From the IMG/VR virus record IMGVR_UViG_3300025684_000011: a stretch of DNA of 64,000 bases, one strand, 5' to 3'. This stretch comes from a virus. The notes under the pieces are model-generated. The model ran no database searches. It was given only the letters and a program-made list of their open reading frames with translations, and was not told the origin of the DNA. Each line of letters opens with the position of its first letter. The stretch's first letter is position 1. Both the position numbers and the translations under genes were made by a program. Positions 1 through 64,000 of this stretch are shown here, piece by piece.

Positions 1-18
1 AAAGGTCCAAAAGGTAAT

Positions 19-3018
19 ATGGAAGAAGAATTAAAAGAAGCAATTGGTAAATTAACTGATCAGATTGCTAATATGAATAAACAAACAGGCTCAAGACCTG
101 GTGGAAGTCGTGGATCTACTGCACCTAAAGCTGATGCTACTGCTTCGGCAATGGACAAACTAAAAGATGGGGTCAAAGGTACTACTTCAAGTTTAAAGAA
201 AACTGCTGAATCAAACGAAAAACTTATACAAACATCTAAAAAACTTACCTGGGAGCAAAAATCACAAATAAGAGGATTGCAAAATTTTGGTAAAGGATTA
301 CTTGACGGAAGTAAAAAAGGACAAGATTCTTTAAACCAGTTATCCGGAGCTCTAACAAATAGCACAGGAAAAGTTACTAAAGTACTTGGCGCCTTTGCCG
401 CTGGTTTAGGTTTTGCATGGGGAACATTAGAAAACTTTGCAGATGCCGCCAGAAGTGCAAGTGGAGCATTAAACTTAGGTGCAGTTGGTGTTGGCTTAAT
501 GCAAACACAAAGTATGATGTCTGGACTTGGTAAAGAGTTTGCAACTGTTATTAATGAAAGTGGTGGTGGTTTTAAGTTATTAGGAGCAAATACAGAAGAC
601 GCAGTTAAAAACTTATCTCAAATGTCGAGAGCAGTTAGAAACGGTTCTTCTATGATGGGCAACCTTACAAAAGCACATGGAGTTTCTGCAAAGTCAGTTA
701 ACGAAACAGCTAAGTTAACTGCTCAGTTAGGACTTACAGAAAAAGATAGTGCCAGCTTAATGGCCGCTAGTTTAGATGTTGCAAGAAGGTCTGGTGCTTC
801 ACAAGAAACAGCAATGCAGACTGCAATTAAAAGTTATGCTACTACTGCAAAGACAGCTCGAGGATTAAGCGATCAATTTGGTGTTAGTGCCAAGGTAATT
901 ATGCAGGCTTCAATGGCTTTCCAGAAATCTATTTCAGGACAAAGAGCCGCAATGCTTGGAGTAGGAACAGATGCTACTGAAATCCAAGGAGTAATGGGTC
1001 AAATGCTTGGTAATCTAAGCCAAGATCAAAGAGATAGAGCATCAGCCGCAATAGCCTCAGGAAAAATTGGACAAGCTACTCGTATTGCAACTGAAGGTAA
1101 ATCTGGAGCAGAAGCAAGTGCAACTGCTGAAATGATAAGAATGATATCTGAAGCAAATACTGGAAAAGGTGATGGTACAGTTTTACAAGCTCTTAAAGGT
1201 ATGGAAAGTGCTTCCTTGAGGCAATTTGCATTCAGTGAGAACTTTGTGGATCAAAACATGCATGCCGCGGCAGGAATTGGCGCCGCATTTAAACGATTAG
1301 GTGATGATGCAGATAAGTCCGGCAAAGATGCTAAGAAAAATGCAGAAGAAGGTCAAACTACAGAAGCAAAAAACATCCAGTCTCTTACAGAAATGCAAAC
1401 AGCCGTTGATTATGCTAAAGGATCATTTTGGGGTCTAGTAGCAGGCGGAGTTGGATTATTAGGATCATTTGTATCGTTAGCGGCCGCAGGTAGTGCCGCC
1501 GCAATAGCAATGGGTGGTGGAGGCTTAACAGGAATGTTAGGTGGACTTAGCAAAGGACTTAATAAAATAACATCTGGTGCGTTAGGATCATCAGGTAAAG
1601 TAGGCGGAGCAGTATCTGGTGCAACCGGAGGAATGCTTAGTAAAGCAAAAGGATTGTTAGGAATTGGAGCAGGAGGAGCTTCTGCCACTCAATCTGTACC
1701 TGGAATGCCAAGTACTAAAGGAATGTCTACAGCATTAGGAGAAACAAAGAGTCTCGGTAAAATGATTTCAGATACAATGAAAGGTATCGGAACAGGCACA
1801 GCAAAACTCTTTAAAGGAATTAGCGAAGCTATGACATCGTTTGGTAGTGGAATAGCAAACCTTGCTAAAGGAATAGGTAAAGCAATGACATCAATCGGAG
1901 CTGGTGCCGCTAACCTCGGAAGTGGATTAGGTAAAGGAATTGGAAAACTAGTTCAGTATTCATTAGAAGGTATAGGTAAAGGATTAGCCGCAGTATCAAA
2001 TCCAAAATATTTTATTGGAGCCGCAGTATTAGCCGCAGTTGGTGGAGCAATGTGGGTTGCTGGTAAAGCATTCCAACAATTTTCAAACATTAATTGGGGA
2101 GGAGTTATTGCCGGAGGTATTGCATTAGGAGTAGTTACTGCTGGTGCCGCATTAATTGGAGCATCTGGTATGGTTGCACCTATTCTACTTGGAGCAGTAG
2201 CAATTGGAGTTCTTGGAGCCGCATTAATACCATTTGGCTTTGCCGCTAAACTTGCAGGCGAAGGAATGGTAGACTTAGGAAGAGGATTAAGAATAATAGG
2301 TGATGTTCCAATTCCAACATTACTTGCTATAGGTCCTGCATTAGCATTAATGGGAGTTGGTTTAGCCGCACTTTCAGCCGCTGGTGCAGTAAGTTCTTTA
2401 TTAGGAGCATTCCAAGATGAAGGACCAATTGATAAAATTGTAAAAATTGCCAAAGCCGCACCAGGTGTTGAACTAATGGCTAAGTCTTTAAGAACATTTG
2501 GTATTAACATAATGGTCTTTAACAAAGGACTTGAAGGTTTAAGTATGACAGCATTAGATGCTTTAGAAGACTTTAATGACGTTGCAAGTAATATATCACA
2601 ATCTTCTGTAACTGCAATGGCAGATTTAGCAGTAGCAACTTCGTTACTTGGATTTAATATAAAAGATATAGATTGGAATCAATTAGTTTTACCAGTAGAC
2701 ATTGGTGAAAGATATCATAATTTAGCAGAAGGAATGGTAGCAACTGCTGAAGCAATGGATAAGATGCCTAAGCCAGGTATGTGGGACACTATTGTTGCAG
2801 GTGTAGGCAACTTGTTTGGAGTAAATGGTGGAGCACAAGGTAGCTTGACTGAGTCAGTTCAGAAAGAAAGAACCACAACTACAACATACAGCGATGGATC
2901 TGTTGATACAAATATAGAGATGATTACAGTTCTTAAGTCTATTGACGGACATATGGGCAAAGTTACTCAGAATACTAAGAAAGAAGTAACTGTAACAGCA
3001 CCTCGCTTTGGTAGTTAA
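19..3018 (+). CDS. Tape-measure-like tail protein
   Basis: 999 aa, Ala/Gly-rich helical low-complexity protein with 11-residue-like periodicity and several hydrophobic segments in the C-terminal half; lies in a virion gene cluster. Confidence 0.6.
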   Translation: MEEELKEAIGKLTDQIANMNKQTGSRPGGSRGSTAPKADATASAMDKLKDGVKGTTSSLKKTAESNEKLIQTSKKLTWEQKSQIRGLQNFGKGLLDGSKKGQDSLNQLSGALTNSTGKVTKVLGAFAAGLGFAWGTLENFADAARSASGALNLGAVGVGLMQTQSMMSGLGKEFATVINESGGGFKLLGANTEDAVKNLSQMSRAVRNGSSMMGNLTKAHGVSAKSVNETAKLTAQLGLTEKDSASLMAASLDVARRSGASQETAMQTAIKSYATTAKTARGLSDQFGVSAKVIMQASMAFQKSISGQRAAMLGVGTDATEIQGVMGQMLGNLSQDQRDRASAAIASGKIGQATRIATEGKSGAEASATAEMIRMISEANTGKGDGTVLQALKGMESASLRQFAFSENFVDQNMHAAAGIGAAFKRLGDDADKSGKDAKKNAEEGQTTEAKNIQSLTEMQTAVDYAKGSFWGLVAGGVGLLGSFVSLAAAGSAAAIAMGGGGLTGMLGGLSKGLNKITSGALGSSGKVGGAVSGATGGMLSKAKGLLGIGAGGASATQSVPGMPSTKGMSTALGETKSLGKMISDTMKGIGTGTAKLFKGISEAMTSFGSGIANLAKGIGKAMTSIGAGAANLGSGLGKGIGKLVQYSLEGIGKGLAAVSNPKYFIGAAVLAAVGGAMWVAGKAFQQFSNINWGGVIAGGIALGVVTAGAALIGASGMVAPILLGAVAIGVLGAALIPFGFAAKLAGEGMVDLGRGLRIIGDVPIPTLLAIGPALALMGVGLAALSAAGAVSSLLGAFQDEGPIDKIVKIAKAAPGVELMAKSLRTFGINIMVFNKGLEGLSMTALDALEDFNDVASNISQSSVTAMADLAVATSLLGFNIKDIDWNQLVLPVDIGERYHNLAEGMVATAEAMDKMPKPGMWDTIVAGVGNLFGVNGGAQGSLTESVQKERTTTTTYSDGSVDTNIEMITVLKSIDGHMGKVTQNTKKEVTVTAPRFGS

Positions 3019-3035
3019 GTATTAATATAAAAAGG

Positions 3036-3041
3036 TAAGTA
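3036..3041 (+). promoter_or_regulatory. T4-late-like promoter box TAAGTA; portal ATG follows after 5 nt
   Basis: Representative of a recurrent TAA(A/G)TA motif upstream of structural genes (also 4718, 5047, 8865, 9100, 15673, 18261, 26573, 27973, 31035, 33206, 38133, 49493, 53621, 59234, 60015). Confidence 0.6.
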
Positions 3042-3046
3042 ATAGT

Positions 3047-4711
3047 ATGGCATCATGGAAAAAACATTTTAAGATATGGGATCCCCAAGCTGAACAGACT
3101 AATAATGGTCCAAGACATCAGGGAGGTAGTTCATCTAAGTTCGCTAGTTGGCTACAAGACGTGTACACAGGGCAACCTAACAGAGTTGAACGTTATAGTC
3201 AGTATGATCAAATGGATCAAGACTCAGAAGTTAATGCGGCCCTAGATACAATTACAGAATTTTGTACTCAGGAGGATCCTTTAACACATCTTCCTTTTGC
3301 TTTAAGATGGTCCTCAGACCCAACACCAAGTGAAAATACAACTATTAATGAAACACTTAAAAAATGGTGTGCTATTAACGGATTTGATCAAAAACTATTT
3401 AGAACTTTTAGAAGTGCTATTAAGTTTGGAGATCACTTCTTTTTACGTGATCCGGAAACATTTGAATTATATTGGGTAAATCCAGGTGATGTTAAAAGAG
3501 CAGTAATTAACGAAGCTGAAGGTCGTAAAGTTGAACAGTATGTTATTAGTAACTTACACCCTAACTTAGGAGCAAAAGTAGCAACTAAGCCAATTGAAAG
3601 TGTTCAATCAATGGCCAATGCAGTACAAGCAGGACCAAACAATCAATATAGCGTTTCAAATAGTGCTTATAAAAGTGGTAACACAGGAACCGAAGTTACA
3701 GTTGATGCAAAAGATATAATTCATATTAGTTTAAGCGAAGGATTAGATGCTAACTGGCCTTTTGGAGCAAGTATACTTGATAGTGTTTTTAAAATTTATA
3801 AACAAAAAGAATTATTAGAAGATGCGATTATCATTTATCGTGTACAAAGAGCACCAGAACGTAGAGTGTTTTATATTGATACAGGTAATTTACCTAGTCA
3901 TCAAGCAATGGGATTTCTTGAAAGAGTTAAAAACGAAATACACCAAAGACGTATTCCTACTAGATCAGGTGGTGGTACTACTATGGATGCAAGTTACAAT
4001 CCTTTGAGCATTATGGAAGACTTTTTCTTTGCTCAATCAGCTGACGGTAGAGGAAGTAAAGTTGAAGTATTACCGGGTGGAACAAACTTAGGTGAAATTG
4101 ACGATTTAAAATTCTTTTCAAACAAATTAATGAGAGGTTTAAGAATTCCTAGTAGTTATATGCCTACTGGACCTGACGATAGTGCAGTTCAATTAACAGA
4201 TGGTCGTGTAGGAACAGCATTAATTCAAGAATATCGCTTTAATAGATACTGTCAGAGACTCCAAGGTTTAATTATGCCTATGCTATCTAAAGAGTTTAAA
4301 ACTTTTGTAAAGCATAGGGGCATTAATGTAGATACATCTTCTTTTGAGATTGACATGCTAGAGCCTCAAAACTTTAGTGATTATAGACAAATTGAAGTTA
4401 ACAATGCAAGGGCTAGTGTGTTTACACAATTAGCAGAAGTACCTTACATGAGTCATAGATTTAAGTTACAAAAGTTCTTAGGTTTAACTGATGCAGAGTT
4501 ACTTGAAAATGAAAAACTTTGGTTAGAAGAAAATAAAAATCCAACACCAACTGAAAGTGACGAAGAAGCTGGATTTGGTGATATTGGTGGCGGTGCCGGC
4601 GGTGGCGGACTAAGTGATGGTGATATGGACTTTGCCGATGACTTAGAAAATGCAGAACCAGCCGCAGACGATGGTGGCGGTGAATCTGCACCTACAGAAC
4701 CAGAAGCATAA
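3047..4711 (+). CDS. Portal protein (T4 gp20-like)
   Basis: Motifs LLEDAIIIYRVQRAPERRVFYIDTGNLP, EDFFF...GRGSKVEVLPGG and LRIPSSY typical of T4-like portals; acidic C-terminal tail. Confidence 0.95.
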   Translation: MASWKKHFKIWDPQAEQTNNGPRHQGGSSSKFASWLQDVYTGQPNRVERYSQYDQMDQDSEVNAALDTITEFCTQEDPLTHLPFALRWSSDPTPSENTTINETLKKWCAINGFDQKLFRTFRSAIKFGDHFFLRDPETFELYWVNPGDVKRAVINEAEGRKVEQYVISNLHPNLGAKVATKPIESVQSMANAVQAGPNNQYSVSNSAYKSGNTGTEVTVDAKDIIHISLSEGLDANWPFGASILDSVFKIYKQKELLEDAIIIYRVQRAPERRVFYIDTGNLPSHQAMGFLERVKNEIHQRRIPTRSGGGTTMDASYNPLSIMEDFFFAQSADGRGSKVEVLPGGTNLGEIDDLKFFSNKLMRGLRIPSSYMPTGPDDSAVQLTDGRVGTALIQEYRFNRYCQRLQGLIMPMLSKEFKTFVKHRGINVDTSSFEIDMLEPQNFSDYRQIEVNNARASVFTQLAEVPYMSHRFKLQKFLGLTDAELLENEKLWLEENKNPTPTESDEEAGFGDIGGGAGGGGLSDGDMDFADDLENAEPAADDGGGESAPTEPEA

Positions 4712-4728
4712 AAGGAATAAGTAAAGTT

Positions 4729-4935
4729 ATGAGATTTAATGACTTAACAAGAATACAAGATGAAATCGAAGAAGAGATCGATCCTGAGGTAGCATTCTAT
4801 TCCGACATGCGTAGACACCGTATGACTTTAGAACATGTTAACAGGTTGCGTAAACTTCGTGAACTAAGGAAATACGAGCAAAAAACAAGACTTGAAGCCA
4901 TTACTAAAATGTATCAACGTCCTCCTGCAGTTTAG
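4729..4935 (+). CDS. Small head-module protein, function unknown
   Basis: 68 aa ORF between portal and core genes, acidic N-terminus and basic C-terminus, own late-like box. Confidence 0.7.
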   Translation: MRFNDLTRIQDEIEEEIDPEVAFYSDMRRHRMTLEHVNRLRKLRELRKYEQKTRLEAITKMYQRPPAV

Positions 4936-5096
4936 CAATATTCTTTAAAAATATTAGATTTTCATTAATAATAAGCCGGTTTGTAAAAATTGTGCCAAAA
5001 AGTACAGTTTTTACCCTATAACTACGGCTTTTTCATGCGTCATTAGTAAGTACTTATTGGTGAATACCCGCCTTTCGCGATAAGGAGAAAAAGAAT

Positions 5097-5813
5097 ATGA
5101 CAACAGTACTTGAACAGGCACTTGAGCACCTCTTGAATAAAGAAGAGGACAAAGCAAGTAGCCTTTTACATGATTACTATGTTGGTATTGGTCGTAAAGT
5201 CTATGAAGACATTATGTCCGACGATACTAATTTAGAAGAAGAAATCGAAGATATTGATGCCGCAGTTGATGAAGTTGAATCTGATTTAACTGAAGAGGGT
5301 GACGATATTGAGGCAGAAATGGATGCTATTGATGCAGACGCAGACGCCGCAGAAATTGCAACAGATATGGATGCTGATGAAGCACCTGTATCATCTGATG
5401 CCGCTGACGTTGCTGATGCAATGGTTGACGTAGAAGCCGCACTAGCTAACCTAAAAGCAGAATTTGAAGACATGCTAACAGGTGGTGACGCAGAAGCACC
5501 AGCAGAAGAAGAAATGCCAGAAGAAAGTGTACAATTTGAAGAAAAAGAAGAAAGCCTCGATGAAGCTGATTCTGAAGAGCAAATTGACGAAGCGGCAGAA
5601 CTTAAATTAGCACAGAAGCCAGATATGGCCGACCATGCAGACAATAAAGCAAGCCCAGTCGCTAAGAAAAATGACATGGGTGGTAAAGCAGTTAACATGG
5701 CAGGTGGATCTGCAGAAGGTGTAGCATCTGGAACAACTCCAGCTAAAGCTCCAGCTTCACAGGAACTACCACATGGAACTACTGAGCCAGCAATGAGCCA
5801 GGTAAAGGGTTAA
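5097..5813 (+). CDS. Acidic prohead core protein (gp67-like)
   Basis: Helical N-terminus followed by a long Asp/Glu-rich region; directly upstream of the prohead protease; SD TAAGGAG. Confidence 0.65.
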   Translation: MTTVLEQALEHLLNKEEDKASSLLHDYYVGIGRKVYEDIMSDDTNLEEEIEDIDAAVDEVESDLTEEGDDIEAEMDAIDADADAAEIATDMDADEAPVSSDAADVADAMVDVEAALANLKAEFEDMLTGGDAEAPAEEEMPEESVQFEEKEESLDEADSEEQIDEAAELKLAQKPDMADHADNKASPVAKKNDMGGKAVNMAGGSAEGVASGTTPAKAPASQELPHGTTEPAMSQVKG

Positions 5814-5817
5814 TAAG

Positions 5818-6456
5818 ATGAACTTACAACCATTAACAGAAAGACTATCATTCGACCAAGCGAATCTCGTTGTCGAAATGGCAGAGAATCAGGATGGTGG
5901 TAAGGATCTCTACATGAAAGGGATTTTCATACAAGGTGATAAAAAGAATCATAACGAAAGAGTTTATCCAGCAGATGAAATTTCTCGGGCAGTAGAGAGC
6001 ATTAGTCAAAGACTAGCAGATGGCTTTTCAGTATTAGGCGAAGCAGATCATCCAGATGATTTACAGGTTAACATCGACCGTGTCAGTCATATGGTTACAA
6101 AAATGTGGATGCAAGGTTCCGATGGATATGGACAATTAAAAATTATTCCAACTCCAATGGGAAACATTATTAAAACATTACTAGAAAGCAAAGTAAAACT
6201 AGGAGTAAGTTCTAGAGGATCCGGGAATGTAGGCAACGGTGGAAACGTTTCAGATTTTGAAATTGTTACTGTTGATGTTGTAGCACAACCGAGTGCCCCT
6301 GATGCTTATCCAACTCCAATTTACGAAAGAGTTATGCTAGACAGAAGACGAGCCGCTCTTATGGATGTAGCCCTAGCGACGACTTACGATAAGTCCGCAC
6401 AAAAGCACCTTGAAATTGAGGTACTTAGATTCCTTGAGAATCTTAAAAAAGTCTGA
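5818..6456 (+). CDS. Prohead core protease (T4 gp21-like)
   Basis: GIFIQG..N.N.RVYP, LGEADHP, VSH, LGVSSRGSG and DVVAQPSAPDAY motifs. Confidence 0.95.
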   Translation: MNLQPLTERLSFDQANLVVEMAENQDGGKDLYMKGIFIQGDKKNHNERVYPADEISRAVESISQRLADGFSVLGEADHPDDLQVNIDRVSHMVTKMWMQGSDGYGQLKIIPTPMGNIIKTLLESKVKLGVSSRGSGNVGNGGNVSDFEIVTVDVVAQPSAPDAYPTPIYERVMLDRRRAALMDVALATTYDKSAQKHLEIEVLRFLENLKKV

Positions 6457-6467
6457 GGAGACAAATT

Positions 6468-7583
6468 ATGAGTAATGAAAACTTTACAGATTTGCTCGGC
6501 TCTGTAACATTGTCTGAAGAGGTGCGTGATAATATCAACACCGCTTGGGATCAAAAACAGATTGAAACTCGTGAAGAAGTAACAGCAGAACTCCGTGAGG
6601 AATTTGCAACACGATATGAGCACGATAAAGGTCAACTCGTTGAAGCAATGGATAAATTGATTCAAGATACCATTTCTGGTGCTAGTGACGAGTTCAAGAA
6701 ACTACATGAAGATACTAAACAATCTCGTGTAAAATATGCTACTAAGATTAGTGAAGATGCGAAACTTCTACAAAAATTTGTTATGGAAACATTAGCAAAA
6801 GAAGTTAGTGAACTTAAATCTGATCGAGCCGCACAAAAAGAAAATTTTAAAGGCTTAGAAGAATTTGCCCTACGCAAATTAACTAATGAGCTTTCAGAGT
6901 TACACGAAGACCACAAACAATTAGTTGAAGCTCGTGTTAAACTAATTTCAGAAGGTCGTACTGCTATCGAAGAAGCAAGATCGCAATTTATTAAGAAAGC
7001 AAGTGAAAAGGTTAACAGCCTTGTAACTGAATCTTTTAAAACTGAATTGTCCTCGCTTAAAACTGATATCCGTGAAGCAAAAGAAAACAACTTTGGACGT
7101 AAAATTATGGAGGCTTTTGCCGCTGAATTTATGTCAAGTAAGTTTGCAGATGGAACAGCAGTAAGTGATCTTAATGGAAAAATTACTGAGATGGAAGTAA
7201 AATTAGCAAAAGCACATAAAGCTATTGCTGATAAAGAACATCTCATTACCGAATCAAATCGTTTACAGCGCCTAGCGGAAGATAAAATGACTAGATCTCG
7301 TATTATGCAAGAACTAAATGCTCCTTTATCAAAAGATAAAAGAGTTATTATGGATGAATTACTTGAGACAACTCCAACAAGTAAACTCAATGAAGCATTC
7401 CAAAAGTACTTGCCATCAGTTCTTAACGAAGAGGTCCGTAGAGACAAGAAAGTTATCGTTGAGGGTCAACAATCACAGAAGACTGTGGTTACCGGAAACA
7501 AACCAGCAAATAACGTAGACGAAGCACCAGTTGATGAAGTTGATTCAACTATTGCAGATCTTCGTAAACTAGCTGGACTCTAA
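6468..7583 (+). CDS. Prohead scaffolding protein (T4 gp22-like)
   Basis: Long coiled-coil Glu/Lys-rich protein between protease and capsid genes; GRKIMEAFAAEF. Confidence 0.85.
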   Translation: MSNENFTDLLGSVTLSEEVRDNINTAWDQKQIETREEVTAELREEFATRYEHDKGQLVEAMDKLIQDTISGASDEFKKLHEDTKQSRVKYATKISEDAKLLQKFVMETLAKEVSELKSDRAAQKENFKGLEEFALRKLTNELSELHEDHKQLVEARVKLISEGRTAIEEARSQFIKKASEKVNSLVTESFKTELSSLKTDIREAKENNFGRKIMEAFAAEFMSSKFADGTAVSDLNGKITEMEVKLAKAHKAIADKEHLITESNRLQRLAEDKMTRSRIMQELNAPLSKDKRVIMDELLETTPTSKLNEAFQKYLPSVLNEEVRRDKKVIVEGQQSQKTVVTGNKPANNVDEAPVDEVDSTIADLRKLAGL

Positions 7584-7599
7584 AGAAGGAGACATTAAA

Positions 7600-8799
7600 A
7601 TGTCACAAGCTCTTTTTGAAGCTAAAAATTGGTCCGCAACTAAAGACGCCTTAACTGAAGGTCTTAACGGACAACGTAAAACTACAATGGAAGTTTGCTT
7701 AGAAAATACTAAAAGGTATTTGGCTGAGACAGCAACCACTGGTGCAACAGCATCTGGAAACGTAGCAGTACTTAACAAAGTAATTCTACCAGTAATCAGA
7801 CGTGTTATGCCAACAACCATCGCTAACGAATTAGTCGGTGTTCAACCTATGCAGGGACCTGTTTCTCAGATTCATACACTTCGTGTACGTTATGCTGAGG
7901 CAGCCGCCGCTTCTACAGCCGCAGACGGTGTAGTTGGTGCAGAGGTTGTTGCTGGTGATGAAGCATTATCACCATTTGCTATTGCTAACCAGTACTCAGG
8001 TGGTGCTGATGGTAAAGCAGACGCAACTGCTACTAAAGAGGGAACTGGTGGAAACAAAATGTCAATCCAGATCCTTAAAGAAACTGTAGAAGCTAAATCC
8101 AGAAAGCTATCAGCTCGTTGGACATTTGAAGCCGCTCAGGACGCACAAGCCATTCATGGTGTTGACGTTGAAGCTGAAATCATGGCCGCACTTGCTCAAG
8201 AAATTACTGCTGAAATTGACCAGGAAGTTATCCAGTCATTAACAGCACTTTCCGGATCTGCATTTGGTACATATGACCAAGCCGCAGTAAGTGGTACAGC
8301 TAACTTCGTAGGTGACGAGCATGCCGCTCTTGCAGTTCTAATTAACAGAGCCGCTAACGACATTGCTTCACGCACAAGACGTGGTGCAGGTAACTACATT
8401 GTTGTAAGCCCAACAGCTTTAACAATTCTACAATCTGCTACAACTTCAGCATTCGCTAGAACAACTGAAGGAACTTTTGAAGCACCAACAAATACTAAGT
8501 TTGTTGGAACACTTAACAGCTCAGTAAGAGTATACGTTAACCACTACAGTGGTGACGCGGCTCCTGTATTGATTGGTTATAAAGGTGCAAATGAAATGGA
8601 TGCTCCAGCATTCTATTGCCCATACATTCCATTGATGAGCTCAGGTGTTGTATTAGATCCTAACACATTCGAGCCAACTGTCAGCTTTATGACACGTTAC
8701 GGATATGTTGAGCTTTCTAACACAGCTTCATCTCTTGGTAACGCGGCTGATTATGTTAATAACATTGCAATCACAAGCGGTAACCTTTCTTTCATCTAG
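7600..8799 (+). CDS. Major capsid protein (T4 gp23-like)
   Basis: IRRVMP..IA.ELVGVQPMQGP, VEAKSRKLSARWTFEAAQD, EITAEIDQE, FYCPYIPL and FMTRYG motifs. Confidence 0.97.
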   Translation: MSQALFEAKNWSATKDALTEGLNGQRKTTMEVCLENTKRYLAETATTGATASGNVAVLNKVILPVIRRVMPTTIANELVGVQPMQGPVSQIHTLRVRYAEAAAASTAADGVVGAEVVAGDEALSPFAIANQYSGGADGKADATATKEGTGGNKMSIQILKETVEAKSRKLSARWTFEAAQDAQAIHGVDVEAEIMAALAQEITAEIDQEVIQSLTALSGSAFGTYDQAAVSGTANFVGDEHAALAVLINRAANDIASRTRRGAGNYIVVSPTALTILQSATTSAFARTTEGTFEAPTNTKFVGTLNSSVRVYVNHYSGDAAPVLIGYKGANEMDAPAFYCPYIPLMSSGVVLDPNTFEPTVSFMTRYGYVELSNTASSLGNAADYVNNIAITSGNLSFI

Positions 8800-8826
8800 T
8801 CCTAGACTAAGCGAAGAAAAAAAATT

Positions 8827-8862
8827 AAGCAGGGCTAGTTTTACTAGCTCTGCTTTTTCTTT
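8827..8862 (+). terminator. Rho-independent terminator after capsid gene
   Basis: AAGCAGGGCTAGT-TTT-ACTAGCTCTGCTT stem followed by a T-tract. Confidence 0.85.
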
Positions 8863-8875
8863 GATAAATATTTCT

Positions 8876-9082
8876 ATGTTAGCATCTATGAAAGACAGAT
8901 TATCAAGAGCAAAAATTTGTCATGAGTGCGAGTTTTATACTAGATTTACAAAGCAATGCAAAGAGTGCGGTTGCTTGATCAACTTAAAAATATCATTTTC
9001 TCAAACTTCATGTCCAGTAGGTAAATGGAAATCAGTTGAAAATGGTAGTCAAACTAATTTAATTAAAAATTTTATCTCTTAA
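8876..9082 (+). CDS. Small Cys-rich putative metal-binding protein
   Basis: CHEC..CKECGC..CPVGKW pattern; start moved to ATG 8876, 5 nt after TAAATA. Confidence 0.7.
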   Translation: MLASMKDRLSRAKICHECEFYTRFTKQCKECGCLINLKISFSQTSCPVGKWKSVENGSQTNLIKNFIS

Positions 9083-9130
9083 AAAATTAACTCAAACGGT
9101 AAATAGCATGAAGAACATGGGAGATTTATT

Positions 9131-9616
9131 ATGCCTAAATTAAGCACATATGACGACAGTGGATTTGATACATCTATTAGTATTAAAAGCAAAAATAAAC
9201 TAGCTACAAGCGATAGCCTAGCAATGGTTGCAGGCGATAACAGAAATGTTACAATAGATGTTGCCGCAAGCAGAGCGGCCACTGATAATGCCGCCGCAGT
9301 AACTACTGCCGGAGGAGCTGAAACAACTATTAAGAATACCAACGAGAATTGGGTAAACAGTAAATGGAGACCTATGATGGGTTGGGTATACATGGGAACA
9401 TGTATTTTTGATTTTATATTAGCACCAATTGGTTGGGGAATACTACAAACAATGGGAGCAGGGTCCGGAGGACAAGTAGCAGTACAATGGGCTCCTCTAA
9501 CATTACAAGGAGCAGGACTTTATCATGTTGCAATGGGTGCCGTTATTGGTGTAACAGCATTTGGTAGAACTAAAGAAAAGACTACAGCAACATCTGCATT
9601 AGGAAAACTAAAGTAA
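9131..9616 (+). CDS. Holin-like membrane protein (3TM/GTA-holin-like)
   Basis: WRPMMGWVY motif, hydrophobic helices, FGRTKEK-type basic C-terminus. Confidence 0.6.
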   Translation: MPKLSTYDDSGFDTSISIKSKNKLATSDSLAMVAGDNRNVTIDVAASRAATDNAAAVTTAGGAETTIKNTNENWVNSKWRPMMGWVYMGTCIFDFILAPIGWGILQTMGAGSGGQVAVQWAPLTLQGAGLYHVAMGAVIGVTAFGRTKEKTTATSALGKLK

Positions 9617-9617
9617 T

Positions 9618-11651
9618 ATGGCAATCAAGACTAATCAAACAACAGATACACTAACTCCAAGTACTGGTACTATAATAGTAAACTCTACTGGAGCATTAGA
9701 AGTACCTACAGGTAATACACTTCAAAGACCGGTAACACCGGGTGCAGGTGCCTTGCGTTTTGATTCTAGTTCTTCTACATTAGATATATTTGATGGATCA
9801 TTATGGAATACATTAGTTTCTTTGTCTTATGTTGATACAACTGCAACAAACTTGCAAACACAGATTAATAATATTGTTAGCAACTTAGATCCTGCAACAT
9901 TAGATTCTTTAACAGAAATCGTTACCGCTTTTCAAAGCGAAGATAACACATTACTTTCTTTGATTAATACTGCTAATACGAATATTAGTGCAGTACAAAC
10001 AGGCTTAACACAAGAAATTAGTAATAGACAGTTTGCAGATACACTTGCAACCAACGCAAGAGCAACAGAAGTTACTAATAGGACCAATGCTGATACATTA
10101 TTACAAACTAATATAACAGCAGAAGAAACTGCTCGTATAGCACAAGACAATCAATTAGCAATAGATATTCAGCAAGAAAAATCAGATAGACAAACTGCTA
10201 TTTCTACAGTAAATACTTCAATTACTAACAAAGAAACTGCTCGTATTGCCGCAGATGCAATTCATACTGCTAACATTACAACACTTTCTGGAGACTTAAA
10301 CACAGAAATATCTGACAGACAAACTGCAATTACTACCGAAGCCAATGCTCGTATTGCTGGCGATGCCGCAAACGGTGCTAATATTAGCACATTAACAACA
10401 AACTTAGCAACCGAAGTAACTGACAGAACAAACGCAGACACTACATTACAAAATAATATTGATAGTAACAGTCTAAGTATATCACAAGAAATACAAGACA
10501 GATCAGCCGCTGATACAACATTACAAACTAATCTTGATACAGAAATAATTGATAGAACAAATGCTGATACAACATTACAAACTAATATTGATACAGAAGA
10601 AACTGATAGAATAGCCGCTGATACAGCATTACAAACTAGTATTACTACTAATACAACAAATTTAGCAACTGAAGTAACTGACAGAACAAACGCAGACACT
10701 ACATTACAAAATAATATTGATGCTGAAGAAACTGCTCGTATTGCCGGAGATGCTGGCTTACAAACAACCATTGATAACTTAGAACTAAGTGATCTAACAG
10801 ATGTAACTAACACTTCTCCAACAGACGGGCAGATGCTTAGTTATGATGGTACAACAGGCAACTTTAGACCACAAACAGTAGCACTTGCTCCTGTTAATAA
10901 AAACTATGTTGGTGACGGAACAACTTTACAATTTGATTTAGGACAAGATGTTCCAAGCCCAAACAATCTTGTTGTAGTAGTTGATGGAATTGCACAGAAA
11001 CCTTTGTATAGTTATGTTGTTACCAACGGAGATAAGTTAGTATTTGACGAAGCTCCTGAGAGCGGATCTATAGTTGAAGTTAGAATATTAGTAGGACAAT
11101 CCACAACTGATAGACCTAGGCCTAAAATTTCAAACATTGCATACTCAGAAACCGCCGCTCCAGTTTTTAATCTTATTACATTTAATGTTACAGAGATGAC
11201 TTATGGATTTGGTGCTAAAATAGGAACGGTTCCTATTGCACATATTGAATATCCATCAGCTGGATCTATGCAATTAAAAACTGCTGAAACGTTTACTGGA
11301 AATCAATCTATTACATTAATTGATAATAGCGGAAACGAATTTGTATTCGAAGATGCGTTTGCAGAACCAGATGGGACTTCCAATCCATTATGGACCGATG
11401 CAAGAAAATTTATTGGTACTTTTAGTGCTGGAGACAGCATTAATTACGCAATAGGTGTAAATAACACGTCAACATTGACTCTGGGTGCAACATCATCCCA
11501 GGAAACTGCTCCGACTTGGTTGTCGATTAGCGGTTTGACTCTTGTAGGAACTGCACCAACATTGAGCAGTCCTTGCAGATACGAGTTCCAAATAATTGCA
11601 ACAATAGGCAGTAAGAGTATATCTCGTAATTATTGGCTTGTTGTAATTTAA
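9618..11651 (+). CDS. Tail fibre/whisker-like structural protein with long coiled-coil repeats
   Basis: About 18-aa E..DR..AD..LQ.NID repeats, LDSLTEIV motif, LSDLTDV motif, C-terminal beta-rich Ig-like domains. Confidence 0.75.
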   Translation: MAIKTNQTTDTLTPSTGTIIVNSTGALEVPTGNTLQRPVTPGAGALRFDSSSSTLDIFDGSLWNTLVSLSYVDTTATNLQTQINNIVSNLDPATLDSLTEIVTAFQSEDNTLLSLINTANTNISAVQTGLTQEISNRQFADTLATNARATEVTNRTNADTLLQTNITAEETARIAQDNQLAIDIQQEKSDRQTAISTVNTSITNKETARIAADAIHTANITTLSGDLNTEISDRQTAITTEANARIAGDAANGANISTLTTNLATEVTDRTNADTTLQNNIDSNSLSISQEIQDRSAADTTLQTNLDTEIIDRTNADTTLQTNIDTEETDRIAADTALQTSITTNTTNLATEVTDRTNADTTLQNNIDAEETARIAGDAGLQTTIDNLELSDLTDVTNTSPTDGQMLSYDGTTGNFRPQTVALAPVNKNYVGDGTTLQFDLGQDVPSPNNLVVVVDGIAQKPLYSYVVTNGDKLVFDEAPESGSIVEVRILVGQSTTDRPRPKISNIAYSETAAPVFNLITFNVTEMTYGFGAKIGTVPIAHIEYPSAGSMQLKTAETFTGNQSITLIDNSGNEFVFEDAFAEPDGTSNPLWTDARKFIGTFSAGDSINYAIGVNNTSTLTLGATSSQETAPTWLSISGLTLVGTAPTLSSPCRYEFQIIATIGSKSISRNYWLVVI

Positions 11652-11770
11652 AAAATCATTTATATAACGGAAAATATTTTCCTAATCCCTTATTGGGTCT
11701 AACCAATTTAATTTTAGACAACTACAAATGACGCATGAGTGTCATTTCTTAATAATAAGGAAAAGAAAAC

Positions 11771-14700
11771 ATGCCTTTAATTAAAGCACGTTCGAGTTCG
11801 TTAATAAACTCAATTGATTTAAGAGGTACTCCGACTGCCGCTACTGCCGCCGCTGGTACATCAACTACCCAGCTCGCGTCAACAGGCTTCGTAACAACAG
11901 AAATTAGCAACTTAGTTAACGCCGCACCTACTCTTCTAGATACACTAGACGAATTAGCCGCGGCAATTGGTGATGATGCCAGTTTCTCTACCACGATGAC
12001 AACAGCACTATCGGAAAAAGTAGCATTAGCAGGTGGTACAATGACTGGAGCATTAGTGCTCTCAGGTGCACCAGCCAATGACCTCGAAGCATCAACAAAG
12101 AAATATGTTGATGATGGATTATTAGCTCAGCTAATTTCTTCAACAGACGATGTTTCAGAAGGAACAAACAATCTTTATCATACAACTGCAAGAGTAAGAG
12201 CAGGAATTACTTTATCATCAGATAACACTACAGTATTAGATTACGATAGTGCCACTGGTGTTATTTCATATGCTCATCCTACTACTGCTGGTATTATAGA
12301 AGATGCATCAAACTTGTACTATACAGATGCTCGTGTTAGAGCCGCTATCTCATTAACAACAACAGATAGCACAATTTTATCTTATAGTAATACAACTGGT
12401 GCATTTACTTTCGCAGAGCAAGATACTGATAAAGTTGATGAAGGTTCATCAAATCTATACTTTACAACTGCAAGAGCGAGAACTTCTGTAAGTGCAGGTA
12501 CTAACGTTACATACAACTCAGCTACTGGTGTTATTTCAGCAGACGGTGCGGTTGTTAGTGTTAACGGTGCTGACGGTATTGTTACAATAGGAACAGATGA
12601 TGTAGATGAAGGTTCAAGTAACTTATACTTTTCAGAAACTAGAGCAAGAAATGCTATTAGTTTAACAAGTACTGATACAAACACACTATCTTATAGTGCT
12701 GGAAGTGGTGTACTTACATATACAAAACCAAATTCAGATGGTATTGCAGAAGGTACAACTAACCTTTACTTTCTTGACAGTAGAGCAAGAGCCGCAATTA
12801 GTGCCTCTGGAGATGTTGCTTACAACTCAACTAGTGGTGTAATTACATTTAACATGTCTGATCACGATACTGATGATTTAGCTGAAGGTACAACTAACCT
12901 TTACTTTCTTAACAGTAGAGCAAGAGGTGCAATTAGTGTAACAGGATCTTTAGCATACAATTCTACAACTGGTGTTATTTCTTACACAACTCCAGATACT
13001 GACGGTGTTGCTGAAGGTAGTTTAAACCTTTACTATCTTGATAGTAGAGCAAGAGCTTCAATTAGTGCAAGTGGTGATTTAAGTTACGTTTCTAGTACAG
13101 GTATTATGTCTTATACAACTCCAGATTCAGATGGTATTACTGAAGGTTCAACTAACCTTTACTATCTTGATAGTAGAGCAAGAGCCGCAATTTCTGTAAC
13201 AGGTGATTTGACATACAATGGTACAACAGGTGCAATTGGTTTTGCATTAGCAGATCATACAACAGCCGACTTAGCTGAAGGAACTAACCTTTACTATCTT
13301 GATAGTAGAGCAAGAGCCGCTATTTCAGTTTCAGGTTCCGCATTAGCATATGATAATACAACTGGTGTTCTTTCTACAAACGCATTAGTAGCAAGTGTTA
13401 ACACTAAAACTGGTGTTGTAACATTAACTACAGATGATATTAACGAAGGTTCATCTAACTTGTACTATACAGATGCTCGTGTTAGATCTGCTGTTTCATT
13501 AACTTCAGACGATACTACTGTTCTGTCATATAGTTCAGGAACTGGTGCATTTACATACGCCAAGCCTAACACAGACAAAATCAGTGAAGGTACAAGTAAC
13601 TTGTATTTCTCAGATGCTAGAGCAAGAGCCGCATTTTCTGAAGGAACAGGTGTATCAATTACAGCTGGAGAAATTGCTATCGGTCAGGCCGTTGCTACAA
13701 CAGACAATGTTACATTTAATGACCTTGTTGTTGATGGTGACTTAACTATCAATGGTACAACAACTACCGTTAATACAGCAACATTAGATGTTGAAGATAT
13801 TAACATTACAGTAGCAAAAGGTGCCGCATCAGCGGCGGCCGCTAACGGTGCTGGTTTAACAGTTGATGGTGCCGCGGCAACTATCTTGTATGTTTCTGCA
13901 ACTGACACTTGGGACTTTAACAAAGACGTTAAAGGAACATTTATTGGTGATTTAACTGGTGATGTTGTTGGTGATTTAACTGGTGATGTAACTGGTACAG
14001 TTTCAGACATTAGTAATCATGACACAGCTGACTTAGCTGAAGGAACTAACCTTTACTATCTTGATAGTAGAGCAAGAGCCGCTATTAGTGTAAACTCAAC
14101 CGAACTAGGTTATGACAACGCAACAGGTGTTATAACATATACTCAAGGTAATACTGATGGTGTTGCTGAAGGTTCAACTAACCTTTACTATCTTGACAGT
14201 AGAGCAAGAGGTGCAATTAGTGTATCAGGCGATATGACCTACAACTCTACAACAGGCGTTATTGGTTTTGCATTAGCAGATCATACAACAACTGATCTAA
14301 CAGAAGGTGATAACAAGTATTACACAGATGCAAGAGCAAGAGCTTCTATTTCCGTTACAGGTGATTTAGCTTATGTAGCAGGAACAGGTGTTATTTCTTA
14401 CTCAACACCAGACACAGACGGAGTTACAGAAGGAACAAATAACCTTTACTACACAGATGCTCGTGTTAGAGCGGCTATTAGTGGTAGTGGTGACATTGTG
14501 TATGATAGTGCAACAGGTGACTTTGCATACTCAACTCCAGATACTGACGGTGTAGACGAAGGAACAAGTAACCTTTATCATACAACTGCTAGAGCAAGAG
14601 CAACAATAAGTGCAAGTGATGACTTAACTTATGATAGTGCAACTGGTGTCATGACATTTAAGATGTCTGATCATGATACTGATGATTTATCTGAAGGTAC

Positions 14701-15595
14701 AGCTAACTTGTACTACACAGATGCAAGAGTACATAGTGCGATTTCATTAACATCAGATGATCAGGATATTATGTCTTATGATAACGCAGGTGGATTCACA
14801 TTTGCTATCGGCAACATGGATACTGATGATGTTACTGAAGGTACATCAAGTCTATACTTTACAACTGCTAGAGCAAGAGCTTCTGTAAGTGCTGGTAGTA
14901 ACATTAGCTATGATAGTGCAACTGGTGTTATTTCAACATTAGCCGCAGTTCAGAGTGTTAATGGTGCAACTGGTGTTGTTACAATAGGAACTGATGACGT
15001 AGATGAGGGATCAAGCAATCTTTACTATACAGATGCAAGAGCCCAAGCCTCTATTACAATGGTTACTGATGATACAACAATTCTAAGTTATGCTTCAGGT
15101 ACTGGAACAATAACATATGTAACTCCGGATACAGATGCTATTAATGAAGGTTCTGTTAACGAATACTTTACCAATGCAAGAGCTGATGCTCGTATTGCCG
15201 CGGCAAGCCTTGATGACTTATCAGATGTTGATACAGGTACTCCCGCTGACGGTGCCGCTCTTGTTTGGAGTTCATCAGGTCAGAAGTATGTAACAACCGA
15301 CTTATCAACTACAACTACAGCCGCTAACTTTACAGCTAACGGTACTGATACAGACTTTGACTTAACCAATGTTGTAGTCGACTCAATCGAAAATACCACC
15401 GTGTTTATTAACGGTATTTTCCAAGCACCAACATATTCATACACTATTTCAAATGATGGTACTGATACTACTATTTCGTTTGATGCCGCTCCAGAAGCTA
15501 ACGACATTGTTACAGTTCGTTATATTTTAGGTGGAACATTGAATACTGATGGTATACTTAACGAAAGCTCAACAATTGATGGTGGTACTTACTAA
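11771..15595 (+). CDS. Long repeat-containing tail fibre protein
   Basis: GTPTA.T and LDTLDELAAAIGDD fibre motifs, 20 copies of TD.v.EG..NLY....RARA.I, C-terminal IDGGTY. Confidence 0.85.
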   Translation: MPLIKARSSSLINSIDLRGTPTAATAAAGTSTTQLASTGFVTTEISNLVNAAPTLLDTLDELAAAIGDDASFSTTMTTALSEKVALAGGTMTGALVLSGAPANDLEASTKKYVDDGLLAQLISSTDDVSEGTNNLYHTTARVRAGITLSSDNTTVLDYDSATGVISYAHPTTAGIIEDASNLYYTDARVRAAISLTTTDSTILSYSNTTGAFTFAEQDTDKVDEGSSNLYFTTARARTSVSAGTNVTYNSATGVISADGAVVSVNGADGIVTIGTDDVDEGSSNLYFSETRARNAISLTSTDTNTLSYSAGSGVLTYTKPNSDGIAEGTTNLYFLDSRARAAISASGDVAYNSTSGVITFNMSDHDTDDLAEGTTNLYFLNSRARGAISVTGSLAYNSTTGVISYTTPDTDGVAEGSLNLYYLDSRARASISASGDLSYVSSTGIMSYTTPDSDGITEGSTNLYYLDSRARAAISVTGDLTYNGTTGAIGFALADHTTADLAEGTNLYYLDSRARAAISVSGSALAYDNTTGVLSTNALVASVNTKTGVVTLTTDDINEGSSNLYYTDARVRSAVSLTSDDTTVLSYSSGTGAFTYAKPNTDKISEGTSNLYFSDARARAAFSEGTGVSITAGEIAIGQAVATTDNVTFNDLVVDGDLTINGTTTTVNTATLDVEDINITVAKGAASAAAANGAGLTVDGAAATILYVSATDTWDFNKDVKGTFIGDLTGDVVGDLTGDVTGTVSDISNHDTADLAEGTNLYYLDSRARAAISVNSTELGYDNATGVITYTQGNTDGVAEGSTNLYYLDSRARGAISVSGDMTYNSTTGVIGFALADHTTTDLTEGDNKYYTDARARASISVTGDLAYVAGTGVISYSTPDTDGVTEGTNNLYYTDARVRAAISGSGDIVYDSATGDFAYSTPDTDGVDEGTSNLYHTTARARATISASDDLTYDSATGVMTFKMSDHDTDDLSEGTANLYYTDARVHSAISLTSDDQDIMSYDNAGGFTFAIGNMDTDDVTEGTSSLYFTTARARASVSAGSNISYDSATGVISTLAAVQSVNGATGVVTIGTDDVDEGSSNLYYTDARAQASITMVTDDTTILSYASGTGTITYVTPDTDAINEGSVNEYFTNARADARIAAASLDDLSDVDTGTPADGAALVWSSSGQKYVTTDLSTTTTAANFTANGTDTDFDLTNVVVDSIENTTVFINGIFQAPTYSYTISNDGTDTTISFDAAPEANDIVTVRYILGGTLNTDGILNESSTIDGGTY
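12140..15200 (+). repeat. Coding tandem repeats of about 41-55 aa (EGxxNLY...RAR)
   Basis: 20 units counted in the translation; 57-nt perfect nucleotide repeat at 13268-13324 and 14030-14086. Confidence 0.9.
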
Positions 15596-15620
15596 TCATT
15601 AATTAGAGTTAGATTTACTG

Positions 15621-15649
15621 AATAAGGGGCTTTATGCCCCTTATTCTTT
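15621..15649 (+). terminator. Rho-independent terminator
   Basis: AATAAGGGGC-TTTAT-GCCCCTTATT followed by CTTT. Confidence 0.8.
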
Positions 15650-15709
15650 GACACAATTATATAGAAAAGACATAAATACCTTGTATACTATTACTCAAAG
15701 GATAAATGC

Positions 15710-18208
15710 ATGCCACTTTTTAGAGGTCAACTAAAGCACATTAGGGGTTTAACAGACTATAAAGACAGCGTTCTTGTAGCCTCAACAAATAATGTTGGAG
15801 TAACATCAACTATATCTTCTGTTGATGGAGTTACTTTATCTGAAGGAGATAGAATACTTCTAGTAGGACAAACTACTACAACAGAAAATGGCATCTATGC
15901 AAGTCAATCTAACGGAACAATAGCAAGAGCATTTGATGCAGATAGTACTGAAGAGTTTTCTTCTGGTATGACTGTTTATGTTGAACAAGGAACTAGTAAT
16001 GGCAAGAGCACTTGGCTCTTGATAACAACTGGAGAGATTGTATTAGGTACTACTTCGCTTCAATTCCAAAAGCAATCACAGATATATGATTCTCTTGAAG
16101 GAACATATGGCGGAGCATCAAAATCTTTAACTTTAGGAGTACAAAAAAACGGAGTTATTACTACTGTAACTGAAAATACATTAGATTCAGATAATGTAAC
16201 TGAAGGATCATCAAATCTTTATCATACAACTGCAAGAGCTAGAGCTTCTATATCAGCCTCTGGTAGCAATTTAAGTTATAATTCCTCAACTGGTTCTATG
16301 TCATTTACCTCTGCAAGTTTAACTCCAGGTACAGGTATTACTGGAGATAATTTTGACACTTCAACAAACAAAACATTTGCTATTGATACATCAGTAATAC
16401 CGACATTAAGTTCTGGTGTTTCTGTCTTTACAAATGATGCCGGATACATTACAGGTTATACTGTTACTGAAAGTGATGTTACAACTCATCAAGCGGCTTT
16501 AAGTATAACCGAAAGCCAAATTAGTGATTTATCAAGTTATATTACAGCTAGTTCAACAGACACATTAACTAATAAAACAATTGGTGCGTCAACAATCTCA
16601 GGAAACTTAATTCCAGATACAACAGAAACATACGACCTTGGATCGTCAACTTATAGATTTAATGACCTTTATCTAGCAGGTAGTACTATTGATTTAGGTG
16701 GTGCTAAACTAACAAATGATGGTAGTGATAACCTTGATATTAAAGATAGTTCGGGTAATAGAAAAATAATTAGAGCAAGTGCTATTGAATTGGTAGATAG
16801 CTCCGGTAAAAAAATTAAAATTGAACGAGACGCCACTTCAGGTAAAATGAAATCACGTAAATTTGATTCAAGTGGTAATGCAGAAGCAGATGGAGATGAC
16901 GTTAACGAAATATCAGAAGACAAAACACCACAACTAGGTGGTACATTGGATGCTAATGGAAACTATATTGATATGGGTTCTAATAACATTACAGATACAA
17001 AAGTTGGTCAATGGGATACCTCATACGGATGGGGAAATCATGCAAGTTCAAATTATCTAACAGATTATACTGTTACGGAATCAGATGTTACTGGACACCA
17101 ATCAGCACTAAGCATAACTGAATCACAAATTAGTGATCTAGACGATTACCTCCCAATAACTTTATCAACAGTGGTTGATGGGCGAGTCGACGTTGATTCA
17201 ATCTCTCAAATACGTTTTATTTTAGACGAAACCACTTCTGGTTCGCAAGGTAATGTATCAAATACATCGAGTTATAATATTGCTTTGTCTGTTTCACCTA
17301 ATGTTACTATAGGATACGATACCTCAGGAATATTTTATATAAGCGACAGCAATCGTGGAACATACGAAGACATAATTCTAAGGACAAATGGAACAGGTAC
17401 CAGCGCCAACGGTTTTGCTAATCCGTCAGGTGCCACTAGTATATTTGGTTTTAGAGGTAACTCATCTACCACTGGCTATAGATCCCTTACAACTGCAAGC
17501 CTTAATACATCAAGTTATACAAAACTTGGTTTTGACATAATCCAAGGTACTGGCAGTAACGGTGGTGAAGGTACTGATAGTACTGATGATTTTAAAATCT
17601 ACTATAGTACTAACGGTGGCTCAAGTTACACACTTATGCAAACATACTACGGAAGTCCAAGAGCATATGACACCTGGACTACTGTAGCAATTAGTTTACC
17701 ATCAGGTGCTATAGGAAGTAGTGTTAAATTTAAATTTGAAAACATTCATACTAATACTGGAGACTTTGATCATTGGGCTATTAGTAAAGTTAATTTGAAC
17801 ACTATAGAAACTAGTGTTCCATACTTTCGATTAGATGTAGGAAGTGGAACAGTTATAGATTCTCTTGAAAATAGTACAACTTTTACAGGCAATTTAGTTG
17901 GTGATGTAACAGGTAATGTCATAGGTGCTGTTACAGGAACTTCGGGTTCCTTTAGTAGTAATTTACAAAGTAATGGTAATTTTTATGCTAATGGATCATA
18001 TACCTATCTAGCAAATAGTACTAACGATAGAGTTTATATAAGAACTCCGCTACTTTATTTCAACAATGTCTTAATTACAGCCACAGGAACTGAACTTAAT
18101 TATGTAGATGGTGTTACAAGTAATGTTCAAACTCAACTAGATACCAAGGCATCGCTTACTGGTGTAGAAACCTTGGATAACAAGAGCATAGACGGTGGTT
18201 CTTTCTAA
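15710..18208 (+). CDS. Tail fibre / receptor-binding protein
   Basis: N-terminal GDRILL..Q....ENGIY fibre/decoration domain, one EG..NLY repeat, ITESQISDL repeats, DKTPQLGG.LD.NG motif, Asp-box jelly-roll insert, C-terminal IDGGSF. Confidence 0.8.
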   Translation: MPLFRGQLKHIRGLTDYKDSVLVASTNNVGVTSTISSVDGVTLSEGDRILLVGQTTTTENGIYASQSNGTIARAFDADSTEEFSSGMTVYVEQGTSNGKSTWLLITTGEIVLGTTSLQFQKQSQIYDSLEGTYGGASKSLTLGVQKNGVITTVTENTLDSDNVTEGSSNLYHTTARARASISASGSNLSYNSSTGSMSFTSASLTPGTGITGDNFDTSTNKTFAIDTSVIPTLSSGVSVFTNDAGYITGYTVTESDVTTHQAALSITESQISDLSSYITASSTDTLTNKTIGASTISGNLIPDTTETYDLGSSTYRFNDLYLAGSTIDLGGAKLTNDGSDNLDIKDSSGNRKIIRASAIELVDSSGKKIKIERDATSGKMKSRKFDSSGNAEADGDDVNEISEDKTPQLGGTLDANGNYIDMGSNNITDTKVGQWDTSYGWGNHASSNYLTDYTVTESDVTGHQSALSITESQISDLDDYLPITLSTVVDGRVDVDSISQIRFILDETTSGSQGNVSNTSSYNIALSVSPNVTIGYDTSGIFYISDSNRGTYEDIILRTNGTGTSANGFANPSGATSIFGFRGNSSTTGYRSLTTASLNTSSYTKLGFDIIQGTGSNGGEGTDSTDDFKIYYSTNGGSSYTLMQTYYGSPRAYDTWTTVAISLPSGAIGSSVKFKFENIHTNTGDFDHWAISKVNLNTIETSVPYFRLDVGSGTVIDSLENSTTFTGNLVGDVTGNVIGAVTGTSGSFSSNLQSNGNFYANGSYTYLANSTNDRVYIRTPLLYFNNVLITATGTELNYVDGVTSNVQTQLDTKASLTGVETLDNKSIDGGSF

Positions 18209-18258
18209 TAATTTATATTATTATTAGCTCTAATAAAACACTCAAATAAAACAATTTG

Positions 18259-18266
18259 TATAAATA
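18259..18266 (+). promoter_or_regulatory. Canonical T4 late promoter TATAAATA
   Basis: Exact match upstream of the chaperone-bearing fibre gene. Confidence 0.65.
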
Positions 18267-18335
18267 ACAACGGAACACAAAAAATGAGAGCCGATTCTCT
18301 CATTGTGCTTATTATAACCCGGGAGTATATACTCA

Positions 18336-20177
18336 ATGGCAAATACCATTATTTTAAAAAGATCCGCAACACAAAACAACATACCTACTACCTCACAACT
18401 TGAGCTTGGTGAAGTAGCAATCAACACATATGACGGTAAAGTTTACATTAAAAAATCTGTCTCTGGTTCAGCCAGTATTGTTGAAGTTGGTCCTGTTGTA
18501 AGTGTCAACGGTTCTACAGGAGCAGTAACAATTGGAACAGATGAAACTGCAGAAGGTTCAACTAACCTTTATTACACAGATGCGAGAGTAAGAGCGGCAA
18601 TTTCCGCAGGAACTGGCATCACATACAATTCAACATCAGGTGAGATTCAAACAGCTCAAGATATAACAACTGCAGGATCACCATCATTTGCTGGTTTAAC
18701 ATTAACTGGCAATGCAGAAACACTAAGTCTTATCCCAGCCTCAGACAACGTATACAGTCTAGGTTCGGCTTCTAAAGCATATGCTGACATTTATGTTGGT
18801 CCAGGATCGCTTTACATTAACGGTAAGAAAACAATCGAAGACAATTCAAATACAATGACGTTTTCTACAGATTCAGACCAAGATATGAGAGTATCTACAT
18901 CAGGTTCTGGTTCTGTTGAATTACTTGCAAGTGGAACAGGTAACATTCAGGTTATGGGAACACTTTCAATACAAACATCAAAGAGAATTGTTGACTCAGC
19001 AGGAGTTAATGTTGAATTTGGAGATCCAATTCACATGAATTCTAATAAACTTACTAACTTAGCAGAACCTACAGCTAGTACAGATGGTGCAACTAAGAAT
19101 TATGTTGATACAGCAATTACTAACTTAGTAGATGCTTCACCAGCTACACTTGATACATTGAACGAGTTAGCCGCGGCACTTGGTGACGATGCAAACTTTT
19201 CAACAACAATTACTACTTCAATTGCAACTAAGTTAAACTCAGCAGACTATACTGCCTCTGATGTTTTAACTAAAATTAAAACAGTTGATGGAGCCGCATC
19301 TGGTTTAGATGCTGACATCTTAGATGGTCAACAAGGTTCTTATTACCTAGATGCTAACAACTTTACTAACATGCCAGATTATAGTGGTGATTTTTCAAGT
19401 AAACTAGACGCATCATCTTATACTGCCTCTGATGTTTTAACTAAAATTAAAACAGTTGATGGCGCAGGTTCTGGACTAGACGCTGACTTATTAGACGGTC
19501 AATCAAGTGCCTATTATGCAACTGCAAGTTCAGTAGCTACTAATACTTCAAAATTAGCTACTATTGAGTCTAATGCAACAGCAGACCAAACAGCATCAGA
19601 AATCTTAACACTTATCAAAACAGTTGATGGCGCAGGTTCTGGACTAGATGCTGACTTATTAGACGGTCAATCAAGTGCCTACTACTTAGATGGTAATAAC
19701 TTTATCAATATGCCGGCAACTGGTGTTACATCTGTTGCAACTTCAAACGGGTTAACTGGTGGTACTATTACTGGAACAGGAACTTTATCCATGTCTGGTT
19801 CTTACACAGGAACATTTAATGTTACTGGTGAAATTAAGGCAACTGGCGAAGTAACAGCTTACTTCTCGGATGAAAGACTTAAGAAAGATATTGTACCTGT
19901 AACTGGAGCACTTCAAGGTGTTATGGCAATGGGCGGATATACTTATAAAGCTAATGATCTTGCCGCAGAGCTTGGTGTTGAAAGAACTGACAATCAAATT
20001 GGACTTCTAGCACAAGAAGTTGAAGCACAATTTCCTGAGTTAGTTACAGAGTCAGCACTAGCAGGCTATAAGACAATTAGATACGATAAGATGGTTACAG
20101 TTTTAGTTGAAGCAATGAAAGAGCAACAAGCAATGATTGAGCAACTACAAGCTGATGTAAAGAAGACTTTACATTGA
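18336..20177 (+). CDS. Tail fibre with C-terminal intramolecular chaperone (peptidase S74-like)
   Basis: N-terminal ILKRS...P....L..GE.AIN..DGK domain; three DG.GSGLDAD.LDG repeats; C-terminal SDERLKKDI...IGLLAQEVE..FPELV...Y..mv.vLVEA.KE. Confidence 0.9.
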   Translation: MANTIILKRSATQNNIPTTSQLELGEVAINTYDGKVYIKKSVSGSASIVEVGPVVSVNGSTGAVTIGTDETAEGSTNLYYTDARVRAAISAGTGITYNSTSGEIQTAQDITTAGSPSFAGLTLTGNAETLSLIPASDNVYSLGSASKAYADIYVGPGSLYINGKKTIEDNSNTMTFSTDSDQDMRVSTSGSGSVELLASGTGNIQVMGTLSIQTSKRIVDSAGVNVEFGDPIHMNSNKLTNLAEPTASTDGATKNYVDTAITNLVDASPATLDTLNELAAALGDDANFSTTITTSIATKLNSADYTASDVLTKIKTVDGAASGLDADILDGQQGSYYLDANNFTNMPDYSGDFSSKLDASSYTASDVLTKIKTVDGAGSGLDADLLDGQSSAYYATASSVATNTSKLATIESNATADQTASEILTLIKTVDGAGSGLDADLLDGQSSAYYLDGNNFINMPATGVTSVATSNGLTGGTITGTGTLSMSGSYTGTFNVTGEIKATGEVTAYFSDERLKKDIVPVTGALQGVMAMGGYTYKANDLAAELGVERTDNQIGLLAQEVEAQFPELVTESALAGYKTIRYDKMVTVLVEAMKEQQAMIEQLQADVKKTLH

Positions 20178-20203
20178 TTTTTAAACTAATAGGAGTATAA
20201 GAT

Positions 20204-20416
20204 ATGCCAAACGCATTTCCGGCTACTGGGTCTACAAAATCAATGGGTCGTATCAGAAGAGGTTTTGTTGCTTCTGGTAGTCATTACGCAACTGGAGGAT
20301 TCGGATTAAGAGGAACACTAGCAAACTATATCGGTATTACTAGTGGAACAGTATCAATTAGTTCAACATTTGGTGGTTACTATGCCACAAATAGTACAGA
20401 CGACACTGATAATTAA
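20204..20416 (+). CDS. Small Gly/Ser-rich fibre-associated protein
   Basis: 70 aa ORF with SD AGGAG directly after the S74-type fibre gene. Confidence 0.65.
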   Translation: MPNAFPATGSTKSMGRIRRGFVASGSHYATGGFGLRGTLANYIGITSGTVSISSTFGGYYATNSTDDTDN

Positions 20417-20444
20417 TCTTAATTAAAGACCTTAAGAGTATAAT

Positions 20445-20473
20445 AAGAAAGGAGCTAATAGCTCCTTTCTTTA
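20445..20473 (+). terminator. Terminator hairpin (possibly bidirectional)
   Basis: AAGAAAGGAGCT-AAT-AGCTCCTTTCTT. Confidence 0.8.
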
Positions 20474-20530
20474 TGGGTAAAACACCATACCAAATATAAG
20501 ATATATAATAAGGAGTCAAAAGGAGATACC

Positions 20531-21055
20531 ATGACAAAATCTGCAGAATCAATTATTAACGAAGTGCGTAATGTACAATCTGGTGTTCCGTTTAGAACAA
20601 GTTTTGAAAGAGAAAACTTTGTTTATAATGAAGCGGAAGGTCCTAGGTTAGTATTAATTTTATGCCAAGATCTTACACAACTGTTTAATCACCACGAAAC
20701 AGCATGTCAATCAGAGTGGGAAAAAGAAGCAGTACTTAAAGAAATGAATATTGTACAAGATAAGTTAAACGAAGTAATGGAAGAACTTGGTGTAACTAAT
20801 CCAGAAGAGTTTGTTAATGCATTAGAAGAAGCTGAACCAGAATATTGGTCAGAAACATTATCAAGGCGTGCGGCTGTTGAAGCATTATCAAACAAACAAA
20901 GTACTGCTAATATGAGTGATATGTTAAACTTACCACTTGAAGTATATGAACAAACAATTATGAAAACGCAAACGTACCTTAATGTAGTTAATAAAACAAC
21001 TAGGGTAGCAGAACGTACAGCAAATAGAAGAGCACAGGACGAAGACGAAGAATAG
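20531..21055 (+). CDS. Hypothetical helical protein
   Basis: 174 aa ORF with SD AGGAG. Confidence 0.75.
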   Translation: MTKSAESIINEVRNVQSGVPFRTSFERENFVYNEAEGPRLVLILCQDLTQLFNHHETACQSEWEKEAVLKEMNIVQDKLNEVMEELGVTNPEEFVNALEEAEPEYWSETLSRRAAVEALSNKQSTANMSDMLNLPLEVYEQTIMKTQTYLNVVNKTTRVAERTANRRAQDEDEE

Positions 21056-21056
21056 A

Positions 21057-21704
21057 ATGTTCGGTAAGAATCTAAAAGCCGTGCCTGTAACCAGTAGAGG
21101 AAGTCATATTGCTATATGTATTCCAACTAATGGACTTTTACATTCTGAATTCGCATTTTTTCTAATTGACGCAATACGTTATACAGAAAGACAAGGATAC
21201 ATAGTTGACATACTTATGGATCTTGGAACAGTATTAAGTAGTCAGAGGCAATTCCTAGCTAGAAGGGCTATCAATGATCATAATGCAGATTATATTATGT
21301 GGTTTGATAGTGATATGACATTTCCAGAAGATACGATTGTTAATTTATTAGAAAGAAATAAAGATGTAGTTTGTGCAACATATTCTAAAAGAGTAGAGCC
21401 CTTTCATGCAACTGCCTTTGAAGAAATTAATCCTGTTGTCCCAGTTGAAATGAGCGGTAGTTTAAAAAAAGTAAAGTATGCTGGAATGGGTTGTATGCTA
21501 GTAAAAGCAGATGTATATGCTTCAATACCTGCTCCGTGGTTTCCTTTAACATGGCATGAACAAACAGATAGCTGGCATGGAGAAGATATGGGATTTTGTA
21601 CAAAAGCTATTGAAGCCGGTTATGATATCTGGTGTGATATTGATCTTAGTGTTAACATTGGTCATTTAGGTCAACAAGAATTTTTGTTGAGTCGGGAAGA
21701 CTAG
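21057..21704 (+). CDS. GT-A fold (GT2-like) glycosyltransferase
   Basis: IAICIPT start strand, DYIMWFDSD (DxD), GMGCMLVK, GED..FC and GHLG motifs. Confidence 0.8.
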   Translation: MFGKNLKAVPVTSRGSHIAICIPTNGLLHSEFAFFLIDAIRYTERQGYIVDILMDLGTVLSSQRQFLARRAINDHNADYIMWFDSDMTFPEDTIVNLLERNKDVVCATYSKRVEPFHATAFEEINPVVPVEMSGSLKKVKYAGMGCMLVKADVYASIPAPWFPLTWHEQTDSWHGEDMGFCTKAIEAGYDIWCDIDLSVNIGHLGQQEFLLSRED

Positions 21705-22077
21705 AAAAGAATCCACACCATCTATGCAACTTTTTTAAGTTAATCCCAGCACTAATATGAAATTCTGGTAGAGAAACATTATTAACAACATTCCTCATTA
21801 ATACACCATCAATGACTGTACTTTTTACAAGTTTAGCCTTTAGGTTAGTATCTTCGCATATAATTTGTATAATTGGATGATTCCAGTTTTCGTCAAATAT
21901 AATCTTTCTGGCTTCTAAGTACCAACGTTCTGTGTAGCAAATATTATCTTTATATAACTTGTTTAACAGAGGATTATTCAATCTTTCTTCGTTACACAAT
22001 GTAAATTGCATCTGTTTATGGGGACCACTGTAAAACTCAGCTGGAATTTTATCTTTAACTAATTTTAAACTCATCAC
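21652..22077 (-). CDS. Hypothetical protein
   Basis: About 140 aa ORF at the end of the minus-strand block; overlaps the Nudix 3' end. Confidence 0.6.
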   Translation of the reverse strand: MMSLKLVKDKIPAEFYSGPHKQMQFTLCNEERLNNPLLNKLYKDNICYTERWYLEARKIIFDENWNHPIIQIICEDTNLKAKLVKSTVIDGVLMRNVVNNVSLPEFHISAGINLKKLHRWCGFFSSLPDSTKILVDLNDQC

Positions 22078-22492
22078 TTAGTATACTCTTTAACGTTTCT
22101 TTAAATGCTCTGCTCTTGAACATTTTTCCTGTATTATAATGGAGTGGTGACGGCCATGAATTTAGTTTAACCCAACAGTATCCAGCACTCTCGTTGTTTA
22201 ATATAGGATTAAATTCTTCCTCGCATAAAACAGCATAACTTACATGCCTAAAATGTCGATTTCTTGTTGTGAATGTATAGATATGACTGATACCAATAGT
22301 ATCAGGAACTCCTGGATGTCCGAGTTCTTCGACTAGCTCTCTTTTAAGTCCTTCTAAGTCGCCTTCGTTGCCTATGAGTTTTCCTCCCCATAACCCCCAA
22401 CACATACTATGACGCTCTTCTTCACTTCTTAATTGCATCATCGCTCTTTGTGTTTTCTGACATATAATTAATGCTCCTACTGCTCTTAACAT
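22055..22492 (-). CDS. Nudix hydrolase
   Basis: Complete Nudix box G-KLIGN-E-GDLEGLK-RELVEELG. Confidence 0.9.
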   Translation of the reverse strand: MLRAVGALIICQKTQRAMMQLRSEEERHSMCWGLWGGKLIGNEGDLEGLKRELVEELGHPGVPDTIGISHIYTFTTRNRHFRHVSYAVLCEEEFNPILNNESAGYCWVKLNSWPSPLHYNTGKMFKSRAFKETLKSILSDEFKIS

Positions 22493-22499
22493 GATAAAA

Positions 22500-23873
22500 C
22501 TAGTTAACTATCCTCCAATAACCTTGTTCAAATATTCCTTCTATTGCTATTACCCAAGTTTCTCCATCGTAGTACAACTTCTCACCTGAATTAGCATTGG
22601 TAGTATACCCTATTGTGTTTACCGCCGTTGAGTCGAAGCTCACTACCCAATCTGTGCCATTATATTCAATAATATCGTCTTCTCCTGCTTGTAATAATCC
22701 CCACGGACCTCCGTCAAATGGAACAACATTACTAACTAGCAGATATCGCTGACCGGTTGCTTCTGCTGGTAAATTTCCAACTCCGGGTTGTGATTTCTGT
22801 GGATTAATAATACCATTGATAGAAGTAATTGTATCATTTGGCAATGTATCTTGATTCAATGTAAAAGCAATCAGATTTTCGTTGGTGTTTACAATAGTAT
22901 CACATATTAATATAACCTCGTCGGCTTCGTCTGCAAAAGCTGAACTTGGACCTATTCTTAATCTAATTTCTGTAATACCCGGTTTGAATCCACCATGCAA
23001 ATTAAAATGGGTTGTCCAATTTAATAAATCTGATCCTTGTGTTTTATCAATATTAGTATTATCATTATTTAATAATTCAATATTATCTGAATTTACTTTA
23101 ATATGTCTATTTTCAAAAGTAAGCCATTGTCTTTGTGTATTTCCGTTAAAATTAATATTTAAACTTTCAATACTTACATTATCAATATCTTCATATGAAG
23201 ATTGTAAGATGCTATGTATAAGAACTTGTCTCTTAATTTTTGCAGGTGGTGTTAAGTAGATTGGTAATTGATATATCAAGCTCGAAACATCAATAATATC
23301 ATCTTGTCCATTTGGAATCTGTCTTGCTGTCCATGTGGTATTGATTAATTCAACAACTCCTAAACTTGTCCAATCAAATGGATTATCACTACTTTGTAAG
23401 TTAACACTTGGATTAAAAAGTAATAGTATTTGCTCTAGTAATTGTAATTTTTGTTCTGTATTACTAGTCCATATATCAACATTAAGAGTTAAATCATAAG
23501 GAATAGGAGATATTCTTTCTAGTGTATAAGACTCGCCAAGTTCATCTAAAAACTCATTATTATTAGAATCAAACTTCTTTTCTAATACTTGAGCTCTGTC
23601 AATATGAGTTGGATTTAATCTTCTTTCTGGACTAGGAAGTAATTCTGAAATATAAACAGATATAAATGGAACAGTATTAATTTTATTTTCTGAATTTTCC
23701 TTAATAATATGAGATGCCATTCTGCTAGTATCGCCATATCTAACCGGTACTAAATGAAAGTTATCTGCTCCATTGTCGTCTTTACCCATCTTGACAGAAA
23801 ATCCGCCAAATACTCTCATAAATTGTACTAGCCATCTTCTTATTTGTTGATCATAAAAATATGTTTGTGCCAT
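22500..23873 (-). CDS. Tail terminator / sheath stabiliser (T4 gp15-like) with C-terminal extension
   Basis: YFYD.QIRR....F...F, VPVRYG and PIPYDL...VDIW......LQLLEQIL..FNP motifs. Confidence 0.8.
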   Translation of the reverse strand: MAQTYFYDQQIRRWLVQFMRVFGGFSVKMGKDDNGADNFHLVPVRYGDTSRMASHIIKENSENKINTVPFISVYISELLPSPERRLNPTHIDRAQVLEKKFDSNNNEFLDELGESYTLERISPIPYDLTLNVDIWTSNTEQKLQLLEQILLLFNPSVNLQSSDNPFDWTSLGVVELINTTWTARQIPNGQDDIIDVSSLIYQLPIYLTPPAKIKRQVLIHSILQSSYEDIDNVSIESLNINFNGNTQRQWLTFENRHIKVNSDNIELLNNDNTNIDKTQGSDLLNWTTHFNLHGGFKPGITEIRLRIGPSSAFADEADEVILICDTIVNTNENLIAFTLNQDTLPNDTITSINGIINPQKSQPGVGNLPAEATGQRYLLVSNVVPFDGGPWGLLQAGEDDIIEYNGTDWVVSFDSTAVNTIGYTTNANSGEKLYYDGETWVIAIEGIFEQGYWRIVN

Positions 23874-24118
23874 TATTTTTTATCCTGTTTCAATATTTGT
23901 TTTTGCATTTCCTCAAGAGTTTCATTGTTTACACATTGTATATTTAACTCTGTTATGTTTGGAAAAGCCGATCTTAAACCTTTATCTAAACCGTCTGCAT
24001 ATATTGTTTGGTATCCCTTGCAATCGTTAGCATTTTTAAATTTTAAAGACGTGTTTATTTTTAACTCAACCTCTTCAGATCCTGCAAACATTACTAAAGC
24101 CACTAGAAACCATGTCAT
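23873..24118 (-). CDS. Small exported/membrane protein with a Cys pair
   Basis: Hydrophobic N-terminus (MTWFLVALVMFAG), two Cys; abuts both neighbours. Confidence 0.6.
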   Translation of the reverse strand: MTWFLVALVMFAGSEEVELKINTSLKFKNANDCKGYQTIYADGLDKGLRSAFPNITELNIQCVNNETLEEMQKQILKQDKK

Positions 24119-25219
24119 CTAATCATCCGTCCTAGGTTTTTTAAATACTTTAGATAAATTTTGCTTTTCGCTAGTAATACCTTTTTCGTCTGCTGGATTA
24201 CTAGATCTAGTTTTGTTCTCATTATTAATAAATGCATTAGTTGGTGTTCTAGGTCGTAAGTCGCCTCCAAATCCTGCTTGTTCAACACTATCAAATATTC
24301 TAAGCCATTTTTTACCTATATACTGGAATAATCTATTAGGAACAAAATCACTTCTAATAAAATATTCTTGCTGGTCAGGATTGTTAGGAAAACTTAAACC
24401 AGATGAAACTAAATTCGTATCTGGTAATCCGCCTACTTTAATATCTTTTACAGGTCCGCTATCCGGATCTGCTGTTGGCTCTTTTCCTTCTTTATCTCCA
24501 AAGAAAGATGAATCATCCCATAAGCCTGAGTTTGGTACAAGCACTTCTGAGGAGGCAATAACTGCTTCAGAAATTTCAACTTCTTTTTGGTAGGTACTTA
24601 ATGCATTCTTTAAACTATCTTCATCTTCTGGGTCACCAAGTATTCCTCGATATTCCTGTGCATCCATCATTGGAGATGCTTTTATTCTCCATAAATGAGG
24701 CCACCATGTAGGACCAAAACCTTCTGCGGCCCTAGATGCATCATTAATAACATAAAATTTATTAATGCTCTTTGCACTAGCATCTAATAGTAAGTCATCA
24801 TTTAAGTGAGGTAACTCTATAACATCACCAGCCATAAGTTTTCTACCTAATATAGAAGCCATATCGTTTGTATGGAAAGTAATAAAAATAGTATCAGCAC
24901 TAAGGAATAAACCAAACTGGCTTAAATCAAAGTCAGTATCTGCAACATTATATGTTCCTCTTAATTCGTAAATTGTAGTATCATAGACACGATCTCTATT
25001 TTCTAGAAATAGTAAATCTTGTATATCCAACTCAGATACATCACCTTTTGCTTGTAAATTTGGTTGTGCAGGATCACCTGTTTCTCCTTGTGAAGCAGGG
25101 CCTAAGTACTTGTGGATATAGATAGAGGTACCACCTGCATTAACAGCTTCTCGTATAATGCGGTCTTGGTAGTGATAATCCTTACCTTTGTCGTTATTCC
25201 AGAGTTGAATTCTTGGCAT
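24119..25219 (-). CDS. Neck/head-closure protein (T4 gp14-like)
   Basis: DLLFLENRDR.Y, FDLSQFGLF and GDVIELPH motifs; lies between gp13- and gp15-like genes; SD AAGGAG and minus-strand TAAATA at 25245-25250. Confidence 0.65.
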   Translation of the reverse strand: MPRIQLWNNDKGKDYHYQDRIIREAVNAGGTSIYIHKYLGPASQGETGDPAQPNLQAKGDVSELDIQDLLFLENRDRVYDTTIYELRGTYNVADTDFDLSQFGLFLSADTIFITFHTNDMASILGRKLMAGDVIELPHLNDDLLLDASAKSINKFYVINDASRAAEGFGPTWWPHLWRIKASPMMDAQEYRGILGDPEDEDSLKNALSTYQKEVEISEAVIASSEVLVPNSGLWDDSSFFGDKEGKEPTADPDSGPVKDIKVGGLPDTNLVSSGLSFPNNPDQQEYFIRSDFVPNRLFQYIGKKWLRIFDSVEQAGFGGDLRPRTPTNAFINNENKTRSSNPADEKGITSEKQNLSKVFKKPRTDD

Positions 25220-25267
25220 AAATGCTCCTTAATTACATATATTGTATTTACCGTTCTTAGATTTAGG

Positions 25268-25296
25268 TTGACACCAAGGTAAGAATACTATATACT
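25268..25296 (+). promoter_or_regulatory. Sigma70-type (early/middle) promoter
   Basis: TTGACA-17nt-TATACT. Confidence 0.8.
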
Positions 25297-25329
25297 TACT
25301 AGTAGTTAGTTAGAAATAGGAGAATATCT

Positions 25330-26544
25330 ATGGCTTTGCCAAAAGTAACAAAACGTAAAAAACCTCGTGCCGCTAGGCGTGTTAGCACAGGAGAGCCTAA
25401 GTTCGAAGGAATTGAATCTCTAAACGGACAAGAGTATTGTAAAACATACAGGCAGATGTCCGAGTATTATCGTTTAGACTGTAAGAGCTCTGACTATAAA
25501 GGTTGGGTTGTTGCATATTGCAAAGAACATGAAGAATTTAAAAGTAAATCAACTATAGTTAATAAAGTTCCAGATAGCAAATTTGGTCCTAGTCTGGGTT
25601 GTAGTGCTAGGTTGTTATCAAGAGGATGGCCAGACTATCATCCTGCATATGCAGAATATTGGGAAAATCTAGCAGGTACAATGGGAGAGGTTGCTCCTTT
25701 AAGTACATGGCTTGATAAAAACATAAAAGAGATAATTGAAGTTGGCAAGACAATCGTTGAGGAAAAGAAAGCGATTGAGGCAAAGAGTGCAGTTCCTAAA
25801 CAAACAATACAAGATAGATTGAAAGAACAACTTGAAGATCTGCTAGGTGAAATTGAAGGTGCAGTAGATGACTTTACTGAGCATGGTAAAGCATTTGATG
25901 CATATAAATTTTTACAGTCAAATAACTTAGCGGCAAACTCTGCTCCTCAAATTGCTGAATTTTACAAGCCATTAATTGCTGAAATTGAAGAATACTTAAA
26001 AGGTGATTGCGAACAGTTAAACGAAGCATATGCTCACTTAGGAAAACGTGATGCTAAGAATTTTATTAAATTTTTGCAGTCTATTGTTGACGGAGCGAAT
26101 GCATATAAGGCAATGAAAATTTCTACTAGGGCAAAACCTAAGAGAAAACCAATTCCAGCAGAACGTATTGTTAGGAAACTAAAATATCTAAAAACATATA
26201 CACTAGGAGGACTTGAATTCAAGAGTGTTGATCCAAGAGATATATTGCAATGCTCTGAACTCTGGACTTATAATACCAAGACAAGAAAACTTGGTAGATT
26301 TGTTGCCGCAAAGCACGGTGATGTTGTAGTATCTCATCTAACAGTTAAGAGTACCAGTATTACAGGACACGATACTGAGAACAGTATTAGCAAAACACTT
26401 CGTAGGCCAGAAGAACAACTTACAGAATGGAAAAATGCTAGTCGACCTGAGTTACGGAAATTTTTAGGTAAAATTAAAGGAACAGAAGTTAAACTTCGTC
26501 CTAGGATATCAGAAGAGACGTTATTGCTAAAAATTATAAAGTAG
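25330..26544 (+). CDS. Hypothetical early protein, basic C-terminal domain
   Basis: 404 aa ORF with SD AGGAG behind a sigma70 promoter. Confidence 0.8.
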   Translation: MALPKVTKRKKPRAARRVSTGEPKFEGIESLNGQEYCKTYRQMSEYYRLDCKSSDYKGWVVAYCKEHEEFKSKSTIVNKVPDSKFGPSLGCSARLLSRGWPDYHPAYAEYWENLAGTMGEVAPLSTWLDKNIKEIIEVGKTIVEEKKAIEAKSAVPKQTIQDRLKEQLEDLLGEIEGAVDDFTEHGKAFDAYKFLQSNNLAANSAPQIAEFYKPLIAEIEEYLKGDCEQLNEAYAHLGKRDAKNFIKFLQSIVDGANAYKAMKISTRAKPKRKPIPAERIVRKLKYLKTYTLGGLEFKSVDPRDILQCSELWTYNTKTRKLGRFVAAKHGDVVVSHLTVKSTSITGHDTENSISKTLRRPEEQLTEWKNASRPELRKFLGKIKGTEVKLRPRISEETLLLKIIK

Positions 26545-26595
26545 CAACCCATATGTTCTAATATAATTGCCATAAATAATACGGAGACAAAATTT

Positions 26596-27342
26596 ATGGC
26601 AATTACTACAGAACGCAACAAAGTTATCAAATATATCGAACTATCTCTTGGTGAAGGAATGGTTGATGTAGAATTAGACAAAGAACACTATGATATGGCT
26701 ATTGATAAAGCGGTTGCCAAATACAGGCAACGTAGTACTCGTGCCGTTGAAGAAAGTTTTATGGTCTTAAAACTTAGCCCAGAAGAGAGCACCTATATAT
26801 TACCAAGCGAGGTAATGGAAGTTAAGCAAGTATACAGAAGAAATGCCGGTGGTATCTCTGCTAGTGCAACTGACTTTGAACCTTTTGAAGCAGGTTACTT
26901 GAATATGTATATGCTAAACGCAGGACGAGGTGGCGGACTTGCTACATTTGAATTATATATGGGTTATAGAGAGCAAATGGGCAAAATGTTTGGAGCTCAT
27001 CTAATATTTAATTGGAATGAAGTAACAAAGAAAATCCATCTACATAGAAAAATTAGAAGTGATGAGGAATGTATTCTTCATATCTATAACCATAGACCAG
27101 ACGAAATGTTACTAAGTGATTCACATTCCAATCCATGGTTAAAAGACTATGCTTTAGCAGTAGCAAAAATGTCTTTAGGACAAGCTCGTAGCAAATTTGG
27201 AGCCTTAGCTGGACCACAAGGCGGAGTACAGTTAAACGGTAACGACCTTATTGCACAATCTCAAGCTGAAATTGAAAAACTAGAAGCCGAACTTATTAAT
27301 TACGTTGACGGCGGAACTCCTATTAGCTTTATATTTGGTTAA
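26596..27342 (+). CDS. Neck protein (T4 gp13-like)
   Basis: YI...LG...VDVEL...H...AID.A...Y, WLKDYALA..K..LG..RSKF and GG.QLNG motifs. Confidence 0.85.
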   Translation: MAITTERNKVIKYIELSLGEGMVDVELDKEHYDMAIDKAVAKYRQRSTRAVEESFMVLKLSPEESTYILPSEVMEVKQVYRRNAGGISASATDFEPFEAGYLNMYMLNAGRGGGLATFELYMGYREQMGKMFGAHLIFNWNEVTKKIHLHRKIRSDEECILHIYNHRPDEMLLSDSHSNPWLKDYALAVAKMSLGQARSKFGALAGPQGGVQLNGNDLIAQSQAEIEKLEAELINYVDGGTPISFIFG

Positions 27343-27350
27343 ACAATGTT

Positions 27351-27379
27351 TTGACAATACAGTCAAATAATGCTATAAT
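27351..27379 (+). promoter_or_regulatory. Sigma70-type promoter (consensus, extended -10)
   Basis: TTGACA-17nt(ending TGC)-TATAAT. Confidence 0.85.
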
Positions 27380-27406
27380 AAATTATTATAGTTAGGATTT
27401 ACCAAT

Positions 27407-27919
27407 ATGCAATTACCCAAATTACTAGTAGTAGGACACGGAAGACACGGCAAGGATACTGTATGTGAACTGCTGGCAAAATATGGTTATACTTTTCAAT
27501 CAAGTTCAAAGTTTTGCTCAGAACTGTTTATATTCAACGATACTAAAAACAAGTATGGATATAAGGACGAGGAAGAATGTTATGCTGACAGACATAACCA
27601 TAGAACTGAATGGTACGAAATGATACATGATTATTGTAAGGATGACTTGGCTAAACTTGGAAGAAATTTATTTGCAAAGCATGACATATACTGCGGTCTG
27701 AGAAACAAACGTGAATATTTTGCTATGCAAAACGAAATAATTTTTGATTATGCAATATGGGTAGATAGAGCAGATCACTTAGAATTAGAAGATCCAAGTA
27801 GTATGAGTATTGAACAATGGATGTGTGATTTTACTATTGATAATAATGGATCATTAGATAGATTAGTAAAAAATGTTGATATACTTGCACAACGACGCTT
27901 AAACTTAACGTTGTCCTAG
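27407..27919 (+). CDS. Deoxynucleoside monophosphate kinase-like P-loop protein
   Basis: VVGHGRHGKDT P-loop; G.R...E; D..IDNNGSL..L C-terminal motif. Confidence 0.75.
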   Translation: MQLPKLLVVGHGRHGKDTVCELLAKYGYTFQSSSKFCSELFIFNDTKNKYGYKDEEECYADRHNHRTEWYEMIHDYCKDDLAKLGRNLFAKHDIYCGLRNKREYFAMQNEIIFDYAIWVDRADHLELEDPSSMSIEQWMCDFTIDNNGSLDRLVKNVDILAQRRLNLTLS

Positions 27920-28027
27920 AAATCTATAAATTAACTACCCTAATAAATAGCCGGTTTTACTGGTCCTTTAGCTAAATACATCTGAGAAGGGCAGACGCCC
28001 TGTAAACTAAACTCGGAGAAAAAAATT

Positions 28028-30394
28028 ATGGCAACTTTAGTTTCCCCAGGTGTATCGGTTTCCGTCATTGACGAATCCGCTTATGCATCAGCCGGTAATG
28101 GAACAGTTCCTGCGATTTTCATTGTAACGCGATCTAATAAATTAGCACCAGATGGAACTATTGCAGAATATACAAAATCCAAATATGCTGGTTTACCTCT
28201 AACTATCACTAGTCAGAGAGAATTAGTTCAGCTATATGGAGAACCAGAATTTACAATCGTAGATGGTACCCCAGTACACGGACATGAATTAAACGAATAC
28301 GGTCTTCTAGCCGCATACTATTATTTAGGTGTTGCAAACAGAGCAATCGTAACTCGTGCAGATTTAAACGTAGAAGAAATGGAACCGTTAGATGTAGCAC
28401 CAACAGGAGATCCAGTAAATGGAACTTATTGGTTTGATACAGCAAGTACTTCCTTTGGAATTTTTGAAGGTAACGGTACAGCATGGATTGCAAAAAGTGT
28501 AACACTTTTTGATGGAACACCAACAGGTGGTTCAGATGGTGATTATGCTCTTGACATTTCAGCAGATTTAAAAGAATTTTATAAAAACGAGTCAGGAGTA
28601 TGGAACAAACTTACAACCGCAGATATTGCAGGTACAGTTAACATTGCTCCTCACTATAACTTTCCAACACCAACATCAGGAGATGTATGGTTTAAAACAA
28701 CTTCACCAAATAGCGGATTTAGTCCAGTTATCAAAAAGTATAGCAGTTCAACTGGCTCATTTGCACAACAAATTATTGGTCCAAATTTACCAGATCAACT
28801 TGTTGCTTATGTTGATGATACTGCCGCCGCAACGGCATTTGGTACATCATTAGATGGAAACGATCTTTATATTAAGATTGCTGATCCTAGTGAAGCAAAC
28901 TTTGAGGTTCGTAGATATGACGGATCTTCTTTTGCCGCTAATGTACAAGAAGTTAAAGCAACTGCTCCAGTAGGTGCTATTGTTGACGGAACACTATGGT
29001 ATGACGCAGGAACCACAGCTGACGTTTACAGAAAAGCATCATCAGGATGGGAGCCAGTAGGTGCTGGTAACATTACAGTTGATACTATTGAGCCATCAGG
29101 TCCAACAACTGGAGATGTTTGGATTGATACTAATGACCTTGTAAATTATCCTTTGCTTAAAGTATATGATGGCGCAGAATTTGTTGCTTTTGATAATGCA
29201 GATCAAACTACTCCAACCGGTGTATTGTTTGCTGACTTAACTGCTACCTTTCAGGATTCTACCGGTTCAGGTGGAACAGCTACAGCAATGGACAGCGAAG
29301 CACCAGATCCAGCTTTTTACCCTGAAGGAATGCTTCTTTTCAATACAGCAGTAAGTTCAGGTAACGTTAAAAAATGGAACGATACTGCAGGACATTTCCA
29401 AAGTGAATCAGGCAATAGAGACTCCGGTCCTAAAGCAGGATCCATGTATGCATTTGATAAAGCTCAACGTAGAGTTGTTGCTAAAAGATTGCAGGCAGTA
29501 CTAACAGGCGGAGAAGAATTAAGAGAAGAAACACTTAACTTTAACTTAATTGCAACTCCAGGATATCCTGAGTGTATTGATGAAATGTTAACACTAAACA
29601 TTGATCGTAAGGAAACAGCATTTATTATTGCTGATACTCCAATGAAACTTGGAACTAATACAGCAGAAGTTAATGCTTGGGCACTTGGAACCAATGCTGG
29701 TACTAACGGAGAAGACGGATTGACAACAAGAAATGCGTCAATTGGACTTTATTATCCATCAGCACTATCAACTGATTTATCAGGTAATGATGTTGCAGTT
29801 CCAGGAAGTCATGCAGTACTAAGAGCTTATGCTTATAATGACGAAGTAGCTTATCCATGGTTTGCTCCAGCTGGTTTAACCAGAGGACAGGCAAGTGGTG
29901 TTAGTAACTTTGGTGTTGTTACAGCAGAAAATGAGTTCAAGAACGTTGCATTAAACAATGGTCAACGTGATGCACTTTATACGAAGAATATTAATCCACT
30001 AGTAAACTTTCCAGGAACTGGACTTTACCTTTGGGGACAAAAGACACTTCATCCATTTGCATCAGCACTTGATCGTGTAAACGTTGCACGTCTATTAGCG
30101 TTCTTACGTGAAAGATTTGACGTTGTTGCTCGTCCGTTCATTTTTGAGCCAAACGACAAGATTACAAGAGATCGTGTATTATTAGTATTCAATGCTTTCA
30201 TGGAAGACATGGTTGCTAAGAGAGCTGTTTATGATTTCTTAGTAGTATGTGACGAAACTAATAACACTAATGCAAGAATCGATCGAAACGAATTGTACAT
30301 TGATATAGCAATTGAGCCAGTTAAAGCGGCTGAATTTATCTATATTCCAATTCGTGTAGTTAACACTGGCGCGATAGCCGGTGCAAATGCATAA
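28028..30394 (+). CDS. Tail sheath protein (T4 gp18-like)
   Basis: LVSPGVSVSVIDES N-terminus; PWFAPAGLTRG, RDALY...INP, WGQKT, ALDRVNVARL, FEPND and IAIEPVKAAEFIYI motifs. Confidence 0.95.
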   Translation: MATLVSPGVSVSVIDESAYASAGNGTVPAIFIVTRSNKLAPDGTIAEYTKSKYAGLPLTITSQRELVQLYGEPEFTIVDGTPVHGHELNEYGLLAAYYYLGVANRAIVTRADLNVEEMEPLDVAPTGDPVNGTYWFDTASTSFGIFEGNGTAWIAKSVTLFDGTPTGGSDGDYALDISADLKEFYKNESGVWNKLTTADIAGTVNIAPHYNFPTPTSGDVWFKTTSPNSGFSPVIKKYSSSTGSFAQQIIGPNLPDQLVAYVDDTAAATAFGTSLDGNDLYIKIADPSEANFEVRRYDGSSFAANVQEVKATAPVGAIVDGTLWYDAGTTADVYRKASSGWEPVGAGNITVDTIEPSGPTTGDVWIDTNDLVNYPLLKVYDGAEFVAFDNADQTTPTGVLFADLTATFQDSTGSGGTATAMDSEAPDPAFYPEGMLLFNTAVSSGNVKKWNDTAGHFQSESGNRDSGPKAGSMYAFDKAQRRVVAKRLQAVLTGGEELREETLNFNLIATPGYPECIDEMLTLNIDRKETAFIIADTPMKLGTNTAEVNAWALGTNAGTNGEDGLTTRNASIGLYYPSALSTDLSGNDVAVPGSHAVLRAYAYNDEVAYPWFAPAGLTRGQASGVSNFGVVTAENEFKNVALNNGQRDALYTKNINPLVNFPGTGLYLWGQKTLHPFASALDRVNVARLLAFLRERFDVVARPFIFEPNDKITRDRVLLVFNAFMEDMVAKRAVYDFLVVCDETNNTNARIDRNELYIDIAIEPVKAAEFIYIPIRVVNTGAIAGANA

Positions 30395-30416
30395 ATAAAC
30401 GTAAGGAGATAAGAAA

Positions 30417-31013
30417 ATGGCAGTTTCAGTAAGTAAATTTAATGTACCTGGTACAACAGATGCCGCACTTGTTAGCCCTAAGTTATCTTACAGATTTAGA
30501 GTTACTTTCACACAATTAGGTGAAGGAGACACAGTAAGTTTAACTAGTCAGGTTGTAAGTGTTAGTCGTCCTTCCGTTACACACGACGACATAACAATCG
30601 ACGTTTATAACTCCAGGATTTATATGGCTGGTAAGCATACTTGGGATCCAATTACATTAACAGTTCGTGACGATGTCACAGGTGCTGTTGGTAATTCGTT
30701 AGCCCAACAGCTTCAAAAGCAAATGGATCACGGAGGACAAACTGGACAAACAGCAGGCGGCCAATACAAGTTCACTACAGTTATTGAGAACTTAGATGGT
30801 AGCGAAGGCGCTGAAGTACTTGATGCTTGGGAGTTAGCAGGTTGCTATATCCAAAACATTAACTACGGTGAAAACAATTATGCTACAAGTGATCCATTAC
30901 AAATTACTGTAATGATCAAGTTTGATAATGCTAACCATACGGTTGCTGGAACGGAAGTTCTAACTGGAGCGGTTTCGGGTAATTCAACTGATAACGCAAC
31001 GGCATCTAATTAA
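30417..31013 (+). CDS. Tail tube protein (T4 gp19-like)
   Basis: YRFRV.F, AGKHTW.PITLTVRDD and W.L.GC.I..INYG...Y motifs; follows the sheath gene. Confidence 0.9.
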   Translation: MAVSVSKFNVPGTTDAALVSPKLSYRFRVTFTQLGEGDTVSLTSQVVSVSRPSVTHDDITIDVYNSRIYMAGKHTWDPITLTVRDDVTGAVGNSLAQQLQKQMDHGGQTGQTAGGQYKFTTVIENLDGSEGAEVLDAWELAGCYIQNINYGENNYATSDPLQITVMIKFDNANHTVAGTEVLTGAVSGNSTDNATASN

Positions 31014-31078
31014 ACTAGTGGTTAATTAAAACGATAAATATAAGTGAGACGGAAACGTATTGCTTATATAAGAATAGA

Positions 31079-31104
31079 GCAAAAGGGCCGTTAGGCCCTT
31101 TTGT
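31079..31104 (+). terminator. Terminator hairpin after the tube gene
   Basis: GCAAAAGGGCC-GTTA-GGCCCTTTTGT. Confidence 0.75.
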
Positions 31105-31125
31105 TGCGACAACGGAGAATAATAC

Positions 31126-32322
31126 ATGCCTTTTAATTCATATGCTTTTAAGCAAATAGGAAATCTTGGTAACTCAGGTGCCTTTGTTGCTGACAGATCT
31201 CCTTACCTTAAGTATCAATTTATTGCTGAGTTTTCTTTAGATGATGCTAATAGAGATGCACCTCCAGGCGAAGATACGTTTCAAGGTAATGATAGCTCTA
31301 GAGAAGATACATCACAACAATTTACTTTAAAAACATTTGAACTACCACGTTGGACAATAGATAGCCAGGTTATTAATCAGTACAATCATAAATCAGTTAT
31401 CCAAACTAAAATGAATTTTGAACCTATTACCATATCATTTTATGATCAACAAAATGATGCAGTAGAAACATTTATCAGTGATGTTGTAAAAGGACAGTTT
31501 GATGCAACTGACGGTTCTAAAAATTTATCTCATAGGCCAATGACAATAAAAGTTCATATGCAACAAACATCAGATGGAGCTCTAAGAAGCGACTTAGACG
31601 AAACTGAATTTACAGGAAAAACATATGAATTATATAATGCTTATATTGTTGATGCACAACACGATACATTAGACTATTCGGCAAGTGATGCGGTATTGTG
31701 GACACTTTCCATTAGATACGAATTTATGTCCTGGCACGAAGATGCAGGAAAGAACTTTAGTAATGTTGATATAGACAAAGACGGAAATTATATTAGACAA
31801 TTTCCAGCAAATAAAGCACCTGAAGCTATTCCAGATACAAAGAAAAAAGCAGATACTCCTCCAAAGACAGTAGTAAAGTCAGTGGTAAAAGAAAGAGAAG
31901 TAGTGTTTAACAAGAAGTCACTAACTGGTAGCGAATCTCAAGAAATAATAGATGCTAGGAAAGATAAAATTAAGACCAGTCAAGCAGTTAATCAAAGAGA
32001 CTTAAAACCTAATGCTCCTGTTGAAGAAGTATTTCTAAAACGTCTTGATAACTCAAATGGAAAACAAATTCTTCAAGCAGTTAATAGAAAAACTAGAAGA
32101 TCTCTTTCACCATCGGAAGCCGCTGATGTTGCTAGAATTGTAAGACAGCAAGATGATAAATTAGGAGCAGGAGTACTTGAAGCTCAAAGAAATAAACTAA
32201 GCCCTGATGCTAGAAAAGCATTACAGCAAATTAACTCGTCACAAAATACTAAGGTAAGAGAAGATATCCAACGTAAGGATAACATACTTAGAACACAACG
32301 AGATGCATCTAGGAGAGGTTAA
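31126..32322 (+). CDS. Tube-fold baseplate/tube-initiator protein (gp48/gp54-like) with basic C-terminal extension
   Basis: LP.W......NQYN......K..FEPITISFYD and HDTLDYS.SD.......IRYE, a tail-tube paralogue pattern. Confidence 0.65.
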   Translation: MPFNSYAFKQIGNLGNSGAFVADRSPYLKYQFIAEFSLDDANRDAPPGEDTFQGNDSSREDTSQQFTLKTFELPRWTIDSQVINQYNHKSVIQTKMNFEPITISFYDQQNDAVETFISDVVKGQFDATDGSKNLSHRPMTIKVHMQQTSDGALRSDLDETEFTGKTYELYNAYIVDAQHDTLDYSASDAVLWTLSIRYEFMSWHEDAGKNFSNVDIDKDGNYIRQFPANKAPEAIPDTKKKADTPPKTVVKSVVKEREVVFNKKSLTGSESQEIIDARKDKIKTSQAVNQRDLKPNAPVEEVFLKRLDNSNGKQILQAVNRKTRRSLSPSEAADVARIVRQQDDKLGAGVLEAQRNKLSPDARKALQQINSSQNTKVREDIQRKDNILRTQRDASRRG

Positions 32323-32705
32323 TGAGTAATATTATACCACAAGTAAAATTTGATCAAGCAGTACAGAAAGTCTTAAACTTGGGCTTAGGAAGAACACCAG
32401 CAGAAAATGTTGTTCAGAATCTATGGAAAGCAAGTATTGACTTAGGACTTGAGTTTAATAACTTAATTACTCAAGCAACTAAGACTGGAAAGTTAGTGGT
32501 TACTCAAGATGTTTTAAATAATATTAATACCAATAATAATCCAAACGGTATCTCGTATAATGTAAAACAGCCTCTTAACATTCCACCGGTTGTATTAAGA
32601 GAGTTTCGTGTTAATAATTATGATTATGCTTATACAACACAACTTGGAGAATTAATTACTACACAAGATCCAAACGAGGCGTTATTAACTGAAGCCGGTA
32701 CATAA
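32322..32705 (+). CDS. Hypothetical structural protein
   Basis: 127 aa ORF translationally coupled to the upstream gene. Confidence 0.65.
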   Translation: MSNIIPQVKFDQAVQKVLNLGLGRTPAENVVQNLWKASIDLGLEFNNLITQATKTGKLVVTQDVLNNINTNNNPNGISYNVKQPLNIPPVVLREFRVNNYDYAYTTQLGELITTQDPNEALLTEAGT

Positions 32706-32707
32706 AA

Positions 32708-33160
32708 ATGGCCAACAATTTTAAAAAAGGAACCTATTCGGTTCTCAACCCAAACAAGTACACAGGTAAAGGAGCTCCAACATATAGAAGTGGTTGGGAG
32801 TTAACCTTTATGAGATTCTGTGATAATAATCCTAATATTATATCTTGGGCAAGTGAAGCAGTTAGAATACCTTACAGAAATCCATTTACTGGAAAACAAA
32901 CAACTTATGTCCCAGACTTTTTAATAACTTATATGGGAAAAAATAATCAACGTAGAGCAGAACTAATCGAAGTTAAACCTAGAGCTCAAGTTACTTTAGA
33001 AGTAGCTCGTAGCCAGAAAGAAAAAGCGTCAGTAATACTTAATATGGCAAAGTGGGAAGCCGCTAGAGCCTGGTGCAAAGGAATGGGTTGTCAATTCCGT
33101 ATTATAACAGAGGAAGATCTTTTTAATAAGGCTAGTCCTAACAGAACACGTCGTAAATAA
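32708..33160 (+). CDS. Head completion nuclease (T4 gp4-like, PD-(D/E)XK)
   Basis: YRSGWE..FM..CD.NP.I..W.SE...IPY, YVPDF, IEVKP and N.AKW.AA motifs. Confidence 0.85.
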   Translation: MANNFKKGTYSVLNPNKYTGKGAPTYRSGWELTFMRFCDNNPNIISWASEAVRIPYRNPFTGKQTTYVPDFLITYMGKNNQRRAELIEVKPRAQVTLEVARSQKEKASVILNMAKWEAARAWCKGMGCQFRIITEEDLFNKASPNRTRRK

Positions 33161-33216
33161 CCTAATTTTTGGTTCAAAGTGAACACCCGTATGGTATTAA
33201 GATCATAAGTATATAC

Positions 33217-33738
33217 ATGACTAAGAAATTAGAAGAGGTATTTGGATTTTCTCCCGAAAGTGATGATGAAAACGATAGTACCGACCTAAACAACACAATT
33301 GACGCAGAAGTCAATATCGAGCCAGTAGTAGTGGATGAAATAAGATCTGCTCAGGCAGTAATAGATATGGCGAGTCGTATAGATACGGCTTTACCAACTG
33401 TTACAGATATGGCTAGTGCTGAAAGAGAATTAGATAACCTTGCACAAAAGGCAGAAAGTCAAAGCGATAGATTAATGGATTTAGGCTTTAATGTTGATGA
33501 CAGAAATGCCGGTAAAGTATTTGAAGTAGGAGCCACATTACTTAAAGTAGCAGTAGACGCCAAAGTATCTAAGTTAGAAAAGAAACTTAAAATGGTAGAA
33601 TTACAGCTAAGAAAAGCAAAACTTAACCAGTCAGACGATAAGGATGATACAAATGTCATAGACGCAGATTCAACTACCTTGGCTAGTAGGAATGACTTAG
33701 TGCAAGCAATACTAAATCGTGTGGGTCAGAATAAATAA
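33217..33738 (+). CDS. Probable terminase small subunit
   Basis: Helical 173 aa protein (MTKKLEEVF...; R...VFEV...LL..A.DAK; SRNDL) upstream of TerL; start placed 5 nt after TAAGTA. Confidence 0.55.
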   Translation: MTKKLEEVFGFSPESDDENDSTDLNNTIDAEVNIEPVVVDEIRSAQAVIDMASRIDTALPTVTDMASAERELDNLAQKAESQSDRLMDLGFNVDDRNAGKVFEVGATLLKVAVDAKVSKLEKKLKMVELQLRKAKLNQSDDKDDTNVIDADSTTLASRNDLVQAILNRVGQNK

Positions 33739-33758
33739 GAGTATGAGGAGATATAATT

Positions 33759-34355
33759 ATGCCCACTTTATTAGAATATATTAACCAATTACAACGGGAA
33801 CACAAATACCGTGTAAAAATGGTTTTTTCGCCTAGCGAAAAACAGCTCGAGACTTTAGAAAGACATATGAAAAAATATGATGCTCTTGAAGTCGGAAGAC
33901 CTGAAAAACTTATGCTACAAGCAATCCCTGCAGACTTTCCTAACTATGGAGGTCACGAGGTTGTGGTAATGGACGTTACTACAAGATTGCCAATTCAGCC
34001 TGTTATGTTAGAGACAGAACTTAGAGAACTTTGTAGAGTACCAGAAGGAACTTTAAAAGTATTTGGTGCTGACGAGCCATTGGAAAAGCAAACTCAAAAA
34101 TCAATGGAAGAAACAGATGAAGAATACGAAGCAATTACAGGAACAGAATACCAAGACAAAGAAGCAAATGAAGTTTCTGCTAAAGATGTAGCAGGCGACG
34201 AATATGTTTCTAAACTTGTAGACTCTGCATCAGAAGATGACAGCAGAAAAGTAGTATTATCTAAAGAATCAGATGCTACTACATCTGGACCAATCCTAAA
34301 CGACAAGACAGTTTCTGATAGTCCACTAACAAAAGCAAACAAAGGAGCAAACTAA
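33759..34355 (+). CDS. Hypothetical virion/head protein
   Basis: 198 aa, SD GAGGAG, MPTLLEYI N-terminus, acidic C-terminus. Confidence 0.7.
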   Translation: MPTLLEYINQLQREHKYRVKMVFSPSEKQLETLERHMKKYDALEVGRPEKLMLQAIPADFPNYGGHEVVVMDVTTRLPIQPVMLETELRELCRVPEGTLKVFGADEPLEKQTQKSMEETDEEYEAITGTEYQDKEANEVSAKDVAGDEYVSKLVDSASEDDSRKVVLSKESDATTSGPILNDKTVSDSPLTKANKGAN

Positions 34356-34356
34356 A

Positions 34357-36561
34357 ATGGCAAATAATAATGATGACATTAAAAATGTATTATTAGCACT
34401 TAATCAATTTACTCCTGCTGATGCAGTATTAACTGTCGATAGTGAAACTAAGAATACTGATATTGTGCAGGAAGGAATTAGAGTTACCAAAGAAGGTATT
34501 GAAGAAGCATGGGACACGTTAGAGGCTCCTAAGGCTAAAGAAGCTACTGCTGAAGCAGATACAGAGGTTACAGAGCATAACAGCGGTGAAGATGTTACTT
34601 TAACAGTTAACACTCCAACTGAAATCAAAGTACCAGCAGAGCAAGCAGATATGATTGCTAATATGCTTAAATTAGCAGGAGTTGAAGTTGGCGACAAACC
34701 AGCTATGGACCAACCAGATATGGATATGGACAGCGGCGACGGAGAAGACTTACCTATGGTAATTCCAACTGATGACGAAGAAGCACCATTAATGGGTGCC
34801 TGTGCATCAGAAGGAAATGAATTCTCAGGTAAACGCCAAGATGCTATTGATGCTGGAGAAGACGAGTTTGAAGTTGACGGTAAAACTCATAAAGTTAAAG
34901 GCGACAACGGCAAAACTGAATCAGAAGAAGTTCAAGAAGCCAAAGATAAGATGGTTTGTAAGCATTGTGGAGATGAAATTTATAAACCTAAATCAGATTG
35001 TGAATGTGATTGCAATGATCCAAAAGGTGATAATTGGGTCAAAGAAACATATGAAATGGCTGAAGTTGAAGAATCAATTGAAAAGGCATGGAACGAAAAT
35101 GTTACATCTGAAGCAATTGGACAGTATGCAGATCCACTATACGATTTAATTGAAGAATTAGGAAGTCATCAGGTAGTAATGGATGAACTTATTCGTTATT
35201 TAGATGCTGATCAAATTAAAGAGTTTGTTTCAGACTTCCGCAGACATCATGAAATGCCAGCAGATGGTCCTATTGATGATGACGATCCAAGATACATGGA
35301 TGATGAAAATCTTCCAAAAGAAGGAGTTGAAATGAAAAAAGAATCAGACACAGCTTTGTCTACAGGAAATGCAATAATGTATAAAGGCAAAGAAATTGAT
35401 TTGCGTAAACTAGATTATGACATGCAAGACATAAGCGACGGTATGTGGGAAATAAATGCTCCTGTGTATTACACAGACGGTACAGAAGTAGCAGATGGTG
35501 ATTATGATGGTTTATATGATCTGCCAGAATTAAATGATTGGATATATCAAGATTATACGTCCGAGTCAATTGAAGAGTCAGACATTGATCAAATTGCAGA
35601 CGTTGGAAAAGTCTATTCTAAGATTAACAAAATGAAAATGGATTTGGTTGACAACGGCATGGAGCCAGAAGATGCACAGGACAAAGCATGTGAAAAATAT
35701 GACTGTGATCCAGCAATGTACGACAAATATGTTGAAATGAAGAGAGATGAAAGAGAACAACCAATGCAAGAAGCTTTTGACAAAGTGGATAGAATTACCG
35801 ATATGGAAGAACTCAATCTTTACGATCCTGCAGAAATAGAAGCCGCTAAGTCAATGAGTGCAGAACAACTTAAAGACGAGCTAATGGGCGACATCTATCA
35901 TGTAATGGATAAAGCATCAGATGATTTTACTGACAATGATTATATTGTGGATGAAATGGGTGATAACTTTGCCTCTATGCATTTAAACGCAGATGATGCA
36001 ACATTGTCTTGTTATAGTGCAATGAGAGATTTAGTTGATGAAGATCCAGCAGACGTTTTACAAACAGGTCAAATGTGCCTTAAAATATTAGGTGCTCAAC
36101 CATATGAAGCTAATGAGTCTAAAGATAATTTAGATCCTCAAGTAAATCGTATTGCTGAGTTATCAGGTATAACAACCCCAGTAGCACAAGCAAACCCAGT
36201 AGCAGAAGCAGTTTCAACAACAGACCTTATTACAAAGTATCAAGGTTCAGAAGTTGATGTTAACGATATGAACAGATTGTTAAAACTATCTGGAATGGGT
36301 GAACTAGACGAGTCTAAACTAGCAAATGCACCAGCAGGAACTAGTATGGATGAGCCAACTGAATTTGACAAATTACCAAGTGAAGTAGGTAAAGGTGCTG
36401 GTAACTCAGATTACATTAACCGTGCAGATGGCCAAGGAGAAAATCCAATGGGTATGCATAGTAGTGATGTTGAAGAGTCATTTAATACAGCTTTAGGTGA
36501 ATACCGCAAGTTTGTAGCAGAAGGCATTATGGGAAAAAAGACTAAAAAAGCTAAGAAGTAG
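34357..36561 (+). CDS. Large acidic modular internal-head/core-like protein
   Basis: 734 aa very rich in Asp/Glu, mosaic of short modules, three LxxL(A/S)G motifs, one Cys-rich module. Confidence 0.6.
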   Translation: MANNNDDIKNVLLALNQFTPADAVLTVDSETKNTDIVQEGIRVTKEGIEEAWDTLEAPKAKEATAEADTEVTEHNSGEDVTLTVNTPTEIKVPAEQADMIANMLKLAGVEVGDKPAMDQPDMDMDSGDGEDLPMVIPTDDEEAPLMGACASEGNEFSGKRQDAIDAGEDEFEVDGKTHKVKGDNGKTESEEVQEAKDKMVCKHCGDEIYKPKSDCECDCNDPKGDNWVKETYEMAEVEESIEKAWNENVTSEAIGQYADPLYDLIEELGSHQVVMDELIRYLDADQIKEFVSDFRRHHEMPADGPIDDDDPRYMDDENLPKEGVEMKKESDTALSTGNAIMYKGKEIDLRKLDYDMQDISDGMWEINAPVYYTDGTEVADGDYDGLYDLPELNDWIYQDYTSESIEESDIDQIADVGKVYSKINKMKMDLVDNGMEPEDAQDKACEKYDCDPAMYDKYVEMKRDEREQPMQEAFDKVDRITDMEELNLYDPAEIEAAKSMSAEQLKDELMGDIYHVMDKASDDFTDNDYIVDEMGDNFASMHLNADDATLSCYSAMRDLVDEDPADVLQTGQMCLKILGAQPYEANESKDNLDPQVNRIAELSGITTPVAQANPVAEAVSTTDLITKYQGSEVDVNDMNRLLKLSGMGELDESKLANAPAGTSMDEPTEFDKLPSEVGKGAGNSDYINRADGQGENPMGMHSSDVEESFNTALGEYRKFVAEGIMGKKTKKAKK

Positions 36562-36570
36562 GAGTAGCTA

Positions 36571-38130
36571 ATGGCAAACAGACCTAATTTTAGTTTTGTT
36601 AAATCGCCTTATCAATTAGAGAGATTCACGGACGAACAAATCCGTGAACTCTCCATTTGTGCGAACGATCCAATTTATTTTATCGATACTCATTGTTGGG
36701 TACAACATGCAGTTCGAGGTAAAATACCTTTCAAACTTTATCGTTATCAACGTGATTTATTAAAATGCTATCATGAAAACAGATATAGTATTAATATGCT
36801 CGGAAGACAGATGGGCAAAACTGCCTGTGCGGCCGCATACCTAGTGTGGAGAGCATTATTTGTTGCTGATAGTACAATACTTATTGCGGCACATAAATTT
36901 GCTGGTGCTCAAGAAATTATGCAAAGGGTCCGTTATACATATGAAACACTTCCAGACTTTCTAAAAGCAGGCGCAACTAGTTATAATAAAGGTAGTATAG
37001 ATTTTGACAACGGAAGTCGTATCATGTCAGCAACAACCACAGACAATACCGGACGTGGTATGTCTATATCTTTATTATATGCTGATGAGTTTGCCTTTGT
37101 TAAGCCTAGAATTGCAACTGAATTTTGGACATCAATTTCACCTACACTAGCAACAGGTGGTAAATGTATTATTACAAGTACTCCAAACCAAGATGACGAC
37201 CAATTTGCTCGTATATGGAAAGAAGCAGAAAAGAAGATTGATGACTTTGGAAATCCTAATACTAATCCTACACTAGGACAAAACGGATTTGCAAATATAC
37301 AATTTAAATGGAACAGACATCCAGAAAGAAATGAAGATTGGGCAATGGAAGAACGTTCTAAAATTGGAGAAGAAAGATTTAGAAGAGAACACGAATGTGA
37401 ATTTATTATTGCAGATGAAACATTAATTAATCCTTTAAAATTGGTAAACATGAAAAGCCAAGATGCAAAATTTAATTTAGGACAAGTCCGTGTTTACGAA
37501 CAACCTAATGCTACAGCATTTGTAATAGGATGGGATCCTTCATTAGGAACAGGCGGAGACATGGCCGCAATCGAAATATATCGTTTACCAGATGTTGTAC
37601 AAGTAGCAGAATGGCAACATAATAAAACAGATATACAAGGCCAGTTAAGACAACTTGTTAGTATGTTACGTTGGCTACAAACCGAATGCCCTGACGCAGA
37701 ACTATATTGGTCAGTAGAGAATAATAGTATTGGTGAAGCATCGTTAGTTTCAATTAAAGAATTTGGAGAAGAAAACATTCCTGGTAACTTTGTACAAGAA
37801 GTAAGAAAGCCCGGACAAACAAAAGGAAGAAGAGGATTTAATACAACGCATAAAAGTAAAATTACTTCTTGTATGCGTTTGAAGAGCTATATTGAAGGCG
37901 ACAAAATGACAGTAAGAAGTCATAACTTGTTAAGAGAAATGAAAAATTTTATTGCTAAAGGTTCTAGTTTTTCTGCTAAAGAAGGGGAAACTGATGATTT
38001 AGTAATGTCTACAATATTAGCATTAAGAATTATTGAGGTAGTAATGGCATGGGATATGCCAACATATGAATATCTCATAAATAGTGATACAGAAGAAGCA
38101 ATTAAGCCTATGCCTATTGGCTTCTTATAA
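36571..38130 (+). CDS. Terminase large subunit (T4 gp17-like)
   Basis: GRQMGKT Walker A, LLYADEFAFV Walker B, ITSTPN coupling motif, RNase H-like GWDPS.G.GGD and DDLVMS. Confidence 0.95.
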   Translation: MANRPNFSFVKSPYQLERFTDEQIRELSICANDPIYFIDTHCWVQHAVRGKIPFKLYRYQRDLLKCYHENRYSINMLGRQMGKTACAAAYLVWRALFVADSTILIAAHKFAGAQEIMQRVRYTYETLPDFLKAGATSYNKGSIDFDNGSRIMSATTTDNTGRGMSISLLYADEFAFVKPRIATEFWTSISPTLATGGKCIITSTPNQDDDQFARIWKEAEKKIDDFGNPNTNPTLGQNGFANIQFKWNRHPERNEDWAMEERSKIGEERFRREHECEFIIADETLINPLKLVNMKSQDAKFNLGQVRVYEQPNATAFVIGWDPSLGTGGDMAAIEIYRLPDVVQVAEWQHNKTDIQGQLRQLVSMLRWLQTECPDAELYWSVENNSIGEASLVSIKEFGEENIPGNFVQEVRKPGQTKGRRGFNTTHKSKITSCMRLKSYIEGDKMTVRSHNLLREMKNFIAKGSSFSAKEGETDDLVMSTILALRIIEVVMAWDMPTYEYLINSDTEEAIKPMPIGFL

Positions 38131-38143
38131 GGTAAATAACAGT

Positions 38144-39055
38144 ATGGCAAATAAAGAAAATATATCATCTGACTTAGTTGGAACTTTAACAGGGCTTAGT
38201 CATAGTGTAGCACTTCGAGATGACGAAGGTAGAGCAACTGTTAATGCAGATGCTTCTATATACCTATACATTAAAGATAAAGGTATTCTTGTATTAGTTA
38301 AGAATGATGTCAAAGAAGTTGAAATTTGGTACGATCCTGCTTCAGCAGATATGGAATTTGTTAAAAACGAAATTAAACCACGGGTAACTACTACAGCTAG
38401 AAGATATCTTTATAGCACAACAACTAGAAGTTATGACGGAGAAATTAGACCTAAAGATTTTGTACACAGAACACAAACAAATGAAAGTAGGAATACAAGT
38501 AAATCCAGTTATCATCCGTTGGGCGAAACAAGAATTATTATTCGACACAATAAAAAAGTAGACGAAGAAAAACGTGGAGCTCGTAGCCGTAATATACAAG
38601 ATGTTTTTATTGAACATAAAGGCGAAAGATTTAGATATCCTCATAAACATTTACTAGGTGCTAGAGTCATGGCATTACATGTTGATCAAGGTGGAAAGCC
38701 TTGGGATCAACTAGGCGAAAAAATTAACGAAATTAGCAGACGTAGAAAAGACATTATGGAATTATTACGTTGGAGTAACAAAATTGAACCGTCATCGCAA
38801 CTTGAAGAAATTAGAAGTCGTGCAAAAAGTGAGGTATTATTGCTTCGTAGAATAATGGATAGTGCCGCTAGAACTGGTAAATTAGATCGTATTGTTGAAC
38901 ATAAGCTAATAATTAGACAGCCAGTATCAGAATCAAATTTAAATATTATACGAAATACAAATGTTAAACTTAAATTAATCCCTGGGTTAGAAATTATTAG
39001 GCCAGAGGGGTTAGTTACTGAAGAACTTAATATACTAACTAATAAATTATTATGA
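38144..39055 (+). CDS. Hypothetical protein (late-like promoter)
   Basis: 303 aa from ATG 38144, 5 nt after TAAATA; GARSRNI..VFIE..GERF.YP..HL.GAR.MA.HV segment. Confidence 0.7.
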   Translation: MANKENISSDLVGTLTGLSHSVALRDDEGRATVNADASIYLYIKDKGILVLVKNDVKEVEIWYDPASADMEFVKNEIKPRVTTTARRYLYSTTTRSYDGEIRPKDFVHRTQTNESRNTSKSSYHPLGETRIIIRHNKKVDEEKRGARSRNIQDVFIEHKGERFRYPHKHLLGARVMALHVDQGGKPWDQLGEKINEISRRRKDIMELLRWSNKIEPSSQLEEIRSRAKSEVLLLRRIMDSAARTGKLDRIVEHKLIIRQPVSESNLNIIRNTNVKLKLIPGLEIIRPEGLVTEELNILTNKLL

Positions 39056-39786
39056 TCAATTGGCAGAATGCCTATAATATACCTGGATGGATGCTTTGGA
39101 GAGATTTAATACTTTTAGGTATTATTGCTAAACATACATCAGAAAATTCAAATTTTATAGAAATTGGTAGTTTTGTTGGACGTAGCACTATGGCTATTAA
39201 AGACAATTTACCAGAAAGCACTTGTTTGACAAGTATCGATCCGTTATCAACGCAAATTTGGTCTGCGTATAAAATGGGTCCAGGTTGTTTAGGAGATCAA
39301 AAGGATAAAGAAGATTCTAAGATATACAGCAACTGGAAAGAAATGGTAAAAATAGCACAAGAGCATGACAGCTGGATTCCTAGTTTTAAACATTGTACAA
39401 ATTTTGTTGAAAGTGATAAATGGAAGCTAATAACAAAAAGAAGTGATGAATACGAAATCCCACATGATATGAATATTGATGCAGTTTTTATAGATGGTGA
39501 CCATTCCACCGAACAAGTTGAACGTGATATCTGTAAGTTTATAGATGCAGATCCAAATGATGAGATGTTAATGCTAGGGCATGACTTAAACCTAGATCAC
39601 CATGATGACATATATCCAGCATTAGTTAGAACACAACGACACCCACGTTATAGACATAGAAGGCGCATATTAGTACAGATGCAATTATCTGAAATATGGT
39701 TTCTTTGGCCTACAAAAGGCAAATGGGCAACCCTTTTACCACAAATTATAAACGAAGTCAACCACGAAAGTGAATATTTCTCCTAA
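39052..39786 (+). CDS. Class I SAM-dependent methyltransferase (Methyltransf_24-like)
   Basis: FIEIGSFVGRS motif I, IDP, DAVFIDGDHS...V..DI and GHD. Confidence 0.8.
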   Translation: MINWQNAYNIPGWMLWRDLILLGIIAKHTSENSNFIEIGSFVGRSTMAIKDNLPESTCLTSIDPLSTQIWSAYKMGPGCLGDQKDKEDSKIYSNWKEMVKIAQEHDSWIPSFKHCTNFVESDKWKLITKRSDEYEIPHDMNIDAVFIDGDHSTEQVERDICKFIDADPNDEMLMLGHDLNLDHHDDIYPALVRTQRHPRYRHRRRILVQMQLSEIWFLWPTKGKWATLLPQIINEVNHESEYFS

Positions 39787-39814
39787 ATACCGTCTAAAAC
39801 GGATAAATGGACAC

Positions 39815-39843
39815 TTGACTTTAACTAAGAAGATAAGTATAAT
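39815..39843 (+). promoter_or_regulatory. Sigma70-type promoter for the ssb operon
   Basis: TTGACT-17nt-TATAAT. Confidence 0.8.
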
Positions 39844-39925
39844 TACAATGTAGGCCGGGAAGGTTTACGTTGTTTGGCTCATAAGATATGAACAAATTAA
39901 GGCTCATAATAAGGAGAAAATAATT

Positions 39926-40954
39926 ATGGCAACTTTAGCAGAAATACGAGCTCGTCTAACCGAGCAAGCCGCAAAATCGGGCGGTTCAACTCAATCCGGT
40001 GATAACGGGCTTTTCGCCCATTGGAACATTCCAGAAGGAACATCCGCAGTAATTCGCTTTCTACCAGACGGCGACGAATCCAATACATTCTTTTGGAGAG
40101 AACGTTTAATGATGCGTTTTGAATTTCCAGGCATTAAAGGCCAGGATGAAAATCGCAAATGCATTGTTCAAGTACCTTGTGTAGATATGTGGGGAGAGTC
40201 ATGTCCAATTCATGCTCAATTACGTCCTTGGTTTAATGATCCAAGCATGGAGCAATTGGCTAGGAAATATTGGAAGAAACGTAGTTACGTTTTTCAAGGA
40301 CTTATCGTATCTAGTCCAATGGATGAAGAAAATGTTCCAGATAATCCAGTTCGTAGAATGATTATTAGCCCTCAGATTTTTACAATCATTAAGAGTGCAT
40401 TAATGGACGTTGAGATGGAAGAGATCCCAACTGATTACGAACGTGGTACAGACTTCCGTATCAATAAAACCCAAAAAGGTGGTTATGCTGATTATAGTAC
40501 CTCATCTTGGGCTCGAAAGGAACGTAGTTTAAACGAGGAAGAACTAGAAGCAGTTTCTAAGCATGGACTGTTTAACTTAGATCAGTTTATGCCTAAACGT
40601 CCTGGTAAGGAAGAAGTTGATATTCAACTAGAAATGTTTGAAGCGTCAGTAGACGGGAAATTGTATGATCCAGAACGTTGGGGCAATTACTATCGCCCTA
40701 ATGGAGCAACCTTTGCTACTTCTGCTTCAGCAACTAATCCAGCTCCGGCTACTCCAGTAGCACCTGCACCCGCAACTCCAGTAGCAGAAGCGGCACCAGT
40801 AGCAACTCCGGCAGTAGCACCTGCACCAAGCACTCCAGCAGAAGCACCAGATGGAAATCCATCTCCTGTTGATGCTCCTGCTACAGGTGAAAAGAAACCT
40901 AGTGTGGATGATATTTTAAGTATGATTCGCAACAGGGAAACTACAGGTCAATAG
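39926..40954 (+). CDS. Single-stranded DNA-binding protein (T4 gp32-like)
   Basis: AVIRFLPDG, C...WGE.CPI, YWKKRSY, G.DF.I.K..KGGYADY..S motifs; Pro/Ala-rich linker. Confidence 0.9.
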   Translation: MATLAEIRARLTEQAAKSGGSTQSGDNGLFAHWNIPEGTSAVIRFLPDGDESNTFFWRERLMMRFEFPGIKGQDENRKCIVQVPCVDMWGESCPIHAQLRPWFNDPSMEQLARKYWKKRSYVFQGLIVSSPMDEENVPDNPVRRMIISPQIFTIIKSALMDVEMEEIPTDYERGTDFRINKTQKGGYADYSTSSWARKERSLNEEELEAVSKHGLFNLDQFMPKRPGKEEVDIQLEMFEASVDGKLYDPERWGNYYRPNGATFATSASATNPAPATPVAPAPATPVAEAAPVATPAVAPAPSTPAEAPDGNPSPVDAPATGEKKPSVDDILSMIRNRETTGQ

Positions 40955-40961
40955 TAATATA

Positions 40962-40985
40962 AGGGTGGCAAGCGATTGTCACCCT
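40962..40985 (+). terminator. Intergenic hairpin (GNRA loop) between ssb and uvsX; weak terminator or mRNA stabiliser
   Basis: AGGGTGGCAA-GCGA-TTGTCACCCT with no clear U-tract. Confidence 0.55.
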
Positions 40986-41007
40986 GATTACACATTAAGG
41001 AGTAAAT

Positions 41008-42126
41008 ATGACAAATAGAGCATTTGACGTTTCCAAGTTTCGTAAAAACTTAACAAAAGCCGTGCCTGGTATGAGTACCGGTTTTAATGATCCAAGAGAT
41101 TGGATTAGTACAGGCAACTACTGTTTAAACTATCTTATGTCGGGTGATTTTACAAGGGCAGTACCCCTTGGTAAAGTAACAATGTTTGCAGGAGAGTCAG
41201 GAGCAGGTAAATCTTTTATTGCTTCCGGTAATCTTGTAAAGAATGCCCAAGCACAAGATATTTTACCAGTTATCTTAGATACTGAGAACGCATTAGACGA
41301 GGAGTGGCTAAAAGCATTAGGCATTGATACAGACCCAGAGAAGTTAATGAGGTTTGGAGTTTCAATGGTTGATGAGGTTGCTAAATTTATCTCTGAGTTT
41401 ATGAAAGCATATAAAGACGAGTATGGAGATCTTCCATATGAGGAACAGAAGAAGATCATGTTTGTAGTTGATAGTGTTGGTATGCTATTAACACCTACTG
41501 ATATTAATCAGTTCGATGGAGGAGATCTAAAAGGCGACATGGGTCGTAAAGCAAAAGCACTTACGGCATTGATTAAAAATACTGTAAACCGTATTGCTCC
41601 GCACCCTGTGGGTTTGGTAGTTACTAATCATACCTATGCAAGTCAAGATATGTTTGATCCGGACGATAAAATTACTGGTGGTGCAGGATTTGTCTATGCA
41701 AGTTCTATGGTTGTAGCAATGAAGAAGCTAAAACTTAAGGTAGATGCAGATGGCAACAAAACATCACAAGTACATGGTATCAGAGCCGCATGTAAAATTA
41801 TGAAAACAAGATATTCTAAACCTTTTGAAAGTGTACAAGTAGAAATACCGTACACAACTGGTATGAATCCATATAGTGGACTTGTTGAATTATTTGAAGC
41901 ACGTGGTTTTCTTAAGAAGGAAGGTAACAAATTAGCATACACTATGTTAAATGGTGATATTATTAAGGAGTTCCGTAAGCAATATACCGGAGAAGTACTA
42001 GATAAGATAATGCAAGACGTTATCTCTCGTGGACAAGAACTAGCATATAGTGGTACCGAGGAAGATATTATTGATCCTGACACAGGTGAGGTACTAGAAG
42101 AAGCCAAAGCAGTAGCAGTAGAGTAG
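41008..42126 (+). CDS. uvsX: RecA-like recombinase UvsX
   Basis: ISTG...LN...SG, GESGAGKS Walker A, DTENA, VVDSVG Walker B, GDMGRKAK, NHTY, TGG.G..YASS. Confidence 0.93.
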   Translation: MTNRAFDVSKFRKNLTKAVPGMSTGFNDPRDWISTGNYCLNYLMSGDFTRAVPLGKVTMFAGESGAGKSFIASGNLVKNAQAQDILPVILDTENALDEEWLKALGIDTDPEKLMRFGVSMVDEVAKFISEFMKAYKDEYGDLPYEEQKKIMFVVDSVGMLLTPTDINQFDGGDLKGDMGRKAKALTALIKNTVNRIAPHPVGLVVTNHTYASQDMFDPDDKITGGAGFVYASSMVVAMKKLKLKVDADGNKTSQVHGIRAACKIMKTRYSKPFESVQVEIPYTTGMNPYSGLVELFEARGFLKKEGNKLAYTMLNGDIIKEFRKQYTGEVLDKIMQDVISRGQELAYSGTEEDIIDPDTGEVLEEAKAVAVE

Positions 42127-42129
42127 AAA

Positions 42130-42558
42130 ATGAAGGATTTGATGAAAAGAATAGGTCGTTATAGACTTATTTTAGATAGAAATAGTAACGAACCTTACCT
42201 AGAAAGATACTATCTATTCTTAAAGGATCGTGTAAACTTTCCTTTTAACATCTTCCTTCATAAGTTTCTTAGAAGTGACCCGGATGATTTACACGATCAT
42301 CCGTGGTCATACTTCACTCTTATTCTTAGAGGCGGATATTGGGAGCATACGTTAGACGGAAAGTACTGGCGAGGACCAGGACACTTTAGAGTATGCAAGG
42401 CAAATAGCTATCATAGAATTGAAATAGATCCTAATGTTGATGTATGGACATTGTTTATGCCATTTAAGCAAAAACGAGAATGGGGATTTTTAGAAAAAGG
42501 TAAGAACTGGGTGCATCACAAGACATACTTGGATAAACTTGCTAAAAAAATTAACTAA
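42130..42558 (+). CDS. Cupin-fold (His-ligand) protein
   Basis: LH.F...D...LHDHPW....IL.GGY.E and HRI motifs. Confidence 0.7.
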   Translation: MKDLMKRIGRYRLILDRNSNEPYLERYYLFLKDRVNFPFNIFLHKFLRSDPDDLHDHPWSYFTLILRGGYWEHTLDGKYWRGPGHFRVCKANSYHRIEIDPNVDVWTLFMPFKQKREWGFLEKGKNWVHHKTYLDKLAKKIN

Positions 42559-42599
42559 GTATAGCGACTTGGTACCAAGTTTATTATGGAGAAAAAAAT

Positions 42600-42830
42600 A
42601 TGAGTGATAATTCAGGAGAAATGTTAGCAGAAATATGGGTAGCATTAAAACCTTACCTTGATAAAAAAGATAGACCAGATGCCGCACAGGCATTTGTACG
42701 AGTTTCAGAAGAGTATATTAACCTAGAAATTCATAGAGAAGAACTAAACGAAGCAGGAACAGAAATTAATCATGCATTAAATGAATTACTAGGCGAAGAT
42801 GATGAGGATTTTGAAGAAGAGGACTACTAA
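42600..42830 (+). CDS. Small acidic hypothetical protein
   Basis: 76 aa, SD GGAG, acidic tail; abuts uvsY. Confidence 0.7.
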   Translation: MSDNSGEMLAEIWVALKPYLDKKDRPDAAQAFVRVSEEYINLEIHREELNEAGTEINHALNELLGEDDEDFEEEDY

Positions 42831-43292
42831 ATGAGTACATGGTATAGAAAAGTTCAGTCAGATATCACACATTTACCAAATTGCATAGGGCATTTTGAGA
42901 ATGAGATAGCTGAAGCCCGTAAAGAGCTAAAAATGAACGGAAGTCTCGAAAAAGCAAGTAGGGAAATGCCAGGACAGGTAGAATGGAGGTTTAATCAGCT
43001 ACAAGAAATTGAAGCAATTCTCGAACATTTGAATATTGAGCTTAGAAAAGTACGATCTGCTAAATTTAGGCAGTTTACAGAGCATTACAACCGTACATTA
43101 AGCAGTCGAGACGCAGAAAAGTACACAGATGGGGAGCCAGAAGTAGCACAGATGGAGAATCTCATCAATGAATTTGCATTGTTGAGGAATAAGTTCATAG
43201 GACTTACAAAAGCCTTAGATGCAAAGTCGTTTCAGATCAATAATATTACTAAATTACGGGTTGCTGGACTAGAAGACGTAGAATTACGTTAA
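42831..43292 (+). CDS. uvsY: Recombination mediator UvsY-like
   Basis: Helical 153 aa protein, Y...LS..DA.KY.DGE and K.FQI.NI.KLR.AG motifs; near uvsX and uvsW. Confidence 0.75.
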   Translation: MSTWYRKVQSDITHLPNCIGHFENEIAEARKELKMNGSLEKASREMPGQVEWRFNQLQEIEAILEHLNIELRKVRSAKFRQFTEHYNRTLSSRDAEKYTDGEPEVAQMENLINEFALLRNKFIGLTKALDAKSFQINNITKLRVAGLEDVELR

Positions 43293-43348
43293 GTCGTTGA
43301 TTTATAACAGAAATCTTTTTTTCAAAATCGTTTAAAATCAACAACTTA
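43290..43348. promoter_or_regulatory. Inverted pair of IHF-consensus sites
   Basis: TAAGTCGTTGATTT (43290-43303) and AAATCAACAACTTA (43335-43348); both match WATCAANNNNTTR. Confidence 0.6.
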
Positions 43349-43364
43349 GCGGACCAGAAAAAGG

Positions 43365-43393
43365 TTGCTCTTTAGACGTTTATATCTTATACT
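43365..43393 (+). promoter_or_regulatory. Sigma70-type promoter
   Basis: TTGCTC-17nt-TATACT. Confidence 0.6.
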
Positions 43394-43400
43394 GTATATA

Positions 43401-43559
43401 ATGAGGAAACAGCAACAAAAGGTCATGCAAATGGAAGAAGCAATGAAAGCTAATATCGCACATTATAAAAGTTTAGGCGATAAGGTTGCTGAGCAGAATT
43501 GCCGTAATTTTTTGAAATTATATCAAAAAAACTTACAAAAAAAGCAAAATAATGGTTGA
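43401..43559 (+). CDS. Small early protein (start could be 43401, 43425 or 43431)
   Basis: Short basic ORF between two sigma70 promoters. Confidence 0.45.
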   Translation: MRKQQQKVMQMEEAMKANIAHYKSLGDKVAEQNCRNFLKLYQKNLQKKQNNG

Positions 43560-43584
43560 CTTATGGTCCAACTGGTGCTATACT
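43556..43584 (+). promoter_or_regulatory. Sigma70-type promoter (extended -10)
   Basis: TTGACT-17nt(ending TGC)-TATACT. Confidence 0.8.
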
Positions 43585-43628
43585 GTAAGTACAATAAGAG
43601 TTCAACCACGCGAAACGAAGGAAAATTA

Positions 43629-44660
43629 ATGTCAGCTTTTATAAAAATTACAAATGGTAAGTATCGCACTTTTACAGTACATAACAAGGTACTGCAATTG
43701 GTAGCAGATTACAACGAAAAAGGCGGTTATGTAACTGTCGTTGCAGATGACTCCTTTGGTGAGTTTGCAGATAAACAAATCCGTGTTAAAGTTAAAAGCA
43801 TGGAAGATATTACTCCTGCTAATGCTGGTGAAGCATTTAACAAGGATGATACTCCTATTAAAGAAGTACATGATGCAGAATATGATGCAAAACGTTTAGA
43901 AGAAATTGCAGAACGTTTTGAGATTCTAGAAGATATGACTGATGCCGCTATTGAAGGTACAGTTCGTGCAATGATTGTTGTAGGACCTCCAGGTGTTGGT
44001 AAGTCTTTTGGTGTTGAACGTACTCTTGAAAAAGCGGCTATGTTTGATAAAATTGCAAATATGGCTCCTCGTTTTGAGGTTGTTAAAGGTGCAATGAGTC
44101 CGATTGGTTTGTATTGTAAATTGTATCAATATTCAAATGCTGGTAATGTGCTAGTATTTGATGACTGTGATAGTGTTTTGATGGATGACTTATCCTTGAA
44201 CATTCTTAAAGCGGCTTTGGATAGTTCTAAAAAACGTATTATTTGTTGGAATACAGATTCTTCAATGTTACGTCGTGAAGGTGTTCCGGATCGTTTTGAA
44301 TTTAAAGGTAGTGCTATCTTTATTACTAACATTAAATTTGATAATGTACGAAGTGCAAAACTTAAAGATCACCTTAGTGCTCTTGAGTCACGTTGTCACT
44401 ATTTGGATCTTACACTTGATTCAGCATATGACAAGATGCTTCGTATCAAGCAAATAATGAGAGATGGTATGCTTAACTCATACAACTTCTCAGAAGAAGA
44501 AAACAAAATCATTTATGATTATGTTGAATCTAACCAGGACAGGCTCCGTGAGCTTTCACTTCGTACAGTGATTAAGGTTGCAGACCTTTGCAAGATGACT
44601 GGTATAGATGGTAAATGGAAAAGGCTTGCAGAAACCACAGTAATGAAACGAAGCTTCTAA
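43629..44660 (+). CDS. AAA+ family ATPase with a small N-terminal beta domain
   Basis: GPPGVGKS Walker A, VLVFDDCD Walker B, ITN sensor, ALESR arginine finger; start set to ATG 43629 (SD AAGGA). Confidence 0.85.
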   Translation: MSAFIKITNGKYRTFTVHNKVLQLVADYNEKGGYVTVVADDSFGEFADKQIRVKVKSMEDITPANAGEAFNKDDTPIKEVHDAEYDAKRLEEIAERFEILEDMTDAAIEGTVRAMIVVGPPGVGKSFGVERTLEKAAMFDKIANMAPRFEVVKGAMSPIGLYCKLYQYSNAGNVLVFDDCDSVLMDDLSLNILKAALDSSKKRIICWNTDSSMLRREGVPDRFEFKGSAIFITNIKFDNVRSAKLKDHLSALESRCHYLDLTLDSAYDKMLRIKQIMRDGMLNSYNFSEEENKIIYDYVESNQDRLRELSLRTVIKVADLCKMTGIDGKWKRLAETTVMKRSF

Positions 44661-44671
44661 AGGAGGTATAA

Positions 44672-45109
44672 ATGTTTAAGAAATCACTTTTAACTATTGC
44701 AACTCTAGCCCTTGTAAGTACAGGCGCTAGTGCGGCAGAGAATATGGAGGTAAAGTACAAGGATAAGGTTTGGAAAACTGTAGTCTCTACTGATTCGATG
44801 TCCGATTCTTCTTATTGTAAAGTTACCTCGGTTAAGCGAAAACATATTACTGCAAATCCTAGTATGGTTTATGTTAACACAAAAACTAATGGAATTGTAA
44901 GTTATCAGATACGTTTAGATAGTAATCCAGCACTACCAAAGCAGACTTCTACGGTGCTAGAACGTGATACTGGATTTATTATGATCCCGTCTACCACTTA
45001 TATTGGTAAGAGTAGAATGAGGATTGTAGGTACTTCGGTTAAAGGTAAGTCTATATTCGAAGATGTAGATTTGCAGTCATTGAATATGGCAACAAAGGCT
45101 TGCCTATAA
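44672..45109 (+). CDS. Secreted/periplasmic protein
   Basis: Sec signal peptide MFKKSLLTIATLALVSTGASA; SD AAGGAGG; two Cys. Confidence 0.75.
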   Translation: MFKKSLLTIATLALVSTGASAAENMEVKYKDKVWKTVVSTDSMSDSSYCKVTSVKRKHITANPSMVYVNTKTNGIVSYQIRLDSNPALPKQTSTVLERDTGFIMIPSTTYIGKSRMRIVGTSVKGKSIFEDVDLQSLNMATKACL

Positions 45110-45148
45110 AGAATATAGGTGTTGACATTCGCGTGGTGGCACCTATTA

Positions 45149-45176
45149 GTACCCTCCTTCGGGAGGGTACCTTTTT
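45149..45176 (+). terminator. Rho-independent terminator with cUUCGg tetraloop
   Basis: GTACCCTCC-TTCG-GGAGGGTAC-CTTTTT. Confidence 0.92.
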
Positions 45177-45195
45177 AATTCGGTAAACAAGAACA

Positions 45196-45224
45196 TTGAC
45201 TTTTAAGTCGTTTGAAAGTATACT
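45196..45224 (+). promoter_or_regulatory. Sigma70-type promoter; uvsW ATG at predicted +1
   Basis: TTGACT-17nt-TATACT-6nt-ATG. Confidence 0.8.
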
Positions 45225-45230
45225 ATTAAT

Positions 45231-46685
45231 ATGTCAGGAATATGTACATTAGAAATAAGAGATGAGGTAAACGTTCGTTTTCACGAGCTATCGCCGAGTA
45301 CTCGACGATCGTGTGAAGCAAAATTAAAATATATGTTGCCTTATGCATATCATGTACCAGCCTACAGGCTAGGAAGATGGGATGGTAAGATTGGATTTTT
45401 TACAGCCGCTGGATCAACGTATTTGAATTTGCTTGATCGAGTTTTACCTATATTAGATAACGAAGGCTGGAGTGTTGAGCTTGTTGATAACAGAATTAAA
45501 CATAGTTTCGAGTTTGAGCAAGTTACCGAAGACACTTTTTCTGGCATTACTTGGCCTAAAGGACATGTTGCAGAAGGACAATCTATTAAACTTAGAGATT
45601 ACCAGATAGAATGTATTAATAGGTTCCTTGCTAACCCGCATGGTGTACAAGAAATAGCAACAGGTGCAGGTAAGACATTAATGACAGCCGCATTGAGCTT
45701 AATGTGCGAGCCTTACGGTAGAACGTTGGTAATTGTACCTAACAAAGATTTAGTTAAGCAGACTCAAGAAGATTATATTAATTTAGGTTTAGATGTTGGT
45801 GTATTTTTTGGTGATGAAAAGGATGCAAATCATAAACATGTTATTGCTACATGGCAAAGCATAAATTCTTTAATTAAAAGATATAAAGATGGTAAGAGTA
45901 ATGTTAGTATTGATATCTTAACAGATGATTTAATTTGTGTTATGGTAGACGAAGTACACATGGCAAAAGCAGATGTACTTCGTACAATGCTAACAGGTCC
46001 TTTTGCAAATATTCCTATTAGGTGGGGTTTAACAGGTACAATACCTAAAGAAGAACACGAATATATTAGTTTAATTTGTAGCCTAGGTGGAGTATTACAT
46101 AGGCTACAGGCAAGCGAACTACAAGATAAAGGTGTTCTGTCAAATTGCAATGTTAAGATATTGCAATATCAAGATAGTGTTGAATATAATAACTATCAAG
46201 AAGAACTGTCGTTTCTTACTACTAACAAGGAACGTATGACAGAGATAGCAAAGAAGATGGATACGATTAGTGATACAGGAAATACGTTGATATTAGTAGA
46301 TCGGATTAAAACAGGTCAGATGCTAGAAGAAATGCTACCTGATTGTGTATTTGTATCTGGATCAATGAAAAGTAAAGATCGTAAAGCAGAATATAATGAA
46401 GTGCAGACACTAGACAATAAGATTATTGTTGCAACATACGGAGTTGCAAGTGTAGGCATTAATATACCTCGTATTTTTAACCTAGTATTAGTAGAACCGG
46501 GTAAGAGCTTTGTAAGAACTATTCAAAGTATAGGTAGAGGTATAAGAAAAGCAGAAGACAAGGACTTTGTACAGATATGGGATATTACTAGCAATGCAAA
46601 GTTCTCAAAAAGGCATCTAGGAAAACGAAAGAAGTTTTACGACGAAGCAAATTACCCACACGAAACACAGAAGGTAAAATATTAA
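45231..46685 (+). CDS. uvsW: SF2 DNA helicase UvsW
   Basis: LRDYQ, ATGAGKT, DEVH, GLTGT, GINIP.I and QSIGRG.R motifs. Confidence 0.92.
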   Translation: MSGICTLEIRDEVNVRFHELSPSTRRSCEAKLKYMLPYAYHVPAYRLGRWDGKIGFFTAAGSTYLNLLDRVLPILDNEGWSVELVDNRIKHSFEFEQVTEDTFSGITWPKGHVAEGQSIKLRDYQIECINRFLANPHGVQEIATGAGKTLMTAALSLMCEPYGRTLVIVPNKDLVKQTQEDYINLGLDVGVFFGDEKDANHKHVIATWQSINSLIKRYKDGKSNVSIDILTDDLICVMVDEVHMAKADVLRTMLTGPFANIPIRWGLTGTIPKEEHEYISLICSLGGVLHRLQASELQDKGVLSNCNVKILQYQDSVEYNNYQEELSFLTTNKERMTEIAKKMDTISDTGNTLILVDRIKTGQMLEEMLPDCVFVSGSMKSKDRKAEYNEVQTLDNKIIVATYGVASVGINIPRIFNLVLVEPGKSFVRTIQSIGRGIRKAEDKDFVQIWDITSNAKFSKRHLGKRKKFYDEANYPHETQKVKY

Positions 46686-47191
46686 TGAACATTTTAACAG
46701 TAGACAATGAAACATATGATTTAGATAGACTTCCAACTGAAGTAGACGGAGATTTAAGGTATAGTGTATTAGATTATAGCAATGCCCAGGATGTAGACTA
46801 TCTCTTTATACCTTTGGTATTCTTAGAAAGTTTTTCTTGCCCAGCCGCCGTGCTAAGGATTGGAGAAGCTGAAATTAAAATGCCATTAGACTGGAGTCTA
46901 ATTATAGGAGAACCAGATCACGGAGAACCTGAGATTGTAAATATAATGAGTTTGAATGACAGAGGCTTTAATGCATTTGAGTTTAATCCAGTAACTGGGT
47001 ATAAGGCAAATTGGGTTCCGGTAGAAATTGTAAATGTATACCAAGAAGTAAAATGGTATGTTCCTAAATTAAAGTTTGGTCATATTTTGACTGTACCATT
47101 GAACTCTGGTAAAGGATCTCCTTGTACATTTTTTCTCAAAGAGTCAACAAAGGTTCCTGAAGTACTTGACCTTAACAAGATTTGGTTTTAA
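46685..47191 (+). CDS. Hypothetical beta-rich protein
   Basis: 168 aa ORF coupled (TAATG) to uvsW. Confidence 0.75.
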   Translation: MNILTVDNETYDLDRLPTEVDGDLRYSVLDYSNAQDVDYLFIPLVFLESFSCPAAVLRIGEAEIKMPLDWSLIIGEPDHGEPEIVNIMSLNDRGFNAFEFNPVTGYKANWVPVEIVNVYQEVKWYVPKLKFGHILTVPLNSGKGSPCTFFLKESTKVPEVLDLNKIWF

Positions 47192-47199
47192 ATAGTATT

Positions 47200-47685
47200 A
47201 TGCCAGCAAAGAAAAAAGCATCAGCAGTACATAAAGTTAATATACATGAGATAATGAATGCAATTGATTATCGTAATGGCAATTATTATACTGACTTAGA
47301 TGATGAAAGTAAGAAGTCTGTTAGTACATATATGGCACAACGTTGGGCGAGCCAGGTACAAGGATCGCAAGAAATACAGGAACATTACTTGCTAATGGTT
47401 AACGATTTAAGCAATATTGATTATATTGCAACTACTAGCGGACATGAAGAATTACGTTATAGAGTTTTAGCATTAATTGGATTAGGACAAAAACTAAGGC
47501 ATGAATTTGTTCCGCCTAAAGGAGCAAAAAAAGATAAACTCAGAGAATGGCTTTTAGAGTTATTGCCTCATTGTAATGATGACGAGGTAGAATTGTTTAG
47601 AGAAATTAACGACTCATCGGTTCTACAGGATATTGCAACGGCTAAAAACACGTCAGATAAAAAGTTAAAGGATTTGTTTAAATAA
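47200..47685 (+). CDS. Hypothetical protein, possibly clamp-loader small subunit (gp62-like)
   Basis: Size and Y..QRW.S..helical pattern loosely recall gp62-type subunits; replication context; function call is weak. Confidence 0.4.
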   Translation: MPAKKKASAVHKVNIHEIMNAIDYRNGNYYTDLDDESKKSVSTYMAQRWASQVQGSQEIQEHYLLMVNDLSNIDYIATTSGHEELRYRVLALIGLGQKLRHEFVPPKGAKKDKLREWLLELLPHCNDDEVELFREINDSSVLQDIATAKNTSDKKLKDLFK

Positions 47686-47687
47686 GC

Positions 47688-48359
47688 ATGGGAAACGAAT
47701 ATCAGTGTAAATACTGTATGAAGAAGTTTGCTAGGGAACGTACTCTATCAAGCCATATGTGTGAAAAGAAAAGAAGGTGGATGTCAATAGATGAACCTTC
47801 ATCTAGAATTGCTTTTCAAGTTTGGTACGACTTCATGAAGTATGTTGCTCCACAAACAAAGAAAGAAAGAAGCACAGACGATTTTATTCGTAGCCCAGAT
47901 TATATAGGTTTTGTAAAGTTTGCTAATTACATTATAGAACTTAGACCCAATGAAACAAATAAATTTATTAAATGGTTGTTTAAGCATAGTGTTAAACTTA
48001 GCAACTGGAATAAGAGAGAAACGTATTCTCTTTATATACAAGAAAGTAGTAAGACAGAAACGGTTGAACGAGCAGTAGAACGCATGGTGTTGTTAATGAA
48101 GTCATGGAGCGAAGAAACCGGAAATTCTTGGGAACAATACTTCCAGGAGGTACCAACAGCAACAGCCGTGAACTCGATAGTCATGGGAAGAATTAGTCCT
48201 TGGATCATATATTCGTCTAAGTCTGCACAAGATTTATTAGATAGAATGGAACCAGGACAATTAGAGACGATAACAGGGAGCATAGACACAGAATGGTGGA
48301 CAAGAAAAATCCAAAAGAGCCAGACGGAAGTGACTTGGTGCAACAAAATTCTAAATTAA
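47688..48359 (+). CDS. Protein with N-terminal C2HC/C2H2-type zinc finger
   Basis: YQCKYCMKKF..E.TL..HMC. Confidence 0.7.
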   Translation: MGNEYQCKYCMKKFARERTLSSHMCEKKRRWMSIDEPSSRIAFQVWYDFMKYVAPQTKKERSTDDFIRSPDYIGFVKFANYIIELRPNETNKFIKWLFKHSVKLSNWNKRETYSLYIQESSKTETVERAVERMVLLMKSWSEETGNSWEQYFQEVPTATAVNSIVMGRISPWIIYSSKSAQDLLDRMEPGQLETITGSIDTEWWTRKIQKSQTEVTWCNKILN

Positions 48360-48502
48360 AACAACATGTTGATAATTTAGAAAAATTAGAAAATAGAATT
48401 ATGCTTTTTGACGAAAAACTTACTATGTTGACACAAGAAATGATTGATATGAAGAACAGGCAAGAAGAACTAATACAGATTATTAAGCAGGGACTAAGAT
48501 GA
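48293..48502 (+). CDS. Small coiled-coil protein
   Basis: Heptad pattern; ATGA overlap with the mini-DnaE start. Confidence 0.55.
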   Translation: MVDKKNPKEPDGSDLVQQNSKLKQHVDNLEKLENRIMLFDEKLTMLTQEMIDMKNRQEELIQIIKQGLR

Positions 48503-49083
48503 GTAGGCCAGACGTAGATATTGACTTTGGTAATCGAGAGGAATTATTGCATATACTAAATGGAGTTCCTGCAATGATTTCTACTAACCAAGGTGCAACT
48601 AAACATAAGACTGGAGTATACTTTCATCCAGTTTCAGTTGATCCATTCACTGGTTGGTGTAACCTAGATCATAAAAAAGCAGAAGATGTAGGGTTCTTTA
48701 AGCTAGACTTACTTAATGTAAGTTTTTATTCTAAAGTAAAAGATAAAGAACAGTTAGATAAATTAATTGCTAAGGAGCCTATTTGGGAGTTATTAACACA
48801 TGATGATTTTTCTAGTCAGCTCTTGCATGTCAACGGACACGGAGATATACTTCGTGCAACAACTCCAACTTCTATTGAACAATTAGCCGCAGTATTAGCA
48901 ATGATACGTCCTGCAAAACGTTATCTTATAAACAAGAATTGGGATACTATAATGAAAGAGGTTTGGGTAAAACCTAAAACTAATGAATATTTCTTTAAGA
49001 AATCTCATGCAACAGCCTATGCTATTATGATTGTAGCACAGATGAATCTACTATGCGAAGAACTAACTAATCCATCTTCTTAA
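48499..49083 (+). CDS. Miniature DNA polymerase III alpha (DnaE)-like nucleotidyltransferase core
   Basis: PDVDIDF, KHKTGVY, GFFKLDLL, LAAVLAMIRP and YFFKKSHATAY in DnaE order within 194 aa. Confidence 0.85.
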   Translation: MSRPDVDIDFGNREELLHILNGVPAMISTNQGATKHKTGVYFHPVSVDPFTGWCNLDHKKAEDVGFFKLDLLNVSFYSKVKDKEQLDKLIAKEPIWELLTHDDFSSQLLHVNGHGDILRATTPTSIEQLAAVLAMIRPAKRYLINKNWDTIMKEVWVKPKTNEYFFKKSHATAYAIMIVAQMNLLCEELTNPSS

Positions 49084-49441
49084 CAAGACTAATTTGACGT
49101 CTTTTAGTTCTTTTTACAATTACATTTTCTAAACTAGTTAAATGTCCAGCCAACATTTCAAAATCTTTGGTGGCATATGTTTGTAAGCAATATGAAAAGT
49201 TTTTCATTGTAGTTCTAAGAACAATATTAATTGGTAGTAACCGATTACTTCCCCACCACCATTCTTCACCTGCTTCAATAAATGCTAATTTCTCTTCTGA
49301 TGTTTTTAAAAGGTCATACCGGTATACTGTAACAACAGTATTATCGCTATTTTGTATGATTCCGACAATTTCCTTATCTGCATAGCGAACTAAACTCATA
49401 AAAGGAAATTCTTCTAAAAATTGCTGTATTTTTGTATCCAT
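49067..49441 (-). CDS. Hypothetical protein
   Basis: 124 aa from ATG 49441 (MDTKIQQFLEEFPF...EEWWWGSNRLLPIN); minus-strand TAAATA at 49453-49458. Confidence 0.7.
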   Translation of the reverse strand: MDTKIQQFLEEFPFMSLVRYADKEIVGIIQNSDNTVVTVYRYDLLKTSEEKLAFIEAGEEWWWGSNRLLPINIVLRTTMKNFSYCLQTYATKDFEMLAGHLTSLENVIVKRTKRRQISLVKKMD

Positions 49442-49503
49442 ATTACTACTTCTATTTAGTAGGAGGACCAGCCGGTTGTTTGTCGTAACTGATAAATAAA
49501 CAT

Positions 49504-50310
49504 ATGGGAACATTAAACTCAACAGTCGCGAAAGCAAACTTAAACTATGCAGGTGCCGGAACTGGTGCTTCGTTAACAAGACATCATGCTTCTTATACAG
49601 ATAGAACTATTAGGTGGTTTCAAGGAGTTGATAATCTATTAGATTTAACAATTTCTGGTAGTGATAGACGACCATTAAGTCTGCTACACAAAGAAGTCAT
49701 GCTTATCCTATGGGATAACTACACCAGCACAACTATATTTAAAAGACGTGCAATTCCAACAGTAGCAGAAAACGGAGAAGCAAGACTAACCATTTATGCA
49801 AGAGATTTAATGACCTCACCACCAGGACGTTATATGTTAAGTGCTACAATAGTAGACGGTAGAGGTCTTGAAACAGCATTAACATGGGATCGTTCACAAC
49901 GGGCTCATTGGGACGTTGAAATTATGGAGGCAGTAGTGCCAATAGGTAGATCTACCTTTGAAATTACAGAATGGCCTCAAGCAGTAACAGGAACAGATTC
50001 GTTTGCAAGTTCATCTACAAACGGTCCATCATATTATAGAAAAGATACCAGTCTATTTTCATCAGCAATATATGCAAGTAACTTTACTGGAACAGTTATA
50101 CTTCAAGGTACTTTAGATGATGTAATCACTGAAGATACTTTATGGGCAGATTTGGTCCCTCAGGATTCAAACACTCCGATAATTACATATACAGGATTCA
50201 CAGGAATTGATCCATTCAATTATTATGCAGGCGTAAGATGGCTTCGTACAATAATCACAACAGATGTCACTAATGCTGGTACATTAGATAAAATCCTAAT
50301 TAGAGTATAA
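49504..50310 (+). CDS. Beta-rich probable virion structural protein
   Basis: 268 aa, Ig/BppU-like strand pattern, FTGTVILQGTL and WLR motifs; late-like box 5 nt upstream. Confidence 0.55.
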   Translation: MGTLNSTVAKANLNYAGAGTGASLTRHHASYTDRTIRWFQGVDNLLDLTISGSDRRPLSLLHKEVMLILWDNYTSTTIFKRRAIPTVAENGEARLTIYARDLMTSPPGRYMLSATIVDGRGLETALTWDRSQRAHWDVEIMEAVVPIGRSTFEITEWPQAVTGTDSFASSSTNGPSYYRKDTSLFSSAIYASNFTGTVILQGTLDDVITEDTLWADLVPQDSNTPIITYTGFTGIDPFNYYAGVRWLRTIITTDVTNAGTLDKILIRV

Positions 50311-50311
50311 A

Positions 50312-50500
50312 ATGAAATTTAAAAAACGTGAATTAACAGACCTCGAGAACCGTCTGGTGGCTTTAGCTACGATACCTACATCTTTAGGAATATATTATCT
50401 ATTTCTTTTGTATATAATACCTTGGTTGTATGAACAATGGCCTATATTACAACATTACTTTTCAATGAAAATAGATCAAAACGGAATACATTTCTCTTGA
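50312..50500 (+). CDS. Small membrane protein
   Basis: 62 aa with one hydrophobic helix. Confidence 0.5.
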   Translation: MKFKKRELTDLENRLVALATIPTSLGIYYLFLLYIIPWLYEQWPILQHYFSMKIDQNGIHFS

Positions 50501-50525
50501 CATTCACCCAATAATATACTATAAT
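50497..50525 (+). promoter_or_regulatory. Consensus sigma70 promoter; primase ATG at predicted +1
   Basis: TTGACA-17nt-TATAAT-6nt-ATG. Confidence 0.85.
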
Positions 50526-50531
50526 AGTATT

Positions 50532-51491
50532 ATGAATGTTGTAGAGTCTACACTCCGAGGTAATCTTCCTCCTTTAAAAACAAATAGTAGCGGTTGGCTG
50601 ACTATGAATTGTCCTATGTGCATTCACAACGGAGAAAGCCGTCCTGATTCAAAAGGAAGAGGCGGTTGGCGTTTTGATAATGACAAAACAGCATACCATT
50701 GTTTTAACTGTGGGTATACAACTGGTTGGCGACCTGGAAGTAAGTTAGGTTTCAAGTTAATTAAGTTGATGCGAATATTAGGCATTGACGAAGCTGAAAT
50801 ACAACGACTTAAAATTTTGTTATGGGATCAAGTTATTGAGGAAGTAGCAGAAGAAGAACAAGAAGTGTTTAATAAGGAATGGCCAGAAATTCCATATCCT
50901 TTTGAACTAACAGATTTAAGAGACGAGGCTGTTGAGTACCTAACAGGTAGAGGTATATTTGAATTAGCAAAGTGGGAGCAAACAGATCAAATAGGAATGA
51001 AACAACGTATTATTTTACCTTATACAGATAATTCAAAAGTAGTTGGTTATATGGCACGTTGGATAGGCGATCCTCCTAAAGGAACTGCTAAGATGTTAAG
51101 AAAGTCTCCAGATGAATTTGTTTTTAACTTAGATAAGCAACCAAAGAAACGTAAATATACAATAGTATGCGAAGGTGAATATGATGCCTTAGCAATAGGC
51201 GGTGTTGCTATACTATCTAATAAAATTAGCAAATATCAAGCACAACTAATTGAGGATTTAGATACAGAACCGGTAATGTTAGCAGACAAAGATCCAGGTG
51301 GTAAGTCGTTAGTTGAAGATGCAATTAACTTAGGATGGAATGTTAGTTTCCCAGACTGGCCAGCAGGAATAAAAGATGCAAATGAGGCAATATTGCATTT
51401 TGGAAGAGTAGCAACCTTGCAAAGTATATTAATGGCGATTGAACACTCGCCTTTGAAGGTTAAATTATTAATGAGGAGATGGTGTGTATAG
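50532..51491 (+). CDS. DNA primase (T4 gp61-like)
   Basis: Zn ribbon CPMC...HCFNCG; TOPRIM CEGEYDA and ADKD; KDANE. Confidence 0.9.
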   Translation: MNVVESTLRGNLPPLKTNSSGWLTMNCPMCIHNGESRPDSKGRGGWRFDNDKTAYHCFNCGYTTGWRPGSKLGFKLIKLMRILGIDEAEIQRLKILLWDQVIEEVAEEEQEVFNKEWPEIPYPFELTDLRDEAVEYLTGRGIFELAKWEQTDQIGMKQRIILPYTDNSKVVGYMARWIGDPPKGTAKMLRKSPDEFVFNLDKQPKKRKYTIVCEGEYDALAIGGVAILSNKISKYQAQLIEDLDTEPVMLADKDPGGKSLVEDAINLGWNVSFPDWPAGIKDANEAILHFGRVATLQSILMAIEHSPLKVKLLMRRWCV

Positions 51492-51717
51492 TTTAACGTT
51501 GATCTGGAAAGAAGGACAAAATGATAATGCCTTTTGGGAAGAGGTAATCTTATGGATGACTACAGAATTTGGGTTACCCTCATATAAAGTAAGTAATTGG
51601 AAGGCTACCCCAACGTTACGTTGGGCATATCAATCATCGCTGGACGAGATGAGATTTAAATTCCGTAATAAAGAAGACCAAATGTTAGCAAAACTTAGAT
51701 GGGGCAATGATGGCTGA
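51484..51717 (+). CDS. Small hypothetical protein
   Basis: 77 aa, GTG start after GAGGAG, overlaps both neighbours. Confidence 0.6.
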   Translation: MYSLTLIWKEGQNDNAFWEEVILWMTTEFGLPSYKVSNWKATPTLRWAYQSSLDEMRFKFRNKEDQMLAKLRWGNDG

Positions 51718-53104
51718 AAATGAAATTAAAGAATATAGTTACGAATTACAGAAACTTTTTTTAGAGTTTCTTATTTCTAGCAGGGACTTGGCGGCTAGGT
51801 GTAATAATGTATTAGATCCAGAATACTTTGATCGTAGATTGCGACCAGCGGCAACATTTATTAAAGAATACATTACAGAACATAGTAACGTACCTGATGC
51901 AAAACAACTTTCAGCAGTTACTACTATAGAAATACAGGAAATTGGCGATAAAGCAGAAGAACATAAAAATTGGTTCTTAGATGAGTTTGAAGGATTTTCT
52001 AGACATAAAGCATTAGAAGGTGCAATTCTAACTAGTGCTGACTTGTTAGAAAAAAGCAATTACGGAGAAGTTGAAAACTTAATTAAAGCCGCAGTACAGG
52101 TTGGCCTTCCAAAAACATTTGGCACAAATTACTTTGAAAATCCTAAGTCCAGATTAGAAGGGCTTAAAGATGCAAATGGACAGTTAACAACCGGTTGGGC
52201 AACTGTTGATAATAAGCTATATGGTGGATTTAATAGAGGAGAACTAAACATTTTTGCAGGTGCATCTGGTGCTGGTAAAAGTTTGTTCTTACAAAACTTA
52301 GGACTAAACTGGGCAAAAGCAGGACTGAATACTGTTTACTTTAGTTTAGAGCTTAGTGAGGGCTTATGTTCTATGAGAATGGACGCAATGTTAACTGGAA
52401 CATCTACTAGAGATGTTTACAAGAAAATTGATGACATTGATTTAAAAGTTCGTATGATTGGTAAAAAAGCAGGGTGTCTACAAATTGTACAGTTACCAAA
52501 TAGTGTTACTGCAAACGATTTATTAGCATGGATTAGAGAATTTCAAACACAACGTAAGATACATGTTGATGCAATACTTGTAGATTACTTAGACTTAATG
52601 ATGCCAGCAGGACAAAAAATTAGTGTTGCTGATTTGTACATTAAAGATAAGATTGTTAGTGAGGAATTAAGAAACTTAGCAGTTACTGAAAATCTATTAT
52701 TTGCAACTGCATCTCAGTTAAACAGAAGTGCGGTAGAAAGTGTTGAATTTGACCATAGTATGATTGCTGGTGGTTTAAGTAAGATACAAACGGCAGACAA
52801 TGTGTTTGGTATCTATAGTACTCCAAGTATGCGAGAAAGAAATAGAGTACAACTACAGTTTATGAAGACAAGAAGCAGTAGTGCAGTAGGACAAAAACTT
52901 GAATTAGACTTTGATCCAACAACATTGCTAATTTCTGATTTAGCAGATGATGCTGAACCGATTGCAAATTCGGCAACTACGGTGTTTAATAAATTGCATA
53001 AAACATCTAGTACAATAATTTCGTCAGCAGAGCAACCACAAGCAACATCTTCTTCTGTTAATAGGGATAAACTTAGAGGATTAGGATTAACGAGAGATGT
53101 CTAA
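51707..53104 (+). CDS. Replicative DnaB-like helicase (T4 gp41-like)
   Basis: GASGAGKS Walker A, SLEL.E, VDYLDLM, TASQLNR, K..TAD and KTR motifs. Confidence 0.93.
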   Translation: MMAENEIKEYSYELQKLFLEFLISSRDLAARCNNVLDPEYFDRRLRPAATFIKEYITEHSNVPDAKQLSAVTTIEIQEIGDKAEEHKNWFLDEFEGFSRHKALEGAILTSADLLEKSNYGEVENLIKAAVQVGLPKTFGTNYFENPKSRLEGLKDANGQLTTGWATVDNKLYGGFNRGELNIFAGASGAGKSLFLQNLGLNWAKAGLNTVYFSLELSEGLCSMRMDAMLTGTSTRDVYKKIDDIDLKVRMIGKKAGCLQIVQLPNSVTANDLLAWIREFQTQRKIHVDAILVDYLDLMMPAGQKISVADLYIKDKIVSEELRNLAVTENLLFATASQLNRSAVESVEFDHSMIAGGLSKIQTADNVFGIYSTPSMRERNRVQLQFMKTRSSSAVGQKLELDFDPTTLLISDLADDAEPIANSATTVFNKLHKTSSTIISSAEQPQATSSSVNRDKLRGLGLTRDV

Positions 53105-53587
53105 ATTTTCTTTTTCATCTCTTGGTGGAACAATATCTGGAGTTTCTTCAGCAGTCTCACCGTCATCAAATTCTACGTTTTTATCATCTTTAGCATCTGA
53201 TGTTGCGGATAGGTTATAATTCTGAATGGTATTCCTTAATCTAATAGTTAATGCGGCATCATCAGCAATAATATCAGCCATTGCTATAAAAGCAACTGTA
53301 ATTAATTTCATTTCGCTTGTTCCCATAGGAGCACCACTTCGCATTTTGTTTAATGCTTGTACAAACCTAGATTGTAATTCATCACTAACTAAAGGTCTTA
53401 ATGTAATTTTTAAGCGATTTAATTCAGTAGTAGTAATGTCATGGGATACATTGCCTGTTGTTTTTGATACTTTTTCCTTAGGAGGATTGTTACCAACTGA
53501 TCCGTCAGCACCTGATGTTGATGAAAAATCTTCGTTAATAACAGATAAACGATTAATAAATTCACGTATTTCTTGGGCAGATGTCAT
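53087..53587 (-). CDS. Hypothetical probable virion protein
   Basis: 166 aa, SD GGAG, minus-strand TAAATA at 53612-53617. Confidence 0.7.
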   Translation of the reverse strand: MTSAQEIREFINRLSVINEDFSSTSGADGSVGNNPPKEKVSKTTGNVSHDITTTELNRLKITLRPLVSDELQSRFVQALNKMRSGAPMGTSEMKLITVAFIAMADIIADDAALTIRLRNTIQNYNLSATSDAKDDKNVEFDDGETAEETPDIVPPRDEKENLDISR

Positions 53588-53634
53588 GTTTTCAAATGTC
53601 TCCTATGAATGTATTTACCATAAATAGAGTTACT

Positions 53635-53889
53635 ATGCAAATAAAAACGAAATCAATTCTAGAAGAAATTACAACGATTGTTCCTAAAAAGGACAAGCAT
53701 TTAATGGTAGAAGGTCTTGCAGTACAAGCTCTTGCTAGAATATCAAACTTGATGAGGGTCATTGAAACTTCATATCCGCCGGATCAAGCACAAGATTTAA
53801 CCAGACGTTTGCAACTAGCTATTAAAAATGGAGATCCTAAGAAGTTCACTCGAGGTGTTAGGATAATTAAAGAAAACGAAAATAAATAA
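53635..53889 (+). CDS. Small helical hypothetical protein
   Basis: 84 aa from ATG 53635 after TAAATA 53621. Confidence 0.7.
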   Translation: MQIKTKSILEEITTIVPKKDKHLMVEGLAVQALARISNLMRVIETSYPPDQAQDLTRRLQLAIKNGDPKKFTRGVRIIKENENK

Positions 53890-53894
53890 ACAAA

Positions 53895-55175
53895 ATGAAG
53901 ATTAAAGACTTAAATGAAAATGATAACTTTCAGATTGACGAAGGCGTATTTGGCGATTTAGCAAAACGAGTAGTTAACAAAACAAAAGATGTTGCTAACG
54001 GTGTTGGACTTGCTGTTCGCGGACAAGGAGCCAACGAGTTTGCTAAACTTACTAACCTAATTGATCAAAAAGCAGTACAGATGTTTAATACTGCTAGACC
54101 AGGCGAAAAAGATGCAACTGGTAAAGACTTACCTTTAGGTGATATCGTAAAGATGGTTGGTAAAGCAATTATGCAGGCAACTAACAATGCAGTTGGTACA
54201 AAACAGTTATTAGTTTATATCAAAGAAAATAAAAGAGAAATTATTAAGAACGTTAATGTAGCAGATAGAGGCGCCGCTGGAGCAGATCAAATGATTCAGT
54301 TAATGTTACAAGGTGGTAGTGCTACAGCACCTGAAGGCTTTGGTGTTGAAGAATGTGTTAGATCAATTTCATTGATTTTTTCTGTTACATTTTTACATAT
54401 GCAAATCGAAATGGGACAACCTGGACAAGATCAACAGGCAGGCGGACCTACACAAACACCAAGTGAAGCTGAAAAGGCAATGGATGATAACCCAGAGTAC
54501 CAAACAGAATTAAAAACATTCGAACAATTAACTACTAAACTTGCCGGAGAGTTATATACACCTGGTAATGCATTCTTAGCAAACATACAAGCAAATAATG
54601 AATTTCCTGCAAAGCAAGAAGCATTTATTGTTGGATATGCAACAGCCGTTAAAGCAAAATACTTTAATGCAGATTTAAAAGCATTGGAAACTGCCGCAAA
54701 CTCAACTACACCAGAATCAGTTATTGACGACAACCAATGGAGAGCATCTTTCTTTGGACATATTTCTCCGCAAGTAGCTCAGCAAGTACAACAAAATGCA
54801 GACGTTACATCAGCAATACAAACTTTTAAAAATGATTTAGATTCTATTACTACTTCTTTTGCTAAATTAGCATTTATTGAAAAGACAGTAAACGAAGTAG
54901 CAAATGTTGACGCAACAATGAAAAAATTAATTGACTGGGTTGAAAAAGCAATTTCGCTTATTAAGACATTACAATTAGGTAAAGCAGGCGGAGGAGCAAC
55001 AAGTGCCACAACACCACAAGCTGGTAAACCTGATGACGAAGAAGTTTCTAGTACTACTCAAGGTGGTCCAATAGACGATCCAAATCTACCTAACTGGGAA
55101 AAGGTTAAAATGGGATATGATGCATTAGATGCACAAGGGCAAGAAGCATTAGTAAAGGCATTGTTTAACAAATGA
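53895..55175 (+). CDS. Putative internal virion protein
   Basis: 426 aa, MKIKDLNE...IDEG N-terminus, Ala/Gln-rich helical. Confidence 0.5.
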   Translation: MKIKDLNENDNFQIDEGVFGDLAKRVVNKTKDVANGVGLAVRGQGANEFAKLTNLIDQKAVQMFNTARPGEKDATGKDLPLGDIVKMVGKAIMQATNNAVGTKQLLVYIKENKREIIKNVNVADRGAAGADQMIQLMLQGGSATAPEGFGVEECVRSISLIFSVTFLHMQIEMGQPGQDQQAGGPTQTPSEAEKAMDDNPEYQTELKTFEQLTTKLAGELYTPGNAFLANIQANNEFPAKQEAFIVGYATAVKAKYFNADLKALETAANSTTPESVIDDNQWRASFFGHISPQVAQQVQQNADVTSAIQTFKNDLDSITTSFAKLAFIEKTVNEVANVDATMKKLIDWVEKAISLIKTLQLGKAGGGATSATTPQAGKPDDEEVSSTTQGGPIDDPNLPNWEKVKMGYDALDAQGQEALVKALFNK

Positions 55176-56791
55176 AAATAAAAAATATAAACAAAAGAAC
55201 AGCATTACTTGAAAGTGTATGTTATGATTTAGATAAAGAGCAACGATATATTGTTGAAGGAGTAGTATCAGCCTGGGACGATTTACTTGAGGTTGAGTTA
55301 AGACAAGATCAAATCAATAACTTATTTCCTTTAGTACAAAAGTTATCAGACGAAACAGGTAAAAATAGAACGGCAGTAGGATTAACAAAAGATAAAATTG
55401 TAGATACAACAAAAGCCGCTAATGAATATTTAAATAAAGTTGGAAAATTATTACAAGATACAAAACCAGTAGAAAATTTTGATAATAAATTTGAAAAATT
55501 AAAAACAGATATTAAAACTAAACTAGGTGCAGATAGCAAAATTACCACTGGGATAGAAAATTTAGGCAAATATGCTAAAATGAACCCTGGTAAAACAGCA
55601 TTCGCTATTGGTGTTATGACTGCCTTAGTTGGTATTTCAACTGGTGGAAGTGCAATAGCTATTGGTGTTGCCGCTACACTCTTAAAAGGTTCTGTTGAAG
55701 TACTCAAAGGAGAGAAATTATCTACCGCTGTTGGAAAAGGATTAAAGACAGGTGTTATTTCTGGACTTGCCGCAGGTGCATTTAATGCAGTTGGCGATTG
55801 GTTGTCAGGTTTACAGGCAGAGGTTGTACCATTTGAAGGATTAGATCAAATTACTTTTGATGTATCAGGTACAGATGTAATGCCAGGATTTGAATGGAAA
55901 GGCTCTATGAGTTTTGAGAATCTAACCGTTCTTCCTTCTGATGCAGATTTAGCTGGACAGTTAGTAGCAGAGTTTGCTAAAGGAGATGCATCAGCATTTG
56001 ATGCCTTAGCAGAATTGGCAAAGAAGTCGTTTACACCAGAGTATACAGAGCAAATGGCACAATTTGTATCAAATGCAAAAGACATTGCTTTACAAAATGA
56101 TGCAACTTATCAAGCCATTGTACAAATTCAACAAGGAATAGCATCAGCCGCCGGCGGTGCAGTAGCAGGTAAGAGTGTAAGTGATGATAGAGGAGAAGAT
56201 CAACAAGAGTTATTTCAATCGTATACTAATAATGGAATTTTATTAACAGAAAGAAGAATTGAAAGATTGTTTGATACTGTAGGGTATTACAATACAAATC
56301 CAAATATTGAATTTTTAGGCGAAGGACCAGTTTGGGATACCATTAAGAAAGATGCTATTGCAAAAGCAAAAGAACTTGCTAAGCCAACTGTAGATAAAGC
56401 TAAAACAGTTAGCGGAAATACAATGAATGTTGTTACAGCAGATAAACTTAAAAAAGCATGGAAGACAGCAGGAAGTCCAACTGACAGTGAAGTGCTTGCA
56501 AGGTTCTTAGAAAAAAATAAAGTATCTCCTGACGTTATTGCAAGTGCCTATAAAGATTTAAAACTTCCAGATCCAAATGACGATTCGTCACCAGAAGAAA
56601 AAGAAGAGAAGGAGTTAGCACTCCGTAAAACTCCACAGATGAAAGACGGACAATATGAGTTAGATCTTGCTTCATTGCCACCAGCAGTAAGGCAAGCAAC
56701 AAGCAATTTATGGGACGAGTTTAATAAACTTACTCCACAGGAACAAGAAAAGTTTAAAGCAGATCTAAAGAAATCGGAAAACATAACATGA
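55172..56791 (+). CDS. Putative internal/ejection virion protein with hydrophobic glycine-zipper-like helices
   Basis: 539 aa; AFAIGVMTALVGISTGGSAIAIGVAATLL hydrophobic segment. Confidence 0.5.
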   Translation: MKIKNINKRTALLESVCYDLDKEQRYIVEGVVSAWDDLLEVELRQDQINNLFPLVQKLSDETGKNRTAVGLTKDKIVDTTKAANEYLNKVGKLLQDTKPVENFDNKFEKLKTDIKTKLGADSKITTGIENLGKYAKMNPGKTAFAIGVMTALVGISTGGSAIAIGVAATLLKGSVEVLKGEKLSTAVGKGLKTGVISGLAAGAFNAVGDWLSGLQAEVVPFEGLDQITFDVSGTDVMPGFEWKGSMSFENLTVLPSDADLAGQLVAEFAKGDASAFDALAELAKKSFTPEYTEQMAQFVSNAKDIALQNDATYQAIVQIQQGIASAAGGAVAGKSVSDDRGEDQQELFQSYTNNGILLTERRIERLFDTVGYYNTNPNIEFLGEGPVWDTIKKDAIAKAKELAKPTVDKAKTVSGNTMNVVTADKLKKAWKTAGSPTDSEVLARFLEKNKVSPDVIASAYKDLKLPDPNDDSSPEEKEEKELALRKTPQMKDGQYELDLASLPPAVRQATSNLWDEFNKLTPQEQEKFKADLKKSENIT

Positions 56792-57960
56792 AGATAAATG
56801 AAGTTATAATACAACATAAAAAAGTAATAACAGAAGCAAAAGCAAGAATTGATCATCCTGAAGATATTATCTTTGATGACAACGGAACACAAGGTGCAAT
56901 GAGAGCTCTTGATGCGATGGTACATGCTTCGCAAAATCACGGAGAGACAACTTCAATCAAATGGGACGGAAGCCCAGCAGTAATTTTTGGATGGATGGAT
57001 AAAAATTCTTTTATTGTAACAGATAAAGCAGGCATGGGTGCAAAGAAATATGACGGAAAGCCTACTAGTGCCGCAGATGTACAGTCTATGATTTTTAACA
57101 GAAGGCCAGACGAAGAAGGTAGGCAGTATTATGCAAATAAGTTTGCAAGCATATATGAACTGTTAAAGAAGGCAACTCCAAAGAGTCTAGTTGGCCAAAT
57201 GATACAAGGTGATTTACTTTATATGAGTGCTGATGATATTGTTCATACAGACGAAGATGTTACATTTGGTCCAGTTAAAGTTAGATATACAATTGACAAA
57301 GATAATCCAGTAGGTGCTAGGATTGCCAAAAGCCAATGTGGTATAGCAGTACATAGTGTTTATGATTCTGTTGAATCTGCTAGTGCCGCAGACGGAGAAC
57401 CATCACCGGTAACTCCTAAATCTTTAGGATTGAAGGATAGTCCAAAATTAGTAATATTTGGTCCAGAAACACAGATACCAACAGATACTGAAATTTCATT
57501 ACCGATGGCAGAAGTAGAATCCTTAAGAAACTTAATTAAAAGCGGTCCAGCACAACTAATTGATGATATGTTAGATCCGTTTACTATGGGTAGTCTTAAA
57601 ATAGCAAACTTACCAGAGTTATTTAAAAAGTTTGTAAACTTTAAAGCCAGAGGCGGAGAAGATATTGGCTCTGCACCTGAATTAGCAAATGAATTTATCA
57701 AATGGGTCGAAGGTCCAGCAGGATTAACAGACAATAAGAAGAAAAATGTGTTATCGCACCTAGAACAATATAAAGCACCTTTTGAAATGGCTTGGCGTAT
57801 TGTTTCTGCACTAAGTAATATAAAGCATACAATTAAGGATCAGTTAGATACTCATGTAACTGGAATTAGAACAAACAAAGGCCACGAAGGTTTTGTATCT
57901 GCTACACCGCATGGTAAGATTAAATTTGTTAATCGACCAAACTTTATGAAGAAGGATTAA
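56788..57960 (+). CDS. Ligase-superfamily covalent nucleotidyltransferase-like protein (DUF6267-like)
   Basis: IKWDGSPA (motif I KxDG), QGDLLY, HEGFV (motif IV), IKFVNR (motif V). Confidence 0.6.
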   Translation: MKINEVIIQHKKVITEAKARIDHPEDIIFDDNGTQGAMRALDAMVHASQNHGETTSIKWDGSPAVIFGWMDKNSFIVTDKAGMGAKKYDGKPTSAADVQSMIFNRRPDEEGRQYYANKFASIYELLKKATPKSLVGQMIQGDLLYMSADDIVHTDEDVTFGPVKVRYTIDKDNPVGARIAKSQCGIAVHSVYDSVESASAADGEPSPVTPKSLGLKDSPKLVIFGPETQIPTDTEISLPMAEVESLRNLIKSGPAQLIDDMLDPFTMGSLKIANLPELFKKFVNFKARGGEDIGSAPELANEFIKWVEGPAGLTDNKKKNVLSHLEQYKAPFEMAWRIVSALSNIKHTIKDQLDTHVTGIRTNKGHEGFVSATPHGKIKFVNRPNFMKKD

Positions 57961-57964
57961 AGAC

Positions 57965-58798
57965 ATGGCTGAAAAGTATACAGCAACTGAATGGGCAACA
58001 ATGGAAGGTGGGCATACCGTAGAACCTCTTACAGAAGATTCATTTTCTTTTATCAAAGAAAATTGTAATGAAAGTAAAATGTTTCGAAACACACATCTTA
58101 ATTCTTTAACATTAAGAGATGCAGTTGATGCCGCTTTTTTAAATATGACAACATTGTATATGTTATCATGTGAATTTGAAACTGCTCCGTTTGCTCAAGA
58201 CTATGCTAGAAAAACCATGATATTTGGAAACTTTAGTCAAAGTCGTGTTAGTTCAACTGATTTATATCAAGCATTACATATGTCAATTTATAAAGATACT
58301 ACACAAGGTAACAAACTTAAAGCACCTGAGCAAAATGCCGCTTTAAGAGTTAGACTTCATATCAACGAAAAGATGATTAAAGACTTTTTAAGAGGTATTG
58401 CCTCTGGACGTTTAGATAAAACAACTGCAAAAAGACTTATGTATAGGCTTGAAAGCCAAATGAATATTACTATTAGTAACTATAAAAGTTTACGCAGGTT
58501 AATTACAGATTGGGAGCATCTTACTACCTTTCAAAAGCAAACCTGTGTAACTAGACTACTACAATATTATAGAACAAGGGGAAGACGTAGTGATATATTT
58601 GGAACTCTTTCAACCTTTGCTAATCATAAGTCCTGGGAATTAAAAGCAAAAGATAATGCAGAAGTTAAAGCAGTAGGACCGGCAAACGCAGTACACGGTA
58701 CTAGTTCTTCTACAAACTTTATATCAAGTATTGCAAAGGTAGGCGGTGCTGGAGTAGCAGGTTATGCCGCGGCGAGATTACTTGGCCGACTAAGGTAG
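57965..58798 (+). CDS. Hypothetical helical protein with Gly/Ala hydrophobic C-terminus
   Basis: 277 aa, SD AAGGA. Confidence 0.7.
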   Translation: MAEKYTATEWATMEGGHTVEPLTEDSFSFIKENCNESKMFRNTHLNSLTLRDAVDAAFLNMTTLYMLSCEFETAPFAQDYARKTMIFGNFSQSRVSSTDLYQALHMSIYKDTTQGNKLKAPEQNAALRVRLHINEKMIKDFLRGIASGRLDKTTAKRLMYRLESQMNITISNYKSLRRLITDWEHLTTFQKQTCVTRLLQYYRTRGRRSDIFGTLSTFANHKSWELKAKDNAEVKAVGPANAVHGTSSSTNFISSIAKVGGAGVAGYAAARLLGRLR

Positions 58799-58802
58799 TA
58801 AA

Positions 58803-59228
58803 ATGACAGCAGTTAGTAAAAGATCTTGGAGTATTCCTGGCTCTCATTTTGGTGGAGATCCAGAATTCTATTCTTGTTGGACGTTATATGATATAAGCAA
58901 TGACGAAGGAAAATCATCAGAAAATTTAGAAAAACTTATGGGTATTGCAACAGCAAGATCTCAGCCTATTCTTGCTGGAGTAGAAATGATTATTGACCAA
59001 GATGTCACAAACGGGCTATTTGGCAGTAAGTTTACAGGAAAACATAATGTATGGACTTACAAATGGATTGTCGACAAAGTAGGTATCATGACAGAAGACA
59101 CACTTAACAAAGAAGCACATGGACTTACTATGCATGTAGGGTTACAAGAAACTGCTAAGTTAACTAAGCAGATATATACCAGGGGTGTTAATACAAACAT
59201 GTTCTTTGTCCGGCATGATTCCTTATAA
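58803..59228 (+). CDS. Hypothetical protein
   Basis: 141 aa ORF in an operon. Confidence 0.7.
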   Translation: MTAVSKRSWSIPGSHFGGDPEFYSCWTLYDISNDEGKSSENLEKLMGIATARSQPILAGVEMIIDQDVTNGLFGSKFTGKHNVWTYKWIVDKVGIMTEDTLNKEAHGLTMHVGLQETAKLTKQIYTRGVNTNMFFVRHDSL

Positions 59229-59363
59229 AGTCATAAATACCTAGTAAACAAAAACATAGAATCAAACAACTCATACTGGCTCACATTGGCACTTTACGGA
59301 CACTAAGCAGACTAACCTGCAAGAGCAACCCAGTCTATATTGCACTCAGTAAAGATAACAATA

Positions 59364-59660
59364 ATGAATAAAAAAATTAAAGTAGTATCCGGTGAGGCCG
59401 AAAATTTACAACTTCATGTTGAGCTATGTGCTGAACGTTATAATCGTATGGAAGAGAAATTCACTGGTTTAGAAAACAGATTAGATTATCTCCAAAACGA
59501 CTTCACAGAATTAAAAGAAAAAGCCGATTCAAATTTTAATGACCTAAAAGACTTAATCCACCAAACTGCTAATAAGAGATTTAACACCATGGTTACAACT
59601 ACTGGTACTGTAATTGTTGCCTTAATAGGTATGCTAGGTTATATAATTATTAATAACTAG
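59364..59660 (+). CDS. Coiled-coil protein with C-terminal transmembrane helix (possible lysis/holin-like)
   Basis: HVELCAERY, then a heptad region and TVIVALIGMLGYII. Confidence 0.6.
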   Translation: MNKKIKVVSGEAENLQLHVELCAERYNRMEEKFTGLENRLDYLQNDFTELKEKADSNFNDLKDLIHQTANKRFNTMVTTTGTVIVALIGMLGYIIINN

Positions 59661-59674
59661 TATTGGAGGCTTTA

Positions 59675-59995
59675 ATGGAGATTTTAGTAGAATCAAGAAT
59701 AGTATGGGCAAGATCCGGTAACAAGGTAAAACGTAAAATACGTTGTACTACCGGTAAACGTCGTGGCCGTATTGTCAGCACAGTCGGAGCCTGTAATAGA
59801 AGAATAGATATTAAAAAGAGGTATATCTTTAAACGTGCAAAGCAACGTTTTAAGTCTAGAATGTCTATTAAGCGTCAAAGAACAAAACGTTATAATCCAA
59901 TTTCGAGAAGAGTCAGACGATTAAACAGGCAAAAAGGGCATCGTAACCCTATTAGGCCAGGAATTGGACGTAAAACAACGATAAAAAGAAAATAG
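59675..59995 (+). CDS. Extremely basic (Arg/Lys) protein, probable DNA-binding core protein
   Basis: About 40 of 106 residues are K/R; SD GGAGG. Confidence 0.65.
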   Translation: MEILVESRIVWARSGNKVKRKIRCTTGKRRGRIVSTVGACNRRIDIKKRYIFKRAKQRFKSRMSIKRQRTKRYNPISRRVRRLNRQKGHRNPIRPGIGRKTTIKRK

Positions 59996-60050
59996 TTATA
60001 TAGTCTTATTTGGCTAAATAAAACAATAAACAGATACCAGGAGGTTTAAT

Positions 60051-60701
60051 ATGAAGTTTAACGATATTTCCAATAGTACAAGTCCAGCCCAAGCCGCTCG
60101 TGACGCATTATTGAAGCAAAGCATTGAGATTGATGAATCAGTTCAAGGATCTCAGCTAAGAGATCACTTAGGGGATCTACAAAAAGAACTTGATACATTA
60201 TCAAGCAAAGGTGGAGAAGAATACACTCGTGCAGTTTTACATAAAGCAGTCTATGAAGATTTAGCAAATGTAGATGCGGAGCCTATTTTTGAAGCAGAGC
60301 TTGGTGACGAAGATATTGAGCAAGCAGAAATTATTATTGCCGCTAACGGTCTTAGTAAAGAGTTCCAAGGCATGATTGAAGATTGTGCTGATATGCTCGG
60401 AAGTGACCTTATTACATTAGTTGATCAGATCAAGTCTAAGTTTGGCGATGGAGCCGGAGAACAATTTGGCACCTCAATTAGAGATTCATTGCAATCCGCA
60501 ATGGACGTTCTTACTACAACTAAAGACGGCGTTGACTCTGCTATTAATGGACTTAAAGATCCAATGTCTATACCAGCAACTGATGATGCAGGAATGGATG
60601 ATATGGCAGATACAGGAATGGATGATGAGGCAGTTATGCCCGCTATGTCCGGACCAGAAGAAGAGCCAACCGGTAGGGAACTAAAGAGTGAACTTGAGTG
60701 A
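60051..60701 (+). CDS. Acidic head/core-like protein
   Basis: 216 aa, SD AGGAGG, TAAATA at 60015, MKFNDI N-terminus. Confidence 0.6.
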   Translation: MKFNDISNSTSPAQAARDALLKQSIEIDESVQGSQLRDHLGDLQKELDTLSSKGGEEYTRAVLHKAVYEDLANVDAEPIFEAELGDEDIEQAEIIIAANGLSKEFQGMIEDCADMLGSDLITLVDQIKSKFGDGAGEQFGTSIRDSLQSAMDVLTTTKDGVDSAINGLKDPMSIPATDDAGMDDMADTGMDDEAVMPAMSGPEEEPTGRELKSELE

Positions 60702-61023
60702 GATAACATCAATTGATGGTGATTTTGCTAGTGCAATAAAAATGTTCTTGATAAGAGCATCATTAGATGGCAAAGATACCTTACCAATGGAAGAACTTGT
60801 CGGAATGTTAACAAAACTTGGGTTTCAAGCCAATGGACAAGAAACTGGAATTAGGAATTACATTACTACATTAAAAGGCAAGAATCCTGATTTAGTTTCT
60901 GACGTTAATGATACAGATGTAATTTTAACAACAATGCCAAGCGATCCTGGTGACGCTGAAGACAATGAAGAAAAAGTTGATGACATGGCATTACAGAACG
61001 CAAAGGCAGACTTAGGAATATGA
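60688..61023 (+). CDS. Hypothetical acidic protein
   Basis: 111 aa, GTG start overlapping the upstream gene. Confidence 0.65.
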   Translation: MNLSEITSIDGDFASAIKMFLIRASLDGKDTLPMEELVGMLTKLGFQANGQETGIRNYITTLKGKNPDLVSDVNDTDVILTTMPSDPGDAEDNEEKVDDMALQNAKADLGI

Positions 61024-61367
61024 GTAGAATATTTTATACAGCAACAGAAGCAAGATCTCAGGCACTTCAAGACCTGGTAATCTTAAACGAAGTAAGAGAT
61101 CTAGAAATTGCAGTAATAACAGCAACTGGAACAGGTGCTGTTGAAACCGAAGTGGTCACCTCAACCACCATGGCCGCTCTTTCCACCGATGCAAATTTTG
61201 TTACAGCATCAGAGTATTATGATACTTTACAAGGTACAAGAGATGATAGACAAAAATCTTTACAAATAACTAAAGTTATAAAGTACTTTGAAGACTTAGG
61301 ATATACCATAGATCCAATAACTAACCAATCCACTAATACTACCTTTAAATGGAAGATTTCCTGGTAA
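61020..61367 (+). CDS. Hypothetical protein
   Basis: 115 aa, ATGA overlap; ends YF..LGY.I.......TFKW.ISW. Confidence 0.7.
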   Translation: MSRIFYTATEARSQALQDLVILNEVRDLEIAVITATGTGAVETEVVTSTTMAALSTDANFVTASEYYDTLQGTRDDRQKSLQITKVIKYFEDLGYTIDPITNQSTNTTFKWKISW

Positions 61368-61375
61368 TTTTCTTC

Positions 61376-61404
61376 TTGACAATGTAGTAAAAATCTGTTA
61401 TACT
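61376..61404 (+). promoter_or_regulatory. Sigma70-type promoter; exonuclease ATG at predicted +1
   Basis: TTGACA-17nt-TATACT-6nt-ATG. Confidence 0.85.
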
Positions 61405-61410
61405 TAACAG

Positions 61411-62079
61411 ATGATAAAACATAATCTAATATACGACTATAAAAAATTAAATAGAATAGACGGTAAGCAACGTTTATACGAGACACCTGCTGGTGATAAA
61501 GTACCAAGTGTTACAACTATCTTATCAAAAACAGGCGATAATAGTGGTCTTATTGCTTGGCGTAAACGTGTAGGAAATGAAGAAGCAAATAGGATTTCAA
61601 AGGAATCAACTGGTTTAGGAACACTAGTACATACTCATGTTGAAAACTATCTACTAGGAAAAGATCGCCCGGGTGGTAAAAATCTTGTACATGAGATGGC
61701 TACTAAAATGGCAGATAAAATTATTAACGAAGGCTTACCAAGTGTAACAGAAGTATGGGGTATGGAAGTGCAATTATACTTTCCAGGCTTGTATGCTGGT
61801 ACAACAGACTTAGTTGGTATGTACGAAGGCGTTCCTGCAATTATGGATCACAAGACATCTAAAGCATTAAAGAAGCCTGAGTGGATGGAAGACTATTTTA
61901 TTCAGACCTGTGCATATGCTTTAGCACATAACGAATTATATGATACAGATATTAAAAAAGGCGTGTTGTTTATGACTACACGGGACGACAAGTACAAGAC
62001 TTATATAATTGAAGGAAACGACTTTAAGCTCTACACAGATAAGTGGCTGGATAGAGTGGAAACTTTTTATAATAGATAA
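61411..62079 (+). CDS. PD-(D/E)XK exonuclease (phage Cas4/MGME1-like)
   Basis: RLY.TP.G...PSVTTIL, GT..H...E, YAGTTDLV, IMDHKTS and Q..AYA motifs. Confidence 0.88.
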   Translation: MIKHNLIYDYKKLNRIDGKQRLYETPAGDKVPSVTTILSKTGDNSGLIAWRKRVGNEEANRISKESTGLGTLVHTHVENYLLGKDRPGGKNLVHEMATKMADKIINEGLPSVTEVWGMEVQLYFPGLYAGTTDLVGMYEGVPAIMDHKTSKALKKPEWMEDYFIQTCAYALAHNELYDTDIKKGVLFMTTRDDKYKTYIIEGNDFKLYTDKWLDRVETFYNR

Positions 62080-62103
62080 ATATATCTAATAGGCTGGCTA
62101 AAG

Positions 62104-62544
62104 ATGTACGATCAAACTTTTTGGGAGACAGATAAACATACTAGAATGTTGCTCTGGAGGGATTGGAGGAGTTCTATAGCAGAACTTCCAACTGATGCTT
62201 TATATGATAAAATTGCTTATTGGTGGAAAATGGTGCCAATGTCAGATAATACTATTGACATATGGGATGATAAATCCTGGCCTACACCATGGGAATTAAT
62301 TACATTTTCTAGTTTTTGTTATCCTAGTCGAGGGTTAGGAATATATTATACGTTGTCTCTAATAGGCAGAGAATCAGAGTTAATTCTTGCCCAAAAAGAC
62401 GGTGAAACAACTCTTCTGGTGAAATTAGAAGATAAAAAACTGTTAAATTACTATGAAGGAGAAGTTCTTGACACTTCTCAATATTCATATGAAGAATTAA
62501 GAATTTTCAGCTCTGCAGACATGCATAGACTGGTTAAAGTATAA
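62104..62544 (+). CDS. Hypothetical protein (possible transglutaminase-like fold)
   Basis: 146 aa; WPTPWELI....C....LG.YYTL. Confidence 0.6.
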   Translation: MYDQTFWETDKHTRMLLWRDWRSSIAELPTDALYDKIAYWWKMVPMSDNTIDIWDDKSWPTPWELITFSSFCYPSRGLGIYYTLSLIGRESELILAQKDGETTLLVKLEDKKLLNYYEGEVLDTSQYSYEELRIFSSADMHRLVKV

Positions 62545-62615
62545 CTGTATTGCATACTCGCAGATTAATAAGTATGCAACAAGAAAGAATAGAAATAGTT
62601 AAAGGAAATATAAAA

Positions 62616-64000
62616 ATGAATGATGTGGTAAACGTAGTAAAACGTAGTGGGGCAGTAGAGCCCTTAGATATTAATAAAATACATGTAATGGTAGAAGAAG
62701 CGTGTGAAGGATTAGCAGGGGTTAGTGTTTCCCAAGTAGAAATGAATGCAGATTTACAATTTACAGATAAGATTGCTACATCAGACATACAAGAGATTTT
62801 AGTTAGAAGTGCAAGTGATTTAATTAGTTTAGATCATCCAAACTATCAATATGTTGCGGCACGTTTATTGTTATATGGACTTCGCAAAGATGTATTTGGT
62901 AAGTTTGATTATGCTCCTCTTTATGACCTAGTAGTAGAAAATGTTAAACAAGGAGTATATGATGCTGAGTTATTAGAAATTTACTCAGAAGATGATTGGA
63001 GACAACTAGACGTATATATTAATCATGCTAGAGATTTAGATTTTACATTCGCCGGTATGAGGCAAGTAGCAGACAAGTATCTTGTACAAGATAGAAGCTC
63101 AGGACATATTTACGAAACTCCTCAATATATGTATATGTTGATTGCCGCTACTATATTTTCGAGTTATCCTTCTAATACAAGGTTATCATATATTCGCCGT
63201 TACTACGATGCAATTTCTACTTTTAAAATTAATATTCCGACACCCATTATGTCAGGTGTTCGCACTCCAATTAGGCAGTTTGCTTCCTGCGTTCTAGTAG
63301 ACGTCGATGATACGTTACCGTCAATTTTTAATAGTTCATCAGCAGTTGGATATTATATAGCTCAACGTGCAGGCATTGGACTTAACTTAGGTCGTGTTCG
63401 TAGTATCGGATCTAAAATTAGAGGTGGCGAAGTAGCACATACAGGAGTTATTCCTTTCTTAAAAGTTTTTGAATCTGTAGTTCGTTCATGTACACAAAAT
63501 GGTGTTCGTGGTGGAAGTGCTACAGTACACTTTCCTATATGGCATAAAGAAATTGAAGATATTATTGTACTAAAAAATAACAAAGGTACAGAAGATAACA
63601 GAGTGAGAAAGCTCGATTACTCAATACAGATCAGTAAGATCTTTTATGAAAGACTAATTCAAAGTAAACAGATTAGTCTTTTTTCACCTCACGATGCTCC
63701 AGGGTTATATGAAGCATTTGGTGACAATGAAAAGTTTGATGAGTTATATGTAAATTATGAGAATGATAAAAACGTACCTAGGACTGAAGTTTCAGCACAT
63801 GAACTGTTTTCAGGTATTCTAAAAGAACGTGCAGAAACAGGTCGAATTTATATTATGAATATTGACCATTGTAACTCTCATAGTAGCTTTGATGTTCCAG
63901 TTAAGATGAGTAACTTGTGTCAAGAAATTACATTGCCTACTACTCCTATTCAAGGACTAGAAGATGCATCGGGAGAAATTGCTTTATGTATTCTGAGTGC
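62616..64000 (+). CDS. nrdA: Class Ia ribonucleotide reductase alpha subunit (5' part, runs off the window)
   Basis: Hand translation: ATP cone VVKRSG..EPLDINKI, PTPIMSGVRTP.RQFASC, QNGVRGGSAT, SNLCQEI, IALC; SD AAAGGA. Confidence 0.95.
   Translation, partial: MNDVVNVVKRSGAVEPLDINKIHVMVEEACEGLAGVSVSQVEMNADLQFTDKIATSDIQEILVRSASDLISLDHPNYQYVAARLLLYGLRKDVFGKFDYAPLYDLVVENVKQGVYDAELLEIYSEDDWRQLDVYINHARDLDFTFAGMRQVADKYLVQDRSSGHIYETPQYMYMLIAATIFSSYPSNTRLSYIRRYYDAISTFKINIPTPIMSGVRTPIRQFASCVLVDVDDTLPSIFNSSSAVGYYIAQRAGIGLNLGRVRSIGSKIRGGEVAHTGVIPFLKVFESVVRSCTQNGVRGGSATVHFPIWHKEIEDIIVLKNNKGTEDNRVRKLDYSIQISKIFYERLIQSKQISLFSPHDAPGLYEAFGDNEKFDELYVNYENDKNVPRTEVSAHELFSGILKERAETGRIYIMNIDHCNSHSSFDVPVKMSNLCQEITLPTTPIQGLEDASGEIALCILS

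Follow-up and report, generated by a model that had tools for sequence, protein, structure and literature searches.

The window, a 64-kb stretch (64,000 nucleotides) of IMG/VR record IMGVR_UViG_3300025684_000011, is a segment of a myovirus genome with portal, sheath, terminase and fibre genes. It also contains a T4-like replication and recombination set, comprising a gp32-like SSB, UvsX, UvsW, a primase, a DnaB-like helicase and RNR. The ORF of interest encodes a 194-aa protein from this uncultured marine giant-phage lineage and closes a conserved block of genes that starts with uvsW. The features of the block, in their order along the DNA, are as follows.

45149-45170: terminator-like hairpin upstream of uvsW
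45196..45224, plus strand: sigma-70-like promoter, TTGACT-17-TATACT (consensus match only)
45231..46685, plus strand: UvsW-like helicase, the first gene of the block
46685..47191, plus strand: 168-aa conserved protein, phrog_11279; syntenic in PAC2/PA5oct and RaK2
47182..47685, plus strand: 167-aa conserved helical protein, phrog_11758; syntenic in PAC2 and RaK2, with a start near 47200 (161 aa) in the gene calls of close relatives
47688..48359, plus strand: 223-aa conserved protein, phrog_11058; C2H2-type zinc finger at the N-terminus (Pfam zf-C2H2_2, below cut-off at E = 5.7e-4)
48293..48502, plus strand: small coiled-coil-like ORF, 54-69 aa
48499..49083, plus strand: probable C-terminal unit (C-unit) of a split minimal Pol III alpha, the Mg2+-binding and template-binding part; 194 aa, ATG start, TAA stop
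49067..49441, minus strand: convergent 124-aa ORF, phrog_11637

The promoter lies just after the hairpin and is the probable start of a transcription unit that extends from uvsW to the C-unit gene; no terminator-like site was found between this promoter and the end of the C-unit gene. A perfect consensus sigma-70 promoter (TTGACA-17-TATAAT, 12 of 12 positions) is also present on the plus strand at 50497-50525, just upstream of the primase gene at 50532. The block from uvsW to the C-unit gene has homologous, syntenic counterparts in PAC2/PA5oct, RaK2 and Phosso, and the convergent 124-aa ORF keeps its position in Phosso, PAC2 and RaK2. The zinc-finger gene is located directly upstream of the C-unit gene in the window and in PAC2, with at least one short ORF between the two in RaK2 and Phosso, and its product is a candidate accessory DNA-binding partner of the C-unit. 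In RaK2, a DnaQ-like "DNA polymerase exonuclease subunit" gene (ORF117, L003:730-1551) is found immediately upstream of uvsW; a counterpart was not found in the 64-kb window. According to the Atu_ph07 paper, RaK2-like phages have a conserved gene that resembles Pol III epsilon. A family B polymerase (PolB) gene was not found within the 64-kb window; PolB is present in all five relatives examined, as the original prediction had expected of phages of this kind.

The ORF is real, and its boundaries are clean. Its ATG overlaps the stop codon of the upstream 69-aa ORF (ATGA), it ends with TAA, and its last 17 nucleotides are overlapped by the convergent minus-strand ORF, so the coupled start and stop described earlier are present. 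All five sequence motifs first read from the translation are found in the predicted order: PDVDIDF (residues 4-10), KHKTGVY (35-41), FKLDLL (67-72), LAMIRP (133-138) and YFFKKSHATAY (164-174). Their spacing had been put at about 25 residues throughout; this holds for three of the four gaps (24-25 residues) but not for that between FKLDLL and LAMIRP, which is 60 residues long. Residues D7 and D9 are equated with D401 and D403 of Escherichia coli DnaE, and K68 and D70 with K553 and D555. Further conserved residues are H36 and G39, R137 and P138, and K167 and H170.

The domains described as missing are indeed absent. The C-unit aligns to E. coli residues 398-784 only, which leaves out the PHP, clamp-binding and OB regions as well as the C-terminal tau-binding domain, and Pfam returned zero matches, even at E = 10. 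The RGS motif is also missing; the ORF begins at the equivalent of E. coli residue 398.

The C-unit belongs to a large family of uniform length. It matches the 197-position profile phrog_11778, "DNA polymerase", from end to end (E = 4.7e-59). A tblastn search returned 96 records of cultured phages, all RaK2-like jumbo phages with 37-47% identity, and 95 of these matches cover at least 80% of the C-unit length. A metagenomic collection of 5.8 billion proteins contains 6481 homologues, and the best 120 of the 6481 are almost all 191-199 aa long. Clustering at 50% gave 545 representatives; the full-length proteins among the 150 listed are mostly 185-216 aa. A 96%-identical gene was found on an ENA scaffold, and the contigs that carry it reach about 300 kb. 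Comparison with seven close relatives (proteins 86-98% identical) gave a dN/dS of 0.05-0.085, which speaks against decay.

Residue conservation was counted over 99 full-length diverse representatives that are 27-51% identical to the window C-unit. Loss of the catalytic aspartates is rare: D7 is kept in 97 of 97 sequences, D9 in 95 of 98 and D70 in 99 of 99. The neighbouring carboxylate D5 (97/97) and the lysine K68 (99/99) are also kept, and H36, G39, R137, P138 and H170 are each present in at least 95 of the 99 proteins. The ORF is therefore a conserved, selected, stand-alone gene for a protein of about 190 aa.

These data bear on the explanation that the protein is either a remnant without catalytic activity, retained for a different function (DNA binding or scaffolding, for instance), or a decaying dnaE pseudogene fragment. 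The strong reduction relative to cellular DnaE would be in keeping with such a remnant, as would a literature search that found no demonstrated activity. However, conservation peaks exactly at the catalytic residues, dN/dS is low, and there are thousands of homologues of the same length with clean ends. A frameshifted piece of a longer dnaE was also looked for; the flanking frames contain no dnaE-like sequence, and the neighbours are unrelated conserved genes. Because of the homologue lengths, the dN/dS values and the conservation of the catalytic residues, a decaying fragment or silent remnant is very unlikely, in agreement with the original reading of the ORF as an intact gene.

The likeness to DnaE appears weak but specific when judged from sequence alone. 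A single-sequence phmmer search of the PDB gave as its top match a peptide-binding protein (E = 0.2), which is irrelevant. The profile of the C-unit family, searched against the PDB, matched only Pol III alpha chains, in four collinear segments (E = 0.4-0.8) that pair PDVDIDF with E. coli residues 400-406, FKLDLL with 553-558, AMIRP with 637-641 and FKKSH with 755-760. Residues 32-140 were placed by hhalign on E. coli 507-642 (E = 0.0064, probability 6%), and weak matches to PF17657 (DNA_pol3_finger) were found in 12 of 30 family members. The window C-unit itself matches phrog_405, the profile of full-length phage Pol III alpha, weakly (E = 0.0023) and at the finger motif.

The predicted structure is more decisive. 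The AlphaFold2 model of the C-unit has a pLDDT of 91.3 and a pTM of 0.81. Each of the best 15 matches in a Foldseek search of the PDB was a Pol III alpha or PolC chain (E from 1.4e-4), and only noise ranked below them. With VIA-align, 186-192 of the 194 residues were aligned to C-family chains (Z 9.8-6.3, rmsd 3.3-4.1 Å), covering residues 459-841 of Thermus aquaticus Pol III alpha, 417-811 of Mycobacterium tuberculosis DnaE1, 398-784 of E. coli alpha and 968-1307 of PolC. The Z-scores were 9.7-9.8 for T. aquaticus and 8.9 for E. coli, and only 3.8 for the next unrelated chain. The model thus superposes on Pol III alpha and PolC only, and its predicted fold is that of the second half of the DnaE palm together with the core of the fingers. 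The proposed DnaE equivalences go beyond chance, given the profile matches in the PDB, the phrog_11778 match and the specificity of the structural match for the C family.

Within this fold, about 387 E. coli residues (398-784) are compressed into 194. The thumb, which in E. coli occupies about 105 residues between PDFDVDF and KHAGGV, corresponds to a 24-residue β-hairpin, and only 25 residues, instead of about 110, separate the IRP and KSH finger motifs. K68, the lysine of the palm, is kept, as are IRPxK and FKKSHxxAY in the fingers. The protein was first described as a polymerase core with an intact catalytic triad. The triad part of this description stands, as D7, D9 and D70 are present and conserved; the ORF alone does not, however, hold all catalytic elements of such a core, because the GS motif is missing.

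The missing elements are encoded by a separate gene in related phages. When whole phage records were searched with the phrog_405 profile, two separate ORFs per genome were found in Sinorhizobium phage Phosso, Pseudomonas phage PAC2, Klebsiella phage RaK2 and two long IMG/VR contigs. One is the C-unit ORF, which in these relatives matches phrog_405 positions 577-686 and 774-809. The other, here called the N-unit, is 165-180 aa long (about 166) and matches positions 357-436. The N-unit gene is located 30-220 kb from the C-unit gene in all five sufficiently complete relatives.

The N-unit carries the sequence GVGRGSS and matches PF07733 above cut-off (E = 1.2e-12). Its C-terminal end reads ...WGVGRGSSVASYVL.LIG.H......Y.L...EFLR-stop and is aligned by hhalign to E. 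coli residues 347-392 (E = 1e-5). The N-unit ends at the equivalent of FERFL, exactly where the C-unit begins with PDVDIDF; because the break falls between FERFL and PDxDxDF, the split point lies within the palm. Residues 1-75 of the N-unit (L071:1228-1452; residues 1-79 of the fused protein P0301 described below) have no DnaE counterpart by Pfam or hhalign; they are folded with low confidence (pLDDT 45-57) and occupy the place where PHP joins the palm in DnaE. The genes directly 3' of the N-unit gene in two unrelated contigs (L071:1741-2076 and L072:1747-2238) share an N-terminal motif, ..GK.VD...L......AVGN..VNARGD.

The N-unit family has at least 7996 members, and those listed are almost all 161-171 aa long. 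Among cultured phages, the genera that have one half also have the other, in nearly equal numbers (C-unit/N-unit: Escherichia 34/34, Pseudomonas 11/11, Salmonella 8/8, Erwinia 8/8, Xanthomonas 4/4, Yersinia 4/4 and Klebsiella 11/10). An N-unit-like ORF was not found in the 64-kb window, where no RGS-bearing ORF resembles DnaE or the N-unit. Nor was one found in the three nearest records, including G001, in which PF07733 has no match; all three records are fragments, and their lack of an N-unit is therefore uninformative. By analogy with its relatives, the window phage presumably encodes an N-unit partner in its own genome.

The two halves are also found joined. One protein among the representatives, P0301 (375 aa), consists of an N-unit, a 10-residue linker and a C-unit, in the order of DnaE. 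Residues 27-180 are 38% identical to the N-unit (E = 4e-28), residues 191-370 are 36% identical to the window C-unit (E = 4e-38), and the match to PF07733 runs unbroken across the junction (residues 97-207). P0301 is known from a single 2.4-kb contig (L087), in which a small convergent ORF is found at the 3' end, as in the window. A search for longer C-unit homologues returned only P0391 (350 aa, from a 2-kb ENA contig), in which an unrelated N-terminal part of 230 residues precedes the last two thirds of a C-unit without PDxDxDF. It was rejected as a fusion and is probably an assembly chimera; alternatively, it could be a domain-shuffled variant.

P0301 was folded with a checked alignment of seven N-units and seven C-units. 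The best AlphaFold2 model has a pLDDT of 78 and a pTM of 0.73 and is confident over residues 80-375; the four remaining models are poor (57-64). The best model superposes on the ternary complex of T. aquaticus Pol III alpha (chain residues 292-830) with a Z-score of 20.7 and an rmsd of 3.2 Å for 288 residues. It also matches M. tuberculosis DnaE1 (Z 20.4), Geobacillus kaustophilus PolC (Z 20.0) and residues 271-773 of E. coli alpha (Z 14-15), and the next matches are template-independent Pol-beta-like transferases with Z-scores of 3.0 or less. As predicted by AlphaFold2, which was trained on DnaE structures, P0301 matches a complete DnaE palm and finger core. Addition of the N-unit doubles the Z-score (9.8 to 20.7), as expected if both halves rebuild one palm.

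Such doubling speaks against the notion that the 194-aa protein is self-sufficient as a minimal polymerase or nucleotidyltransferase core. The three carboxylates and K68 are all present and conserved in the C-unit, and the chain on its own gives a confident predicted fold (pLDDT 91), as a self-sufficient enzyme would require. However, the elements that bind the incoming triphosphate in DnaE are missing from the C-unit, namely the GS motif and the initial helix-strand-helix of the Pol-beta-like fold. Moreover, a complementary N-unit is found in every sufficiently complete relative, and a natural fusion of the two exists. Independent function of the C-unit is thus highly improbable, and, for want of a GS motif, the C-unit alone is expected to have little or no activity.

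Taken together, the ORF at 48499..49083 very probably encodes the C-terminal part of the "minimal DNA polymerase III alpha" that group 2.2 (RaK2-like) jumbo phages make in two pieces. The original prediction had offered, as one of its options, a split enzyme with its RGS half encoded elsewhere; this option is supported by the separate GVGRGSS ORF in five of five sufficiently complete relatives and by the natural fusion, and for the window phage it follows by inference from these relatives. The reading itself is already known. Iyer, Anantharaman, Krishnan, Burroughs and Aravind (2021, Viruses 13:63, PMC7824862) described from sequence a minimal, phage-specific Pol III alpha of the group 2.2 jumbo phages. 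In their account it consists of two proteins, an N-terminal one that binds NTP and a C-terminal one that binds Mg2+ and the template; distant genes encode the two, and PolB accompanies them. The contribution of the window is only one new marine member of this family.

In the two-piece enzyme, the N-unit (about 166 aa) would supply the missing first half of the palm as a helix, the GVGRGSS nucleotide-triphosphate-binding loop and a second helix. The GS loop and its flanking helices may dock on the C-unit sheet that bears D7, D9 and D70, so that the docked halves would complete a single two-metal, Pol-beta-like nucleotidyltransferase site, with the template probably held by the C-unit finger motifs. 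The assembled enzyme, of about 360 aa, would be a non-proofreading, clamp-independent, thumbless and probably distributive DNA polymerase that acts beside the family B replicase. Its most likely role would be short-patch synthesis in recombination-dependent replication or repair, because the C-unit gene closes the conserved uvsW-led block near the genes for UvsX, the gp32-like SSB, the primase and the helicase. A literature search found no biochemical or genetic bench test of either half.

Templated synthesis by such an enzyme is not assured, because little of the thumb is left and the fingers are shortened between IRP and KSH. The halves could instead assemble into an enzyme that is not a template-directed DNA polymerase, namely a nucleotidyltransferase that makes primers, tails ends, uses NTPs or produces signal nucleotides. 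The reduction of the thumb to a hairpin and of the IRP-KSH stretch to 25 residues would suit such an enzyme, as would the lack of proofreading, clamp and OB modules and the full PolB already owned by the phage relatives. After the C-family chains, the structures nearest to the fused model are template-independent Pol-beta-like nucleotidyltransferases, but with Z-scores of 3.0 or less they fit far worse than the DNA-bound Pol III alpha and PolC structures (Z about 20). Furthermore, IRPxK and FKKSHxxAY are near-invariant, and according to Iyer et al. (2021, PMC7824862) these finger motifs of DnaE bind the template DNA; the C-unit gene also lies within a DNA replication and recombination block. 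A non-templated enzyme is, on balance, unlikely.

The stronger proposal is that the two separate halves form an active minimal C-family polymerase of about 360 aa, without thumb, PHP, clamp or OB elements. It would serve as the second polymerase of a T4-like replisome, possibly aided by the co-transcribed zinc-finger and helical proteins. This is put forward tentatively, as a possibility somewhat short of an even chance. If true, no smaller C-family polymerase would be known, and the enzyme would be a working model of the catalytic module ancestral to Pol III. Reconstitution of an active enzyme from the halves would define the minimal requirements of C-family catalysis, establish a second polymerase for T4-like replisomes and provide a compact, naturally split polymerase for protein engineering. 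Among versions of the bacterial replicative polymerase fold, this family would be the smallest, with a natural cut within the active-site domain. It is also very common in environmental giant phages: the protein collection contains more than 6000 C-units and roughly 8000 N-units.

The closest known counterparts are the C-units of the group 2.2 phages (phrog_11778), such as RaK2 ORF124, the "DNA polymerase III alpha" of PA5oct/PAC2 and Phosso gp437, with which the window C-unit shares family, length and motifs. The neighbourhood is also common to both, with the uvsW block upstream and a convergent small ORF, a virion protein, the primase and the DnaB-like helicase downstream. In this comparison, which covers the window segment only, the window C-unit is at most 47% identical to that of any cultured group 2.2 phage.

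With bacterial DnaE and PolC (E. coli 2HNH, T. aquaticus 3E0D, M. tuberculosis 5LEW and G. kaustophilus PolC 3F2C), the C-unit shares, according to its model, the Pol-beta-like palm, and D401, D403, D555, K553 and the finger motifs of DnaE all have equivalents in it. In contrast to the 1160-aa DnaE, the C-unit has about 194 aa, the palm is divided between two genes, the fingers are cut down and the thumb is a hairpin. The GS (RGS) motif is not in the same polypeptide, and the PHP domain, clamp-binding motif, OB fold and tau-binding domain of DnaE and PolC are absent. The group 3.2 jumbo phages (e.g. Bacillus phage G; phrog_405) likewise encode a C-family polymerase of their own. Their Pol III alpha is a single chain of about 1200 aa with a PHP domain and serves as the sole replicase, whereas the kind found in the window is minimal and split, and is accompanied in its relatives by PolB.
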